DNA of 64,000 nt from Kiritimatiellia bacterium (GTDB taxonomy: Bacteria > Verrucomicrobiota > Kiritimatiellia > RFP12 > DVOR01): assembly GCA_036651955.1 (NCBI GenBank), contig JAVVWU010000001.1:24932-88931 (forward strand), in the 5' to 3' direction. The notes under the pieces are model-generated. The model saw only the letters and a list, made by a program, of their open reading frames with translations. It was not told where the DNA came from and searched no databases. Position 1 is the first letter of the stretch; every line of letters starts with the position of its first letter. The translations under genes were made by a program, and so were the position numbers. Shown piece after piece: positions 1 through 64,000 of this stretch.

Positions 1-852
1 ACGATTCCACATGGCATGAAGGCTCACAGAAGAACCGTCTTTCGTGTATGCGACGAGTTCCTCAGGAACTACGGTAAAGGCACACCGTACGCCGGTAAAC
101 CCTGCCTTCTTTGAGAATGAACGGAACTCAATGGCACACGTTTTCGCACCGTCTATCTCATAAATGGAATGAGGCAACGATGGATCACGAATAAACGCTT
201 CATACGCCGCATCAAAAAGAATCAAAGCTTTGTTTGCACGTGCATAGTCCACCCACGCTTGAAGCTGTTCGCGCGTTGCCGTTGCGCCCGTAGGATTATT
301 GGGGAAACAAAGATAAATCAAATCGACCGCTTCGGCAGGTGGCGCGGGGACAAAGCCATTGTCTGCATGACTTTCCAAATAACACAGCCCTTCATACCGT
401 CCTTCTTTTGCAATCCCGGTACGCCCAGCCATCACGTTCGTATCCACATAGACGGGATAAACAGGATCTGGAATGGCAATACAAAGCGTTTGCGCAAAAA
501 GCTCTTGTATGTTGGCACAATCACATTTAGAACCGTCACTGACAAAAATTTCGGAAGGTTGAATCGCACATCCACGCGCTTGATAATCGTGCCGCGCAAT
601 CGCTTCACGCAAAAAGGCGTATCCCTGTTCGGGACCATAGCCACGGAAAGTCGCTTCAACCGCCATTTCATCAACGGCTTTGTGCATCGCCGCCACACAC
701 GCCGGAGCGAGCGGCAACGTCACATCACCAATCCCCAATCGGATAATCTCTGCCGTCGGATTTTCTGCCTGATAGGCTTTGACCCGTTTCGCGATTTCAG
801 AGAAAAGATACGAGGCTTGCAACTTAGCAAAGTTTTCATTTACAGGAATCAT
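1..852 (-). CDS. dapL: LL-diaminopimelate aminotransferase, C-terminal part lies beyond the window start
   Basis: Reverse-strand translation from ATG at 852 gives [45 protein letters not shown]...[10 protein letters not shown]...SDGSKCD, the characteristic DapL N-terminus. The open frame continues to the window edge. The listed + strand ORF 169-1122 is its shadow. Confidence 0.8.
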
Positions 853-913
853 AAGAGCCTTTTCAATAAAAGAAACTGCGTGTCGAAACGCCGCCACGCA
901 TTCGACCTATCGG

Positions 914-1834
914 TCATCGTGTTTGAGTATAAAGAGGCGTCAAAATCCAACGGCGGTTATACCAGAACCATTGTTCCGGCTTCGCACGAATTTCCGCTTC
1001 AAAGAGATTCCAGACAGACTGTGAGAGCCGCACCATATCCGCGTCAACTTCAGCTTCTAAATCCGAGTATAACGGTTCACAAAGACGAATTATATGATGC
1101 GACGCATCCAATCGTTCCATAAAGAGAGGCACAATCGGAACATTCGCCATTCGCGCGAATTTCGCCATCCCTTTCCCTAATTGGACATCAGGCTTGCCGA
1201 ATACCGTCACACTCACACCGGGTTTGTTATGCCGGACATCTGGCAATATGGCAAACGCACCGCCACTTTTAAGATGATGCGCAATCCGGATAAAAGAGCT
1301 CGGACGCCGCCGATCTGCAGCCTCAAATTCACCGAGTCGATTCCGACAAAGCCATTTTTCAACAAGCGGATTATTTTGTGCCCGTGCCAGCGCCATGAGA
1401 GGAATACCAAAACTGCCACACGCAATTCCGGCAAAATCCCAGTTCCCCATATGTGGAAGCGCAAGCACCGCACCACCATGTTTGGCAATAATGGCACGTA
1501 ATTTTTCCCGCGCCTCCTCACATCCTTGAAGATGTGTAAGGAGATAATCATCATTCATCTTTCCGGCGTGCATGATTTCGACATAGTTCATCACCATGTT
1601 CCAAATCGAAACGCGCGCAATGCAACGAATCTTTTTCACAGGGAAATCGGCACCAAAAACTTCGCGCATCCGCGAAACCGTTTCACGTTTTAACGGCCAG
1701 TAAAAACAAAAGAAAATGCGGAAGAAAGCAGAAACAATAGCTCCAAGCACTGCAATCGGAATAAGGCAAACCGTCATCTGAGCGGAACGCAGAATTGCGT
1801 ACTCCAACAGATGCCTGAAACTGTATTTTTTCAT
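914..1834 (-). CDS. lipid A biosynthesis lauroyl/myristoyl acyltransferase (LpxL/HtrB family)
   Basis: 306 aa with an N-terminal TM segment and an acyltransferase-like core (HMGNWD, ILPD). Stop at 914 and ATG at 1832-1834. Confidence 0.75.
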   Translation of the reverse strand: MKKYSFRHLLEYAILRSAQMTVCLIPIAVLGAIVSAFFRIFFCFYWPLKRETVSRMREVFGADFPVKKIRCIARVSIWNMVMNYVEIMHAGKMNDDYLLTHLQGCEEAREKLRAIIAKHGGAVLALPHMGNWDFAGIACGSFGIPLMALARAQNNPLVEKWLCRNRLGEFEAADRRRPSSFIRIAHHLKSGGAFAILPDVRHNKPGVSVTVFGKPDVQLGKGMAKFARMANVPIVPLFMERLDASHHIIRLCEPLYSDLEAEVDADMVRLSQSVWNLFEAEIRAKPEQWFWYNRRWILTPLYTQTR

Positions 1835-1839
1835 GTAAA

Positions 1840-2274
1840 TTACTTACTTCCGACCGAGGCAATGAGATCAATTACATCTTGTCGTGTGGCATTCGCGAGA
1901 TCCGCCGCTTCTTGTAAAGTTTCAACGCGCGCTTTTACTGCCAATAATGTTTTACGATAATCGGCAATGAGCTCCATCATACTCGCAATCTTGTCGCCCA
2001 TCTGTTGTGCGGCGGATTCCGCCTTTACCAACATACGGCGTGTTTGAAGCAGCTGTTGAAGAAGCTCTCCCGGATCACAATCCAAATCCTCAAGGTGCAT
2101 CCCCTCTGGAATCGGAGCTTGAATAATGGAACCACAGGAAGGACAGGGTACTTGAAGACCTGCCGCACGATAATCCACGACTAAGTTATGCCCGCAATGC
2201 GGACAGTCAAATACAATGTCAGTGGGCATAATCTCAACGTCTTGAGCCTCGTCTTGATTCTCTTCATCGTTCAT
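1840..2274 (-). CDS. hypothetical double zinc-ribbon plus coiled-coil protein
   Basis: 144 aa with CPHCGHNL...(14)...CPSCGSII followed by a heptad-rich C-terminus. An AGGAGG RBS sits before the ATG. Confidence 0.55.
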   Translation of the reverse strand: MNDEENQDEAQDVEIMPTDIVFDCPHCGHNLVVDYRAAGLQVPCPSCGSIIQAPIPEGMHLEDLDCDPGELLQQLLQTRRMLVKAESAAQQMGDKIASMMELIADYRKTLLAVKARVETLQEAADLANATRQDVIDLIASVGSK

Positions 2275-2418
2275 AGCAAGCCTCCTAAAGATTGACGCAA
2301 GTCTAACAAACTTGGCAAGGTTCGTGCAACTCTAAGATTGCGTAGCAGGTCTCTCGCCTACCTCTTCTTTACTTATCGGCATCTATCACCGCGCCATCAG
2401 ACTAGTGACGCAGCGCCG

Positions 2419-4380
2419 TCAGCAGTGTGTGTATGTATGTGTTCTGTATGGGGGGGGGGGCTCTAGCCCACACGTTGTATCCAAAACACCCCCTGTTGTT
2501 GTAAACCGGCTTACGGTAACGTTATGTTCCGAACAAAAAGCACGAATTTCCGCCTCACGTTCCACGCCAATCGCCGCCGACGTTAAAATCAAATGCGTAG
2601 GACGAAGTTTTGCAAACACTCGCGATGATTTCAACTCTTCCAACGGCCCCAAAACAGGAAGATCGCGGAAAACGCGTCCGCGCATCGAAAGATTGTCCTC
2701 AAGAATACCTACCAGTGCTATGTTGTTACACGTCACATTGTATTCAAAGAACGTAATGTAGGCACGCAGATTCACTCCTGCCCCATAAAAAAGGATACGT
2801 TCAATCGTTGGGTTCGAAAGCGATTGCCGACGAAGACGATTATTTTCGACACCAGCAAGATATTGCAGAAATACCGTTTTCCCATGACGCACAAACAATA
2901 GAGGCAAAGGTAAAAGAAACGCCCATAAGATATGAAACGTCAGAAGGGAGTGCGCCAATTCCGGACGTGCAAAATTAAGTCCCATCTGCGAAATAAAGGA
3001 GCCAAATAAAATCGCAAAAACCAATTGATAACTATCCTTACGCGTACTCCGTTCCCAAATTCGCGTGTAACATCGTGCCAATACTAAGCAGACGATTACG
3101 GGAACAATAAAGGTCAACACAATATTCAGAAGCGTCATCGTTGAGAGGTATTCTGATGGTAGATTGAGCGCTGGAAGCATATGTAAAGAACAGAAAAGTC
3201 CCACCATAATCATCAAGTCCAAAACGGCATAGATAATTACAGCAACACTCCGACGCCCCACACTCACGGAAGGGCGTGTCAATAATCGTCCGGCATCCCA
3301 AATTTCCACATTGGTCATTGCCCGAACAACCACATAGGCAAACGCCATAAATCCCACCAGGAAAATAGAGGCTTTATATTCTTTTACACACACCACGAGA
3401 AATCCAATCGCGACCAAAAAAGACGCAAGACCGTAAAGACACCAGACCGCCAAACGTTGATTATTCCCCAACCAAAGCAAAAAACGATGATGGAAATGAT
3501 CGCAATCCGCCGTCATTACCGCCGACGTTTTATCATTTCTGACAGGATTCAGAAAATATCGTAACGTTCGCCGTACAATCGCCAGTAACGTATCCATCAG
3601 CGGGATTCCCAAACACAGCAGCGGCACTCCAATCGTCACAATCAACGCCTCTTGATTATAGGTGCGCAATGCGATTGTCGCCAAAAAGGTTCCTAGAAAA
3701 AGCGATCCAGTATCACCCAAGAAAATCGATGCGGGATTATAGTTATAACGCAAAAATCCCAACAAGACACCGATGAAAATTACCGAAACAAAAAGGATAT
3801 TGCGTTCTCCATTCGTAAAGATCACAACACCACAAAGTCCAATGGTTGCAATAATGGAGAGCCCGGAAGATAAACCATCCAACCCGTCAATCAAATTAAA
3901 GGCATTCACAATACCGACATACCACAACACCGTCAAAGGGACGTAGACCCATGGCGAATGTCCGAAGCTTCCGAAAATCGACTCCGGCAAAATAAATTGT
4001 GTACCACTGTAGCAGAAGAAAAGTGCCACCGCAATTTGTACAACCAATTTTATGGGTGCCGAAACACCTTTTACATCATCCCAAAAACCGGTCGCTGACA
4101 TCACTAAAGCGCCGATCGTGAACGGAATTAAAATATCAAGAAACGGTTGCTTCTCAATGAGTTCAGGAAAAAAATGAATGAGACCGAACGTCACAATAAA
4201 AAAAGAAGCCACGACCGCTACACCGCCACCACGCGGAATGGGGATTTTATTGATGCGCCGTTCCGAGGGAATATCTACCGCATTTAGTTTTCGCATCATC
4301 CACCGCACAATCGGTGTCAATACCAACGACAAAACAATCGATGCCAGACCAAGAACCAACAATTTCAAAAAAAAGATCAT
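2419..4380 (-). CDS. WecA/MraY-family undecaprenyl-phosphate sugar-1-phosphate transferase fused to a C-terminal Rossmann-like (sugar-transferase N-terminal type) domain
   Basis: 653 aa with multiple TM segments, FWDDVKG and NLIDGLDGL motifs typical of GT4 MraY/WecA. The C-terminus (ILFYGAGVNL...VLGPLEEL) resembles the CoA-binding domain of WbaP-like transferases. The ORF ends in a PPPP tail encoded by the poly-C tract. Confidence 0.75.
   Translation of the reverse strand: MIFFLKLLVLGLASIVLSLVLTPIVRWMMRKLNAVDIPSERRINKIPIPRGGGVAVVASFFIVTFGLIHFFPELIEKQPFLDILIPFTIGALVMSATGFWDDVKGVSAPIKLVVQIAVALFFCYSGTQFILPESIFGSFGHSPWVYVPLTVLWYVGIVNAFNLIDGLDGLSSGLSIIATIGLCGVVIFTNGERNILFVSVIFIGVLLGFLRYNYNPASIFLGDTGSLFLGTFLATIALRTYNQEALIVTIGVPLLCLGIPLMDTLLAIVRRTLRYFLNPVRNDKTSAVMTADCDHFHHRFLLWLGNNQRLAVWCLYGLASFLVAIGFLVVCVKEYKASIFLVGFMAFAYVVVRAMTNVEIWDAGRLLTRPSVSVGRRSVAVIIYAVLDLMIMVGLFCSLHMLPALNLPSEYLSTMTLLNIVLTFIVPVIVCLVLARCYTRIWERSTRKDSYQLVFAILFGSFISQMGLNFARPELAHSLLTFHILWAFLLPLPLLFVRHGKTVFLQYLAGVENNRLRRQSLSNPTIERILFYGAGVNLRAYITFFEYNVTCNNIALVGILEDNLSMRGRVFRDLPVLGPLEELKSSRVFAKLRPTHLILTSAAIGVEREAEIRAFCSEHNVTVSRFTTTGGVLDTTCGLEPPPPYRTHTYTHC
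2425..2460. repeat. simple-sequence tract: TG/TA microsatellite followed by an 11-nt poly-G (poly-C on the coding strand)
   Basis: tgtgtgtatgtatgtgttctgtatg then g x11 at 2450-2460, read directly. It lies in the last 14 codons of the glycosyltransferase ORF and about 175 bp upstream of the zinc-ribbon gene start. Confidence 0.9.
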
Positions 4381-5477
4381 TATCTAGCCTCCTCAAGAAG
4401 TTCAAGAACCTCATCCATAATTTCAACTTTTATTCCACGCCCAGAAGGCAAACAAATTCCACGCTTAAAAAGCATTGCATCTATTTCCGTTCCAAACGCT
4501 TCCATTTTTTCAAAGACCGGTTGCAATACCATTGGCTTCCAGAGTGGACGCGCTTCAATGCCACGTTTCGCCAAAACTTCCGTTGCCACCAAAGGATCAC
4601 AACCATCCAATAACGCCACCGTCAACCATCGATTCGGCGTTCCATACGCCGCCGTCGGCATCGGAGAAATCCAAGAATGTGAGACAAACCGTTCATTCCA
4701 TGCTTCCCAAACCTGCGCTTTATCATGCAAAGCCTCATCCAAGTGACGCAGCTGCGCCCAACCGACTGCCGCCGGAATATTGCCCATCCGCCCATGTGTC
4801 CCGACACAACGATGTTCATACCATGCCACCGGTTCCCGTGCCTGACACGCCAACGAACGACATTTTACCATCAATGCGCGATCCGAAGAGAGCAAAAGCC
4901 CTCCACCACCCGACGTAATAATTTTATTGCCATTCAGCGAGTAAACCGTTGCCCACGCCCCCACACCACTCGCCCGTCCCCGATAAGTTGCACCGACCGA
5001 TTCTGCGGCATCGGAAATCAACTTTACACCATAAGCCTCGCACAAAGAAATCAGCGCGTCCAAATCACAACTCTGCCCATACAAATCGGTCGCAATTACT
5101 GCGCGTGCACGCGGATGCGCTTTCAACGCACACTCCAAAAGTGTGGGTGACATCGTCCATGTAGACGGTTCACTTCCCACGAAAATCGGCGTCGCACCTA
5201 ACGTCACAAAAGGAGCAACCGAAGCAATAAAAGTGAGATTACTGGCAATGACTTCATCACCTGAACGAATCTCCATTGCTCTGGCAATCAGCTCCAGTGC
5301 CATCGTCCCCGACACTGTCGCCAAAACATCTGTAAATCCAAACCGCCGCGCCGCCTCCTGTTCCAAGGCGTCCACCATCGGACCACACGGCGCAATGTAG
5401 TTACTATCAAACGCAGCAGCGACCGCCTCACGTTCGGCAGTACCATTCATCCACGGAGGTGACAGAAACACTCTCAT
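4380..5477 (-). CDS. DegT/DnrJ/EryC1/StrS-family PLP-dependent sugar aminotransferase
   Basis: 365 aa with the SLNGNKIITSGGGG motif (PLP lysine) and fold-type I aminotransferase layout. Sits beside the sugar transferase. Confidence 0.85.
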   Translation of the reverse strand: MRVFLSPPWMNGTAEREAVAAAFDSNYIAPCGPMVDALEQEAARRFGFTDVLATVSGTMALELIARAMEIRSGDEVIASNLTFIASVAPFVTLGATPIFVGSEPSTWTMSPTLLECALKAHPRARAVIATDLYGQSCDLDALISLCEAYGVKLISDAAESVGATYRGRASGVGAWATVYSLNGNKIITSGGGGLLLSSDRALMVKCRSLACQAREPVAWYEHRCVGTHGRMGNIPAAVGWAQLRHLDEALHDKAQVWEAWNERFVSHSWISPMPTAAYGTPNRWLTVALLDGCDPLVATEVLAKRGIEARPLWKPMVLQPVFEKMEAFGTEIDAMLFKRGICLPSGRGIKVEIMDEVLELLEEAR

Positions 5478-5482
5478 CTTAT

Positions 5483-6256
5483 TTATTCTCCAGCGGAGAC
5501 CGGAAGCTTCTTAAATGAATAAAAGAGAATACCAAGATATTCTTTAACGTAATACGCACTTGACCCCATCGCTTCGGGTGATGGCAATCGCTGCCATAAG
5601 GGGGCGCGTTTTGCATTGTCCCTTGCAAGCGTCGCTTCATAATCACAGCCGACAGGAATAAATTCAATGCCGGGATAACGAAACAACATCATCGTCCGTG
5701 GCAAATGCCATGACGAGGTCACCACCAGCACCTTTTGACATTTCCGCGTTCGTAGCAAAGTAAACGTACGCAATGCATTCTCTTCCGTATTCCGTGACGC
5801 ATTCTCACATAAAATAGCAGCGCTCGGCACACCCATCGCCTCAAAGAAAAGCTTCTCTGATTTCATCGCACCCGCGCCAGAAGGAATAATGATAGGCGCC
5901 TTTTTTGCGTACCACAATCGCACCGCCATCACGGCACGATCCGACGACATATAACATTCTGGATACGGCACCATGTCCGTCACCGCTCCAATGCCACCGC
6001 CCAAAACGATAATCGCATCCGCCTGCGGAATATCTTTCAACGCAATCGGCGGGAATTTCTTTTCCAAAGAATATCCCAGTTTGATTGAAAGCGCAGGCAA
6101 AGCTGCCACAATAAGAAAAAGATCAATCAATACTAAAACAATCACCGGCTTCCACTGACGACGAAGCATCAACCAAAGACTTATCCCCGCCAGTGCAAAC
6201 AGCACCACCGAAAAAGGCATACAGCACCACGTCAAATACTTCGTTAATGCAAACAT
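5483..6256 (-). CDS. DUF218 (YdcF/ElyC/SanA-like) membrane-anchored protein
   Basis: 257 aa with an N-terminal TM helix and an IIVLGGG motif typical of DUF218. Confidence 0.65.
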   Translation of the reverse strand: MFALTKYLTWCCMPFSVVLFALAGISLWLMLRRQWKPVIVLVLIDLFLIVAALPALSIKLGYSLEKKFPPIALKDIPQADAIIVLGGGIGAVTDMVPYPECYMSSDRAVMAVRLWYAKKAPIIIPSGAGAMKSEKLFFEAMGVPSAAILCENASRNTEENALRTFTLLRTRKCQKVLVVTSSWHLPRTMMLFRYPGIEFIPVGCDYEATLARDNAKRAPLWQRLPSPEAMGSSAYYVKEYLGILFYSFKKLPVSAGE

Positions 6257-6888
6257 TATTCTGCGTTCCTTTCACGCATACGATGCAACAAAACAGCCAA
6301 ACTCACCGCGAGATCTTCTCGTTGCACCAAGACCGTCTCAGGAACGTCCAACTGCACCGGCGTAAAATTCCAAATTGCTTTGACACCGCCCGCCACCAAC
6401 TGTTCCGCCACGCGCTGTGCGCGATCTGCCGGCACAGTCAAAATGCCCAACGTCGCTCCCATCCGCGATACAGTCTCTGTCAATGTATTGACGGGGAATA
6501 CAGGAACACCTGCAAGAATAATATTACAGCGCTCCGGCATAGCATCAAATCCGGCGGCGATACTCAATCCCTGACGACGAAACCCCGGATATCCTAATAA
6601 TGCCGATCCTAACTTACCGACACCCACTAATACTGCCGTCATTTCTGCATCGGCTCCGGTGAGCCGTTCCAGTTCGGGAATTAACCGTTCAATTGAAAAG
6701 CCGACCCGTGGTGTACCGCGAACGCCAGTGCGAGCCAAATCTTTTCGCACCACAATCGGATCCAATCCTAACGTGCGTGCGAGTTCCACGCCCGAAACCG
6801 ACGTTGCCCCTTTAGCCGCCCAACTGCGAAGGGTGCGCAAATAAAGAGGAAGTCGTTGCAATACGGGCGTTCCAAGATTCATAAACAC
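6256..6888 (-). CDS. rex: redox-sensing transcriptional repressor Rex
   Basis: 210 aa with a winged-helix N-terminus and a Rossmann motif GVGKLG. Length and motifs match Rex. Confidence 0.8.
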   Translation of the reverse strand: MFMNLGTPVLQRLPLYLRTLRSWAAKGATSVSGVELARTLGLDPIVVRKDLARTGVRGTPRVGFSIERLIPELERLTGADAEMTAVLVGVGKLGSALLGYPGFRRQGLSIAAGFDAMPERCNIILAGVPVFPVNTLTETVSRMGATLGILTVPADRAQRVAEQLVAGGVKAIWNFTPVQLDVPETVLVQREDLAVSLAVLLHRMRERNAE

Positions 6889-6928
6889 ACCTCAAAGAAA
6901 CGATCGCGGAAAGACGTGCTTTTCAAAT

Positions 6929-8299
6929 TCAAACGTTCGCCTCTTCCGCTTCAGATGTTGTCTCTTCCACGGGAATTGATTCGGCAACCGTCTCAGAAGC
7001 TGTAGTAAGCGCTGACTCCGCCTCTGTTTCCGGCAGGACGCTCTCCTCCGCGGGCGCCTCCATCAAGGCGCATTCACGCACTTCATATCCGAGCAAACGA
7101 CAATCAAGCGGTCCATTCATAAAGGGATGAATGGCACACGTTTGCAAGTTGATTTTGAGCGATAACGCCTTGGATGCCGTAATCACCCATGCCATCCAAC
7201 CGGCAGGCACCGTGTTTTTCAACCACGTCCCAATTTCCTCATACAGCGGTTCTAACGTCACATCGTCTTCCAACCGCTCGCCATACGGCGGATTCATAAA
7301 AATGATTCCTGTCTGTTGTGGCAACGGTGTATCGGTGAAATCTTCCGCGAAGAATTTAATGTTCTTGTCCACGCCTGCAGTTTCAGCGTTCTTAATAGAA
7401 ATCACGACCGCTCCATCCGCCACGTCCACGCCGAGAATCAACGGTAACGAGGGATCATCCGCCGGCAATTCCGCCGCACGTGCCTGAACGACCATGTTTT
7501 TCCAAATCTCTTGAGGCGCAGCACCGAAGCGCTTCCGCACACTTTCGCCTGCGGTCTCGCCGGGAATAATATTTGTCCATCCCTTGAGTTGCATAAAGGC
7601 AAATGCGTTGTGGAACTTTCCGGGAGCAATGTGTCGCGCCATCAATGCCGCTTCGATTGCAGGCGTTCCGGAACCGCAGAAGGGAACGATGAAGGGACGT
7701 TTACAATCCCAACCCGATGCCATAATACAAGCCGCCGCCAATGATTCTTGCATCGGCGCAAGCCAGCCCTCTTTGCGGTAACCGCGACGAGACAACGTAT
7801 TGCCAGTCGTATCAATATAAATCTTCGCGTGTTCTCCCTCCCAGTGAAGAAAAACCGCCGCCGCATCATCTTCACGAGAAATATTGGGACGACGTGAACA
7901 GCGTTCGCGAATACGATCCACAATCGCGTCTTTGAGCTTCAACGTAGGCATCCGCGAATCAAATATCGTCTCGTTCTTCGTCGCATTCGTGATAAAGAAC
8001 GGTTTATCAGGATCCAGAATTTGTTCCCACGGCGCATCAACGCCGAGATGATACAAATCCATCAAATCGCGGCAGTTGGAACTCTGCACAAACGGCCACA
8101 ACACACGTTGCGCCGTACGCAAATGCAGATTAAGGCGAAAAATATCACGACAGGCGTTAGTCGCTTGAATACCGACCATCGTGTCTTTGACACCTAGAAT
8201 TTCATATCCCATCGCTTCCAGTTCCTGCTTGAGATACGGCGCAATGCCGCGTCCGCAAGTGACGGCGAGGGGGGTGGGGCTTGTCCAAAGGTTACGCAT
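6929..8299 (-). CDS. THUMP-domain class I SAM-dependent RNA methyltransferase (RlmL/RlmK-like) with an acidic C-terminal tail
   Basis: THUMP-like N-terminus and an MTase core with an NPPYGERL motif. Probable start MRNLW at 8299; the longer listed ORF overlaps rmuC. The last ~45 aa are rich in E, T, S and A. Confidence 0.75.
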   Translation of the reverse strand: MRNLWTSPTPLAVTCGRGIAPYLKQELEAMGYEILGVKDTMVGIQATNACRDIFRLNLHLRTAQRVLWPFVQSSNCRDLMDLYHLGVDAPWEQILDPDKPFFITNATKNETIFDSRMPTLKLKDAIVDRIRERCSRRPNISREDDAAAVFLHWEGEHAKIYIDTTGNTLSRRGYRKEGWLAPMQESLAAACIMASGWDCKRPFIVPFCGSGTPAIEAALMARHIAPGKFHNAFAFMQLKGWTNIIPGETAGESVRKRFGAAPQEIWKNMVVQARAAELPADDPSLPLILGVDVADGAVVISIKNAETAGVDKNIKFFAEDFTDTPLPQQTGIIFMNPPYGERLEDDVTLEPLYEEIGTWLKNTVPAGWMAWVITASKALSLKINLQTCAIHPFMNGPLDCRLLGYEVRECALMEAPAEESVLPETEAESALTTASETVAESIPVEETTSEAEEANV

Positions 8300-9335
8300 G
8301 TTCTTCCTCTTCGGGGATCTCCACTTTTTGCAAACGTTTCCGCATAAGATCCACACGGGAACGCGCCTCGTTGGTAGCCTTCGTGGCCTCGGCGAGTTTT
8401 TTATCCATTGCATCACACGCATCGACAAACTTGTCGAGCTGTGCTTTTACATCTGACATCAACCGCCACACTTCCGTGGCACGGCGTTGCACCGCAAGCG
8501 TCGTAAATCCCGCCTGCAAAGCATCAATCACCGCACCAATTGTGGCAGGTCCTGCTAATAAAATGCGTTTCTTACGGAAATCTGCAAAGGTTGCTTCATC
8601 TTGCATAATTTCCAAATACAGTCCCTCGGTAGGAACAAAAAGAACGGCAAAATTCGTTGTATACGGCGGCGCAATATAATCTTTCACTTGCGTGGCAAAC
8701 AGTCGCATAGAAGTCATCAACGCACTGCGCTCACGTTCGACCCCGACCTCATCGCCCGCCTTGGCACAAGTGACCATCCGTTCATATTCTTCTTTAGGAA
8801 ACTTAGCATCCATTGGCAAATAGACCGGCTTCCCCTCTTCTGTTCCGGGCAAAGCAATCGCAAATTCGACAATCTTCTGACTTCGCGGATTAGGCTTCAC
8901 ATTGCGGACGAACTGCCCCGGCGCAAGCATATCTTCCAGCAGCTGCCCGAGTTGCCACTCACCCCACGTCCCACGCGTTTTTACATTCCCCAGTAATCGG
9001 CTAAAGCTCGCCACCCCCTGTGACAGTGCATCCACATTCCGTAACTTCTCCTCCATGGCAGCAAGCGAACTTTGCAACTCTTTCCGTTGCGTTGCCGCCA
9101 ATTGCGCTTCATTTCCTTCTAACGTCGCAAGGCGTTGCGTGCTCTTCATTTCTAACGCCGCAAGCTGTTCCGTCAAATGAGCGCGAATACGATTTTCAGC
9201 TTGTGCCAAAGCTTCGGGCGTAGCAGACTCCGGCAGTTCAATCTTTGGACGGCGCAAAAGTGTCACGAGCAATACGACCACTGCGACTAACAGCAGAAGC
9301 CCTACGCCAAGACCTACGGAAAAAAGAATCTCCAT
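8292..9335 (-). CDS. rmuC: DNA recombination protein RmuC
   Basis: 347 aa with an N-terminal TM segment, a long coiled-coil and a conserved RmuC C-terminal region (FVPTEGLYLE). Confidence 0.8.
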   Translation of the reverse strand: MEILFSVGLGVGLLLLVAVVVLLVTLLRRPKIELPESATPEALAQAENRIRAHLTEQLAALEMKSTQRLATLEGNEAQLAATQRKELQSSLAAMEEKLRNVDALSQGVASFSRLLGNVKTRGTWGEWQLGQLLEDMLAPGQFVRNVKPNPRSQKIVEFAIALPGTEEGKPVYLPMDAKFPKEEYERMVTCAKAGDEVGVERERSALMTSMRLFATQVKDYIAPPYTTNFAVLFVPTEGLYLEIMQDEATFADFRKKRILLAGPATIGAVIDALQAGFTTLAVQRRATEVWRLMSDVKAQLDKFVDACDAMDKKLAEATKATNEARSRVDLMRKRLQKVEIPEEEEHA

Positions 9336-10640
9336 TTACGCCATCGCCTTTACGAGAGCATCTGCAAATTCCGAACATTTGACTTCGGTCGAGCCTTCCA
9401 TTAAACGGGCAAAGTCATACGTCACGACCTTCGCGGCAATGACCGTATCCATCGCGGCAATAATCTTATCCGCCGCCTCTGTCCATCCAATGTAACGCAA
9501 CATCATCTCGCCCGATAGAATCAGCGACCCCGGATTCACCTTGTCCATCCCTGCATATTTGGGCGCAGTACCATGCGTGGCTTCAAATACAGCAACGCCT
9601 GTCAACGTATTGATATTGGCTCCCGGTGCGATACCAATGCCACCGACACACGCCGCCAGCGCATCCGAAATATAATCGCCGTTCAAGTTCAACGTCGCAA
9701 TCACATCATATTCCGCTGGGCGTGTCAGAATCTGCTGCAAGAAGGCGTCGCAAATACAGTCTTTTACTACAATTTCACGCCCCGTCTTTGGATTCTTAAA
9801 CGAACACCAAGGACCGTTCCCCATCGGCTGCGCACCATACTCGCGTTGAACCAAGGCGTACCCCCAATCACGAAACGCCCCCTCAGTAAACTTCTGAATA
9901 TTCCCTTTATGAACAAACGTAACAGAGGCGCGATCTTCGGCAATGGCATACTGCACCGCCGCGCGAATCAACCGCTCACTGCCTTCCAACGACACTGGCT
10001 TAATCCCAATCGAACTCGTCTCAGGGAAACGAATCTTGCTCACACCCATTTCCTTCGTCAGAAAGTCAATGACCTTCTTCGCTTCGGGCGTTCCGCTCAT
10101 CCATTCAATACCCGCGTAAATATCCTCCGTGTTCTCACGAAAGATAACCATATCCGTCTGTTCAGGATGTAACACCGGCGATGGCACACCACGCACCCAC
10201 CGCACCGGACGCAAACAAACAAAAAGATCCAACTGTTGACGCAATGCCACGTTAATCGAGCGAATCCCGCCTCCGATAGGCGTCGTCAAAGGTCCTTTTA
10301 TCGAAACGAGACACTCCCTGCACACATCCACCGTTTCTTGAGGCAACCACACTGGCGAACCGTAGACCCGATTTGCTTTTTCGCCGGCATAAACTTCCGT
10401 CCACGCAATTTTCCGCCGATCTCCATATGCCGCCTTCACCGCCGCATTCCACACCTTCATCGCCGCCGCAGTAATATCAGGACCTGTTCCATCACCTTCA
10501 ATAAAAGGAATGATAGGACATTCTGGCACTTGCAAAGTCCCCTCTGCGCCCATTACAATTTTTTTGCCATTCGTTGCCATTTGAATCTTTTGATACGCCA
10601 TAGTCACAATCTCCACCGAGTTTCTCTTCAAAAAAGACAA
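9336..10640 (-). CDS. icd: NADP-dependent isocitrate dehydrogenase
   Basis: Motifs [35 protein letters not shown] and [10 protein letters not shown] are present. The true start may be the internal Met near 10601. Confidence 0.9.
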
Positions 10641-10883
10641 ATATACCGTCCATCATTATACCAAAGCCTTCTACTTCGCGTATTACATCGCAATAGATTG
10701 CAATCGACCATTAAAACGCACGAACAAAAGAACGATGACACCTCTGTTATACAAGTCCGCTTAACGCTTAAATATTTCCTCTGACATTTGCATCACATTC
10801 CCGCCCTATTCATTACCTATAATAAGTCATACGATTTGCACGTGTCCGCGCGCCTCTCGAATAAAGAGTGCGGAATAAGCTAG

Positions 10884-10913
10884 TTGACGTGTATTCATCA
10901 CCTTTGATATAGT
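10884..10913 (+). promoter_or_regulatory. putative sigma70-type promoter for the tRNA-Gly/tRNA-Val pair
   Basis: TTGACG at 10884-10889 and TATAGT at 10908-10913 with a 16-18 nt spacer. The tRNA 5' end is at 10927. Confidence 0.4.
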
Positions 10914-10926
10914 TTTCACCACATCT

Positions 10927-11000
10927 GCGGGCGTAATTCAATGGCAGAATAGGAGCTTCCCAAGCTTCTTACGAGGGTTCGATTCCCTTCGCCCGCTCCA
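10927..11000 (+). tRNA. tRNA-Gly (anticodon CCC)
   Basis: Cloverleaf folded by hand: acceptor GCGGGCG/CGCCCGC, anticodon stem GGAGC/GCTTC with loop TTCCCAA, T-loop GGTTCGATTCC, encoded CCA. Confidence 0.85.
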
Positions 11001-11005
11001 GTTTC

Positions 11006-11082
11006 GGGCAATTAGCTCAGTTGGTTAGAGCACTACCTTCACACGGTAGGGGTCACTGGTCCGAGTCCAGTATTGCCCACCA
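11006..11082 (+). tRNA. tRNA-Val (anticodon CAC)
   Basis: Acceptor GGGCAAT/ATTGCCC, anticodon stem CTACC/GGTAG with loop TTCACAC, T-loop GGTCCGAGTCC, encoded CCA. Confidence 0.85.
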
Positions 11083-11169
11083 TTTTCAGCCATGCAATCG
11101 CATGGCTTTTTGTTTGATCTTCGCTCTATTCGATTGCACGGAGACAAAGACTATATTATAGTTAACGGT

Positions 11170-12684
11170 ATGAATCCTGAACTTGTTTTTTCAAATGTAA
11201 CCTTTGAATATCCGGGCGCAACGGAAGCGATGTTTGAAGCGCTTTCGCTCCGCTTTTCTCAAGGATGGACGGGGATTGTAGGTGCGAATGGCGGCGGAAA
11301 GACCACGCTCCTGCATCTTGCGGCGGGACTTCTAAAACCTGAAATTGGTACCGTTCGTTGCGTGGGGCATTGTGATTTATGTGGGCAAACGGATGATGAA
11401 CCGCCGGCGGCGGCAGAAGCCTTTTTCTCGTCCTACGACACAGAAGCGTATCGTGTACGGGAGGCGTTCGGTGTAGATGAGGAAATGCTCGAACGCTGGG
11501 ACACGTTATCATTCGGCGAACGGCGTCGGCTGACGTTGGCGGCAACCGTTTTTGAAGGTCCGGATATTCTCTGTCTGGATGAACCAACAAATCATTTGGA
11601 TCCGGAGGCACGCGATCGTTTAATCAAAGGATTGCGACTCTTTACAGGGATTGGGTTGGTCGTGAGCCACGATCGTGTGTTGCTGGATGCGTTGTGTACG
11701 CAATGTCTTTTCGTTGGAAATGGAACGGCGATTTTACGTCCGGGGCGTTACGATGTGGGACGGGCGCAAGCCGAACGTGAACAGACGCTTGCATTGGATA
11801 CGTTGACGCGCTCTCAAGACCTTCTGCGTAAGGCAAAAGGTGAATTGCAACGGCGGCGTGTAGCGTTGCAGAATGTGGAGGCGCAAGATACGAAGCGCGC
11901 CGTTTCAAAGAATGACCACGATGCGCGCAATTACATCAATTCCAAACGTAATACGGATAGTACCGGCGGATTCGCCGCGGCGGCAGGGGCGCAGGCTCGG
12001 CGTGTGTCACGATTGGCGAAAGATATTGCAACGATGGATCGTCCGGAAAGTCGAAAGCTCGGATTGGCATTTCCGCTTGCTTTTCGTGCCAAGAGTAATA
12101 CGTTGCTGACCGTTCCGGCGCAGCAGCTTTCTTTGGGCGGAGAACGGCAATTGACGTTGCCTGAAATTATTCTTTGTCCAGAGGACCGTATTGCTTTGAC
12201 GGGGCCGAATGGCGCAGGAAAAAGTTCGCTCTTGCGTCTCCTGTTGCCGAAGATTACGTTGCCTGCGGAGCAAGTCCTCTATTTACCACAGGCATTGGAT
12301 GCGAAGGCGCGGGCGGAAATGCGCGAAACGCTGGATCGACTGCCACGCGAAGCGTTTGCACACGTTATGAATGTCGTTGCGACGTTGGGGTCGGAGCCGG
12401 GACGCGTCTCGGCGGCGGCGGATTGGAGCCCGGGGGAGGCGCGAAAGCTTTTCCTCGGATTAGCAACATTACGCCCTGTAGCATTGATGATTCTTGACGA
12501 ACCGACGAACCATTTGGATTTGCCCGCCGTTGAAAATCTTGAAGAAGCCTTGAACGAAGCGGAATGCGCGTTGCTCGTGATTAGCCATGATGCGCCGTTC
12601 TTAAAGCGCGTGTGTCCGAAGCGGTGGGAACTTTCGCTCGAAGGCACGTTCCGTGCCGTTGATTATTCGTTTAACAATGAATAG
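11170..12684 (+). CDS. ABC-F family ATPase (two ABC domains, no TM domain)
   Basis: Two Walker A motifs (GANGGGKTT, GPNGAGKSS), two LDEPTNHLD Walker B motifs and two signature-like motifs. Start is more plausibly 11170 than 11092, which abuts the tRNA. Confidence 0.85.
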   Translation: MNPELVFSNVTFEYPGATEAMFEALSLRFSQGWTGIVGANGGGKTTLLHLAAGLLKPEIGTVRCVGHCDLCGQTDDEPPAAAEAFFSSYDTEAYRVREAFGVDEEMLERWDTLSFGERRRLTLAATVFEGPDILCLDEPTNHLDPEARDRLIKGLRLFTGIGLVVSHDRVLLDALCTQCLFVGNGTAILRPGRYDVGRAQAEREQTLALDTLTRSQDLLRKAKGELQRRRVALQNVEAQDTKRAVSKNDHDARNYINSKRNTDSTGGFAAAAGAQARRVSRLAKDIATMDRPESRKLGLAFPLAFRAKSNTLLTVPAQQLSLGGERQLTLPEIILCPEDRIALTGPNGAGKSSLLRLLLPKITLPAEQVLYLPQALDAKARAEMRETLDRLPREAFAHVMNVVATLGSEPGRVSAAADWSPGEARKLFLGLATLRPVALMILDEPTNHLDLPAVENLEEALNEAECALLVISHDAPFLKRVCPKRWELSLEGTFRAVDYSFNNE

Positions 12685-12698
12685 ACGGGAGTTCGTTC

Positions 12699-12995
12699 AT
12701 GCTTGAATTGATTGATCGATTGCCGCAACAAATGTTAGAGACGTTGGGATCGATCGCGGGCGTTTTCGCCTGTGCGGCAATTCTCTTCCAAATCATTCGC
12801 GAATTACGTTCGCAAGAACGTTCGACCCTTTCTCTGGGGTATACCATCAGCTGGTGGATTGTCTTTCTCTTTTGGTTTTTCTACGGTGTACGATTTCGTG
12901 CGGTGGCGTTGTGGGGAAGCAACGCCGGTGGACTGATATTGCAGTCTGTACTGATTCTTGTAACACTTTGGAAAGGACGGAAATCGCATGACTGA
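12699..12995 (+). CDS. small three-TM membrane protein (PQ-loop/SemiSWEET-like or lipid-A-biosynthesis N-terminal-domain-like)
   Basis: 98 aa with three hydrophobic helices and a PQQ motif before TM1. Tightly packed between the ABC-F and acetyltransferase genes. Confidence 0.45.
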   Translation: MLELIDRLPQQMLETLGSIAGVFACAAILFQIIRELRSQERSTLSLGYTISWWIVFLFWFFYGVRFRAVALWGSNAGGLILQSVLILVTLWKGRKSHD

Positions 12996-13569
12996 AAAAG
13001 AAAAAATGTTAGCTGGCGAACTTTACGATGGGCACGATCCGGAATTGCTCAATCGTTATTGGATCGCCCGCAAACTCCTTCAGCGGCTCAATGGTCCCGA
13101 TGTGATTGATCCCGACGCGCGCGTAATAACGTTGCGAGAACTGCTAGGTCAGGCAGGCGAACGCTGTTGGATTGACGCGCCATTCCATTGCGATTACGGC
13201 GACAATATTTATATTGGCAAAGATGTGTATATCGGATACGACTGTATTTTCCAGGATGACAATCGCATTACGATTGGCGATGATTGTCTCATTGGTGCTG
13301 GAACGATTCTCTCTACCTCCGAACATCCGATTGTCCGTGCGCAACGGCTCCTTCCCGATACTACCACGGGAGGTACGCGTTACACGACGCGTACACGTCC
13401 CGTCTCGATTGGCAACGGCTGTTGGCTGGGCGCAGGCGTACGCGTTTTGCCTGGTGTTACCATTGGTGAAGGATGCGTTGTTGGCGCAGGCTCCGTCGTA
13501 AACCGAGACCTGCCGCCCAACACGGTTTGCGCGGGTGTTCCCTGCCGTGTGTTGCGAGCGATTGAGTAA
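12988..13569 (+). CDS. maltose/galactoside O-acetyltransferase family (Maa/LacA, hexapeptide repeat)
   Basis: Mac-type N-terminus MTEKEKMLAGELYDGHDPELL followed by left-handed beta-helix hexapeptide repeats. Confidence 0.85.
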   Translation: MTEKEKMLAGELYDGHDPELLNRYWIARKLLQRLNGPDVIDPDARVITLRELLGQAGERCWIDAPFHCDYGDNIYIGKDVYIGYDCIFQDDNRITIGDDCLIGAGTILSTSEHPIVRAQRLLPDTTTGGTRYTTRTRPVSIGNGCWLGAGVRVLPGVTIGEGCVVGAGSVVNRDLPPNTVCAGVPCRVLRAIE

Positions 13570-13596
13570 GCCCAGCCTCGTCCCCGATACCGCAGT

Positions 13597-13629
13597 GCGC
13601 GCACGTCTTTTGCACGTGCGCTTTTATTT
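13597..13629 (+). terminator. Rho-independent terminator
   Basis: gcgcacg ... cgtgcgc stem followed by ttttattt, just after the acetyltransferase stop. Confidence 0.5.
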
Positions 13630-13661
13630 CAAAAGGGCGCCATTATGCTATCTTATGAATA

Positions 13662-14528
13662 TTGAAAGGTCTTAAGTCAATGAATTCATATGCTTCACCT
13701 GTCATGTTTCTTCCTAAAGCGTTTCTCGTTCTCTTCCTTATCGGTGCCGCATTCGCGTCACTCCCTGCGCAACTGCTTCCACGCACGCAAGCGAAGGCGC
13801 CCACTGAACTACCGGCATCATTAAAGCCCGAAGCGCAACAACGAGATTCTTATATTTGGGCAGATCGTCATGCAGCGGTATTAGAACGCAACAAAACAGT
13901 CAAGCCGGAAGTCGTTTTCTTTGGCGATAGTATCACCCATTTTTGGGGCGGAGAACCCAACGCGCAGAAATACAATATTGGCGCCGATTCATGGGATAAA
14001 CTCTTTAAGGGACACACCGTCACCAATCTCGGCTTTGGCTTCGACTATGTCGATAACGCCTATTTCCGCGTACAGAATGGCGAACTTGAGGGGATTTCCC
14101 CGAAGATTATTATCGTCTGTATCGGAACCAACAATCTCGGGCACCGTAAAGACTCCGCGCAAGATTGCGCCGCAAACACGCGTGCCTTTGTCCAACTCCT
14201 TCGCACCACGGCGCCGCAATCAAAAATCCTCCTGTTGGGAATCTACCCACGCCGTGAAGCGGAATTGGCAGAACCGATTCGTGAGAACAATCAGTTGATT
14301 GCAAAATTAGCCGATAATAAACATATCTTTTTTGCCGATGTCGGGCGTGTCCTATTGAGTGCCGATAAAAAGCTGGCGAATCCCAAGTTGATGCGCGACA
14401 CCGTTCATCCCAATGCCGAAGGTTACCGTTGCTTAGCGGCAGAGATTGCAAAGAAGTTAGCGGCACTCCATCCGCAGTTCCGCAAAGGCGCCCTTACGCC
14501 ACTGTCGCAGAAGCGAATGACGAAGTAA
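13662..14528 (+). CDS. secreted SGNH/GDSL-family hydrolase (esterase/acetylesterase-like)
   Basis: Signal peptide, a VVFFGDSITHFWGG serine block and GTNNLG. Start may be the internal Met at 13680. Confidence 0.75.
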   Translation: MKGLKSMNSYASPVMFLPKAFLVLFLIGAAFASLPAQLLPRTQAKAPTELPASLKPEAQQRDSYIWADRHAAVLERNKTVKPEVVFFGDSITHFWGGEPNAQKYNIGADSWDKLFKGHTVTNLGFGFDYVDNAYFRVQNGELEGISPKIIIVCIGTNNLGHRKDSAQDCAANTRAFVQLLRTTAPQSKILLLGIYPRREAELAEPIRENNQLIAKLADNKHIFFADVGRVLLSADKKLANPKLMRDTVHPNAEGYRCLAAEIAKKLAALHPQFRKGALTPLSQKRMTK

Positions 14529-14551
14529 TTCAACTGCCACCATTCTTATCT

Positions 14552-14590
14552 AAAAAAAGAGAAGGACTCTGAGAGTCCTTCTCTTTTTTT
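14552..14590. terminator. bidirectional Rho-independent terminator between convergent genes
   Basis: aaaaaaagagaaggactctgagagtccttctcttttttt: a perfect 12-bp stem with A-run and T-run flanks. Serves the GDSL gene (+) and the EF-G gene (-). Confidence 0.85.
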
Positions 14591-14604
14591 AGATAAGCGC
14601 AACC

Positions 14605-16713
14605 TTATTCGTCGTTGGCTTCAGAGTAACCGCGCACCTTGCCGTCTTTACGACGCTTGGTGACGATCTCATCCTGAAGGGTCTTAGGAACGGCTTCGTA
14701 ATGGTCAAATACCATCGTGAAGGAACCACGTCCCTGCGTGAGCGTACGAATGGAGTTGGAATAACCGAACATTTCACCAAGCGGAACAAAGGCGTGGACG
14801 AGACGGGCACCGCCGCGTTCTTCCATACCTTCGATGCGACCACGACGCTGTGACAGTGAACCGGTCGCGGCACCCATGTAATCTTCGGGAACAACAACTT
14901 CGACCTTCATGATCGGCTCAAGAAGCTGTGGCTGGCTCTTCAGGAAGATTTCCTTGAAGCACTGACGCGCAGCGGTCGAGAACGCAAATTCAGAAGAGTC
15001 AACGTCATGGTAGCTACCATCATAGAGCGTTGCAATCAACGGCAACACAGGATAACCAGCCAAAGGACCGGATTCCATTGCGGCACGCGTTCCCTTTTCA
15101 ACAGCAGGAATATACTCGCCGGGGATGTTACCGCCCTTAACCGCATTGATAAATTCAAATTCTTTACCTTGTTCCTGCGGTGCAAGCTTCATGCACACAT
15201 GGCCATACTGACCACGACCACCGGACTGCTTTTTGTGCTTGTATTCGCCATCACCAAGCGTCGCAATCGATTCACGGTAAGCGACTTCGGGCCGACCCAC
15301 TTCGCACGCCACGCCAAACTCGCGTTTCAGACGATCCACGATGATTTCAAGGTGAAGTTCACCCATACCGGAAATAATCGTTTCAGAGGTTTCTTGGTCA
15401 AACGAAACGGTGAACGTCGGATCTTCCTGTGCGAGCGTATGCAACGCCACGCCCAACTTCTCGTTGTCGCCACGTGACAAAGGCTTTACCGCGATCGAAA
15501 TAACAGGTGCGGGGAAGTCAATCGATTCAAGCTGAATCGGATTCGTCGGATCACACAGCGTATCGCCCGTACGAGTCAAAGGAAGACCAATGACCGCGAC
15601 GATATCGCCGGCATAAGCTTCTTCCAACTTTTCCTGATGATTCGCGTGCATACGGAAGAGGCGGGAAATACGCGCCGTTTTATTGATCGATGTATCGAGA
15701 ATTTCCGATCCTGCCACAAGCGTACCGGAATAAACACGGGTGAAAATAATCTTACCCATATTCTTATCGGACATAATCTTGAATGCCAACGCGCTAAGCG
15801 GTGCATTATCTTCGGCAGGACGCGTGATGGTCGGATCCGATTCATCTGTCACTGGAGGAATATCCTTCGGGCTTGGCAGATAATGAACCACCGCATCCAA
15901 AAGCACCTGAATGCCTTTATTCTTAAACGCCGTACCGCAGAAAGCAGGCATAATCGTACGAGCAATGACACCCTTACGCAAACCCTTGATGATCTCTTCC
16001 TTGGTGAGCGTACCTTCTTCAAAGTACTTGTTCATGAGCGCCTCGTCCTGTTCGGCGGCGGCTTCAATCATCTCATGACGCATTTCTTCGCACTGATCTT
16101 TAAGATCTGCAGGGATTTCAGAATAAATCTGCTTCAGTCCTTGTGTTTCCTTATCATAGGTCACCAGGCGATTCTCGAGAAGATCCACGACACCTTCAAA
16201 CGTTTCACCTGCACCCAAAGGGCACTCCATAGGAACAGGGCGCGCCTTGAGCTGATCGCGAACCTGCTTCATGACGGCGAAGAAATTGGCACCGACACGG
16301 TCCATCTTGTTCACGAAAATCAACTTTGGCACTTTGTACTTTTCGGACTGACGCCAAACCTGCTCGGACTGAGGCTGTACGCCACCGACTGCACAGAAAA
16401 CTGCAACCGCACCGTCCAGCACGCGTAAAGAACGTTCAACTTCCGCCGTGAAGTCCACGTGCCCGGGAGTATCAATCAGAGAAATCATGTAGTTTCCCCA
16501 CATGACCGCCGTTGCAGCAGAAGTGATCGTGATACCACGTTCCTGTTCCTGCACCATCCAGTCCATGGTGGCACCGCCATCATGCACTTCACCAATCTTA
16601 TGGTTCTTGCCTGAATAAAAAAGGATACGTTCCGACGTCGTTGTCTTGCCGGCGTCAATGTGGGCCATAATACCGATATTACGGATGTGGTCCAAGGGAA
16701 TCTTGCGTGCCAT
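14605..16713 (-). CDS. fusA: elongation factor G paralog (EF-G2-like, stand-alone, not in a str operon)
   Basis: GTPase motifs [17 protein letters not shown] and NKMD plus EF-G domains II-V. Start MARKIPLD at 16713. Confidence 0.9.
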
Positions 16714-17088
16714 AACTGTACTCCTTAAAAGGTCTTTGCTCGAAAAGTTCATTTACTCTATCAAATCTCAACCCTTATGCGCAACTGCGAAAAGATTTCG
16801 AGACAAAATGCGCCATTCCGCCTCCCTCCTCCCTACTCTTCTCGAACAACTTACGGATCCGCATTGCGTTGACGGGTGCACTTTGTTAATTTAGCACCAC
16901 GTCATGGGAGAGCCATGACAAATAATTGCATTTGCAAACACAGTTGCTCTGACTGAAATCCGCTAAATTTCAAAACCCAAGCAACGTGTAAAGCAGGTGC
17001 GCCATTTCGGCGCGCCCTCTTTTCACGTATTCGGGTAAGGGTCTTAGCGGAACCTCAGTCAGAACACGTCAAAAGAAGGCGCGTTTTT

Positions 17089-18702
17089 ATGTCTGAGAAC
17101 TCAAAGCCGACAACTGCTACCGTTGTCAAAAACTTCTCCCTTAAACTTCTCCCTTGGCTTTCCTTTGCTCTTTTCCTGACTGCCATTTATGTCTTAAATG
17201 TTTGTTTTTACTTTTCTTCAGATGATTGTATCTATGGACTTACAAACACGCCAACCGTTTCAGGCGTTCGCGTACCGCTTAATTCGCTCAATCATGTTTG
17301 GATTGCCAACTGGGAAGACGGTTATCGCCCTATTGTACATTTCTTCGTCCGCCTCTTTACTGGAGTTCTCGAAAAAAGCGCCTTTAATATTACTAATACA
17401 ATGGTCGTTGGTCTGCTCTTTCTGCTTATACATCGGTTGGCACTTGGAACGTGGCGACTTTCATTTCAAAAGCTGATTCTCCTCCTTACGCTGGGCGTTC
17501 TTATTCTTTTTAAGGGAGAAAGTTATTTGTGGGCTTCAGGAAGTCTTAATTATCTATGGGCAGGAACATGGACGCTCCTTTTTGTCCTTATGCGCGAACA
17601 GTTAGAGCGTACTCCCGCGTTCCGCTTGACACTCTTACCTATGATGATTGCAGCCATCCTTTTCGGATGGGCTCAGGAATCTTTTTCTGTTCCGATTTGC
17701 TTTGCGTTAGCGCTTTATTCTCTTTTTCATCTCAAAAAGCTTTCTTGCTCTAAAATTCTCCTCTTTGGATGTTATGGAATTGGCACCTTTTTACTCTGTA
17801 TCATCGCGAGTTGGCGAACAGAGACAATTGCACCGCCGTCTCTCACAAACTTCATCGCGACACAAATTAAAATAGGATGGGCAATTAAAGGCGTTTGGAT
17901 CGTTGCGCTCCTTTTTCTTATTACGAAAGGAAAACGCGTATTCCTTCAACAAAACGCATTTGAACTTCTTGTCATTCTCGGTAGCCTCTTACTCATTTCT
18001 GCGGTCGGATTCAATGGAGAACGCTGCTTGTGGTGTGCCAATCTTTTCGCCCTTATAATCGTAATGCGCGAAATAAAGCAAATGCGTTGGATGACGCTTT
18101 CCGCAACAATCGTACTCCCCGTATTACTGACAGTACTAATTCTATTCGGATTAAAAATCCGTCGTAACTTTGATACGTTTCTCTCTCAATTTCTTGCGTC
18201 ATCAGATAATGTCTGCTGCCACGAGCGTGTCCTCACAGGCATTTTCTCTCGTTTTTTTCATCAGGCAATTTATACTTGGCAGCCTTCCGAAGGACACGGA
18301 CGCGGGTTCGCCGAATATCATGGACGAAAGGAAGCGCCTATTGCTTTGTCACGTGAACTTTATGAAAACCTTTACCTTAAAGATAGTTTTTGTATCGCGG
18401 AGAATCAGGTAAAGACCGCTGAAAAGATTTACACCACGCCTACAGCAAATGCATTTGTAATGCCTCTTTTGCCCAACGATACGCGCGATTGGAATCAATT
18501 CAAAGTCACAATTACGTACAATCCACCTAAAAATATTCGGACGTGGCTTGCACATGAACGTGCCATTCGCCAAAATCCAACTGTTTCAAATCAACAAACT
18601 CCCGTTGTTCTCACCACTTCGCATGGACGTTATTTACTTATCGTAAAAGACGTCGGATATGCGCCCTATCTCAACTCCATTCGCTTTGATCCGTTACGGT
18701 AA
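17089..18702 (+). CDS. polytopic membrane protein of unknown function (possible GT-C/O-antigen-polymerase-like), AT-rich
   Basis: 537 aa with more than 10 predicted TM helices and visibly lower GC than its neighbours. No recognisable catalytic motif. Confidence 0.55.
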   Translation: MSENSKPTTATVVKNFSLKLLPWLSFALFLTAIYVLNVCFYFSSDDCIYGLTNTPTVSGVRVPLNSLNHVWIANWEDGYRPIVHFFVRLFTGVLEKSAFNITNTMVVGLLFLLIHRLALGTWRLSFQKLILLLTLGVLILFKGESYLWASGSLNYLWAGTWTLLFVLMREQLERTPAFRLTLLPMMIAAILFGWAQESFSVPICFALALYSLFHLKKLSCSKILLFGCYGIGTFLLCIIASWRTETIAPPSLTNFIATQIKIGWAIKGVWIVALLFLITKGKRVFLQQNAFELLVILGSLLLISAVGFNGERCLWCANLFALIIVMREIKQMRWMTLSATIVLPVLLTVLILFGLKIRRNFDTFLSQFLASSDNVCCHERVLTGIFSRFFHQAIYTWQPSEGHGRGFAEYHGRKEAPIALSRELYENLYLKDSFCIAENQVKTAEKIYTTPTANAFVMPLLPNDTRDWNQFKVTITYNPPKNIRTWLAHERAIRQNPTVSNQQTPVVLTTSHGRYLLIVKDVGYAPYLNSIRFDPLR

Positions 18703-18726
18703 TTCTTAACGCTTTATTTTATCTCG

Positions 18727-18756
18727 AGCGGCTCACGTTGTAATAAGCGTGAGCCG
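18727..18756 (+). terminator. Rho-independent terminator
   Basis: gcggctcacg ... cgtgagccgc: a 10-bp stem followed by ttta. Confidence 0.55.
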
Positions 18757-18793
18757 CTTTATGTATAAAGAGAAGAAGTACTGCTTTATAAAG

Positions 18794-18822
18794 AAAAAAG
18801 CTGAACGGCAGAACCGTTCAGC
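18794..18822 (-). terminator. Rho-independent terminator for the minus-strand tRNA pair
   Basis: agctgaacgg ... ccgttcagct hairpin with an A6 run on the + strand (T-run on the minus strand) immediately 3' of tRNA-Lys. Confidence 0.6.
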
Positions 18823-18832
18823 TTATCCAAAA

Positions 18833-18908
18833 TGGTAGGGGTGCACGGGCTTGAACCGTGGACCCAGTGATTAAGAGTCACTTGCTCTACCAACTGAGCT
18901 ACACCCCC
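18833..18908 (-). tRNA. tRNA-Lys (anticodon CTT)
   Basis: Reverse complement folds: acceptor GGGGGTG, anticodon stem AGTGA/TCACT with loop CTCTTAA, T-loop GGTTCAAGCCC, CCA. Confidence 0.85.
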
Positions 18909-18918
18909 ATAAGGAGGA

Positions 18919-18994
18919 TGGAGCGAACTAAGGGACTCGAACCCTCAACCTCCACCTTGGCAAGGTGGAGCTCTACCAATTGAGCTAAGTTCGC
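18919..18994 (-). tRNA. tRNA-Gly (anticodon GCC)
   Basis: Reverse complement folds: acceptor GCGAACT, anticodon stem CCACC/GGTGG with loop TTGCCAA, T-loop GGTTCGAGTCC, CCA. Confidence 0.85.
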
Positions 18995-19010
18995 ACAAAA
19001 GACAGGTGAA

Positions 19011-19039
19011 ATATAACACATCCTTTACGTTTTTTGCAA
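19011..19039 (-). promoter_or_regulatory. putative promoter for the minus-strand tRNA-Gly/tRNA-Lys operon
   Basis: On the minus strand: TTGCAA (-35, 19034-19039), a 17-nt spacer and TTATAT (-10, 19011-19016). The tRNA 5' end is at 18994. Confidence 0.4.
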
Positions 19040-19155
19040 CACTTTTTTTACGTCTTTGAGCGCGCCACTCGCACTCTTCTGTAGAACTCTCACCTAAAGG
19101 CAAAAAGACGTATGCGCTATGCCTCCGATGTATGACACCGCAGTGAAGCAAGAGC

Positions 19156-19214
19156 CGTACCTCACTGACCCTGACCTCGTACCTCAGTGAGGTAGAGGGG
19201 CAGACTCAGTGAGG
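19156..19214. repeat. partial, inverted copy of the multi-hairpin intergenic repeat (hairpin-cluster portion only)
   Basis: A 41-nt exact match to the reverse complement of 56459-56499, then a diverged hairpin arm in which ctcagtgagg replaces ctcactgagg. Confidence 0.6.
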
Positions 19215-19392
19215 TTCACCTTTATCTCGTATAGCTTTATAGAGGTCATCTATTTGCTTCTCGCTTAAAAGGGCTTGTTCAGAAAGTACTGTCAGGAATC
19301 ACTCGCCGTATCGCGATACGGTGATCTGCCTTCCCTCTTTGTCATCGCACCACGCACGGAGGCAAAGACACGCAGAAGGAAAAGAATATGTT

Positions 19393-19569
19393 ATGCTTCT
19401 CGCCATGAAAGTATTTTTAGTTTTAGCACTCTTCGTGGTTGTAGGATTGACCGGATGTGTCAATCAATCAATTGCAGCTCGCCGTTCGGATATTCCATGG
19501 AATCAGCCGAATCGCTCCGAGGCGACGGGAGCGTTGCCTGCGTCCATTACAAATCAATATGAGGACTAA
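19393..19569 (+). CDS. small putative lipoprotein (58 aa)
   Basis: MLLAMKVFLVLALFVVVGLTGC: a signal peptide with an L-T-G-C lipobox. An AGGAAAAG RBS lies 9 nt upstream. Stop at 19567-19569, 1 nt before the ribD ATG. Confidence 0.45.
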   Translation: MLLAMKVFLVLALFVVVGLTGCVNQSIAARRSDIPWNQPNRSEATGALPASITNQYED

Positions 19570-19570
19570 T

Positions 19571-20596
19571 ATGCCTTCGCTTTCGCCTGAAGATGCGTGT
19601 TGGTTGAGTTTGGCGTTGACGGAGGCTCAAGTTTACGTTGGACAAACGTCGCCAAATCCGGCAGTGGGCGCGGTGGTGGTTCGTGATTCTGCAGTTTTGG
19701 GGAAAGGTGCGCATCTCGGTGCAGGCGGTCCGCACGCGGAAGTACAAGCGGTGTCAGCGTGTACGGAGGATCTGGCAGGGGCAACGTTGTATGTAACGTT
19801 AGAGCCGTGTTCAACGACGGGGCGAACGCCGCCATGTTGCGATCTCATTTGTGCAAAGAAGTTTGCGCGTGTCGTGATTGGATGTTTGGATCCGAATCCC
19901 AAACACGCAGGGCGTGCCATTGAAATTTTACAATCGGCGCGGATTGAGGTCGTGGTGGCAGAGGGAGAGATTGCACAAAGATGTCAGGAAATGATTGCGC
20001 CGTTTGCAAAAAGAATGATTATGGGGCTTCCCTATCTTCGGTTGAAACTGGCGATGACGTTGGATGGGGCGATTGCCGATCGTTCGGGTAAGTCGCAATG
20101 GATTTCCGGCGAGGAAGCTCGGGCGTGGGTGCAGTCGTTGCGTGCGCGTGTGGATGCGGTGATGGTTGGTGCCGGAACAGTACGTGCCGATCATCCTTCT
20201 TTGCAATCTCGCCTTCCGGAAGTGCCACTTAAACAGCGAATCTTGGTCGATCGTTCGCATCCTTTGCCCGAAGCGGATTGTCTGCAACCCAAAACGTGGG
20301 TGGCAACAAAAGATTTGGGATATGACGGCGTTCATTTGGAATCGCTTTTACGCGAGATCTGTTCGCGCGGTATCAATGATGTGTTGTGTGAGGGCGGCGG
20401 ACAACTCGCAGGGGCATTGTTGGATGCAGGGCTTGTAGATGAGCTCTGGTGTCTCTATGCGCCTAAAATTTTAGGCGACCGTTCGGCTCACAGTGGATTT
20501 GAAGGGCTTCATCGTACGCTTCCGAATGCGGTGGGATTGACCTTGGTCAGCGTGCGTCAATTGGGTTCCGATGTATTGCTCCAATATCATCGATAA
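19571..20596 (+). CDS. ribD: bifunctional riboflavin biosynthesis protein RibD (deaminase/reductase)
   Basis: CMP/dCMP-type deaminase motifs HAEVQA and LEPCSTTGRTPPC, followed by a RibD C-terminal reductase domain. Confidence 0.9.
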   Translation: MPSLSPEDACWLSLALTEAQVYVGQTSPNPAVGAVVVRDSAVLGKGAHLGAGGPHAEVQAVSACTEDLAGATLYVTLEPCSTTGRTPPCCDLICAKKFARVVIGCLDPNPKHAGRAIEILQSARIEVVVAEGEIAQRCQEMIAPFAKRMIMGLPYLRLKLAMTLDGAIADRSGKSQWISGEEARAWVQSLRARVDAVMVGAGTVRADHPSLQSRLPEVPLKQRILVDRSHPLPEADCLQPKTWVATKDLGYDGVHLESLLREICSRGINDVLCEGGGQLAGALLDAGLVDELWCLYAPKILGDRSAHSGFEGLHRTLPNAVGLTLVSVRQLGSDVLLQYHR

Positions 20597-20644
20597 ATAT
20601 ACAGTTCTCTTTCAACGCCTTTCTTTTGTTAAACTACGTGGTCT

Positions 20645-22012
20645 ATGGATCAAATGACCTACCTCGTAATGTTTTTATTTCTCATCGCACTGATTGCGGT
20701 GGTGCCAATGTTTTTCCACAAAATTCACGTACCGGCGGTGGTGGCGTTGATGGTGGTCGGGATTGTGATTGGGCCGAACTGTTTGGACGTCTTAGGGCAG
20801 ATTGCAGGGAGTATGCACTCGGGGGTACAAGCGGCAACGTTGTATCGGATTGTGGATGCGCTAGGATTTCTCGGGCTTGTGTTTCTGATGGCGTTGGCAG
20901 GAGTGGAGACGAATTTGCGGCTCTTGTCGAATGAACGTAAAGCCGTTTCGGTGCTTTCGGTGATGACGTTTCTTTTGCCGGCGGCGGCGGGATTTGGCGT
21001 TTATTGGCTATTTGATTCAGGGAATTGGATCGCCGCGGTGGTGTATGCATCACTCTTTGCATCGCACGATGTCGGGATTGTTTTTCCCGTATTGCGTGAA
21101 ATGGGACTGATGCGTTCGCGGTTTGGCGTGACGGTTCTATCAGCAACGATTATCACAGACATTCTTTCGTTGGTAACGTTTGCGGTGTGCATTCAGCTTC
21201 ATGCCATGTCTTCTAATCTTCGCATCATTCAAAGTATTTCATTATTAGACCGCGTCAACCTTTCCGTGCTTGGCGCATGGTTTACGCCTTGTTTTCTCGG
21301 CGTGATGTTACTTTTTTTCACGGCGGTGATTCTGCTCATTCCATCACTTTGGCGATGGGTGGGCTGTCTTGTGCCGCACGCCGATGAATCCAAAACGACG
21401 TTCTTCGTCTTAGTGGTGCTGCTCGTGGTATTGCTCGGTGAACTGTTAGGGATTAACTTGATTGTCAGCGCGTTTATCACCGGCATTGCGATTGCGCGGA
21501 CACCGGGATTTCGGAATCCTTCCGATGGCGTTCATCAGAAGCTGGAAGCTATCGGGTTCGGGCTTGTGATTCCTTTTCTCTTTCTCGGATTCGGCTTTCA
21601 AGCCGATCTCAAAGTGTTCTTAGGGATGACGGAAAATGCAGATCTCTTGCGCGGCTGGCTCATTGCAGGGACGACGGTAGTCGGACTGATTGCGAGTAAA
21701 ATTGGAAGCGGTTATCTCGCTTTACGGTGTACCGGATTCGGTAATCGGCAAAGTTTCTGTGCCGGACTGATGACCGTACCGCAACTCTCTGCCACGATTG
21801 CCGCCGCGCTGATTGCGAAAAACCTCGGCATTTTGGATGCAGTCTTTTTCAACGCAATTGTCGTGCTTTCGCTCTGCACCGCGATTCCTTTTCCGCCACT
21901 GGTACGGTTCTTTATCAATCGAAGCCACGTTCCCTTTGTCCGTCGCCGTGCGCACGCTATGGCGGAGGACAATATGATTGCCGATCTTAAACATTTGGAT
22001 CTCACCGTATGA
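20645..22012 (+). CDS. CPA2-family cation/proton antiporter (Kef/NapA-type Na+/H+ exchanger)
   Basis: 455 aa with about 12 TM helices and a typical exchanger layout. Confidence 0.8.
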   Translation: MDQMTYLVMFLFLIALIAVVPMFFHKIHVPAVVALMVVGIVIGPNCLDVLGQIAGSMHSGVQAATLYRIVDALGFLGLVFLMALAGVETNLRLLSNERKAVSVLSVMTFLLPAAAGFGVYWLFDSGNWIAAVVYASLFASHDVGIVFPVLREMGLMRSRFGVTVLSATIITDILSLVTFAVCIQLHAMSSNLRIIQSISLLDRVNLSVLGAWFTPCFLGVMLLFFTAVILLIPSLWRWVGCLVPHADESKTTFFVLVVLLVVLLGELLGINLIVSAFITGIAIARTPGFRNPSDGVHQKLEAIGFGLVIPFLFLGFGFQADLKVFLGMTENADLLRGWLIAGTTVVGLIASKIGSGYLALRCTGFGNRQSFCAGLMTVPQLSATIAAALIAKNLGILDAVFFNAIVVLSLCTAIPFPPLVRFFINRSHVPFVRRRAHAMAEDNMIADLKHLDLTV

Positions 22013-22980
22013 TGCCGTCCAAAAGTCTTCCGTCCGAACTTCTCAAGGTCAGCGACCTTTCCGTGACGTTTCATACGCCGACCGGCGATGTAACCGCCGT
22101 TCCCGGCGTGAGTTTGGATGTGCGCGTCGGTGAACGTGTGGCACTCGTCGGCGAAAGTGGTTGCGGAAAATCGGTGACCGCACTTGCCCTGACCGCACTT
22201 CCGCCGACCGACCGCGCGATCCGCTCCGGATCGGTCACCTTTGACGGACGCGACTTGCTACACGATCCGCAAGCACTTCGGGAGGCACGTCGGCAGGGGA
22301 TTGCCTATGTCTTTCAAGACCCGATGGCAAGTCTCAACCCTGTACTGCGCATTCGCGATCAAATCGCCGAAAATCTCCTTCATCTCCCACGCCGTGCGCG
22401 TCCCGATCGGATTGTTGAACTGTTAGGCGATGTGGGGCTTCCCGATCCGGTGCGTGCCGCCTCCGCCTATCCGTGCGAATTGTCCGGCGGACAATGCCAG
22501 CGTGTGATGTTGGCGATGGCACTTGCGGCAGAACCAAAGTTACTCATTGCCGATGAGCCAACGACGGCACTTGACGTCACCACGCAACGGCTCATCCTCG
22601 GTTTAATGGATCGCCTCGCCGAAGAACGGCAGATGGCGTTGCTTTTAATTACGCATAATCTCGGAATTGTCGCGAACTATATGCACCGTCTCTATGTGAT
22701 GTACGCCGGACGTATTGTGGAGAGCGGTTCGGTGCAAGACGTGCTTTCGGATCCGCATCATCCTTATACACAAGGATTGCTTGCCGCCGTTCCAAGCCTT
22801 CGCCTCGACAAAACGCGTTTACAAGATATTCCCGGGACGGTGCCAACGCCCGGACGTTTCCCGCCCGGCTGCGCCTTTGCCCCTCGTTGCCCTCACGCTT
22901 CGCCTGCGTGTACGCTTGAAATTCCGTCCCTTCAAGTCACAGGCGAACGTGCGTGCCGCTGTTCATTTCTTTCACAATAG
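22009..22980 (+). CDS. orphan OppD/DppD-type ABC ATPase
   Basis: Walker A GESGCGKS, signature LSGGQCQRVMLA, Walker B LLIADEPT and a C-terminal oligopeptide-ABC domain with a Cys cluster. Its ATG overlaps the antiporter stop (ATGA). Confidence 0.85.
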   Translation: MMPSKSLPSELLKVSDLSVTFHTPTGDVTAVPGVSLDVRVGERVALVGESGCGKSVTALALTALPPTDRAIRSGSVTFDGRDLLHDPQALREARRQGIAYVFQDPMASLNPVLRIRDQIAENLLHLPRRARPDRIVELLGDVGLPDPVRAASAYPCELSGGQCQRVMLAMALAAEPKLLIADEPTTALDVTTQRLILGLMDRLAEERQMALLLITHNLGIVANYMHRLYVMYAGRIVESGSVQDVLSDPHHPYTQGLLAAVPSLRLDKTRLQDIPGTVPTPGRFPPGCAFAPRCPHASPACTLEIPSLQVTGERACRCSFLSQ

Positions 22981-23066
22981 TTGCTTCATTGATACATATT
23001 GCGGTCACCATAGGCAACAACCACAACCTATTGTGTTCCATTTATTAGTCTAAACGAATTGTGCCG

Positions 23067-23095
23067 TTGACAGATTGCCCTGACAGTGTTATAGT
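23067..23095 (+). promoter_or_regulatory. strong sigma70-like promoter upstream of pflB
   Basis: TTGACA (23067-23072), a 17-nt spacer and TATAGT (23090-23095), about 80 nt before the pflB ATG. Confidence 0.55.
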
Positions 23096-23173
23096 CTGCC
23101 CCACTTTTCCGATTCGTTAGAGCGGAGATACCGCAAAAGTCGGAAACTCATTTAGGAAGAAAAGGAGCAAGCC

Positions 23174-25411
23174 ATGTTCCAATATCCTGCATTCAAGACC
23201 GGCAAATGGGTCGAGACCATTGATGTCCGCGATTTTATCCAAACCAACTATACACCTTACGACGGCTCCGCATCGTTCCTTACCAAGCCGACGGAACGTA
23301 CGGCAAAAATCAACGCCAAGTATGAAGAACTCCACAAACAAGAGTTTGAAAAAGGCGGCGTGTTAGATGTTGATACAGATAATGCGGCAAGCTTGCTCAC
23401 ACACAAAGCCGGTTACCTCGACAAAGAACACGAACTGATTGTCGGGCTTCAAACCGATGCGCCTTTGAAACGTGCCATCAACCCGTTCGGCGGAATGCGT
23501 ATGGCAGAACAAGCCGCAGAATCGTACGGGTATCAAATGAGCGACACGCTCAAGCACGAATTTACCTATCGCACCACGCACAACGAAGGCGTATTCCGTG
23601 CATATACGGCAGAAATGCGCGCGCTGCGTTCGGCGCACGTACTCACCGGATTACCCGATGCTTATGGACGCGGACGTATCATTGGCGATTATCGTCGCGT
23701 GGCACTTTACGGGATTGATCGCCTCGTTGCGGAAAAGCAAAAAGACTTGGACGCCATTGGCACTGCACCCGATGCCATTATGACCGATGAGACCATTCGT
23801 CTGCGTGAAGATGTGTGGCGGCAGATTGACTTCCTCGAGCGCCTGCAAAAGATGGCGGAAATGTACGGTAAGGATATTTCCAAACCTGCCGTGACCGCAC
23901 AGGAAGCCGCACAAGCGATTTACTTCGCCTATCTCGCTGCCATTAAGGAACAGAATGGTGCTGCCATGAGCTTGGGACGCACCTCGACCTTCCTTGACAT
24001 TTACCTCAATCGCGATCTTCAGGCGGGCGTTCTCACAGAAGAAACCGCACAGGAATTGGTCGATGATTACGTGCTTCACTTGCGTATGAATCGTCAGCTT
24101 CGTACGCCCGAGTACAACGATATCTTCGCCGGAGATCCCACGTGGACCACCGAATCTTTGGGCGGTATGGGACAAGACGGGCGTACGCTCGTCACCAAAA
24201 CTTCATTCCGTATGTTGCATACGCTTGAGAACCTTGGTTCTGCTCCCGAGCCGAATATGACCGTCCTTTGGGCGCAGAAACTGCCACAAGGGTGGAAAGA
24301 TTACTGCGCACACGTTTCGATTGTGACCGACTCGGTGCAATACGAAAATGACGACCTTATGCGCGAACGCTTTGGCGATGATTACGCCATTGCCTGCTGC
24401 GTCTCGGCGATGACCCTTGGCAAAGATATGCAGTTCTTCGGCGCACGTGCCAACCTCCCCAAGGTGCTCCTCATGGCACTGAATGGCGGACGTGAAGAAA
24501 TCAAAGGCACGCAAGTCGCGCCGGTCTCCGATCTTCCGCCTGCTGGTCCATTGGACTACGAAGACGTCATGGCGCGCTATAAGACGTTGATTGCGTGGCT
24601 AGCGCATCAATACGTCAATACGATGAACGTCATTCACTATATGCACGACAAATACGCCTACGAGAAACTCCAAATGGCGCTTCATGACACGCATTTGGCA
24701 CATCGTTGGATGGCGTTTGGCGCTGCCGGTATTTCGGTTGCCGCTGACTCCTTGAGTGCCATTAAGTATGCCAAGGTTACGCCGGTGCGCAATGCTGATG
24801 GAATCATCACGCGCTTTACCATTGACGGCGACTTCCCCACCTTCGGTAATGACGACGATCGCGTCGATGCCATTGCCAAAGAGCTTGCCGAATACTTCTA
24901 CGCCGAATTGAAAAAGACGCCGTGCTACCGCGATGCCGAACATACGTTGTCGTTGCTGACGATTACGTCCAACGTCATGTACGGACGCAACACCGGTGAC
25001 ACACCCGATGGCAGAAAGTCGGGCGAACCTTTCGCGCCGGGAGCCAACCCCATGCACGGACGTGACGCCTCGGGGGCGACGTTCTCGCTCAACTCCGTAG
25101 CGAAGCTCAATTATGATGCTTGCCGTGACGGCATCTCCAACACCTTCACCATTAACCCTATGGCATTGGGGAAGGAAGAGACCGAGCAAGTACAGAAGTT
25201 GACCCGTCTAATGGATGGATACTTCGTGCAAGGTGCACACCACTTGAATGTCAACGTCTTCAATACTGATTTGTTGCGTGACGCTCAAGCACATCCCGAA
25301 AAGTATCCGAGCTTGACCATTCGCGTCTCAGGATACGCCGTGCGCTTTATCAACCTCAGCAAAAAGCATCAGGACGAAGTCATCGCCCGTACATGCCACA
25401 GCTGTCTGTAA
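23174..25411 (+). CDS. pflB: formate C-acetyltransferase (pyruvate formate-lyase)
   Basis: 745 aa with the C-terminal glycyl-radical motif [11 protein letters not shown] and the active-site region with paired Cys. No activating-enzyme gene is adjacent. Confidence 0.95.
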
Positions 25412-25426
25412 GCCTCGATACATACA

Positions 25427-25464
25427 AACAAGAAGCCCCGCATATTGCGGGGCTTCTTGTTTGT
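25427..25464. terminator. bidirectional Rho-independent terminator
   Basis: aacaagaagccccgc atatt gcggggcttcttgtt: a perfect 15-bp stem between convergent pflB (+) and the permease gene (-). Confidence 0.75.
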
Positions 25465-25474
25465 ACACGACTGA

Positions 25475-28174
25475 TTAACGCTTAAGTAAGTGGCGTAAGA
25501 GCAGAACGATTGGGATCGGCGTAATCAACAGCGTTGCGGCAAAAAGCACCGCGACACCCTGTCCAATCTGCGCCCACGGCAAAACCAATGTCGTCGGAAG
25601 TCCGCCAAAAGGCATCCACGCCAACGTCCATCCGGTAAAACTCCACCCGACGGTAAGCCCAAAGAGCAACGACAAAACACTGGCAACAGCGCACAACATC
25701 AACACTTGCGCCAAAAGAAAACGTCCCATTTGTCCACGTGTCATTCCAATTGCATGCAAGGTGCGCAGCTCCGCTGCCATTGCCCGTACGTTCGCCGAAA
25801 GGAGTGAGACAAATCCGAAGCAGAGAATCAACAATGACCCCAAAGGAATCCGAGCCAGCGCACCGACGAGTTCCGCACTGTGCGTCAACGTGCCTTCACT
25901 GATTTCATCGCGCAAATGCACCACCACATTCGGAACGGCAGACACGCTCTTCCCGCCACGAGCAGAGGCGGAGAGCATCGACGTTTCCGGCGCAGCGTCC
26001 GCGAGACGTTGCAACTTCGTTTCAAGACGTTCCGCAGCGGAATAAAGAGCAAGCGGTGTCGTTGCCGGTAGCTCTTTGACCGATAGGAATCGAATGCGCT
26101 GATGACGTTCGGGATCCCACGCCTTCGCCACCTCTGCACCGATAAAGACAGGTCCTAACGTTGCAAACGGCGAACCGTTCCGTCCACGCATTTGCGCCCG
26201 CGCCGTGACAAGATGCCAATTACAACGCACAACCTTTGTTATCGTCAGCGGCAATGTAATCACCGCCCCACTCTTTTCTTTACGTTGAATACGGAAGCTA
26301 TCGCCCACCTTCATTTGACACTGTTGCGCAAACATTTCGGTGACCGAGACACCCGTTGCGCCGGGCGTTGCAATCAAGAGAATATTATTTTGCTTCGGTT
26401 GCGCTCCGGCGCGTTGCGACAAGGCGTTGAAGTCGTCCTCGTGCAAACGGTACTGCTCTGCGGAGAACGGCAGCAGCGCGGCGTCCGCACGTGCAAGCGT
26501 CTCTTCCGTGATACCGTCAGGTAAAAGCGACACAATCGCTACAGGAAAATCAAGTGATGGAATAAAAGGCGAAGTGAGCGAATTTCCCCATAAGTGAATG
26601 GCGATGAATCCGCCCAGTCCAACGGTGAGCGTCAGCACCATGCGTGCATTCCGATCCGCCGAACGGCACAACGTTCCACGCAACAACGTCGGGTTCAACC
26701 GCAACAGTGCGCCCACCGGACGCACAAGAACGCAATCGCAAAAAGCGAGCAACGGTTTCGCCAAAAGAATCAATCCGGTAATACACAACGGCAATCCAAC
26801 CAGCAAAAACCAAAGACTGCGGAGCAACGGATTGGCAGAAAATCGTACCAACGTCAACAGTATGGGGCAAAGGCAAAGAACTGCCACCATCGTTCTCACA
26901 CTCATTTGCTTCGATTGCCAGCCGGTCGGCGCAGGGCGCAACTCACACGGCGTTTGCCGTGCGATTCGGCGCAGCGGAACCATCAGCGCCGCGAATGTGG
27001 AGAGTGCAATTAAAAAAGCTGTCCCCACCGGTGTCACCCACATTAGATGAACACCGTCGGGAAATATCAACGGTTGGGAACGGACCCATAACGTTAGAAT
27101 GCCGCCGCCCACGAGGAAACCGATGATGCCGCCGACGCCTGCAATAAAAGCGCCTTCCATTGAAATCAACCGCCGCAATTGTGCCGCCGTCATTCCTATC
27201 GCCCGTAAGCGCGCATAACGCAAACGATTCTGTTCAATCCCGATACACAACGCATCAATCATCATACAGAGCGTGGCGACACAGGCGAGAATCACAAGCA
27301 ACGGCACTTGTCGCGAGAGGTTGCTAATGGCATCACTCCGCAATTGATGAAGCACATCCGTTCGCGTCACAAGCTTTGCGGCGTCATCATCAGGAGAAAT
27401 CGTCCGCACCGTTTCAATAAGCGCCGCTGCGGAACCGTGCGCTTTGAGTTGAATCAAGATGAGATTGGTGCGCCCCGCCGTCTCGGAAAGTGCGGCGGCG
27501 TCTGCAAGCGTGTTGGAGGCGAACATCGTCGGAAATCCGGAAACGGGACGCGTCTGTTCCGAAAGATAACCGCAGATAACGGCTTCCACGCGTCCTCTCG
27601 GTGTCACCACCGGAACACGCGTTCCTACAGGTGGACACACGGCAAGCCCTTCTACTCCAAATCCAAAGGGCGAAATGACGAACTCCGGTTCGACCGCCTC
27701 CGCTCGTGGCCAACGTCCCGCCGCAAGTCCTTCTGGATAAGGACAGCCTTGTGGGAAGTCGCGCACAGGCGCAATCCCTCCACCATAACCGGGACCTTGA
27801 ACGGGACGGCCTTCGGGTCGCCAATCCAGTCGGCAACGAAACACGGTGGTGCACGTCAGAGACGCCACATCGGGCGAAGTCTGAACGGCATTCACGACGG
27901 GCAAAGGAATCATCTTAAACGGTGAACCGTGGGCAAGCGTCTGCATCCCCGACCCTTTGGGTGCGGCGGCAGAGGCGCGTCCAGTTGACACCCAACAATC
28001 ATAAGGGCGCCCCATTGCTTCACTCAACGGTTGCCCTTGATACCACGTGGTTACGGCAAGTCCCAACGTCCACGCCAAAAGCGCTGACGCCGCCGCAATC
28101 CCCACGATTGCACACACGAGACGAATCCGATCGCGACGCAACGTATCGGAGAAAAGAAGCCTCAGCGCGTTCAT
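25475..28174 (-). CDS. large ABC permease with two FtsX-like domains (MacB/LolE/YbbP-like)
   Basis: 899 aa with two four-TM FtsX-like modules, each preceded by a large periplasmic domain. Overlaps the upstream ATPase gene. Confidence 0.8.
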   Translation of the reverse strand: MNALRLLFSDTLRRDRIRLVCAIVGIAAASALLAWTLGLAVTTWYQGQPLSEAMGRPYDCWVSTGRASAAAPKGSGMQTLAHGSPFKMIPLPVVNAVQTSPDVASLTCTTVFRCRLDWRPEGRPVQGPGYGGGIAPVRDFPQGCPYPEGLAAGRWPRAEAVEPEFVISPFGFGVEGLAVCPPVGTRVPVVTPRGRVEAVICGYLSEQTRPVSGFPTMFASNTLADAAALSETAGRTNLILIQLKAHGSAAALIETVRTISPDDDAAKLVTRTDVLHQLRSDAISNLSRQVPLLVILACVATLCMMIDALCIGIEQNRLRYARLRAIGMTAAQLRRLISMEGAFIAGVGGIIGFLVGGGILTLWVRSQPLIFPDGVHLMWVTPVGTAFLIALSTFAALMVPLRRIARQTPCELRPAPTGWQSKQMSVRTMVAVLCLCPILLTLVRFSANPLLRSLWFLLVGLPLCITGLILLAKPLLAFCDCVLVRPVGALLRLNPTLLRGTLCRSADRNARMVLTLTVGLGGFIAIHLWGNSLTSPFIPSLDFPVAIVSLLPDGITEETLARADAALLPFSAEQYRLHEDDFNALSQRAGAQPKQNNILLIATPGATGVSVTEMFAQQCQMKVGDSFRIQRKEKSGAVITLPLTITKVVRCNWHLVTARAQMRGRNGSPFATLGPVFIGAEVAKAWDPERHQRIRFLSVKELPATTPLALYSAAERLETKLQRLADAAPETSMLSASARGGKSVSAVPNVVVHLRDEISEGTLTHSAELVGALARIPLGSLLILCFGFVSLLSANVRAMAAELRTLHAIGMTRGQMGRFLLAQVLMLCAVASVLSLLFGLTVGWSFTGWTLAWMPFGGLPTTLVLPWAQIGQGVAVLFAATLLITPIPIVLLLRHLLKR

Positions 28175-28911
28175 ACCATCAAGTCCAAATAATGCGCCGA
28201 AACCGTTGCCGCATTATGTTCGGAAGCAAACGATCCGCGCAATGCGCCATCTTTTAATACATAAATTGTTTCCGCCGCCGCCGCAATTTGCGGATCATGG
28301 GAAATCAAAAGAATTGCCGTACCACGTTCCTGATTAAGGCGCGTCAATGTGACGCAGAAGTCGCGCGCGGCAGGAGAATCAAGATTACCGGTAGGCTCAT
28401 CGGCAAGAATCACACGCGGGCTCATTGCAAATGCACGGGCAATCGCCGTGCGTTGCGCTTCACCACCCGACAGACGATCCGCCGGTTGATTTCGGCGATG
28501 TGAAAGCCCGACGAGCGAAAGGAGTTGCTCCAAGAGTGCTTCAGGCAGTTCCTGCCCCTCCAAGAGCGCCGGCAACGCAATATTCTCCGCCACTGAAAGC
28601 GTCGGAATTAAGTTGCAGTCTTGAAACACAATCCCTACCTCTCGCCGTCGCAAGAGTGTCAACGCGTGATCGTTCAATCCAACCAACGAACGCCCCGCCA
28701 CACGAATATCGCCTTCGTCGGCAGGCAGCAGTCCTGCGAGCAAATTCATCAGCGTCGTTTTGCCCGAACCCGAAGGTCCCATAATGGCGTGGAACGCACC
28801 TTCTGGCAACGCAAAGTCAATGCCATGAAGCACTTGCAGACGTTGCCCGTCCACCTCAAAAGACTTCCGAAGCGCAATGGCTTCAAGTGCAGGAACTGTT
28901 GCTTTTGTCAT
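28171..28911 (-). CDS. MacB/LolD-type ABC ATPase
   Basis: Walker [11 protein letters not shown], signature [14 protein letters not shown] and Walker [12 protein letters not shown]. Start MTKATVP at 28911. Confidence 0.85.
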
Positions 28912-28912
28912 G

Positions 28913-30997
28913 CTAAAACCTAACGTGAAACGAAAGCTCAAACGTCCGTCCATCATTGGCAAACGCTTGAAGATTACGGGCAGACTCAATTCCGCGTGAA
29001 TCGAAAAGGTTCCGCACCGCTAAAATACAGGAGACATTATCGCCGAAAGGAAGCTCCGCAGAGGCATCAAAGGTCAATAGGCTCTTCACCGCATACCGTT
29101 CGCCAGCCGGTTGTCCGCGGAAAGTCATCAGCCAATTATCACGCCATCTTCCGCCAAAGCCCAATACCGTACCGCCTAACCAGCTCGCCTTATAACTCGT
29201 CCAAAATGAAAGGGCGTGAGGCGGAAAGCGATCAAAGCGCAATCCTCGCGTCTTGTCGTAGTAATCAATATATGTATAGGCAAGGAAGAGCGACCAGTTC
29301 TCGGTAATATTGCCACTGGCAGAGAGTTCAATGCCTTGCGAGTTTGTCTTTCCATCTTCCACATACGCCGTTAAATCGGGATCAATGGTATCGGTTACCG
29401 CAACGGGGGCATTGCTCTGATCAATATGAAAATACGTTGTCGAAATCCAAAGGCTCTCAACTGGATTGACGCGAATCCCCGCCTCCTTCTGAATGGCACG
29501 CCAAGTGCCCGATAAATAGTCGGTCGAAGAACTTCCCTGTTGACCACTTTTTGTCCACTTCTTTTGATTGAAGTTTGGCGTATCGGTAAGTGACACATTA
29601 GCGAAAAGAATTGCCCATCCGGCTTCGGCGACATCATACGAGAGCCCCAATCGCGGCGAATACGTCCACGCGTGTTCGTGTTTGACGCTATCATGCCAGT
29701 CGGCACGCAATCCCATCATCAGGCTGACGCCACGCCACTGTGCCAATTCCTGCGCCGTCAGCCCAATCTTCTTCTGCTCTTCTTGACTACTAGCAACTTT
29801 CCCGAGGTCAATCGGTTTTGATCCAAACGATCCCTTGCCTTGGCTTTGCTTCATCGTGATATTCGCGCCGATAATCAACTGATGCTTCACCTCCGAACTG
29901 TCAAACGTAAGGACTGCCTCTTGTCCGGCATACCACGCCCGCGTCAGACGATCACCAGCACCATATTCGTACAGCGCCTTTGGACTAAACCGCGGTGAGG
30001 AGTTCGGTCCGCGATAGTGATAACGGTTTTCCGTTTGGAACATCGACGCGCGTGTCCTCAAGGACAGCCAATCATTCACCTTGCCCTCTACCCGAAACGC
30101 TCCGCCATGCGTCATAAACTGCATTCGATCACCCGCTTCGGCATAGGTAGAATCCCACGAATCACCATTCACCGGTTTGCCAAATGCCGTACGAATACCT
30201 TGGTGCGCCGGTTGATTGCTGTATTGATAGAAAAGATCGGCACCAATCTCCAACCGCTCCTCCAGACGCAATGTCAGGCTCGGCGCAATCGAATACGTCC
30301 GCCCCACGCCAGCAGCTGACAGCGCATACCCCGGCTCACGCCATTCCATCGAAAGTGGCACACGCACCGCAAAATTCTCTTCCGCCACAACTTGATTGAT
30401 ATCGCTCATAAATTTCAACCGCGATCCCGATCCACGCGAATATGAACCACGAACGGTAAAATCACGGAAACTTTGCGTAAAATCGGGACGTTTCGGTTGA
30501 AGGATAATCGTGCCGCCAGCTCCCGACACATCCGACATACTGTTACTCTGACTGCCATACGCGCCGCCGACGGGACCTTTGACGATATCGACTCGTTCGA
30601 GCAGAGAAGGGTCAAGGAACGTCCCAATGCCACCAGTCAAAGGCACACCGCCCAACAGCACCTCATTCCCCGAAAAACCGCGAATCGTATACGCTCCGGC
30701 ATTTCGCGCCATCACCGTTTTTCCGCCTTGGTAAATTCCTGGCTGAAGTGCTAAAAGTTGATCTAAATCGGTCGGATTACGTTCGCGAATAAAGTCGGCG
30801 GTCAACGAATCCACAGTAAAAGGAGACTCCTGCGGCGGCATCTCCAAAAGCATCCCCGCATCGGTCGTTTCTGCGCGATATTTTGGAAGCGCGGCGGCGG
30901 TAACCACGATTGTATCATTGGTGCTAGCAGAAAGCATATTTGAAAGAAGTACAGAAGTAAGCACAAGTGCGTACTGAATGCCATTGACGTATTTCAT
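28913..30997 (-). CDS. TonB-dependent outer-membrane receptor
   Basis: Signal peptide, a plug domain (DTIVVTA...VDIVKGP) and a C-terminal beta-barrel ending in F. Start MKYVNG at 30997. Confidence 0.85.
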   Translation of the reverse strand: MKYVNGIQYALVLTSVLLSNMLSASTNDTIVVTAAALPKYRAETTDAGMLLEMPPQESPFTVDSLTADFIRERNPTDLDQLLALQPGIYQGGKTVMARNAGAYTIRGFSGNEVLLGGVPLTGGIGTFLDPSLLERVDIVKGPVGGAYGSQSNSMSDVSGAGGTIILQPKRPDFTQSFRDFTVRGSYSRGSGSRLKFMSDINQVVAEENFAVRVPLSMEWREPGYALSAAGVGRTYSIAPSLTLRLEERLEIGADLFYQYSNQPAHQGIRTAFGKPVNGDSWDSTYAEAGDRMQFMTHGGAFRVEGKVNDWLSLRTRASMFQTENRYHYRGPNSSPRFSPKALYEYGAGDRLTRAWYAGQEAVLTFDSSEVKHQLIIGANITMKQSQGKGSFGSKPIDLGKVASSQEEQKKIGLTAQELAQWRGVSLMMGLRADWHDSVKHEHAWTYSPRLGLSYDVAEAGWAILFANVSLTDTPNFNQKKWTKSGQQGSSSTDYLSGTWRAIQKEAGIRVNPVESLWISTTYFHIDQSNAPVAVTDTIDPDLTAYVEDGKTNSQGIELSASGNITENWSLFLAYTYIDYYDKTRGLRFDRFPPHALSFWTSYKASWLGGTVLGFGGRWRDNWLMTFRGQPAGERYAVKSLLTFDASAELPFGDNVSCILAVRNLFDSRGIESARNLQAFANDGRTFELSFHVRF

Positions 30998-31163
30998 GCG
31001 CGATAGTTTATCGGATAAAAAAAAGTGGCGCAAGCGTCTTTCGTTGCCGCCTCGTCCTCCACTGACCTCTGGCAAAAACTTCGCCCCACGCTCTCGCCCC
31101 TCTCCGCCGTCGCTTCGCTTCAACCGCTATCCTAAAGCGCCCTTGCCAGAATCGTGCCAATAC

Positions 31164-31529
31164 TGCATAAGTCCTACTTGCGTTGCCGACATCAAACGAT
31201 ACTTATGCAGAGCGCACGAACAGCACAAGCCGACGCCTCGCTCGCGTACCTCAGTGAGGCGGAGCGTCTACCTCACTGAGGTACGAGGTCAAGGTCAATG
31301 AGGTAGAGGTCGTACCTCACTGAGGTGCGCGGGCAAACCTTTTGCAATATCTCTTGAAATTTGTTGAGGCTACGACTAAAGCACGATAAATGAAGGAGTA
31401 AGGGGCGTCTCCTCAGACTGTTTCCCACGCCTCAAACTATAAGCGACGCTTGCCGACTTATCAGAGCGTGTTATGCCGCTCTAATTCCTGCATAAGTGTA
31501 GGAAGGAAATAAAATGTCTATTTGAAATT
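31164..31529. repeat. multi-hairpin intergenic repeat element, copy A (366 bp)
   Basis: Starts with ctgcataagt, a 28-nt loop, then acttatgcag. Then three tandem hairpins built from cctcagtgagg/cctcactgagg arms. Then a conserved core ttgcaatatctcttgaaatttgttga..gactaaagcacga. Ends with a third ctgcataagt and tctatttgaaat. Collinear with copy B. Confidence 0.75.
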
Positions 31530-31687
31530 GGCTCATCGGCGAGGAGATGGGCAACGGCGAAAGAGAGTCTTATCGACTCCTCTATTAAAGTATTCGCTAC
31601 CCTCTTGTTGGAGTATGAAAAGTTTTGAAAATAGTGTTTGTGTCAAAGATTCAATTTTAGTATACTTTGTCTCGTTTTATGCTTTCT

Positions 31688-31772
31688 GGTGGGGTACCGA
31701 AGTGGACAACCGGGGCAGACTGTAAATCTGCTGTCTATGACTTCCTTGGTTCGAATCCAAGCCCCACCACCA
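31688..31772 (+). tRNA. tRNA-Tyr (anticodon GTA), type II with a long variable arm
   Basis: Acceptor GGTGGGG/CCCCACC, anticodon loop CTGTAAA, long variable arm, T-loop GGTTCGAATCC, encoded CCA. Confidence 0.9.
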
Positions 31773-31778
31773 TTTTCA

Positions 31779-31809
31779 AGCCTGCAAACTTATGTTTGCA
31801 GGCTTTTTA
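31779..31809 (+). terminator. Rho-independent terminator after tRNA-Tyr
   Basis: agcctgcaaac ttatg tttgcaggct followed by ttttt. Confidence 0.7.
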
Positions 31810-31932
31810 TATGCTCCACGCAACACTTTTGCTCGCACTCCTTACCTACTATAAAGGCGTATCCGCGGTTATACGAGCCGTTTTAGAATCTCTTAAAACA
31901 TTGCCGCGAATCCTTTTTTATGCACTTTCGAC

Positions 31933-31962
31933 TTGATTTACTATCCACGAGGCAGGTATAAT
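31933..31962 (+). promoter_or_regulatory. putative promoter of the V-ATPase operon
   Basis: TTGATT (31933-31938), an 18-nt spacer and TATAAT (31957-31962), about 25 nt before the atpE ATG. Confidence 0.45.
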
Positions 31963-31987
31963 ATTCGCGTAAGTAAGAAAGGCCTGT

Positions 31988-32563
31988 ATGGAAAACCTAG
32001 ATGCACTATTAGACAAGATTCGCAAGGACGGCGTCGAAACGGCACAAGCCGAAGCCGATGCGTTAATTGCCAAGGCGCAAGAATCTGCAACGGCGCTTCT
32101 CGCTCAAGCAAAGGCTGAAGCCAAACTGGTTGTAGAGAAGGCGAAAGCAGATGCCGATCGTCTGGCACAAGGTGCGGAAGCAACGCTTCGTCAGGCGGCA
32201 CGCGATGTCATTATTCAATTGGGACAGGAAGTAACGGCACTCTTCGATCGAACGTTGGGTGGCGCAGTAGATTCCGCCCTCAACACGCAAGCTTTCATAG
32301 AAACGTTAGTGACGGAAGCGGTAACGGCGTATCTCCAGACGGGGGACGTGACGCTTGTCGCCAATCCGGCATTAGTCGCTACGCTCAAAGCGCGTCTTGC
32401 CGAACAGAAAAATGTCACCGTAGTGACCGATGCGCGGACAGGCGCAGGATTCAAAGTGCGGTTAGAAGGCGGACGTGTAGAGCACGACTTTACCGCCGAT
32501 TCAATTACCGCTTCTCTCGCCGCATTGCTTCGTCCTCAATTGGCAGCTTTGTTGAAAGACTAA
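31988..32563 (+). CDS. atpE: V-type ATPase subunit E
   Basis: 191 aa, largely helical and coiled-coil, in first position of a V-ATPase operon, as in Chlamydia and spirochaete operons. Confidence 0.75.
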   Translation: MENLDALLDKIRKDGVETAQAEADALIAKAQESATALLAQAKAEAKLVVEKAKADADRLAQGAEATLRQAARDVIIQLGQEVTALFDRTLGGAVDSALNTQAFIETLVTEAVTAYLQTGDVTLVANPALVATLKARLAEQKNVTVVTDARTGAGFKVRLEGGRVEHDFTADSITASLAALLRPQLAALLKD

Positions 32564-32564
32564 C

Positions 32565-33095
32565 ATGAGTTTAGGCTACCTCTTAGCTTCGCTTCCAATG
32601 CTTTACCCTGACCGTGCGCCACAGGTAACGGTCGAAGCATTTGTTTCAGCTTGTGAAAGTGCCGTCGGTGCGGAAGATGCTTTGGCGGCGGCACTTTTGG
32701 CTCGAAACGACCCACGTCCGAGCCGTCACCGGTACGTTCTGGCGTGGCGTGATTTTGAAAACGCCATCGACGGCGCGATTGGACGGCGGCGAATTGCCAA
32801 GCGTGGTACTGGTGCAGCAGATTTTGTACCGCCCGAAACATCGTTGTATCCGGTGGGACTTGTGCGTGCGATTGATGCCGCCTTTGAATCTGCACCCGAT
32901 CCTTTAGCGCGTGAAGAAGCGTTATTGCGCGTGCGCTGGGCGGCGGCAGAAGAAATGGGTGGCGCAGATCCTCATGCGCGAAGTCAACTTTTTGCTTATG
33001 CCGCGAAACTCTCTATGACCGCGGCGCGCGCAGCGCGAGATACTGAAAAGGGACGCGTTCGGTTGGACGCCGCATTGCCTCAACAAACGCTCTAA
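32565..33095 (+). CDS. V-ATPase operon-associated hypothetical protein (DUF2764-like position between E and A)
   Basis: 176 aa with no catalytic motif. Occupies the slot held by a conserved hypothetical in Chlamydia, Treponema and Borrelia V-ATPase operons. Confidence 0.5.
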   Translation: MSLGYLLASLPMLYPDRAPQVTVEAFVSACESAVGAEDALAAALLARNDPRPSRHRYVLAWRDFENAIDGAIGRRRIAKRGTGAADFVPPETSLYPVGLVRAIDAAFESAPDPLAREEALLRVRWAAAEEMGGADPHARSQLFAYAAKLSMTAARAARDTEKGRVRLDAALPQQTL

Positions 33096-33107
33096 AGGTA
33101 AGGCTAC

Positions 33108-34856
33108 ATGGAAAAAACAATCGGTCAAGTAACAGGCGTCAATGGCAACATGATTACGGTGGCATTTGCCAGTGTCGTGGCGCAGAATGAAGTCGGATAT
33201 GCGTGCATTGATCGGGGAAACGGTCAACGGCTCCGTTTGATGAGCGAAATTGTCCGTATCCGTAATGGTGTCGCTGACTTGCAAGTCTTTGAAGATACAC
33301 GCGACCTCAAAGTCGGCGATGACTTGGAATTTTCAGGTGATATGCTTTCTGCGGAATTGGGTCCCGGACTTTTGGGGCAAATCTATGACGGATTGCTCAA
33401 TCCGCTACCGCAATTAGCCGAACAATGCGGCTTCTTCTTGCAGCGCGGTACCTATCTTCCTTCATTGGATCGTGCTGCCAAGTGGGCGTTTACGCCTACG
33501 GTTCAAGTAGGCGATCGCTTAACCGCTGGCGAAACACTCGGAACGGTTCCCGAAGGCGTTTACACGCACCGAATCATGGTGCCCTTTGCGTGGCGCGATC
33601 TCTATACGGTCAAATCTCTCATGCCTGCCGGTGAATACACCGTCGAAGATACGGTTGCCATTCTGACCGATACTCAAGCGGTAGAGCACGAAGTCAAGCT
33701 TATGCAAAAGTGGCCGGTCAAGCTCCCGATTACGTGCTACACGGAGCGGTTACGCCCGAGCGAAACGCTCTCAACCGGCGTGCGTGAAGTCGATACGTTC
33801 TTCCCTGTAGCATTAGGCGGTACCTATTGCATTCCCGGTCCTTTCGGTGCCGGAAAGACGGTGATTCAGCACCAGACCTCCCGCTATGCGGACGTGGATA
33901 TTGTAATTGTGGCGGCGTGTGGCGAACGTGCCGGTGAAGTCGTTGAAACGCTGCGTGAATTTCCCGAATTGCAAGATCCCAAGACAGGGCGTTCGCTCAT
34001 GGAACGTACGGTGATTATTTGCAACACCTCCTCGATGCCGGTGGCGGCGCGTGAAGCTTCCGTTTATACGGCGGTGACCTTAGCCGGATATTACCGGCAG
34101 ATGGGACTCAATGTTTTGCTTCTGGCAGACTCCACCTCCCGTTGGGCGCAGGCGCTGCGTGAAATGTCGGGACGCTTGGAAGAAATTCCCGGCGATGAAG
34201 CGTTCCCTGCCTATCTTGAATCGGTGATTGCAGGCTTTTATGAACGCGCTGGACGCGTGCGGCTCAAAGACGGTTCCATTGGCTCCGTCACGATTGGCGG
34301 CACCGTTTCCCCTGCTGGCGGTAACTTCGATGAACCGGTAACGCAAGCAACGCTCAAAGTCGTAGGTGCTTTCCACGGACTTTCGCGCGCACGTTCCGAT
34401 GCCCGCCGATTCCCTGCAATTGATCCTTTGGATTCGTGGTCGAAGTACAAGAGTGTCATTGACCAGCCGCGCGTCGAAGCTATGCGCGGACTGATTCGCA
34501 AAGGTTCGGATGTCGAACAGATGATGAAGGTCGTCGGCGAAGAGGGAACGGCAATGCCCGACTTCTTGAACTATCTCCGAAAAGAATTGATTGACACCGT
34601 TTACCTTCAACAAAACGCGTTTAACGAAGTCGATGCTTGCGCTCCAGTGGCACGTCAACGCGACACGTTCGCCGTTTTGGAAGATTTGGTAGGCGCAGAC
34701 TTTGCTTTTGAAGACAAGGCGGCGGCACGCCATACGTTCCTGCGCTTCCAGCAGGCGTTTATTGATTGGAATAATACGCCAGCGGAAACACCCGACTATG
34801 AAACGCGCAAAGCTGCGCTTTATACGCTCATTGAGGAGGCGCCTAAGAATGCATAA
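33108..34856 (+). CDS. atpA: V-type ATPase catalytic subunit A
   Basis: Walker A GPFGAGKT and an A-subunit non-homologous insert, 582 aa. Confidence 0.95.
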
Positions 34857-36147
34857 GCTCTATCATCGTATCGACAATATTTCCGGCTCCGTCGTGACGC
34901 TTCGTGCAACGGGCGTACGGAACAAAGAACTGGCAGAGATTGAATCGCGTACCGGGACGTCTCTCGCGCAGGTCATCAAGCTTGCCGGCGATGAAGTCAC
35001 ACTTCAAGTATTCGCCGGTGCGCGTGGCATTGCCGTCGATGCCGAAGTTAAATTCCTCGGACATCCGATGCAAGTCCCATTTGGTGACGAATTGCTCGGA
35101 CGCGTGTTTACCGGTTCGGCTCGTCCGCGTGACAATGGACCTGAACTTTCGATGAGCCCCACCGACATCGGCACGCCTTCGGTAAATCCTGCCAAACGTA
35201 TTATCCCGCGCCATATGGTGCGTACCGGTATCCCGATGATTGACGTTTTCAATACGTTGGTTGAAAGTCAAAAGCTCCCCATTTTCGCTCGCGCCGGTGA
35301 ACCTTACAATGACCTTTTGGCGCGAATCGCATTGCAGGCGGAAGTTGACATTATCATTTTGGGCGGGATGGGATTGAAGCACGATGATTATCTCGCCTTC
35401 CGTGATACGCTGGACGCTTCGGGCGCATTGTCACGCACCGTTATGTTTGTTCATACCGCCGCCGATCCGGTTGTGGAATGTATGCTCGTGCCTGATTTGT
35501 CGCTCGCCGTGGCAGAACAGTTCGCATTGAAGGGGAAACGCGTCTTGGTGTTGCTCACCGATATGACTTCGTTTGCCGATGCGATGAAGGAAATCGCCAT
35601 TACGATGGAGCAAATTCCTTCCAACCGCGGTTATCCCGGCGACCTCTATTCGCAATTGGCCTCTCGTTACGAAAAAGCCGTTGACTTTGAAGGTGCCGGT
35701 TCGATTACGATTCTCGCCGTCACCACGATGCCGGGCGATGACGTCACGCACCCTGTCCCTGATAACACCGGCTACATCACCGAAGGACAGTTCTACCTGC
35801 GCAATGGACGCATTGAACCTTTCGGCTCGCTTTCGCGTCTCAAACAGCAAGTCAACAAAGACACGCGCGCCGACCATCGCACCATTATGGACGCCATGAT
35901 TAAACTCTATGCGCAGTACAAAGATGCGGCAGAGAAGCAATCCATGGGCTTCCGTATGAGTGACTGGGATAAGAAACTGTTGAAATACGGGACGCTCTTT
36001 GAACAGAAGATGATGGATATTTCCGTCAATATTCCATTGGAACAAGCCTTGGACTTAGGATGGGAAATCCTTGCCGATTGCTTTGAGCCTATGGAGTCCG
36101 GTATCCCCACGCAAATGACCGATCAGTTTTGGCCCAAAAAGAGTTAA
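34849..36147 (+). CDS. atpB: V-type ATPase subunit B
   Basis: Start [15 protein letters not shown] at 34849 overlaps the atpA stop. B-subunit fold without a functional P-loop. Confidence 0.9.
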
Positions 36148-36153
36148 AACGTT

Positions 36154-36765
36154 ATGGCGAAAATCAAACACACCAAAACGGAAATGAAAGCGCAAAGTGA
36201 TGCGCTGAAGCGGTTCCAACGCTTTTTGCCGATGTTGCAATTAAAGAAGCAACAGTTGCAGGCGGAAATTGCCGGAATCTCGCTGAAACTCTCCGAAGTG
36301 CAAGCGCGCGAAGCGGTGGCACGGAAACGTTTGGAAACGTGGATTTCGCTCTATGCCGATGCCGATGTCGCACCGGAACGGTTGGTCTCATTTAACAAAG
36401 TTTTAACCGCTTCTGGAAATATCGCCGGCGTTGCCATTCCGCTCTATGAAGGTATTGATGCCGTTCCGACCGTGCTGGATCCTTTCCGTACGCCGGCGTG
36501 GACCGATGATGCGCAAACGATGTTGGCGGAATTGATGGCGCTTCGTGCCGAAGGCGATGTGTTACGTCGGCAACGGGAGTTGATTCAAGAAGAACTTCAT
36601 ACCACCGCGCAACGCGTCAACCTCTTTGAAAAGGTTAAAATCCCCGAGTGCAAAGAGAACATTCGCGTCATTCGTATCTTTATCGGTGACGAGCAAACTG
36701 CCGCCGTGGTGCGCGGAAAAATTGCCAAGGGACGTGCGCCCCAACAAGAGGAGGCGACCGCATGA
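36154..36765 (+). CDS. atpD: V-type ATPase subunit D
   Basis: 203 aa helical central-stalk protein, immediately after B. Confidence 0.8.
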   Translation: MAKIKHTKTEMKAQSDALKRFQRFLPMLQLKKQQLQAEIAGISLKLSEVQAREAVARKRLETWISLYADADVAPERLVSFNKVLTASGNIAGVAIPLYEGIDAVPTVLDPFRTPAWTDDAQTMLAELMALRAEGDVLRRQRELIQEELHTTAQRVNLFEKVKIPECKENIRVIRIFIGDEQTAAVVRGKIAKGRAPQQEEATA

Positions 36766-38615
36766 TTGTGCCAATGGAACAGCTCATTTTGCTCTGTGCG
36801 ACCGCAGATCGAGCCTCTGCACTGGAAGCTTTACGTGCATTAGGATGCGTCCACGTCCGGCTTGAATTGCGCGACAGCGAACCCATTCGTCGAGCCGCCA
36901 TGACGGTGGCTTCGGTGGAACAGTCCCTTCGCATTCTTTCAATCGCAGAAACCAACGGGCTTTTTGCGTTCAAGCCGGAAACGGATTCGCCCGTCGCAAC
37001 GATGACGGTCCCCGAACTGCTTGCCGCAGCGGAAGCGCTTCAATCGTTGGACTCCGTTATCGATGTCACGCGTGCCGCAGAATTGATTACGCGGCTTCGC
37101 GAAGAACATTTTACATTACGGCAAACGCTCCACCGCTATCACCCGTTTGGAAGTCTCACGCCGGCAACCATTCAAATGCTCAAGGCAAAAGGACTTCCGG
37201 TCACGCTTTTCAAACTTTCCGAAAAGTCTGCCGCAGCACTGGATGCAGCGACTCCGGAAGCGGTGCTGTGCGTTCACTTTGGTGTTGAAGCCGCCTTCCT
37301 TTATGGCGCATGGGTCGGCGTCGCGCCTTTGCCCGAAGGCTGTGAAGTCCTTCCGCTCCCCGCTCTTTCCACTGCGGAAATGACGGCAGATGCCGAACGC
37401 ACCGAAAGTGTTGCACACGCACTCCTCCATCGGCTGGCGAATGCCGTCGAAACATTGCGTCCGCAATTCGTTCGCCTCCTCGCACAAAAGAGTGAGAGTA
37501 AAGCGTTCGCGGAAGTCTCCGAAAATCTTCGCACCGAAGGTTCGGTCGCATATCTCTTGGGATATGTACCGCAAAGAGCACAAGCAGAACTTTTGGCAAA
37601 AGCGTCCGCGAACGGTTGGGGGCTTGCACTCAATCCGCCCGAACCGGATGATCCGCATGTCCCCGTTATGCTCGAACCGCCACGCGGATTTCGTGCCATT
37701 ACGACACTGTTCAAAGGATTGGGAATTTTACCGGGCTATGCGGAAAGTGATATCAGCGTTCCGTTCTATGTCTTTTTCTCGCTCTTCTTTGCGATGCTCA
37801 TTGGTGATGCCGGATATGGCGCACTCATGCTTCTAGGCGTCGGTGCGGCAGCGTGGAAACTTCATGCCAAGAAAGCCGCACGCCCCGTGCTGCTGATCTT
37901 CTCGGTCTTTTGCCTTGCAACGATTCTGTGGGGCGTTCTCTCCGGAACATATTTTGGCATCAACCATCAACAGCTCCCTGCCTGTCTCACGGCATTGCCA
38001 ACGGTCGATTGGCTCGGCAATCAGGACAATATTATGTTCCTGTGCTTTGCCATTGGAGCCGTTCATCTCTGTCTGGCGCGATTGTGGAACGCGATTTGTC
38101 TCGCCCCGAATACTAAAGCATTGGCAGAACTCGGATGGATGGGCGTCACGATTTCAATGTTTCTAATTGTCGCAGGCATTGTCGTGAGTTGGTTTACGCA
38201 ACCGACATGGACGTGGTGGCTCCTCGGTGGAAGTGTCGCACTGATTGCACTCTTTATGCTCAAGCCGTGCGAACTCAAAACGCAAGGTGTCTCTCTGGGA
38301 ATGCTTCCGCTCAACGTCATCAGCTCCATGGGCGATGTCATCAGTTACGTGCGTCTTTTTGCCGTGGGGCTGGCTTCGGTAAAAGTCGCAGAAAACTTCA
38401 ACACCATGGCGTTCCAGCTTGAAATGCCGATGGTCTTTCGCATTCTCTGTATCTGTCTCATTCTGCTTTTGGGACACGGGCTGAACTTAGCAATGGGCGC
38501 ACTTTCAATTCTTGTACATGCCGTGCGTCTCAATACACTCGAATTTTCAGGCGCGAAGGGAATTACGTGGTGCGGCGTGCCCTACGTTCCCTTCCGTTCA
38601 ACTTCTCAACAGTAA
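36762..38615 (+). CDS. atpI: V-type ATPase subunit I (a-subunit)
   Basis: 617 aa with a cytoplasmic N-terminal half and a C-terminal half of about 7-8 TM helices. Overlaps the atpD stop. Confidence 0.85.
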   Translation: MIVPMEQLILLCATADRASALEALRALGCVHVRLELRDSEPIRRAAMTVASVEQSLRILSIAETNGLFAFKPETDSPVATMTVPELLAAAEALQSLDSVIDVTRAAELITRLREEHFTLRQTLHRYHPFGSLTPATIQMLKAKGLPVTLFKLSEKSAAALDAATPEAVLCVHFGVEAAFLYGAWVGVAPLPEGCEVLPLPALSTAEMTADAERTESVAHALLHRLANAVETLRPQFVRLLAQKSESKAFAEVSENLRTEGSVAYLLGYVPQRAQAELLAKASANGWGLALNPPEPDDPHVPVMLEPPRGFRAITTLFKGLGILPGYAESDISVPFYVFFSLFFAMLIGDAGYGALMLLGVGAAAWKLHAKKAARPVLLIFSVFCLATILWGVLSGTYFGINHQQLPACLTALPTVDWLGNQDNIMFLCFAIGAVHLCLARLWNAICLAPNTKALAELGWMGVTISMFLIVAGIVVSWFTQPTWTWWLLGGSVALIALFMLKPCELKTQGVSLGMLPLNVISSMGDVISYVRLFAVGLASVKVAENFNTMAFQLEMPMVFRILCICLILLLGHGLNLAMGALSILVHAVRLNTLEFSGAKGITWCGVPYVPFRSTSQQ

Positions 38616-38628
38616 AGGAAAACATCAC

Positions 38629-39111
38629 ATGGATATGAACATTGCTCTGGGCGTTGCTGGTGCCGTAACCTGTCTCGCTCTTTCCGCCGTTGGCTCGGCA
38701 TTTGGAACTGGATTTGCAGCGGCAGGTGCCGTAGGCGCATGGAAGAAATGCTATGCACAAAACCGCCCTGCGCCTTTCCTTTTGCTCGCTTACGTCGGCG
38801 CGCCGATTACACAAACGCTCTACGGTATGATTCTTATGTTTACGATGATTGGCACCGCGACTGCCAAGGCAGGAATCTTGCCGGGCGCAGGATTGGCAAT
38901 GTTAATCCTCGGAGCCTTTGCCGGCATTGCCATTGGAATGTCCGCACTCTTTCAGGGACGTGCCGCAGGATGTGCCGCCGATGCACAGGGCGAAACCGGT
39001 CAAGGCTTCACCAACAACCTTGCCGCGCTCGGTATCATTGAAACCGTCGCCATCTTCGTCATGGTCTTTACGCTCATTGCCGTAGGTAAGCTGGTCGTTG
39101 TCGCCGCCTAA
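38629..39111 (+). CDS. atpK: V-type ATPase proteolipid subunit K (c-ring)
   Basis: 160 aa, four TM helices, Gly/Ala-rich hairpins duplicated in tandem. Confidence 0.85.
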   Translation: MDMNIALGVAGAVTCLALSAVGSAFGTGFAAAGAVGAWKKCYAQNRPAPFLLLAYVGAPITQTLYGMILMFTMIGTATAKAGILPGAGLAMLILGAFAGIAIGMSALFQGRAAGCAADAQGETGQGFTNNLAALGIIETVAIFVMVFTLIAVGKLVVVAA

Positions 39112-39137
39112 AGGGCAGCTCTCGCGCCGCTCATTTT

Positions 39138-39183
39138 CAGGACATACCTGCGATTTTCATCACAGGTATGTCCTGTATCATTT
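39138..39183 (+). terminator. Rho-independent terminator of the V-ATPase operon
   Basis: caggacatacctg cgattttcatca caggtatgtcctg: a 13-bp stem followed by tatcattt. Confidence 0.7.
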
Positions 39184-39271
39184 GGAATACAGAGGCAGAA
39201 GCGCATATTTAATTCATGCGATATTCTCCGTTCGGTGATAGACTGATTCAAGTCTTAATGCAAGGAGTATA

Positions 39272-41266
39272 GTGATGAAAACGTTTCTCTGTTCTTTTAT
39301 GATTGCCGCCTGCCTCTTGTTGGGGCTCGTAACCACAACCGTTCATGCTGCCGCCACGCCGCCCGCCGGCACGGCACAAGCCGCCCCCATCATCGCGAAA
39401 AAAGGCGAAGCACAGTGGCATGGATATCAACGTATCAACTTTACTTTTGACGGAAGATCCGCTTGGGTGACCGTTCCTAAAGCTGTTGCCCCCGGCGCTC
39501 CGTGGATGTGGCGCGCGCGTTGGCCCGGATATCACGATGAAATTGACGTCAAGCTTTTGGAAGCAGGCTATCACACCGTTTATGTTGACACGCCCGATAT
39601 GTATGGTTCTCCGCGTGCCATGGCGGTTTGGGATCGTTTCTACCAGTATCTCATCTCGACGTATCATTTTTCCGCCAAGACCGTACTCTATGGATGCAGT
39701 CGCGGAGGCTTTTTCATTTACAACTTCGCCAACCGTTGGCCTGAACGCGTGGCAGTCATCTATGGCGATACTCCGACCATGGATTTCAAATCGTGGCCGC
39801 AAGGAAAAGACGGTATGAGCGTCGGCTCTGCTGGCGACTGGAAACAGTTAATAGCGCAATACGGATTTGCCTCCGAAGCCGAAGCAGATGCGAGTACGGA
39901 CATCCCGCTCAACTATGCCGAGCGCATTGCCGCCCACCATATTCCCATTTGGCACACCATCGGTCCCGAAGACCGCGTCGTTCCCCCCAAATATAATTCC
40001 GAACCGTTCGCTGCGCGTTATCGTGCCGCCGGCGGAGAAATTACGTTGCATTACAACAAAGGTCCCTATCAATTACAAGGACACCATTTCCCCTTGGATG
40101 CGGTGAATGAATCGGTACAATTCATCATTCAAAACACGCCGCTTCCAGACCTCCCTGCCTCCCTTATGGCGACGTGGTCGAAGAATGCCGTGAACCTTCG
40201 CCCCGCATTGGAACGTATCCTTGCCAAAAAGCAAGCGCGTGTAATTTTCCTCGGCGGTTCCATTACCTACAACCCCGGTTGGCAAAATATGACGATGGAC
40301 AGCCTCCGTCGCCGTTTCCCACAAGTGCAATTTGAGTTTCGCAATATCGGCGTGCCTTCCCTCGGCTCCTTAAGCCACGTTTTCCGTTGGCGCGAACATT
40401 TTGCCGGTCCTGCGGATCTCGTCTTTTTCGAGTCCGTCGTCAACGACCTTCACAACAGCCAAACGCCCGAAGAAATTGAACGTGCATATGAAGGCGTTTT
40501 ACGCGGGATTCAAATCGAAAATCCGAACGTTGGATTGATTTGCCTCCACTTTGCTGAACCACGTTACACCGCCGCTTATGCCCAAGGTCAACTGCACCCG
40601 ATTGTCGCGACCCATACACGGATTGCCTCCCACTATGCGTTGCCACAGCTCAACCTCGCCAAAGAAGTTGCCGACCGTTTAGCCGCCAAGCAATTCGACT
40701 GGGAACGTGACTTCCGCGATTTGCACCCCTCTCCTTTCGGTCAACGGTTGTACTACTCCGCCATTTCTAAACTGTTCAATGAAGCACTCGCTGCCGCGCA
40801 GCAGTCCGTTGCCACTGTCAAACTTCCTGCTGCCATACGCAAAGATGCGTGGACTTACGGAAACTTTATTCCCGGAGCCAAAGCCTACAACTTAAACCGC
40901 GCGAAACCAGTAAGCGCGTGGAAGCCACTTCGCCCGATGGAAACACGTGCGATGTTCGTCAATTGCCCGATGCTCGTCGCGGAAGGTGAAGGAGCCTCCT
41001 TCTCGATGGACTTCACAGGGTCGATTATGGGCGTTTACATTGTTGCCAGTCCCGAATCCGCCGTTCTTGAATATTCCGTAGATGGGGCAAAATGGAACTC
41101 CGTGGATACCTTTACCCGATGGAGCAGTTATATCTGTATGCCGTGGCCCTTCATCTTGGAAAAGAATTTGTCGGAAGGTAAACACACCGTACAGTTCCGC
41201 GTAAAAGCCAATGGTAAGCGTAACCTTGTCAACTTCTACGCCCTCTGCGTCGCCCCAATCAAATAG
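39272..41266 (+). CDS. secreted multidomain carbohydrate esterase (alpha/beta-hydrolase domain plus SGNH-hydrolase domain plus C-terminal beta-rich domain)
   Basis: Signal peptide. YGCSRGG nucleophile elbow (GxSxG) in the N-terminal domain. VIFLGGSITYNPGW SGNH block I in the middle domain. 664 aa. Confidence 0.7.
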   Translation: MMKTFLCSFMIAACLLLGLVTTTVHAAATPPAGTAQAAPIIAKKGEAQWHGYQRINFTFDGRSAWVTVPKAVAPGAPWMWRARWPGYHDEIDVKLLEAGYHTVYVDTPDMYGSPRAMAVWDRFYQYLISTYHFSAKTVLYGCSRGGFFIYNFANRWPERVAVIYGDTPTMDFKSWPQGKDGMSVGSAGDWKQLIAQYGFASEAEADASTDIPLNYAERIAAHHIPIWHTIGPEDRVVPPKYNSEPFAARYRAAGGEITLHYNKGPYQLQGHHFPLDAVNESVQFIIQNTPLPDLPASLMATWSKNAVNLRPALERILAKKQARVIFLGGSITYNPGWQNMTMDSLRRRFPQVQFEFRNIGVPSLGSLSHVFRWREHFAGPADLVFFESVVNDLHNSQTPEEIERAYEGVLRGIQIENPNVGLICLHFAEPRYTAAYAQGQLHPIVATHTRIASHYALPQLNLAKEVADRLAAKQFDWERDFRDLHPSPFGQRLYYSAISKLFNEALAAAQQSVATVKLPAAIRKDAWTYGNFIPGAKAYNLNRAKPVSAWKPLRPMETRAMFVNCPMLVAEGEGASFSMDFTGSIMGVYIVASPESAVLEYSVDGAKWNSVDTFTRWSSYICMPWPFILEKNLSEGKHTVQFRVKANGKRNLVNFYALCVAPIK

Positions 41267-41290
41267 CGCATACACTCAACAGGTGAAAAC

Positions 41291-41338
41291 AAGTGTAGCG
41301 TTGCACTTCTGACGAGGTACAACGCTACACTTATTTGG
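41291..41338 (+). terminator. putative terminator after the esterase gene
   Basis: aagtgtagcgttg ... caacgctacactt: a 13-bp stem with a 16-nt loop followed by a T-rich run (atttggg). Confidence 0.45.
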
Positions 41339-41771
41339 GAATATCTCAAAAGCAAATTCACAGTCCAAACAGATTACGACTCCCTCTAAAACGATAGTAC
41401 TTCTACTCGCTAAGACGTTATCGAATACTGTACTTTCTAATTTTCACTGTCAGCTCCAAAATTCATAAAGACATTCGCTTGAGCAGTCAGTCTACATAAA
41501 TGTATTTGATATCGCCCATTGACGTAGTCGTTATACGATTCTGATATGAACCGTATGCGTTATAAACCTCATGAAAAAGGTAGAGGAGGCGTATCGTCAT
41601 TACGTTTATTATTAAGAATCTAATTGCTAATGAACCTAAACATGCCTTTAACTTGACGTAGCATTAAAATTTGTGCTACTTTCAATATCAGAAAGAGTGT
41701 GGATTTGGTTTGACACTGAAGTATCACACTGTCATTTATTCGGATGATTAAAGGGTATAGGGACATCTGCA

Positions 41772-42671
41772 ATGAAAACTTGGATTACTTTTTTACTGTT
41801 GATAGGGTTCGTTTATTGTGCACAAGCGAATAACGAAGTGGAGATAATTCCAACATATGATTCTACTGCGATTCAAATAAAGAATATTACGCGCGTAGAT
41901 GATGAGAATGAATATTCAGCACTTCCGGCGTTGACGAAACAAGAAAGAATACAAAACGAGGAAAGTGGACAATCAATTGATTTGAGTTACACATCAAAAT
42001 ACGGTTATATACCAATTCAACAGGACGGTAGTTCCAGGAAAAGAGACTATCGCAATTTATGGAAAAGAGTTGCTGTCACCGGATGGCATCATTTTGATGT
42101 TGTTTACGAAGTTACGGGAGAAACAATAGATAGACGTCCTTCCGTTAATAAAATTCCCGAGATAACGATTACCTATGCGCTATTATATGATATGAGTAAA
42201 TCTAAATTATTAACTCAACTTTTAATGAATGCCGCAAAAGCGGATTGTAAGGTTGATTGGTATTTGGAAGATATTAAAAATCCTCACTATTACGTGATGG
42301 TGACACGAACGATTACTTATCAAAACATTGCTCATGGGCAAGAACATCGTGCGAGAGTGTGCGTTCCCCCATCATTTATTGTGGCGTATGGTCTGCCAGT
42401 GTGTTTTTCCGCTGAACTTAAAATGAATGGTAAACGTCAAGGGGAAGTGATGACACAAATGTGTTCTGGAGTAAAGATTGAGGAGCATAAGCTTTCGTCG
42501 CTTCTTGTTGAGAAAAATGCAAAAGGGGAATCCACTCCGTCAGCATGGTGGAAAAGTATCCGAACAATTTCTTCCACCGTCGGGGAGCGATTGGATGTTT
42601 TGCAGGATCGTAGTATGACACCCTTTTATATGTTCAATGATTTTGACTATAATCAAGTGAAACAGGATTGA
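41772..42671 (+). CDS. secreted hypothetical protein encoded in a strongly AT-rich islet
   Basis: Signal peptide MKTWITFLLLIGFVYCAQA, 299 aa, no recognisable domain. Codon usage is very different from neighbours. Preceded by about 500 bp of AT-rich noncoding DNA. Confidence 0.6.
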   Translation: MKTWITFLLLIGFVYCAQANNEVEIIPTYDSTAIQIKNITRVDDENEYSALPALTKQERIQNEESGQSIDLSYTSKYGYIPIQQDGSSRKRDYRNLWKRVAVTGWHHFDVVYEVTGETIDRRPSVNKIPEITITYALLYDMSKSKLLTQLLMNAAKADCKVDWYLEDIKNPHYYVMVTRTITYQNIAHGQEHRARVCVPPSFIVAYGLPVCFSAELKMNGKRQGEVMTQMCSGVKIEEHKLSSLLVEKNAKGESTPSAWWKSIRTISSTVGERLDVLQDRSMTPFYMFNDFDYNQVKQD

Positions 42672-42795
42672 GTCCGCTTCGTAGGAAATCTTCCTTCTTT
42701 TTGTAGAAAATTAGTAAGTCAATCTCCCTCGCGATGCGCACGGTGGCGATGGATTCATTGCGGGAGAGTGTTGCATTTGGTATGATATTTTTGCA

Positions 42796-43641
42796 ATGCG
42801 CGTGCTCTATGTATTTATTGATGGTGTGGGATACGCACTGGCGGGGGAGTCCAATCCTGTCCGTCCAGAGGTCTGTCCAACGTTGTACCGTTTGATGCAA
42901 AATGCAGCAGTCAAATTGGACACACGTTTAGGCGTATCAGGATTACCGCAGTCGGCAACGGGGCAAGCGACATTGTACACCGGCGTGAACGCTTCACAGG
43001 TTATGGGACGACACAAAGAAGGGTTCCCCGGACCCACCTTGTGCCGATTGCTTCAAGAGGACAATCTCTTTTTGGAATTACAACGGCGAGGCAAGAAGGT
43101 GTGTTTTGCCGATGCTTATTTTGCAGATACTGCGGAGGAGCTTTCTGCTCGGCGCTTTAAGTCAGTCACAACGATTATGTCGCTGACAGCGCCTACGACG
43201 ATTCGCTATCAACGGGATATGTTGGCAGGACGTGCAGTGCTTCACGATTTAACTCGTCAAGCGATTGTCCCCAAAGGCTACATAGGCCCTACGATTACGC
43301 CCGAAGATGCTGCCGATCAGTTGCTCGCCATTGCTGCGGAAAACGATTTTACGCTGTTCGAGTATTTCTTAACGGATATCGCAGGGCATTCGCAGAACAA
43401 AGAACAGGCAGAAGGCGTATTGCATTCGTTAGACACTTTTCTTACGCGCGTTGTCGAACGGCGTGACGAAGAGACACTGCTGTTAATCACCTCTGACCAC
43501 GGGAATATTGAGGATTTAAGTACGCGCGGACATACGTTTAACCCCGTGCCTTTAATTGTGTTGGGGCCTCACGCAGAAGAAATTCAACGTGGAGCCGAGT
43601 CTTTAATTGATGTTATGCCGCGTTTGCTACGGGCAATGTAA
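42796..43641 (+). CDS. alkaline-phosphatase-superfamily metalloenzyme (ApgM/phosphopentomutase-like)
   Basis: N-terminal LYVFIDGVGYA and C-terminal ITSDHGNIEDL...NPVPLIVLGP motifs typical of cofactor-independent mutase-like metalloenzymes. Shorter (281 aa) than canonical ApgM. Confidence 0.55.
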   Translation: MRVLYVFIDGVGYALAGESNPVRPEVCPTLYRLMQNAAVKLDTRLGVSGLPQSATGQATLYTGVNASQVMGRHKEGFPGPTLCRLLQEDNLFLELQRRGKKVCFADAYFADTAEELSARRFKSVTTIMSLTAPTTIRYQRDMLAGRAVLHDLTRQAIVPKGYIGPTITPEDAADQLLAIAAENDFTLFEYFLTDIAGHSQNKEQAEGVLHSLDTFLTRVVERRDEETLLLITSDHGNIEDLSTRGHTFNPVPLIVLGPHAEEIQRGAESLIDVMPRLLRAM

Positions 43642-43652
43642 AGAGGACGACT

Positions 43653-44651
43653 ATGATGAAACACTTCTTACTTGCGTTGACCGCCCTTGCCGCTCTTCCT
43701 CTCTTCGCACAAACATTAACTGTTAATCAAAAGGTAACCACTCCGATTAAGGACGCGGCAATACTGACGGTCACCGGTACGCCGACGATTTCTACTTCTA
43801 ATATGACCGCCTTAGAGGCGGAGATTACCTTCACGCTTCCGACGATTGACCCGCTTTACAGTGAAACAGTCACGACCGCAGACAAACTGGTAATTTGCCC
43901 TAACGCCGCAGGGACACAGCTACTCATCAGTAATGCCGTGGCAGGAAACGCAGGATGGTTCAGCTATACATTGCCGACGCCACTCTCTGCGACCTCTCCG
44001 ACTTCTCTTTCCATTCGTGCAATCGCCTTTCTTGATGCTTCTGTATTGAAGTATGACGTCTATGTAAAGAATGGATCGACTTACGAAAAAGCAGCGAAGG
44101 GCATTACTTCTCCAAGTTCAAATGCAACGCTTGCCTCTGTCGCCTTTGAAGGTGCAGGCTCTGCGACCAACATTTTATTGGCGCAAATGCCTGTTAGCAG
44201 TGGCGAAACTCCTCCTTCTCCTGAACAGGTTTCAAAATATGCCGAATGGTCGCAAGATTCAGGAAAAGGTGGCGCACTTCCTGCGGACGCAACGGATACC
44301 GATAAACAAAATGCGTTTGCCATGAATGTGGGCGGAACACCACACCTTTCCGTTACAGCAATTGATGCACAAAGCGGAACTATTACACTTAAAGGATCGT
44401 ATATACCAGCGACAGCGGGCGGAGTCGAAACAACCGCTGATCTCGATAACATCAATGGCGTACTGACGATTTCATCTTATACGACACTCGGTGCAACGCC
44501 CACGATTCACAAAGTTAACGTCGTTGCCCAAGCGGACAAAACGGTGATTATCCCGTTCCCTGTTGCTAACGCTCCCTTTGTGAAAGCCACACTGAGTGTT
44601 GCCGCCCAGACGACAGGGGCAGACGTTGACGCAAAACCAAAAGCTCCGTAA
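43653..44651 (+). CDS. secreted Thr/Ser/Ala-rich surface protein (adhesin-like), hypothetical
   Basis: Signal peptide MMKHFLLALTALAALPLFAQ, 332 aa, low complexity rich in T, S and A. Confidence 0.6.
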   Translation: MMKHFLLALTALAALPLFAQTLTVNQKVTTPIKDAAILTVTGTPTISTSNMTALEAEITFTLPTIDPLYSETVTTADKLVICPNAAGTQLLISNAVAGNAGWFSYTLPTPLSATSPTSLSIRAIAFLDASVLKYDVYVKNGSTYEKAAKGITSPSSNATLASVAFEGAGSATNILLAQMPVSSGETPPSPEQVSKYAEWSQDSGKGGALPADATDTDKQNAFAMNVGGTPHLSVTAIDAQSGTITLKGSYIPATAGGVETTADLDNINGVLTISSYTTLGATPTIHKVNVVAQADKTVIIPFPVANAPFVKATLSVAAQTTGADVDAKPKAP

Positions 44652-44699
44652 CGTTTAGCACTCCACTTTTAATTCCCTAAAGCAAGGACAAAGACTCCC

Positions 44700-45731
44700 A
44701 TGGACAAGAAGCATTCCGCATATACCGCCGCTGGCGTTGATATTGACAAGAAGATGAAAGGTATCGAAACCATTAAGCAAATGGTTAAAAAGACCGTAAC
44801 CCCCGGTGTGGTTGGAGGAATTGGCAGCTTCGGCGGTCTTTTCCAAAGCCCGGGCGCAGACACGCTCATTGTCGCGTCTGCCGATGGCGTGGGAACCAAG
44901 CTGAAAGTCGCCGCAATGGTCGGACGGCACGATACGGTAGGACAAGACATTGTGAACCATTGCGTCAATGATATTTTGGTGCAAGGGGCAACGCCTCTCT
45001 TCTTTATGGATTATATCGGCGCTTCCGTTTTTGATGCAGAAATCTTCAATGCGGTGATTTCAGGTTTGTGCAAAGCCTGTGCCGAAAATGGTTGCGCGCT
45101 TCTCGGTGGTGAGACCGCTGAAATGCCGGGGCTTTATCCGATCGGCGAATATGACCTTGTCGGAACGATTATTGGTCAGGTGAAGAAAGATAAAGTTATC
45201 ACAGGCGATGCGATTCAAGTCGGTGATGTGTTGATCGGACTGCCCTCGGGCGGACTTCAAACCAACGGTTTTTCGTTGGCACGTAAAGTCATCTTTGAAC
45301 AGGAAGGCAAAAAGCCCGAAGATCTTGTTCCGGGAACGCAAGTCACGTTTGCAGACGCACTCTTGGCGGTTCATAAGAGTTTTCTCAAGCCCATTACACA
45401 AGTAATGAATGCCGGCGTGAACATTCACGGTATGGCGCATATCACCGGTGGCGGATTCTACGACAATATTCCGCGTGTCCTTCCGAAGAATGTCGATGTT
45501 ACGATTGACTCCGCAAGTTGGGAAGTTCCTCAAATCTTCCAGTTCATTCAAGAAAAAGGGAATGTCGACAGGGAAGAAATGTACCGCGTATTTAATATGG
45601 GTATCGGATTCATCCTTGCCGTTGACTCCGCCGCCGTTGGAACGACGTTGAAAGCGTTAGAAGCGGCAGGCGAACAGCCGATCATCATCGGTGGCGTGAA
45701 CCCCGGCAACAAGACCGTTCATGTGATTTAA
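44700..45731 (+). CDS. purM: phosphoribosylformylglycinamidine cyclo-ligase (AIR synthetase)
   Basis: AYTAAGVDIDKKMKG...GIGSFGGLF PurM N-terminal motifs, 343 aa. Confidence 0.9.
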   Translation: MDKKHSAYTAAGVDIDKKMKGIETIKQMVKKTVTPGVVGGIGSFGGLFQSPGADTLIVASADGVGTKLKVAAMVGRHDTVGQDIVNHCVNDILVQGATPLFFMDYIGASVFDAEIFNAVISGLCKACAENGCALLGGETAEMPGLYPIGEYDLVGTIIGQVKKDKVITGDAIQVGDVLIGLPSGGLQTNGFSLARKVIFEQEGKKPEDLVPGTQVTFADALLAVHKSFLKPITQVMNAGVNIHGMAHITGGGFYDNIPRVLPKNVDVTIDSASWEVPQIFQFIQEKGNVDREEMYRVFNMGIGFILAVDSAAVGTTLKALEAAGEQPIIIGGVNPGNKTVHVI

Positions 45732-45750
45732 GAATCGTCGGTCATAATAA

Positions 45751-45783
45751 AAGGGAAGCTCCTCACGGAGCTTCCCTTTTATT
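45751..45783. terminator. bidirectional Rho-independent terminator
   Basis: aagggaagctcc tcac ggagcttccctt flanked by A-run and T-run, between convergent purM and the U32 peptidase gene. Confidence 0.7.
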
Positions 45784-45798
45784 ATGGCGAATGCTCAA

Positions 45799-48183
45799 TT
45801 AGAATCGGTACTCTTTAAATCGATCCGTAAAGAGTGGCGCCGCCATAAGGACATCGCGCCAATTCGCAAAGAAGAGATCCGCCCCCGCCCACGACAAATC
45901 CACGCGTTGACGTACATAGCCCAAAGAGAGCAATTCGCGCGTATGGTTCTGTGCCGACCACGGACGTTCAGAATAAGTAACCCACAAACGTCCTAAACGC
46001 GTGACACATAAACGGTGACCATTTCGATCGGTCAACCGTGGCGGCGCCTCTTCGCCAACGAGAGGGCGCGTGAACGCAATAAAGAGCGGTGCAATTTGTG
46101 CCACGAGAATTTCGCGTGGTAAATCATCAGGCAAGGACAGTACATTCGGAAGATTGGACTCGGGTCCTGTCACTGCACCACGAATACCGAGCGCCGCTTG
46201 CACCTGAGCCGCCTCCGGATTCGTGGCATACCATGTCCAATCCGCCCAAATATCAAAGGCATCACAGAACGGTTGGAGATCCATAAGAAACTGCCAAGAC
46301 GTGAGATCGGCGACCTCAAATCGGCGGAAGCCTTTATCCACCAAGCTCCCTATCATTCCGGCGAGCGCAGTCAAATCGGCATCACGCAACGCTGGTGGCA
46401 GCGCAATCCGCAACTTTTCGCGTGGCACAGTTTCAATCCACGGCGTGAGCTGCCGCAAGGTGGTTTCACTCGTCAAAGCAACGATCACGTCTTCGGGCAT
46501 TTCATGCCCCAGCACCTTTGTCGCCTGTAAGACGGAGACTTTCACACTATAACGTGGCTCTGTTGCCACTGGGGCACTCGCCGCATCCGTTTTCACCGTA
46601 CGTTTCCGCTCGGGAATAATCAAGATTTCAGCGCGACGATTTTTAGCTTCCGCCGCAAGACGTTCACGCGTCCGCGCCGCCCACTCGCGGCGTGTCGCAT
46701 TGAGAATCGACGCCGGCAGGAAAAGTCCTTGAGGGTCTTGGAAGTCCAGCGAACGCAAGAAGAATCCTTCATCTCCCAATCGCGCGAGCAGACGTTCTGC
46801 GGCTTCACGTGAACACTCGGGCTTCTTGGCGGCATCTAATGTCGCAGGTGCCGACACCTCTGTTCCGCAGCCACGCAACGTAAGCGCGGTAGGAGTCAGT
46901 GTCAGCGTCAAGTCCGCCGGATGCAAAATTCGCGTATCCGTCGAACGCGGTGTCGGCACAGGGAACGAACGGCGAACGGCTTGTGAAGCGGAGCAGTACA
47001 CAATAGCACCGCGCGGGATTTCCTCTTCGATCTCCTCCGGCAAAGCGACTTCAACACGAATCCCCGCCGGAAGTGTAATGGCAAGACGACGCGTTTTCGC
47101 ATCGCAGAAACGATCCACCGCAAACCCGACAGGGCGACCGCCGGTGGGCAAATCAATTTGAATACCATCGTGTTTTTCAAGTGCGCGCACGGTTTCAAAG
47201 GAGAGCCAACGCGATCCTTCATGATCGGTAAGCACTTCACGAACTTTACCAATCGGCGCACCACGATGTCCAATGCAAAGGGAATCAATAATCGTTTCGG
47301 GCGTGGCGGAACCGTTCTTAGAGTAGAGCGGAGTCCACGGACGCGAAAAAATGGTTTGAAGATCGGCAGTCTTTTTGGCAATCCCTTCAGGAGAGAGAAC
47401 GCCATTCAGTAAATCACTATAAAGATCGGTGACCGCCGCAACGTAAAGCGGGTTCTTCATACGCCCCTCAATTTTAAGAGAGGCTAAAGGCAACGTTCGT
47501 AGTTCCTCGGCAGTTTCGACGCTTGCCAAGTCGCGCATTGAAAACGGATGGTTTTGTGTTCCATTCACATCGCAAAAACTTTGACGGCAGCAGTAGGCAC
47601 AGCGTCCGCGGTTACCACTCCGCCCCGCCGTCAGAGATGAGTAGAGACAAAGTCCGCTCACGCTATAACAAAGCGCACCATGGATAAAGACTTCGATTTC
47701 AACACCGGCTTTTTGTCCAATCTCGGCAGCCTCGCGCAAGGTCAATTCACGCGCCGTCACAATGCGCACAAAGCCCAATGCCTTCAACGCGCGTGCGCCT
47801 GCCACAGACGTACACGACAATTGCGTACTGGCATGAAGCGGAATCGTCGGGAAATGTTTATGAATGATTGAGGCAAGTCCTAAGTCCTGCACAATGACAC
47901 CGTCAATCGCAAGGTCTTCCAATGTCACTAACAGTGGCAAAAGGTCCGCACGTTCACGCGTTTCAATCAACGTATTGAGCGTTACATAAACCTTGCGTGG
48001 ACGTTCAAACGTTCGCGCATAAGCAATCAAGCGCGTGAGTTCATCCATCGTAAAATTGGCGGCATCGGCACGCGCAGAAAAACGTTTCAGTCCGAGGTAG
48101 ACCGCGTCGGCACCGTAAGCAAACGCTGCGACAGCCGCTTCAAAAGATCCGGCAGGCGCTAACAATTCAGGTAAGGAGTTCAT
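45799..48183 (-). CDS. U32-family peptidase, long form (collagenase-like; RlhA/TrhP-type putative RNA-modification enzyme family)
   Basis: N-terminal ELLAPAG signature, the FIHGALCYSVSGLC...SGNRGRCAYCCRQS Cys-rich block and a long C-terminal extension. 794 aa. Confidence 0.85.
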   Translation of the reverse strand: MNSLPELLAPAGSFEAAVAAFAYGADAVYLGLKRFSARADAANFTMDELTRLIAYARTFERPRKVYVTLNTLIETRERADLLPLLVTLEDLAIDGVIVQDLGLASIIHKHFPTIPLHASTQLSCTSVAGARALKALGFVRIVTARELTLREAAEIGQKAGVEIEVFIHGALCYSVSGLCLYSSLTAGRSGNRGRCAYCCRQSFCDVNGTQNHPFSMRDLASVETAEELRTLPLASLKIEGRMKNPLYVAAVTDLYSDLLNGVLSPEGIAKKTADLQTIFSRPWTPLYSKNGSATPETIIDSLCIGHRGAPIGKVREVLTDHEGSRWLSFETVRALEKHDGIQIDLPTGGRPVGFAVDRFCDAKTRRLAITLPAGIRVEVALPEEIEEEIPRGAIVYCSASQAVRRSFPVPTPRSTDTRILHPADLTLTLTPTALTLRGCGTEVSAPATLDAAKKPECSREAAERLLARLGDEGFFLRSLDFQDPQGLFLPASILNATRREWAARTRERLAAEAKNRRAEILIIPERKRTVKTDAASAPVATEPRYSVKVSVLQATKVLGHEMPEDVIVALTSETTLRQLTPWIETVPREKLRIALPPALRDADLTALAGMIGSLVDKGFRRFEVADLTSWQFLMDLQPFCDAFDIWADWTWYATNPEAAQVQAALGIRGAVTGPESNLPNVLSLPDDLPREILVAQIAPLFIAFTRPLVGEEAPPRLTDRNGHRLCVTRLGRLWVTYSERPWSAQNHTRELLSLGYVRQRVDLSWAGADLFFANWRDVLMAAPLFTDRFKEYRF

Positions 48184-48938
48184 TAAAAAACCACCGTAGT
48201 ATCAAAGGAATCAAACGAAGCCTCAATGCGGTCTTTCTCCGCATCAGGCAGTGGGCAACCGGCGAGAAACAGGACTTTCAATGTCCGCCACGGACGAAGA
48301 TCGTCCGGCAGCTTCTCGATTTTCGTATTGCGTAAATCAAGCAATTCAAGCCCCGTACCGAGATCGTCCGGCACCGCGGTAAGAGGATTTCCAGAAAGCG
48401 TAAGATGCCGTAATGCGGACGGCTTCAGCGGCGTTGCCGTGAGCTGATTGTCGGCAAGATAAAGCCGTTCAATCGTTGCTGGGAGCGGTGGCAGAATGGT
48501 GAGATGATTGCCATTGAGACGGAGAAAACGCAACGGCATTTGCGACATATCGGGAAGCGAAGTCAAAAGATTGCGGTCAAGATTCAAATACGTTAACGGC
48601 ACGGCGCTGAACGTTGCCGGCAAGTTCGTCAAACGATTATCCGCCAGCCACAACCGTTCAACTGTGGGAGGAACAAGATCACGTGGCAGTGCCGGCAAGT
48701 CATTCCCCGAAAGATTCAAATCACGCACCGAAGAGGGCACACGTAATTGATAGACACGCTCGGCACCGACCGTACGCAGATGTAATTCACGCAGGTTGGA
48801 ATCAGCAGAAAGACGAGGAATTGCATTCGTTCCTTCTACCATAACAATCGTCGAACGATCACACTCGGGCGCCTCCTGCGGTTCATAACAGCCGCATAAA
48901 CTCATCAGCATTCCGCCGAGGATCGCGTACTTCATCAT
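48183..48938 (-). CDS. leucine-rich-repeat lipoprotein
   Basis: MMKYAILGGMLMSLCGC lipobox, then about 8 LRR units (LxxLxLxxNxLTxLP). Confidence 0.75.
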   Translation of the reverse strand: MMKYAILGGMLMSLCGCYEPQEAPECDRSTIVMVEGTNAIPRLSADSNLRELHLRTVGAERVYQLRVPSSVRDLNLSGNDLPALPRDLVPPTVERLWLADNRLTNLPATFSAVPLTYLNLDRNLLTSLPDMSQMPLRFLRLNGNHLTILPPLPATIERLYLADNQLTATPLKPSALRHLTLSGNPLTAVPDDLGTGLELLDLRNTKIEKLPDDLRPWRTLKVLFLAGCPLPDAEKDRIEASFDSFDTTVVF

Positions 48939-50071
48939 TCCCATTGCGCAATTTCTCCACAAAGAATCGGCGTGCAGCTGCCGTCCGGCTGTTCGAGCAA
49001 CAATGCGCCATCTGCACGGATTCCACCGCTGATGCCTTCCAGAATGCTGTCGGACTGGCGGACAGAAATCGGCTTCCCCTTTTTACAATCAACGGCAGCA
49101 AGCTCTTCACTCAACGCCGCCAAGCCACCTGCGCACCATTTTTGATATACGCTTTCAAATCGTTCACAGAAATGCGCCAGAAGCATCATACGATCGATAG
49201 CACCTTTTAATCCAATGGCTCGATATGCGACCGATTCCGGCACGGCACCGACATTCACGCCGATTCCAATGATGATTCCTTCGATCCCCTCCGCAGAGGT
49301 TTGCGCTTCACAGAGAATGCCACAGACTTTCCGATCCCCAATCAAAATATCGTTGGGCCATTTAAGACCGGCGTCTAAATCCAACTCCTGACGCAAAACC
49401 TGCGCCATCGCCAAACCGGCGACAAGCGGAACCGTTGCGGCGATTTCAGCCGGAAGGAGAGGGCGCACCAAAAGAGAAAAGAGCAACGCTTGTCCCGGTT
49501 CAGAAAGCCACGTCCGCCCCAAACGTCCACGTCCTGCCGTTTGCGTCTCGGTGACCACAAGAGAACCTTCCACAGCACCGGCTTCGGCACGTTGGAGCAT
49601 TTCATCATTCGTGGAGGCACAAGACGAAAGAAAGGTACTCGCACGCCCCATCATTTCACTGTGCAGATGTGCGCCGAAAAAGCGTTCGCGCAAAAAGACT
49701 AAAAGGGCTTGATCGGCGGCGGCAAAATCATGCTGCATCAGTGCATCAGGTGCGCACCAGTCACTCGCAAGATGTTCTTTTAAGACCGCTTCGCCCGATT
49801 CTACGGCACAGAGAACAGAGGACAAGGTAATCGAAAATTCAGGATAACAGTAATTAACAACCGGACCTTCGCCGAGGACAGAGAGCTCTAAATTGAGCTC
49901 TTCACGGACTTCACGCACCGCCGCCTGCGAAGCCGTTTCTCCCCGTTCTATTTTACCGCCGGGGAATTCCCACTTCTGCGACGTCGAAACCGTTTGCGAG
50001 GCTCCGCGTTGTACACAGAAAACTTTTCCCTCATCATTCAAGATAAGTGCTGCAGCAACATTCAAATGCAT
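48935..50071 (-). CDS. NUDIX hydrolase (MutT-like) fused to biotin--protein ligase BirA catalytic domain
   Basis: N-terminal NUDIX box GGKIERGETASQAAVREVREELNLE. C-terminal BirA motifs GRGRLGRTW and KWPNDIL. 378 aa. Confidence 0.8.
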   Translation of the reverse strand: MHLNVAAALILNDEGKVFCVQRGASQTVSTSQKWEFPGGKIERGETASQAAVREVREELNLELSVLGEGPVVNYCYPEFSITLSSVLCAVESGEAVLKEHLASDWCAPDALMQHDFAAADQALLVFLRERFFGAHLHSEMMGRASTFLSSCASTNDEMLQRAEAGAVEGSLVVTETQTAGRGRLGRTWLSEPGQALLFSLLVRPLLPAEIAATVPLVAGLAMAQVLRQELDLDAGLKWPNDILIGDRKVCGILCEAQTSAEGIEGIIIGIGVNVGAVPESVAYRAIGLKGAIDRMMLLAHFCERFESVYQKWCAGGLAALSEELAAVDCKKGKPISVRQSDSILEGISGGIRADGALLLEQPDGSCTPILCGEIAQWE

Positions 50072-50156
50072 AGTATACAGTATATCAAACGCTTCGACAT
50101 CATAGCTTCCGCTCCATCACAAAAGGCGGAGTTCCTCAGCGACATTAACGGAGCGG

Positions 50157-51326
50157 TCACTTCCGTGCAAGAAGCACCGTATATCCGCGACGCGAGAACG
50201 TATTGAGGACTTCAAAATGCGCAGCGGTAAGGAGTTCCGTCGGTTGGACTTCACGTTTAGAAATAAAGGCAATCATCCCGCCTCTTTTCAACACGCGTGA
50301 TGCCGTCTCAATAAAAAACTCCGCAATACGCCAATCGCCAAAATAAGGCGGATTCGCAAGAAACAAATCGTAACGATTCGGTTCGCCCAGTCCTTCATCG
50401 GAAAAGAGTACTTCTCCTGCGTGCGGATAACGGCGAAGGTTCTCCATCACCGCATCACGCGCGCACACATTTGAATCTTGATACGTTACGTGCAACTTCT
50501 TTTCGGGGAACGCCGTTGCCAATAACAGCCCGTCCATACCACAGCCACACCCCATGTCCATAATCCAATCGCCGTCATCAAATGCGACTTGTTCGGCAAC
50601 CACTTCCGTCAGTGCCAAACCGCCCATATCGGCACGGCGATGACAGAAACATCCGGGGAGCGTCATCAACTTAATCGGCTCATGTCCCTTGAGCGAGATT
50701 TCAAACTCTGCGGAGTGCGTGGACTGTTCCGTTCGTAAAATCGGATGCGCCAACGTCGCAAAAAGAACGGTGACTTCCCCCGTCTTTTTGTCGCCAAACT
50801 TTTTCAACGTGACTTTATCGCAATACTTTTTCACCCGCTTAAGAAACGTTTCATTGAGCGCATCGGAAGCAATGAAAAAACGGCGCCCTTGCGGAGCAGA
50901 ATCTTCGCACAACGTTTCCAACATATTCAATTGGAGTTCGGCGGTGCCATCGCCTTTGGTCATTTGCCAAAACACCGTTGACGCTTTCGCAAACGCGTGC
51001 AAGTCCGATTCCGCAGACACATGAAAGAGTGCTTTCGGCGCCTGATTATCGTCAAGATTCCGTTGGAGAATGCGCGCAGTATGAGCATCGAACGTATGCA
51101 CCTGATACGCTTCTCCTTGCCCACGCAACCACACCGCTTGCGCCAGTGCGCTCGTTCGCCCGCCCAGAAAAAGACAGCTGCCAAGCGTTTGAGCGATCGT
51201 GGGGAGCTGCTCCACCAAAGCGTTTTCGGTAAGATTAAGCCCACTGCGTGAAATGACACGAAGCGTACGATCTAAGAAAAGCTCTTTACGAGCATGGGGG
51301 TGATGAGTCAGCGTGATTGTCAGCAT
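50157..51326 (-). CDS. two-domain class I SAM-dependent methyltransferase (RsmC/RlmG-like 'MTS' family)
   Basis: C-terminal domain with GCGCGMDG (SAM-binding glycine-rich loop) and NPPYF. The N-terminal domain looks like a degenerate duplicate. Confidence 0.7.
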   Translation of the reverse strand: MLTITLTHHPHARKELFLDRTLRVISRSGLNLTENALVEQLPTIAQTLGSCLFLGGRTSALAQAVWLRGQGEAYQVHTFDAHTARILQRNLDDNQAPKALFHVSAESDLHAFAKASTVFWQMTKGDGTAELQLNMLETLCEDSAPQGRRFFIASDALNETFLKRVKKYCDKVTLKKFGDKKTGEVTVLFATLAHPILRTEQSTHSAEFEISLKGHEPIKLMTLPGCFCHRRADMGGLALTEVVAEQVAFDDGDWIMDMGCGCGMDGLLLATAFPEKKLHVTYQDSNVCARDAVMENLRRYPHAGEVLFSDEGLGEPNRYDLFLANPPYFGDWRIAEFFIETASRVLKRGGMIAFISKREVQPTELLTAAHFEVLNTFSRRGYTVLLARK

Positions 51327-52318
51327 ACATTTCCTTTACGGCCGACGACCAGCCAAGCGAGAAAGAGAAGAGTACGGACGGTGCCATCCGCAATCCCATG
51401 AATCAATTGTTTACCGCGTAAAAAACGATATTGATACGTTTGGCGCGTGCCGTCATAGTACCGGCGGGTAATGTTAAAGCCACACGCCTTCATTGCGCGT
51501 TCGTAGCGACGCCCCTCATACCGCCAGTTTTCAAACCACGGTTTTTTCGTACCGTAAAAGTGAAGAATGGCAGGACGCACGGCAGCTTCAATGGCTTGAC
51601 GCTCCGTCCACCCGCGCCAACGAAAGACAAAAAGATGTGAGACCGCTAAGCGCGACATTCCATCGTGCCAATTCCATCGTGGATGCAGAGAAACAACGTG
51701 ACGAAAGAGCGCACGATTGAGAAGTCCCTGATCAAGATCAGGAAGCTCGACATACGTCGCAATCTGTTCCAACCAAAACTGCACCGAATAATGTTCACGG
51801 AAAAAAGTGAGATTCATCACCAAAACACCGGAATTGAAATATCCAAACATCGCCTCTGGCATACGCGCTAAATGACACACATGTCCGTCCCGCGTCTCTT
51901 CATAGACCGCCGCGACGGCGTTTTCGCCAAGAGAAACATTGAAAAGAGGAAGCAAATTCTCGCAGACCAAGACGTCGGTATCAAGGTAAACGAGCTTCTC
52001 AATTGACGGAAAAAGTTCGGGCAGGAAAAGGCGCGCAAAAGCCGTAACCGGAAGATCTGCATACGAACGTTTAATCACATCAGCAAAATCTGCATGAGCT
52101 AATCGTTCACGCATCTCTACGACTTCGAGCGTACAGCCGCGCCGTTCAATTTCCTCCCGCACGCGAACCAAATGCTCTTCCGTAAGTCCATTAGATAATA
52201 AAAGGACACGATATCGCGCCGCTGGACAAGCCGTTTGGACAAGCGAATAAATCGCAACCGTCAATGACAGAAAGCCATTGTCGTCAGAAGCAAATGCGAC
52301 GGGAATGAAGGAGTCCAT
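51320..52318 (-). CDS. glycosyltransferase family 8 (LPS alpha-1,3-galactosyl/glucosyltransferase-like)
   Basis: IPVAFASDDNG...YLDTDVLV (DxD) layout of GT8. Paralogous to the tandem GT8 pair at 60.6-62.7 kb. Confidence 0.8.
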   Translation of the reverse strand: MDSFIPVAFASDDNGFLSLTVAIYSLVQTACPAARYRVLLLSNGLTEEHLVRVREEIERRGCTLEVVEMRERLAHADFADVIKRSYADLPVTAFARLFLPELFPSIEKLVYLDTDVLVCENLLPLFNVSLGENAVAAVYEETRDGHVCHLARMPEAMFGYFNSGVLVMNLTFFREHYSVQFWLEQIATYVELPDLDQGLLNRALFRHVVSLHPRWNWHDGMSRLAVSHLFVFRWRGWTERQAIEAAVRPAILHFYGTKKPWFENWRYEGRRYERAMKACGFNITRRYYDGTRQTYQYRFLRGKQLIHGIADGTVRTLLFLAWLVVGRKGNVC

Positions 52319-52333
52319 AGAAGTTTCAGTATA

Positions 52334-53089
52334 TCACAGCACGCGGTCGAAAAAGTCCGTCAGACGTACGAAGGTATCAGCCAAATCGTTGAATTTCAAC
52401 AGCGCACGAGAGTCCAAAGGCGTCGGAGTATCGTTCACAATCACCAGTCGCGCACCACATCGATAAGCTTCCTCCGGAAGAGAGGCTGCCGGATAGACCG
52501 TCAGACTACTTCCAAGGACGAGGCACAAATCAGCCTGTTGACAGGCTTCCGTTGCCTCTCGAAGAACGGTTTCATTCAAGGCTTCACCATAGAAAATAAT
52601 ATCGGGTTTGAGAATGCCGCCACAAGAACAGGTGGGGACTTCTCCCGCCCGAACAATCGGAGCCACCTCATCGTAAGGATACGTCTTGGCACACGTCAAG
52701 CAATGATGAACGTGCGGCGAACCGTGAACTTCAAAGACCTTACGCGATCCTGCGAGCGTATGCAAACGGTCAATATTTTGTGTCACCACTGCGGAGAGTA
52801 GCCCGCGCGACTCCAATCGCGCCAGTACATGGTGCACCGTACAGGGATGAAAAAGCTCAAGCGCATAAACGAAATCTTTAGCCCATGCGTAGAATAAAGA
52901 GGGATCGCGAAGGAACAGATCGATCCCAAACAGTTCCTCCACACGATAACCCTTAAACGTATCGTTATAGATTCCTTCTTTTCCTCGGAAGTCACGGATG
53001 CCACTCGCCGTTGAAACGCCTGCTCCGGTAAATGCGACCGTACTTGTCGAGGACAGCAGGCATTCATAAAGTTCGCCAACATCATTCAT
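52334..53089 (-). CDS. NAD-dependent protein deacylase, canonical sirtuin (CobB-like)
   Basis: GAGVSTASGIRDFRG, QNIDRLH and a zinc ribbon (CLTC...CSCGG). Start MNDVGELYE at 53089. Confidence 0.85.
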   Translation of the reverse strand: MNDVGELYECLLSSTSTVAFTGAGVSTASGIRDFRGKEGIYNDTFKGYRVEELFGIDLFLRDPSLFYAWAKDFVYALELFHPCTVHHVLARLESRGLLSAVVTQNIDRLHTLAGSRKVFEVHGSPHVHHCLTCAKTYPYDEVAPIVRAGEVPTCSCGGILKPDIIFYGEALNETVLREATEACQQADLCLVLGSSLTVYPAASLPEEAYRCGARLVIVNDTPTPLDSRALLKFNDLADTFVRLTDFFDRVL

Positions 53090-53813
53090 TTGTGTGACCT
53101 CTTGGCGCGCTTGTGGGCGACGAATGAGAACGATTAAACGGTAAACTCGCGACATGAACCACCGTGGCATAAGAACGCCACGTCCGAATCACTAAATTTC
53201 GCCCTTGCTCCCATCCGCTTAAATGCGCAATCAACAGAAGTGAAATAAAGGCGAAAAGTAAATTCGCAAAGACAATGACTTCATATGAGAAAAGTCGCCC
53301 ATACACGCGGACATCCGGCTGCGCCACAGTTAAGAGTGCATCTCCCGTATACAGCAAATGAAAAAGGAACGCCATTCCAAGGACGAAATTCCACAGTTCT
53401 GCCGCTACCGCCTCCGGCCAAAACCCATCCACAATCCAGCGAAGCAGCACGAAAAATAAGAGATAGAGCGGCACACAATAAGGCGCAAGTGTAATAAAAA
53501 GGTTGGACTTCGACAGTTCCACAAATCCGCCCGTCTCGCGAATACTCACACGATGAATCCGCGCACCACAGCAAACGCCAGCAAGCGCGTGTGTCATCTC
53601 ATGTGCAAAGACGTACACGGGCGAAAGCTTCCGCCCCTTCCAGACATAGAGCATCGTCATCACCACGCCACCGCCGACAAACCACCATTGCCCTGCCGTG
53701 AAAAGCGTACGCGGTACAGCATCAAGCGCAAGACAGCGCAAAACGGAAACCGCAAGCGCCCACAAAAAAGGAAGCCCCACAAGCGCAAGTAAAAACAGTA
53801 TCAGTTTTTTCAT
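53082..53813 (-). CDS. polytopic membrane protein with HExxH zinc-metallopeptidase motif
   Basis: FAHEMTHAL in a predicted TM region, 243 aa with about 6 TM segments (M50B/DUF3267-like). Confidence 0.55.
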   Translation of the reverse strand: MKKLILFLLALVGLPFLWALAVSVLRCLALDAVPRTLFTAGQWWFVGGGVVMTMLYVWKGRKLSPVYVFAHEMTHALAGVCCGARIHRVSIRETGGFVELSKSNLFITLAPYCVPLYLLFFVLLRWIVDGFWPEAVAAELWNFVLGMAFLFHLLYTGDALLTVAQPDVRVYGRLFSYEVIVFANLLFAFISLLLIAHLSGWEQGRNLVIRTWRSYATVVHVASLPFNRSHSSPTSAPRGHTNE

Positions 53814-53819
53814 AAGCCC

Positions 53820-56183
53820 CTATTCCTTTGCGGAAGGAGCCTCCAACCGCATCCGCGCCACTTTCGCCGAAGGCAAACTATCTGCCACACTGCCAAATTT
53901 TTCCAACGCCGATTGTACCGATTTAGACTTCGCAATATCTTCTGCGCGGAAATAACGATTCACAAAAAGCCGTGCCGAAACCGCCAATTCTGCACGATCT
54001 GAAGCACGCAACGCACGCGCACCAACATCATCTGCAATTTGCCCGAAAAGAATACGGAAGGCGTCTCCTTGATGTTCAAGTACAAAATCTTTCCACGCAA
54101 TCTTCTGTCCTGCGAGCGTAATCGACGCTGCTTCCGCATCAGTCACGCCATAGCGGGTCAACTGCCCCGCCTTTGCACTCTTGCACAACCACTCTTTGAG
54201 CAAGCCAAATCTTTCGATACGTTCCAACACGACTTTCGCCGCTTCTTTTGCTTCCGATGATTTCAATCGTGCCATTCGCATCTTTACCTTTTTGCCCGCC
54301 GCTTCCGGCATAAAGAGATCAAGCTCCGAACCGACCGAACTTTCCAACGTTGCAATCGAGGCGACCTCTTCCACAATGGCATTTTGTTCTCGCTCTAAAG
54401 CTTCTTTCCGATGCTGTTCTTGCGTCGCCTTCGCCTCTGCCTGCCGCCGTGCAATGACTGCGGACTCCATTTCTACACGCGCACGATCCACCGTCTTGCG
54501 CCATCCTTTTTGCTGCATCCGCAAAGCATTCAAATCAGCCTTTGCCGACTTTACTTCCGCCGTGGAATCCCACGCTTCAACTGCTTTTTGTGCCGTTGCG
54601 ACCATCGCCTCCACCGCCTCTGCCGTTGCCGTCGCATCCATCGCCGTCACCCGCAGTCCGTCCACTTCCGCACGGAGCTTTTCCGTCCCGACAGCAACGG
54701 TTTTCAATCGCGCAACAGTACCATATGCCTGCTGCAATTCACGTAACATTGCCGTCGGCGCTTCTCCCTCCAACGCTACCAACCATTGCGTTTGATCGGG
54801 AAGCGTGGCACGTTCCGCCCGCTTCGCAAGCCCTGCGACGAGACGTTCCGCCTCTGCCACGCCCTCTTTCGTCACAGGGACACGCCCTGCCACCGTTTCG
54901 GACAGCGTTTCCAAAAGCTGCTGATGTTGCACAAGTGGAGACACAACGGCGGACGGCGCAGACGTTGACACCGTTGCCTCCGGTTTTTCCGAGGCGTGTC
55001 GATACGATGCAATTCCCCACCATGTCAAACCACCGATCAACAAAAGAAGTCCGCCGCCAACCCCGCCAAAAATTCCGATCAACGCTTTCTTGGAAAGTCC
55101 GGGCGCAACAGGTTTAATCAACGGTGTTTGCACTTTTACAACCGAAGTCATCGGACGGGACGGGCTCATCGGCATTAAAGGTTGCGTCACACCGGCATTG
55201 CCACTGCGCGGCTTAAGGACAATACGCTTTCCGGCAAAAGAACCCGTTTCCGGCATTTCGCGCTTCATATCATTGATAAGCGCATCATAATTGGGATAAC
55301 GGCGAAGCGGTTCCGCCTCCAGCATCCGCATAATGACTTTTGCAATGCCTTCGGGACAGCTTGGTGCAACCGTCTGCAACGGTTTCGCCGGTCCCACCAA
55401 ACGCGCCTTCATCACCTCGACCGCATCGGCGCCTTCAAAAGGAGGAACGCCTGCAATCGCATGGTACAACGTTCCGCCAAGCGAATAAATATCGGCGCGT
55501 AAATCCACTTTCTGTTTACGTAAAGTCTCGGGCGCAATGTAGTACGGCGTTCCCCAAACTTCATTCGTTCCCTCCGACTTTGAACCGCCCAATGCCGCAA
55601 TTCCGAAATCTGCAAGCTTCGCCTGATGCTCTTCATTGATAAGAATATTTTCCGGCTTCACATCACCATGAACCAGCCCCTGCTCCGCCGCTGCCTTTAG
55701 CCCCTGCGCAATCTGCATTCCAATTCCAAATGCCGTCACCGGTGCGACCGCTCCTGCCAACATCATCCGATCCAACGCCTCCGGTTGCACCAGCTCCATC
55801 ACCAAATACGGTTGCCCTTCCACATCACCAAAAGCATAAACCCCGACAATATTAGGCGAATTGAGACGCGCCGCCGCCTGCGCTTCCCGTTTGAAATTCT
55901 CAATAAAGACCGGATCTTCGTTGACCCTCTCCTTAAGAATCACCTTCACCGCAATTTTACGTTGAAGCCCATCATCCACCCCCTCATACACCGCGCCCAT
56001 GCCGCCTTTACCTAATAGGCGCACCAATCGATACTGTCCCAATTGACCGGGAACCATAATCTCCGCCCCACATTGAGGGCAAACCGTCTGCGTCAGCGGC
56101 TCAAGATTTTGTGGCAATACCACTTCACAAAGAGGACACTTTGCGTGCTCAATCGGTCCGGCACAAATTCCGCTGTCGTTCAT
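53820..56183 (-). CDS. Ser/Thr protein kinase with N-terminal double zinc ribbon, single TM and a long extracytoplasmic coiled-coil domain
   Basis: Glycine loop GKGGMGAVYEG, AVKVI, HGDVKPENILI and DFGIA. Zinc ribbon CPLC...CPQCG at the N-terminus. TM LIGIFGGVGGGLLLLIGGL. About 440 aa coiled-coil-rich tail. Confidence 0.9.
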   Translation of the reverse strand: MNDSGICAGPIEHAKCPLCEVVLPQNLEPLTQTVCPQCGAEIMVPGQLGQYRLVRLLGKGGMGAVYEGVDDGLQRKIAVKVILKERVNEDPVFIENFKREAQAAARLNSPNIVGVYAFGDVEGQPYLVMELVQPEALDRMMLAGAVAPVTAFGIGMQIAQGLKAAAEQGLVHGDVKPENILINEEHQAKLADFGIAALGGSKSEGTNEVWGTPYYIAPETLRKQKVDLRADIYSLGGTLYHAIAGVPPFEGADAVEVMKARLVGPAKPLQTVAPSCPEGIAKVIMRMLEAEPLRRYPNYDALINDMKREMPETGSFAGKRIVLKPRSGNAGVTQPLMPMSPSRPMTSVVKVQTPLIKPVAPGLSKKALIGIFGGVGGGLLLLIGGLTWWGIASYRHASEKPEATVSTSAPSAVVSPLVQHQQLLETLSETVAGRVPVTKEGVAEAERLVAGLAKRAERATLPDQTQWLVALEGEAPTAMLRELQQAYGTVARLKTVAVGTEKLRAEVDGLRVTAMDATATAEAVEAMVATAQKAVEAWDSTAEVKSAKADLNALRMQQKGWRKTVDRARVEMESAVIARRQAEAKATQEQHRKEALEREQNAIVEEVASIATLESSVGSELDLFMPEAAGKKVKMRMARLKSSEAKEAAKVVLERIERFGLLKEWLCKSAKAGQLTRYGVTDAEAASITLAGQKIAWKDFVLEHQGDAFRILFGQIADDVGARALRASDRAELAVSARLFVNRYFRAEDIAKSKSVQSALEKFGSVADSLPSAKVARMRLEAPSAKE

Positions 56184-56353
56184 GTCATATTCCCTTTAAT
56201 GGGGATAGTATAGCGCGGTTTTCCACCTTCCGCAATGCGTCACGTGCGCGATCGCCACGCCACGACCGTCGCCCGCTCGACGCCGAATGCCGATTTGCCA
56301 CAAAAGTAGCCGCGCCGTCGCGTACCCGTCCGACTGTGCCGAAACTCTCCACT

Positions 56354-56718
56354 CTGCATAAGTCCACATCCGAGTGCAATCCAAAATGCCTACTTATGCA
56401 GAGGGCACAGTTTATGGCACCGTCGGGTACGCCGTGAGCCTCAGTGAGGTAAGAGGTCTACCTCACTGAGGTACGAGGTCAGGGTCAGTGAGGTACGAGC
56501 GCTACCTCACTGAGGTGCGCGGGCAGACCTTTTGCAATATCTCTTGAAATTTGTTGATGCTATGACTAAAGCACGAAGAATGAACGACTAAAGTCGCCTC
56601 CTCGGACAGTTCCACGCCGTAAAACTATAAGAGCGCTCCGCCACTCCCATAAGCGCTCTCTTATCCTTCTCTAATTCCTGCATAAGTGTCATAAGAAATT
56701 AAAACCTCTATTTGAAAT
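56354..56718. repeat. multi-hairpin intergenic repeat element, copy B (365 bp)
   Basis: Same architecture and orientation as copy A. The ctgcataagt/acttatgcag hairpin has an identical 28-nt loop length but a different loop sequence. The hairpin cluster (56437-56516) and the ttgcaatatctcttgaaatttgttga core are near-identical. The terminal ctgcataagt and tctatttgaaat are conserved. Confidence 0.75.
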
Positions 56719-56876
56719 GACGCCGCGTTATTAGCTGCGCATATTCTTTACCGCGCAAACGGCACGCATTGCTGCCAAAAGCCGAGAACTTCCAATTAAC
56801 TTGACCGTGGTAATGAAAATCTGTAAAGTACGCGACATCAACTGCTGTTCGCAGATTACAAGGGAGGATGTTTCCG

Positions 56877-58181
56877 ATGAAACGCAATAAGAAGTATCAT
56901 TTTGAAACGCTTCAACTCCACGTGGGACAGGAAATGCCAGACGCCGTAACGGGCGCGCGTGCCGTGCCGATTTACCAAACAACCTCTTATGTTTTCAATT
57001 CGTGTGCCCATGCTCAAGCGCGGTTTAATTTAGAGGACAGTGGCAATATTTACGGACGAATTACCAATCCGACCACCGCTATTTTCGAGCAACGTATGGC
57101 GGCGCTTGAAGGTGGCGTTGCGGCACTCGCCTTTGCTTCTGGTGCCGCCGCAATTACTGCCACGATACGAAATTTGGCGCGGAGCGGAGATCATCTTGTT
57201 GCGGCAAGAAATCTTTATGGCGGAACGGCAAACTTTCTAGCGCATACACTTCCCGAAACAGGAATCACCACAACGTTTGTTGACTGCTCCGAGAGTGCCG
57301 CAGTTCAAAAGGCGTTTCGTCCGAATACGCAAGCACTCTTTGTTGAAACGTTAGGGAATCCCAATTCAGAAATTGCCGATTTTGAAACGTTGGCAAAGAT
57401 TGCACATGAGCATAACGTTCCGTTGATTGTCGATAATACGTTCGCGACACCGTATCTGGTGCGTCCGCTCGAACATGGCGCCGATATCGTCATTCACTCC
57501 GCAACAAAATTTATTGGCGGTCATGGGACTACGCTCGGCGGTGTCCTTATTGATGGCGGTACGTTTCACTGGGACAATGGAAAATTCCCGGGGCTGAGTG
57601 AGCCGTGCCCCAGTTATCACGGCGTACGATTTACAGAAGTTGCGGGCAAAGCCGCTTTTGTGACGCGCGCCCGTACCCTTCTCTTGCGAGATGAAGGTGC
57701 AGCACTGTCGCCTTTTAATGCGTTTCTTCTCTTACAAGGTCTTGAAACATTGTCCTTGCGCGTTGAACGGCAGCTGTCCAATGCGCTGCGTGTGGTGCAG
57801 TTCCTCGAGAAACATCGTTTAGTGGAAGCCGTTCATCATCCGTCGGTGAGTCCCGATCAACGCCAACGGGCTTTATATGAAGCCTATTTCCCGAACGGAG
57901 GCGGTTCTATTTTCACTTTTGAAATCAAAGGTGGAGCAACAGAAGCCTGTGCATTTATTGATCACCTACAGCTGTTTTCGCTCTTGGCAAATGTTGCTGA
58001 CGTTAAATCTTTAGTCATTCATCCGGCGACAACGACACATTCGCAACTTTCGCCCGAAGCACTCGCGGAGGCAGGAATCCGCAGCAATACCATCCGTCTT
58101 TCGATTGGCACTGAACATATTGAGGATTTGTTAGACGATTTGTCGGAGGCGTTCGATTACGTTCAGACGCACTCCGTATAA
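56877..58181 (+). CDS. metY: O-acetylhomoserine aminocarboxypropyltransferase / sulfhydrylase
   Basis: PLP-lysine motif HSATKFIGGHGTTLGG and a Cys/Met gamma-family fold. Start MKRNKKY at 56877. Confidence 0.9.
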   Translation: MKRNKKYHFETLQLHVGQEMPDAVTGARAVPIYQTTSYVFNSCAHAQARFNLEDSGNIYGRITNPTTAIFEQRMAALEGGVAALAFASGAAAITATIRNLARSGDHLVAARNLYGGTANFLAHTLPETGITTTFVDCSESAAVQKAFRPNTQALFVETLGNPNSEIADFETLAKIAHEHNVPLIVDNTFATPYLVRPLEHGADIVIHSATKFIGGHGTTLGGVLIDGGTFHWDNGKFPGLSEPCPSYHGVRFTEVAGKAAFVTRARTLLLRDEGAALSPFNAFLLLQGLETLSLRVERQLSNALRVVQFLEKHRLVEAVHHPSVSPDQRQRALYEAYFPNGGGSIFTFEIKGGATEACAFIDHLQLFSLLANVADVKSLVIHPATTTHSQLSPEALAEAGIRSNTIRLSIGTEHIEDLLDDLSEAFDYVQTHSV

Positions 58182-58197
58182 AGAGCGACGAAACGCG

Positions 58198-59298
58198 CTA
58201 TTGCGCGCCCTTATTGCGACAGCTGTGGCGAAAGGTCTCAGCGTAAGTCCCATATAGAAGCAAAGCAACGACAGGCACAAGGAAGTAAAATCCGAGCCGA
58301 TGAGAATGTTCGTGAGAGAGTAATGCCTGAGACGGAAGCGTCACCCATGATGCCAGTGGGAAGTCAATCAGCAGTGCCATCAGAACGGCGACGGAAACAA
58401 CGCCAACGACAAAACAAACGACCGTCCTCCACCCCAAATTTCGCCCTAAAACAAGCAGTGCGCCGACGTGCGTTGTGGGAGCACAAACAAGAAAGATAAA
58501 AGCGGTGCCGGGCGTTAAGCCGTTGGCAATCAGCCCTGCTGCCACTGGAACAATCGCCACCGAACAGGCATACGTAGGAATACCAATCAGCATTGCCAGT
58601 AAATACGCCACGGGCAATGCAACGCCTTGGAAAAGATTTTCAGGAATACACACCGTGAGTGCCGCCGCAATCAAAACGCCAATTGCCAAAAGAATCGACA
58701 GTTCGCCGGGCAGATGAATAAAGGCATAACGCGCCGCATCGCGAACACGTTCAGAACGGGAAGCGAATTCATGATGATGCGCTTCGCCTTCGAGATGCGG
58801 ATGTTCGCTATCGTGATGATGACAGCCACACAGTCCGGCACAGTCCGGCTCCAAATTTTCCGTTTCATGCAGCGGCGGTACCGCGACACCGTACCACCGA
58901 ACAAGTGCACCACAAACCAGTCCCGAAATCACCGCGCCCACAAGACGCAGCAGCATCATTACAGGTCCCAGCATTGACCACGTCAAAGGAAGCGCGTCAC
59001 TCCCTGACTGTGGCGTCGATGCCATAAAGGCGCAAACCGCTGATTTGCGTGCGCCACTATGACGTAACGCTAATGCCACCGGCAGAACACCACAGGAGCA
59101 CAATGGCAACGGCAAGCCGAAAAACGAAGCTTTCACAATAGGCCACCATCCCTGTCCGCCCAAATGACGGTGCATCCTTTTTTCTGTAAGAAAGTAGGAA
59201 CAGAGAAAAGCAATCAGCATTCCAAGTAAAAGCCACGGCGCCATGTCCAGCCAAATGTCCAGCACTGCGTCCCAATACTCGTACCACATACTAGGCAT
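58198..59298 (-). CDS. DUF318/YraQ-family permease with a His-rich loop
   Basis: Two repeats of a four-TM unit with conserved CSCG and CS motifs. Central loop CGCHHHDSEHPHLEGEAHHHE. Confidence 0.6.
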   Translation of the reverse strand: MPSMWYEYWDAVLDIWLDMAPWLLLGMLIAFLCSYFLTEKRMHRHLGGQGWWPIVKASFFGLPLPLCSCGVLPVALALRHSGARKSAVCAFMASTPQSGSDALPLTWSMLGPVMMLLRLVGAVISGLVCGALVRWYGVAVPPLHETENLEPDCAGLCGCHHHDSEHPHLEGEAHHHEFASRSERVRDAARYAFIHLPGELSILLAIGVLIAAALTVCIPENLFQGVALPVAYLLAMLIGIPTYACSVAIVPVAAGLIANGLTPGTAFIFLVCAPTTHVGALLVLGRNLGWRTVVCFVVGVVSVAVLMALLIDFPLASWVTLPSQALLSHEHSHRLGFYFLVPVVALLLYGTYAETFRHSCRNKGAQ

Positions 59299-60583
59299 CC
59301 TTTACGAGACGCGTTGCCAATGCAGACAACCCGTGATCACGTGCGCCAAAAAGAGCAAGCATCGTTCCGGGACGTGCGACAGCTCGCAAACGTTCTTCCG
59401 CCACCGACAAATCTGCCACCTGTTCCACCGGACAAGTGAGCCGAGAAAAGAGAACCTCGCTGTTAATACTCCGATCCGCCGTCCCGCCGTCATCATAAAC
59501 GGGAAGTAAAAACAGTTTGTCACAAGGACGCACCGTCGCATTAAACATAGCGACAAGTCCCTCTAACATTTTACGTAGCGGCGCATATCCGTGCGGACGC
59601 CAGACACCATACACCCCTTGAGGACAAACGGCGGAGAGTGTCGTCCATGCGGCAGAAAGTTTTTCAATATTATGCGCATAGTCATCGACGACCATTGCCC
59701 CGTGACACGTCCCGACACGTTCCAACCGGCGGCGAATGCCACGGAAAGTTGCCAGCGCGTGGTTCAACTTTTCCGCATCAAATCCCAAAGCAAGCGCCAT
59801 CGAAAGTGCCGCTTTAGCGTTGGCAATATTATGTGCCCCCGGCATTGGCAGCATCCACGAACGTCCGCGCCATTGAAAGACAGACTCCCATAAACCGTCC
59901 GGCGAAAAAGTCTCTGGCGGTTCCTCACGTGAATCAATGACCACACCGGAAGCTTTCGACTTAAAAGCATCAAAGAGGCGAATCGCTTCCTCTTTCGGGA
60001 AATGATCACCTGAAGCATTCGTAATAATAATATGTGCAGGCGATAGTACCATCAAAGATTTATCAGATTCGTCCGCTTCCACCACCATCCATCCCTTCGG
60101 ATCGGAAGACGTGCGCACCGATCCGACACGTGTGCCGTCAGCATCATAGCCTGTCATTTCGGCACCATTGATAATACACGGATCTGCGCCACAGACCGTC
60201 AGTAAATGTCCCAGCAATGCCGTCACGGAAGACTTGCCGCACGTTCCTGTCACCGCAATCAGCGTATGCCCTTCGGACAGCTTCGCTAAAACTTCACTTC
60301 GATGACAAAGATTCAGCCCCAAACTTTTCGCACGCACAAAATCGGGATTATCCTGTTCAATCGCCGTCGAATAAACCACCGTGCCTGTTTGAGCAGAAAT
60401 AGCAGAACCGTCTTGCGGAAAAAGTTGAACGCCCTGTTGGCGAAGCGTATCGAGGACAGGCGCAAAACGTCCTAATCCTAAGAGACGATCAGAGCCACTG
60501 ACGTGCCATCCTTGATCAATGAAAATCTGCGCAAGCGCACTCATGCCCACGCCACCAATGCCTATGAAATGAATAGATTGCAT
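59291..60583 (-). CDS. MurC/Mpl-family UDP-N-acetylmuramate ligase
   Basis: MQSIHFIGIGGVGMSALA N-terminus and VTGTCGKSS P-loop. Start at 60583; 430 aa, so possibly Mpl rather than MurC. Confidence 0.8.
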   Translation of the reverse strand: MQSIHFIGIGGVGMSALAQIFIDQGWHVSGSDRLLGLGRFAPVLDTLRQQGVQLFPQDGSAISAQTGTVVYSTAIEQDNPDFVRAKSLGLNLCHRSEVLAKLSEGHTLIAVTGTCGKSSVTALLGHLLTVCGADPCIINGAEMTGYDADGTRVGSVRTSSDPKGWMVVEADESDKSLMVLSPAHIIITNASGDHFPKEEAIRLFDAFKSKASGVVIDSREEPPETFSPDGLWESVFQWRGRSWMLPMPGAHNIANAKAALSMALALGFDAEKLNHALATFRGIRRRLERVGTCHGAMVVDDYAHNIEKLSAAWTTLSAVCPQGVYGVWRPHGYAPLRKMLEGLVAMFNATVRPCDKLFLLPVYDDGGTADRSINSEVLFSRLTCPVEQVADLSVAEERLRAVARPGTMLALFGARDHGLSALATRLVKDA

Positions 60584-60638
60584 AGGGCGAAAGTATAACA
60601 CCTTTGCTATACTTGCAGTAATCTGAAATGAGGACCTT

Positions 60639-61697
60639 ATGAAGACCATTCCAATCGTTCACTGTTTTGATTACAAATATATTATTCCTGCGAGCGTCTG
60701 TTTCCATTCTTTGTTGCGCCATGGCAATCGCGACTGCTTTTATCAACTGTTAGTCATCGGTAGTGGATTAACGCCGGAACATTGCGAAGCGCTTCAAGCC
60801 GTTGTCCGCCCCTTTCCCAATGCCTCGCTTGAAATTATCGAAGCGCCCAAACTGGATCTTCCCGACGGTGGCGAAGTGCTTTCTGCCAATCTTTCCAAAG
60901 ACGTCTTTTATAAAATGCTGATTCCCGAAATCTTTCCGCAATACGATCGCATTATCGTTTCCGATGTGGATATTGTTTACACTGGCGACACCTCGGGAAT
61001 TATGGATTTTCTCCCCGAAGACGACGATGCCTACTTTGCCGGTATTCCCGATCCCGGATATGCCGTTTGGAGAAATGAAGGCATTCTGCGAACGCTCGGC
61101 ACACCGAAGAGTTTCCACCGCTACGATCGTTTCTACACAAAAGAAATGAAAGAGAAATTGTGGTTGAACACCGGATATATGGTGCTCAACGCCAAGAAAA
61201 TGCGCGCGGATAAAATCTCACAAAAGTGTATGGCATATGCAAATGCAAATTTCAAACGGCTCGTTCTGCTCGATCAAGACGTTCTGAATATCATCTGTTT
61301 TCCGCACCTTCGCGCCGTGCCACCGCAATATATGGCGTTTGCGTTGTACCGCAAATTCTATAATGAACTGACTGCCGAACAGCGTAGCGCCGCCCCGGAA
61401 TGGGATGCAATGTTTGCAAAGCCACTTCTCCTTCACTACGTTTCCGGTCTTAAGCCGTGGAAATATCCTGCCTCTCAATTAGCGGAAGTATGGTTCGACA
61501 ATCTCATCGACTGCGGACTATTCGATCAGTGGCGGATTAGTGCTGAAAAACTGGCGCACCCTTACGAACACATTAAGAAACGCCGTCAGATTTGGAAAGG
61601 TTCGATACCTTTCACCTTGCACCCATTGCGAAAATTTGTTCTTACCATTTCCAAAGATACATATGAAACTGCCAAATATGAAGGAGGCGTGCAGTGA
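60639..61697 (+). CDS. glycosyltransferase family 8, tandem paralog 1
   Basis: IPIVHCFDYKYIIPASVCFHSLL...VSDVDIVY (DxD). About 55 % identical by eye to the next gene. Confidence 0.8.
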   Translation: MKTIPIVHCFDYKYIIPASVCFHSLLRHGNRDCFYQLLVIGSGLTPEHCEALQAVVRPFPNASLEIIEAPKLDLPDGGEVLSANLSKDVFYKMLIPEIFPQYDRIIVSDVDIVYTGDTSGIMDFLPEDDDAYFAGIPDPGYAVWRNEGILRTLGTPKSFHRYDRFYTKEMKEKLWLNTGYMVLNAKKMRADKISQKCMAYANANFKRLVLLDQDVLNIICFPHLRAVPPQYMAFALYRKFYNELTAEQRSAAPEWDAMFAKPLLLHYVSGLKPWKYPASQLAEVWFDNLIDCGLFDQWRISAEKLAHPYEHIKKRRQIWKGSIPFTLHPLRKFVLTISKDTYETAKYEGGVQ

Positions 61698-62752
61698 GAA
61701 CAATTCCAATCATTCATTGTTTTGACCACAATTATATTCTGCCCGCCGGCGTCTGTTTCCAGTCCCTGCTTGCAACAGCGAATCCCGATACGTTTTACGC
61801 ATTGCACGTTATCGGTACAGCATTAACCGATGAGGACAAAGAAACACTGTTAACGATTGTCCGCAAATTCCCGAATGCCTCGCTTGAATTTATCGAAGCT
61901 CCCGCGCTGGATCTTCCCGGCGGTGGTGAAATCTCATCGGGGAATCTTTCCAAAGACGTTTTTTATAAAATGCTTATTCCTGAACTTTTCCCACAATATG
62001 ATGTCGCGATCGTGACCGACGTAGACGTTGTTTATAAAAATGATATTGCAACCGCTTTTGATTATTTAAGCGCCGATGACGATGCCTATTTTTGTGGAAC
62101 AAAAGACGTTGGCTACTCCGTTTGGAACAACACCGGCATCTTGCGCGAGTTGGGTGCGCCCAAATTCTTCGTTCGTTACAATCGTCTCTTCTCCTCCGAA
62201 GAACGTGCCGCACTCAAAATCGGCGCCGGTTTTTGCATTTTCAATTGCAAACGTATGCGCGAAGACAAGATTCCTAAAAGATGTCTTGATTTCACCCGTA
62301 AGAACTTTTCACGTTTGTTGCTTCCAGAGCAAGACGTACTGAATATCGTTTGTGCGTCCAAGGTAAAAACGATGCCCTCACGCTTCATGGCGATTGCTTA
62401 CTACGACAAATATTATCAGGAACTCACAGCGGAACAACGCGCGAAGAATCCGGCATGGGATGAAATGTTTTCCGACCCTGTGCAAATACACTATGCTTCC
62501 GGTATTAAACCGTGGAAGTACCCTGCCTCGCCATTGGCAGATCCATGGTTCAAAGCGCTTTTTGACAGTGGACTGTTTGACCGTTGGCGGCTTTGGTTTG
62601 ACCACTATTTGCATCCGTATGAAGAAGTCAAAAAGACACGCGACCTTTTCGAGTTTTCCGTTCCCTTTACGTGGAAACCGCTGCGCCGGCTCATTGTCAA
62701 TTTCTCTAAAGATACCTATGAGGAACATGACCGTGATACCGTTCAAGAGTAA
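61694..62752 (+). CDS. glycosyltransferase family 8, tandem paralog 2
   Basis: [23 protein letters not shown]...VTDVDVVY. Collinear with paralog 1 over the full 352 aa. Overlaps its stop (ATGA-type). Confidence 0.8.
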
Positions 62753-63452
62753 CATTACACGAAATGCCCGCAAGAAAGTCTTACGGGTGCACGACCTCCA
62801 ATTGGTTCTCCGCAATCGGCAAACGTTCTCCGAGACGTTTCGATGCGAACCGCATGTGCAACTCTCCCCTTCGGTAGGAACCGATGGCTTACTGGAAGTC
62901 GGCGCGTACACTTACTTTGCCCAAAGCCGCCTTCAAGACGTACTCATTCACGGACTGCGCATTGGGCGCTACTGTTCCGTCGCGCCGTTTACGCAAATCA
63001 ATCCTTTTACGCACGCCCTTCGCTGGCTGTCAACGTCCTCCTACGTTTCCACCGGTCACGGATGGAATCCGAATGGCGCGCCAGTCACCATTGGCAACGA
63101 TGTATGGGTGGGCACGCAAGTTGTCATTCTTCCGGGCGTAACCGTTGGCGATGGCGCCATCATTGCCGCTGGTGCGATTGTAACCAAAGATGTCCCGCCC
63201 TACGCAATCGTCGGCGGCGTCCCTGCGAAAATCGTTCGAATGCGTTTCCCCGAACCGCTGATAGAGCGCCTCTTACGCGTGCGTTGGTGGCAATACGATC
63301 TCCGCTCACGCGACTTCGGATATGACGATCCGGAACGCGCCTTGGATCAAATCGAAGCCGCCGTTGCTCAAGGAGAATTGCAACCGTATACTCCTGAGTG
63401 GATTACCGCCGAAACGCTCCGCCAAACGTTACGCCCTTGGTGGTCGCGTTAA
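62727..63452 (+). CDS. xenobiotic-acetyltransferase-family (Vat/CatB-like) hexapeptide-repeat O-acetyltransferase
   Basis: [53 protein letters not shown]...RWWQYD closely matches the Vat/CatB C-terminal signature. Start overlaps the 3' end of the GT8 gene. Confidence 0.8.
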
Positions 63453-63466
63453 TGCGCCTACAATAG

Positions 63467-63500
63467 AAAAAGCCTCCGATCCTCGGAGGCTTCTTGGTTT
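63467..63500. terminator. bidirectional Rho-independent terminator
   Basis: aaaaagcctccg atcct cggaggcttcttggttt between the convergent acetyltransferase and SDR genes. Confidence 0.7.
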
Positions 63501-63514
63501 ACGAGAGCCGCGCT

Positions 63515-64000
63515 TTACAATAGTTGTTGCCCGGCGGCAACATAAAGAATCTGCCCCGTCACCGAAGCCGTTCGCAAAAGAAATTCAACCGCGCGATAAA
63601 CATCTTCAATCGTTGGACGCGGTGTCAGACACACGCCACCCTTCTCGCGATGATCGGCAGAAGGCGGTGGAAGGATCGGACCAGGCGCAATACCATTGAC
63701 ACGCGCCCCACTCTCCTGCCCCCACGCACGCGCCGCTTTCAACGTCCAATCACGCAATCGCCGCTTCCCTTCGACATAGCCTTGTATATTCGGCGGCAAT
63801 GCCTCGGGCAGACGATTCACACGCGCATCTAAAAACGTAATCACGTGCGCCTTTGGGAACTTTTCATGAAGGCACTCGGCAATCCAAACGGGCGCGGCAT
63901 GATTCGCAAGCCCCATACGTTCCGCCGAACCATTCAGCTCAAAAAGTCCTGCCAAGAGAAGAACCGCATCACACGCCGGCAACGTCTCTGCGACACGTTC
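63515..64000 (-). CDS. short-chain dehydrogenase/reductase (SDR) family protein; C-terminal part in window, N-terminal part beyond the window end
   Basis: NGIAPGPI motif typical of classical SDRs. The open frame runs off the window end. Confidence 0.65.
   Translation of the reverse strand, partial: ERVAETLPACDAVLLLAGLFELNGSAERMGLANHAAPVWIAECLHEKFPKAHVITFLDARVNRLPEALPPNIQGYVEGKRRLRDWTLKAARAWGQESGARVNGIAPGPILPPPSADHREKGGVCLTPRPTIEDVYRAVEFLLRTASVTGQILYVAAGQQLL

What the first reader, a model, noticed from the sequence alone, without database searches (positions are those of the whole stretch)
56354..56718. Second full copy of the repeat: identical length and hairpin geometry, with unalignable filler segments
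Copy B (365 bp) is collinear with copy A (366 bp) and in the same orientation.
- Hairpin 1 has identical stems and an identical 28-nt loop length, but a completely different loop sequence.
- The hairpin cluster (56437-56516) and the core (56517-56575) are about 90 % identical, with base changes at a/g and c/t positions.
- The roughly 110 bp between the core and the terminal CTGCATAAGT...TCTATTTGAAAT is unrelated in sequence but the same length.

Sequence-specific ends and stems with length-constrained filler are typical of elements selected for structure or spacing, not of decaying duplications. Both copies sit immediately 5' of plus-strand genes (tRNA-Tyr, metY) and upstream of divergent minus-strand operons (the TonB receptor and the Ser/Thr kinase 8-gene operon). 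They could therefore be shared bidirectional regulatory modules.
Basis: seen in the sequence. Interest (0 to 1): 0.7.

Follow-up and report, generated by a model that had tools for sequence, protein, structure and literature searches.

The report
Dispersed hairpin-forming intergenic mosaic repeat
An uncultured Kiritimatiellia bacterium carries two 365-bp copies, plus one partial copy, of a non-coding repeat in which short motifs, stems and spacings are kept while the sequence between them has diverged; this pattern resembles hairpin-forming bacterial repeat families (REPIN/BIME type), and its function is untested.

Summary
Copy B (56354-56718, 365 bp) is collinear and co-oriented with copy A (31163-31528, 366 bp).

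- **Block structure.** Conserved blocks are 87-100% identical. They are three CTGCATAAGT "P" sites, four palindromes CCTCA(G/C)TGAGG spaced exactly 22 bp apart, a 60-bp core and a 12-bp end. Between them lies near-random filler of the same length. A permutation test rejects uniform divergence.
- **One sub-claim is wrong.** The first ~50 nt after the core align at about 70%. The core-to-P3 distance (150 bp) is kept by compensating -3/+3 indels.
- **New findings.** A third, inverted, array-only copy lies at 19137-19215. Stems extend beyond the motifs with copy-specific sequence. One conspecific strain carries a 5-SNP cluster that turns the array flanks into a perfect inverted repeat.
- **What was not found.** No ORF, no Rfam family, no canonical promoter or terminator, and no homologue in any searched collection or in three related species.

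Best reading (confidence 0.4): a dispersed, protein-recognised, hairpin-forming mosaic repeat of the REPIN/BIME kind. Rivals are a shared upstream regulatory module, a sigma-54 sRNA gene and an invertible switch. Interest is moderate to low.

The parts
56354..56363 (+). Copy B, P1 site CTGCATAAGT (left boundary of the repeat)
   Evidence: Exact 10-mer. The 12/12 identical block CTGCATAAGTCC matches copy A.
56364..56391 (.). Copy B, 28-nt filler between P1 and P2
   Evidence: Same length as in A. The interior is 7/24 identical.
56392..56401 (-). Copy B, P2 site (ACTTATGCAG, the inverted P)
   Evidence: It is also inverted relative to P3, 276 bp away (I7).
56342..56413 (.). Copy B, extended inverted repeat around P1/P2 (22-nt arms, 86% complementary)
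   Evidence: I1. Nine of the 12 extra positions pair (p=4e-4). The extension sequence differs from that of copy A. DNA fold z = -4.4.
56439..56515 (.). Copy B, array of four palindromes: S1 56439-49, S2 56461-71, S3 56483-93 (half-site only), S4 56505-15, at exactly 22-bp spacing
   Evidence: It folds as one long hairpin (S1:S4, S2:S3), with DNA z = -5.6 and RNA z = -7.3.
56516..56575 (+). Copy B, conserved non-palindromic core. The part from 56529 on is AT-rich (34% GC) and contains TTGCAAT and TTGAAAT
   Evidence: 57/60 identical to A, with a 30-mer identical. A sigma-54-like GGGCAGACCTTTTGCA lies at 56521-56536 and scores only 9/12.
56576..56670 (.). Copy B, post-core segment (95 nt). The first 50 nt are semi-conserved and the rest is diverged. 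It includes the hairpin AGAGCGCT-N14-AGCGCTCT at 56630-56659
   Evidence: No consensus RNA structure is shared with copy A. No T-run follows the hairpin.
56671..56690 (+). Copy B, P3 block CTAATTCCTGCATAAGTGT (P3 = 56678-56687, a direct repeat of P1)
   Evidence: 19/20 identical to A.
56707..56718 (+). Copy B, right-end motif TCTATTTGAAAT
   Evidence: 12/12 identical to A. Homology stops here.
31163..31528 (+). Copy A, full element: P1 31163-72, P2 31201-10, S1-S4 31249-31325, core 31326-85, hairpin 31462-81, P3 31488-97, end 31517-28
   Evidence: It is present at 98-99% identity in four conspecific MAGs.
31235..31339 (.). Copy A, array plus complementary flanks (a 105-nt imperfect palindrome)
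   Evidence: DNA fold z = -6.1. In strain locus L011, five clustered SNPs (31327-31338) make the right flank the perfect reverse complement of the left flank.
19137..19215 (-). Copy C, solo array of four sites in inverse orientation. S2-S3 is identical to copy B over 41 nt. S1 and S4 are degenerate. There are no P sites and no core
   Evidence: Homology ends right after S4. DNA fold z = -4.6.

Best explanation
The element is a non-coding, DNA-level mosaic repeat of the extragenic-palindrome kind (REPIN/BIME-like).

**Composition**
- An inverted doublet of a 10-12-bp P motif with a 28-nt spacer.
- A 105-bp quasi-palindrome made of four 13-bp palindromic units on a strict 22-bp register.
- A 60-bp conserved non-palindromic core.
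- A third P site plus a fixed end motif.

**Proposed mechanism**
- The motifs and stems are what a trans-acting DNA-binding or DNA-processing protein reads, either on hairpins in single-stranded DNA or on one face of the duplex.
- Motif sequence, stem pairing and spacer length are therefore maintained while spacer sequence drifts.
- The modules have been copied to several intergenic sites. The array occurs at three loci and the full composite at two.
- Hairpins really form, as shown by template-switch 'correction' of the arms.
- Any effect on the neighbouring divergent promoters would be secondary (supercoil sink, insulator or protein landing pad).

**Shown:** anatomy, block-wise conservation, spacing constraint, hairpin potential, arm-extension events, dispersal of the array module, and absence of coding or known-RNA signal.

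**Inferred:** recognition by a protein, the mode of spread, and the lack of a dedicated regulatory role.
For: - **Block-wise identity with length-matched filler**. [quoted passage not shown]
- **Copy-specific stem extension.** The P1/P2 arms of copy B are 22 nt at 86% (p=4e-4). The array flanks of copy A match at 7/9 (p=1e-3).
- **Template-switch signature.** In strain L011 a 5-SNP cluster makes 14/14 perfect flanks. This is the signature of quasipalindrome template switching (PMC7202029).
- **Strong hairpin potential.** Arrays give z of -4.6 to -6.1 as DNA.
- **The array is a separable, dispersed module.** A third locus carries it alone in the opposite orientation. Its 41-nt S2-S3 heart is identical to copy B, including the non-palindromic linker. 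This cannot be convergence.
- **Density.** Twelve palindromic units in ~73 kb is comparable with REP densities, if the window is typical.
- **No rival signal.** There is no ORF conserved between copies, no Rfam hit, no consensus RNA fold after the core, and no canonical sigma-70 promoter or intrinsic terminator inside. This organism does use canonical terminators after its tRNAs.
- **Strain polymorphism.** SNPs avoid the P sites, the S half-sites and core positions 31339-31385, but hit fillers and the central base of S4.
Against: - Only two full copies and one array are visible. Genome-wide copy number is unknown.
- No RAYT or other transposase was found among the window proteins scanned.
- There are no terminal inverted repeats or target-site duplications (read from the sequence).
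- All three loci lie between divergent genes, not at the 3' ends where classical REPs concentrate (from memory).
- The palindromic units are short (13-15 bp) and sit on an exact two-helical-turn register. That looks more like a phased operator array for a dimeric DNA-binding protein than like typical REPs.
- The 60-bp non-palindromic core, P3 and the end motif have no counterpart in REPINs.
- Saturated filler next to ~95-100% blocks implies long-term constraint, which a host function would also explain.
Confidence: 0.4

Rival explanations
1. Shared upstream regulatory or architectural module. Four dimers of one DNA-binding protein would occupy the 22-bp-phased S palindromes on one face of the helix. 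A second protein would bridge P1/P2 with P3, looping about 287 bp. The complex would modulate the divergent promoters on both sides.
For: - The register is exactly 22 bp in all three arrays.
- The half-site sequence itself is conserved (11 of 12 sites keep TGAGG) while the central base varies among G, C and A, including a polymorphism within the species.
- Distances between sites are kept to within 1 bp, through compensating indels.
- Every locus lies between divergent genes.
- A strong sigma-54-like box, TGGCACGATTCTGGCA (11/12), lies immediately left of copy A and faces the TonB receptor gene. That would place the array about 90-180 bp upstream of it, a typical enhancer distance.
Against: - The element ends 83-130 bp from every sigma-70-like -35 box I can read, so nothing is occluded.
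- Copy B has no sigma-54 box on its left.
- The flanking genes (TonB receptor, tRNA-Tyr/V-ATPase, kinase operon, metY, tRNA-Gly/Lys, ribD) share no obvious regulon logic.
- No regulator gene lies nearby.
- A protein-only model does not predict copy-specific complementary extension of the stems.
- Collinear homology over 366 bp, including a 60-bp core, is more than a set of binding sites requires.
Confidence: 0.25
2. Two paralogous small-RNA genes. A sigma-54 promoter in the core (GGGCA(A/G)ACCTTTTGCA, start near 31357 / 56547) would be activated by an enhancer-binding protein on the S array. The semi-conserved ~110 nt would be the sRNA, ending at the AGAGCG...CGCTCT hairpin. Known analogues from memory are Qrr1-5 and GlmY/GlmZ.
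For: - The GG-N10-GC spacing is correct and TTGCA is perfect in both copies.
- Palindromes lie upstream at about -37 to -103.
- Conservation is highest around the putative start and decays 3'.
- Each copy has a GC-rich hairpin before P3, with different sequence.
- The one A/B difference inside the box falls in the -24/-12 spacer.
Against: - The box scores only 9/12. About 40 equally good matches occur in the window.
- In conspecific strain L011 the invariant -24 GG is changed to AG, while the rest of the element is intact.
- The hairpins lack the T-run that this organism's tRNA terminators have.
- No consensus structure exists (-10 to -14 kcal/mol), and fold z-scores are -0.5 to -2.0.
- The model leaves P1, P2, P3, the end motif and the solo array unexplained.
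- There is no Rfam match.
- No enhancer-binding protein (GAFTGA motif) is encoded in the window.
Confidence: 0.12
3. Invertible (phase-variable) DNA switch. P2 and P3 would be 10-bp inverted repeats flanking a 277/276-bp segment that a site-specific recombinase flips. The S array and core would serve as accessory or bending sites, as in fimS, or carry a promoter directed at either neighbour.
For: - Perfect inverted repeats ACTTATGCAG/CTGCATAAGT flank 277 and 276 bp in both copies. The size is similar to fimS (~314 bp, from memory).
- The strict length constraint suits synapsis.
- The minus-side neighbours include surface-related genes: a TonB receptor, GT8 glycosyltransferases and an LRR protein.
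- Families of invertons sharing inverted repeats exist in gut bacteria (PMC11602134 and PMC11892184, listed).
Against: - All five assemblies of copy A and all three of copy B have the same orientation.
- There is no recombinase among the window proteins scanned.
- No recognisable outward-facing promoter lies inside.
- P1 is a third site that simple invertons do not need.
- The solo array has no P sites.
Confidence: 0.07
4. Plain segmental duplication of an intergenic stretch that is decaying neutrally, with no function.
For: Two co-oriented copies lie 25 kb apart.
Against: - Divergence is far from uniform.
- Filler is near random while blocks are 95-100% identical, yet lengths match to within 1 bp.
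- The array also exists separately and inverted.
Confidence: 0.03

Closest known systems
REPINs / REP sequences (Pseudomonas, Enterobacteria; mobilised by RAYT transposases)
   Same: - Conserved short inverted sequences are separated by a spacer whose length and pairing, but not sequence, are kept.
- Compensatory changes occur in the stems.
- Location is extragenic.
- Higher-order clusters occur.
- Degenerate copies exist (PMC3116915).
   Different: - The units here are 10-15 bp, not ~20-35 bp.
- The array is on a rigid 22-bp register.
- A 60-bp non-palindromic core, a third P site and an end motif are attached.
- The loci lie between divergent genes.
- Copy number and a cognate RAYT are unknown.
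BIMEs / RIP-RIB elements of E. coli and BOX elements of Streptococcus pneumoniae (from memory)
   Same: - They are modular mosaics: palindromic units in alternating orientation joined by fixed-length linkers, sometimes with a conserved non-palindromic module (an IHF site, or boxA/boxC).
- Modules occur in different combinations at different loci.
   Different: - There is no sequence similarity.
- The classical elements are mostly transcribed at the 3' ends of genes.
- IHF or gyrase binding is not testable here. The core has only a loose TCAANNNNTT match, read from the sequence.
Phased operator arrays (lambdoid OR/OL, ori-lambda iterons; from memory)
   Same: Three or four dyad-symmetric sites lie about two helical turns apart, next to an AT-rich segment.
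   Different: - No repressor or initiator gene is adjacent.
- The sites do not overlap promoters.
- The element is present at several chromosomal housekeeping loci.
- Nothing was found in phage or viral collections.
fimS-type and Bacteroides-type invertible promoters
   Same: Short inverted repeats flank ~280 bp containing protein-binding sites, in a divergent intergenic region next to surface genes.
   Different: No alternative orientation, invertase or internal promoter was detected.
Sigma-54-dependent paralogous sRNAs (Qrr, GlmY/GlmZ; from memory)
   Same: Paralogous non-coding loci have conserved upstream palindromes and a -24/-12-like box.
   Different: The box is weak and is lost in one strain. 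There is no terminator and no conserved fold.

Membership tests
REPIN / REP | Inverted doublet of a conserved short sequence that forms a hairpin, with a less conserved spacer of conserved length | tested here: met
   - P1-N28-P2 occurs in both copies.
- S1:S4 and S2:S3 pair in a nested hairpin.
- Filler is 29-45% identical at equal length.
REPIN / REP | Compensatory or copy-specific changes that keep the stem paired | tested here: met
   - Copy B has 22-nt arms, against 10+6 nt of different sequence in copy A.
- The array flanks of copy A match 7/9.
- The flanks in L011 are 14/14 perfect.
REPIN / REP | Tens to hundreds of copies spread over extragenic space | not testable with these tools
   - Only ~73 kb of this genome could be read, and it holds three loci.
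- The genome-contig scan did not contain this species.
- No spurious ORF calls over other copies were found.
REPIN / REP | Cognate single-copy RAYT (Y1 HUH transposase) gene flanked by the repeats | not testable with these tools
   None was found among the 28 window proteins scanned with Pfam.
MITE | Terminal inverted repeats and target-site duplication | tested here: not met
   - The ends are CTGCATAAGT... and ...TCTATTTGAAAT, which are not inverted.
- The flanks are CAATA/TGGCT and CCACT/GACGC, with no duplication.
Invertible promoter (inverton) | Inverted repeats flanking a short segment | tested here: met
   P2/P3 match 10/10 and lie 277 and 276 bp apart.
Invertible promoter (inverton) | Both orientations present in populations; a nearby or dedicated invertase; a promoter inside | tested here: inconclusive
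   - The orientation is the same in 5 assemblies of copy A and 3 of copy B.
- No recombinase was found among the window proteins scanned and no promoter-like site inside the element.
- Raw reads could not be examined.
Sigma-54-dependent sRNA gene | -24 GG / -12 GC promoter conserved in all functional copies | tested here: inconclusive
   The box scores 9/12 in copies A and B, with about 40 equal matches in the window. GG becomes AG in strain L011.
Sigma-54-dependent sRNA gene | Intrinsic terminator and a conserved RNA fold | tested here: not met
   - No terminator was predicted in copy A. In copy B the scan gave one terminator-like site, on the minus strand, at the level expected by chance (0.9 in shuffles).
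- The consensus fold is weak.
- The organism's tRNA terminators are canonical.
Any Rfam family | Covariance-model match at or near the gathering score | tested here: not met
   Only tRNAs pass the threshold. The best sub-threshold hits are spurious miRNA models matching the palindromes.
Phage-type operator/iteron array | Adjacent gene for the binding protein; sites overlapping promoters or an origin; relatives in phages or plasmids | tested here: not met
   Neighbouring genes are housekeeping. There are no hits in viral contigs, phages or plasmids.

The most novel reading that the evidence does not exclude
The element could be a host-selected, spacing-locked nucleoprotein scaffold. Two different site types (P x3, S x4) would assemble a looped complex of ~290 bp between divergent promoters. 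It would act as a new kind of shared enhancer or insulator, as a family of phase switches, or as the control region of sigma-54-driven paralogous sRNAs, in the poorly studied Kiritimatiellia.
Probability: 0.15. Interest if true: 0.65.

Novelty: new variant of a known kind. Interest (0 to 1): 0.35.

Why it matters
If this is a REPIN/BIME-like family, it would extend hairpin-based, spacing-constrained intragenomic repeats to Kiritimatiellota (PVC superphylum). It would do so with an unusual architecture: 13-bp palindromes on a two-turn register fused to a non-palindromic core.

It also gives a clean natural example of quasipalindrome template switching within a species, where five linked SNPs perfect a 25-nt arm. 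For annotation, it warns that these ~690-bp 'promoter regions' are mostly repeat.

If the element is instead a host regulatory scaffold, it would point to an unknown DNA-binding protein pair that controls tRNA, transport and signalling operons.

Tried and rejected
**Searches for further copies**
- The genome-contig scan with the 21-mer from the core returned two chance hits inside coding sequence.
- The metagenome-contig scan with the invariant array 21-mer returned one chance hit in a high-GC ORF.
- Five viral-contig scans (array pair, core, P1-N28-P2, P3 block, gapped S pair) found nothing relevant.
- blastn against plasmids found no match. Against phages it found only a 37-nt chance match.
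- Orthologous-locus fishing through metY failed. The nearest non-self homologues are ~66-74% identical and come from Clostridia-like contexts without the element.
- Fishing through V-ATPase subunit A returned four conspecific loci that carry copy A. It also returned three related species (82-84% protein identity) with no synteny and no S, P or core motif in ~60 kb.
- The 8.7 kb beyond the right end of the window holds no further copy.
- I concatenated six-frame peptides of the conserved blocks to catch spurious ORF calls over other copies. None was found.

**Readings considered and dropped**
- A sigma-70 promoter in the core. TTGAAA-17-TAAAGC and TTGCAA-17/18-TGAGGC lack a usable -10 box, and the tool finds none.
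- attL/attR of a 25-kb island. The interior is housekeeping, there is no integrase, and homology lies on both sides of the core.
- oriT-like or nick-site resemblances (TTCCTGC, TAAGTG). These motifs are too short to count as evidence.
- A conserved micro-ORF (ATG-N6-TAA). It has three codons and no Shine-Dalgarno sequence.
- An Rfam family.

Full report
**1. What is there**

The window comes from an uncultured Kiritimatiellia species. Its metY and V-ATPase A proteins are 100% identical to proteins of NCBI MAGs named Kiritimatiellia bacterium. The same loci occur in GCA_036648375.1, GCA_036655095.1, GCA_036649275.1, GCA_036653435.1 and GCA_036659595.1.

Copy B of the repeat is 56354-56718 (365 bp) and copy A is 31163-31528 (366 bp). 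Both are on the + strand. The anatomy below uses A coordinates, with A-versus-B identity:
- P1, CTGCATAAGTCC: 12/12.
- 24-nt loop interior: 7/24.
- P2, TACTTATGCAGAG: 13/15.
- Spacer: 35 versus 34 nt.
- Four palindromes S1-S4, CCTCA(G/C)TGAGG, at 31249, 31271, 31293 and 31315, exactly 22 bp apart. S1 and S4 are 11/11 and the S2-S3 block is 33/35. The S1-S2 and S3-S4 linkers are 5/11 and 3/9.
- 60-bp core: 57/60, including an identical 30-mer.
- 95-nt post-core segment.
- P3 block, CTAATTCCTGCATAAGTGT: 19/20.
- 16-nt filler: 10/16.
- End motif, TCTATTTGAAAT: 12/12.

The motifs are far above chance. The S pattern gives 8 hits against 0.44 expected. There are six perfect P 10-mers. TRF reports period 22 at both loci.

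**2.

A permutation test was run on the MAFFT columns of the element.
- There are 87 match/mismatch runs, against 151 +/- 7.8 expected.
- The windowed-identity variance is 10.7, against a maximum of 6.6 in 10,000 permutations.

Divergence is therefore block-wise, not uniform. Lengths are matched: P1-P2 is 38/38, the S register is 22/22/22, core to P3 is 150/150, and P3 to the end is 41/41. The only net difference is 1 bp, in the P2-S1 spacer.

One sub-claim is wrong. The post-core segment is not unrelated.
- Its first 53/50 nt align at about 70%.
- The equal total length results from a -3 and a +3 indel that cancel.
- If anything, this is stronger evidence for a constraint on distance.

**3. 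New facts**

(a) A third copy of the array alone lies at 19137-19215 in inverse orientation.
- Its S2-linker-S3 heart is identical to copy B over 41 nt.
- S1 and S4 are degenerate.
- Homology stops immediately after S4.

(b) The arrays fold as one long nested hairpin (S1:S4, S2:S3). The DNA z-scores are -6.1, -5.6 and -4.6.

(c) Stems extend beyond the conserved motifs with copy-specific sequence.
- The P1/P2 arms of copy B are 22 nt at 86% (9 of 12 extra pairs, p=4e-4).
- Copy A has a different 6-bp extension.
- The filler to the left of S1 in copy A is complementary to the conserved sequence to the right of S4 at 7 of 9 positions (p=1e-3).

(d) Among five conspecific assemblies of copy A, SNPs fall in fillers, in the central base of S4 and in flanking intergenic DNA. 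None falls in a P site, an S half-site or core positions 31339-31385.

(e) Strain locus L011 carries five SNPs within 12 bp (31327-31338).
- They convert the right flank of the array to TACGCGAGCGAGGC, the exact reverse complement of the left flank GCCTCGCTCGCGTA.
- This is the signature of quasipalindrome template switching (PMC7202029).
- It shows that the hairpin forms in vivo on single-stranded DNA.
- It also shows that the sequence at 31327-31338 is dispensable.

**4. Context**

A and B each sit mid-way in a ~690-bp region between divergent genes.
- Copy A lies between the TonB-dependent receptor (start 30997, per the 694-aa gene call) and tRNA-Tyr (31688), which is followed by a V-ATPase operon.
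- Copy B lies between a Ser/Thr kinase (start 56183) and metY (56868). The kinase heads eight consecutive minus-strand genes.
- Copy C lies between tRNA-Gly/Lys (minus strand) and a small lipoprotein-like ORF followed by ribD.

I read these sigma-70-like promoters from the sequence:

| Gene | Promoter | Coordinates |
|---|---|---|
| TonB receptor | TTGCGC-17-TAAACT | 31033-31005 |
| Kinase | TTGCGG-17-TATACT | 56235-56207 |
| tRNA-Tyr | TTGTGT-17-TATACT | 31638-31666 |
| metY | TTGACC-17-TAAAGT | 56801-56829 |

The element therefore ends 83-130 bp from each -35 box and overlaps none of them. The window is housekeeping, with no transposase, recombinase or regulator among the 28 proteins scanned.

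**5. What it is not**

- It is non-coding. All six frames are closed.
- No Rfam family matches.
- The post-core region has no consensus RNA fold and unremarkable fold energies.
- There is no sigma-70 promoter or intrinsic terminator inside. The organism's tRNA genes do end in canonical hairpin-plus-T-run terminators.
- The core contains a sigma-54-like box, GGGCA(A/G)ACCTTTTGCA, with correct GG-N10-GC spacing. It scores only 9/12, about 40 equally good matches occur in the window, and its GG is lost in L011.
- There are no terminal inverted repeats and no target duplication.
- Nothing similar was found in one-genome-per-species contigs, JGI metagenomes, IMG/VR, phages or plasmids. Nothing similar was found in ~60 kb from three related species either.

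**6. Interpretation**

The combination has a published precedent in REPINs. That combination is conserved inverted arms, a variable spacer of fixed length, copy-specific compensatory stem extension, separable modules dispersed to several intergenic sites, and degenerate partial copies. [quoted passage not shown] BIME and BOX mosaics are similar (from memory).

I therefore rank a REPIN/BIME-like, protein-recognised, hairpin-forming mosaic repeat first, at 0.4. Membership proper cannot be claimed, because copy number and a cognate transposase are untestable here. Several features are atypical:
- The units are short.
- The register is a rigid two helical turns.
- The core is long and non-palindromic.
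- The loci lie between divergent genes.

Those same atypical features keep the regulatory-scaffold reading alive at 0.25. It gains a little from a strong sigma-54-like box (11/12) at 31159-31144 that faces the TonB receptor gene, with the array about 90-180 bp upstream. Copy B has no equivalent box.

The sigma-54 sRNA model (0.12) and the inverton model (0.07) are weaker. For the inverton model, perfect P2/P3 inverted repeats flank 277/276 bp, but the orientation is the same in all eight assemblies. Neutral duplication is rejected.

**7. Verdict**

- The 'selected for spacing/structure' inference is supported.
- The 'bidirectional regulatory module' reading is untested and is not the most economical one.
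- Novelty is a new variant of the extragenic palindromic/mosaic repeat kind, in a phylum where none has been described to my knowledge.
- Interest is moderate to low, because nothing can be tied to a function. Whole-genome counting and read-level checks would settle most of it cheaply.

Noticed in passing
window 31144-31159 (minus strand): A near-consensus sigma-54 -24/-12 box, TGGCACGATTCTGGCA (11/12, joint best in the window), lies 4 bp left of copy A. It faces the TonB-dependent receptor gene. Copy B has no counterpart.
   Followed up: partly
L011 (GCA_036649275.1), equivalent to window 31327-31338 and 31320: Five clustered SNPs turn the right flank of the array into the perfect reverse complement of the left flank. 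This is an apparent one-step quasipalindrome template-switch event within a species. The central base of S4 is also polymorphic (C/G) in L011 and L015.
   Followed up: yes
window 30997-31033 (minus strand): The sigma-70-like promoter of the TonB receptor gene (TTGCGC-17-TAAACT) ends 7 nt before the ATG, and there is no Shine-Dalgarno sequence. This suggests a leaderless mRNA.
   Followed up: no
window 60639-61697 and 61694-62752: Two tandem GT8 glycosyltransferase paralogues of 352 aa each have repeat blocks about 78-80% identical at the DNA level (repeat families D2 and D5, 1055-bp offset). A third GT8 lies in the kinase operon at 51320-52318.
   Followed up: no
window 11077-11115 and 31767-31812: The trailers of tRNA-Val and tRNA-Tyr share CCACCATTTTCA followed by a GC hairpin and a T-run. 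These are canonical intrinsic terminators, and the trailers are 79% similar.
   Followed up: partly
window 56868-58181 (metY): Outside its own species, the closest homologues of this O-acetylhomoserine sulfhydrylase are ~62-74% identical. The few named ones are Firmicutes MAGs such as Lachnospiraceae, not Kiritimatiellia. Horizontal acquisition is possible.
   Followed up: no
window 19405-19569: A small ORF with a lipoprotein-like signal peptide (MKVFLVLALFVVVGLTGC...) lies between the solo array and ribD. No tool called it separately.
   Followed up: no
window 30998-31687 and 56184-56867: The two intergenic regions that host copies A and B have almost the same total length (690 and 684 bp). 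The element is almost equally centred in each (166/171 bp on the left, 160/150 bp on the right). The flanks are nonetheless not alignable and their promoters lie at different offsets.
   Followed up: partly
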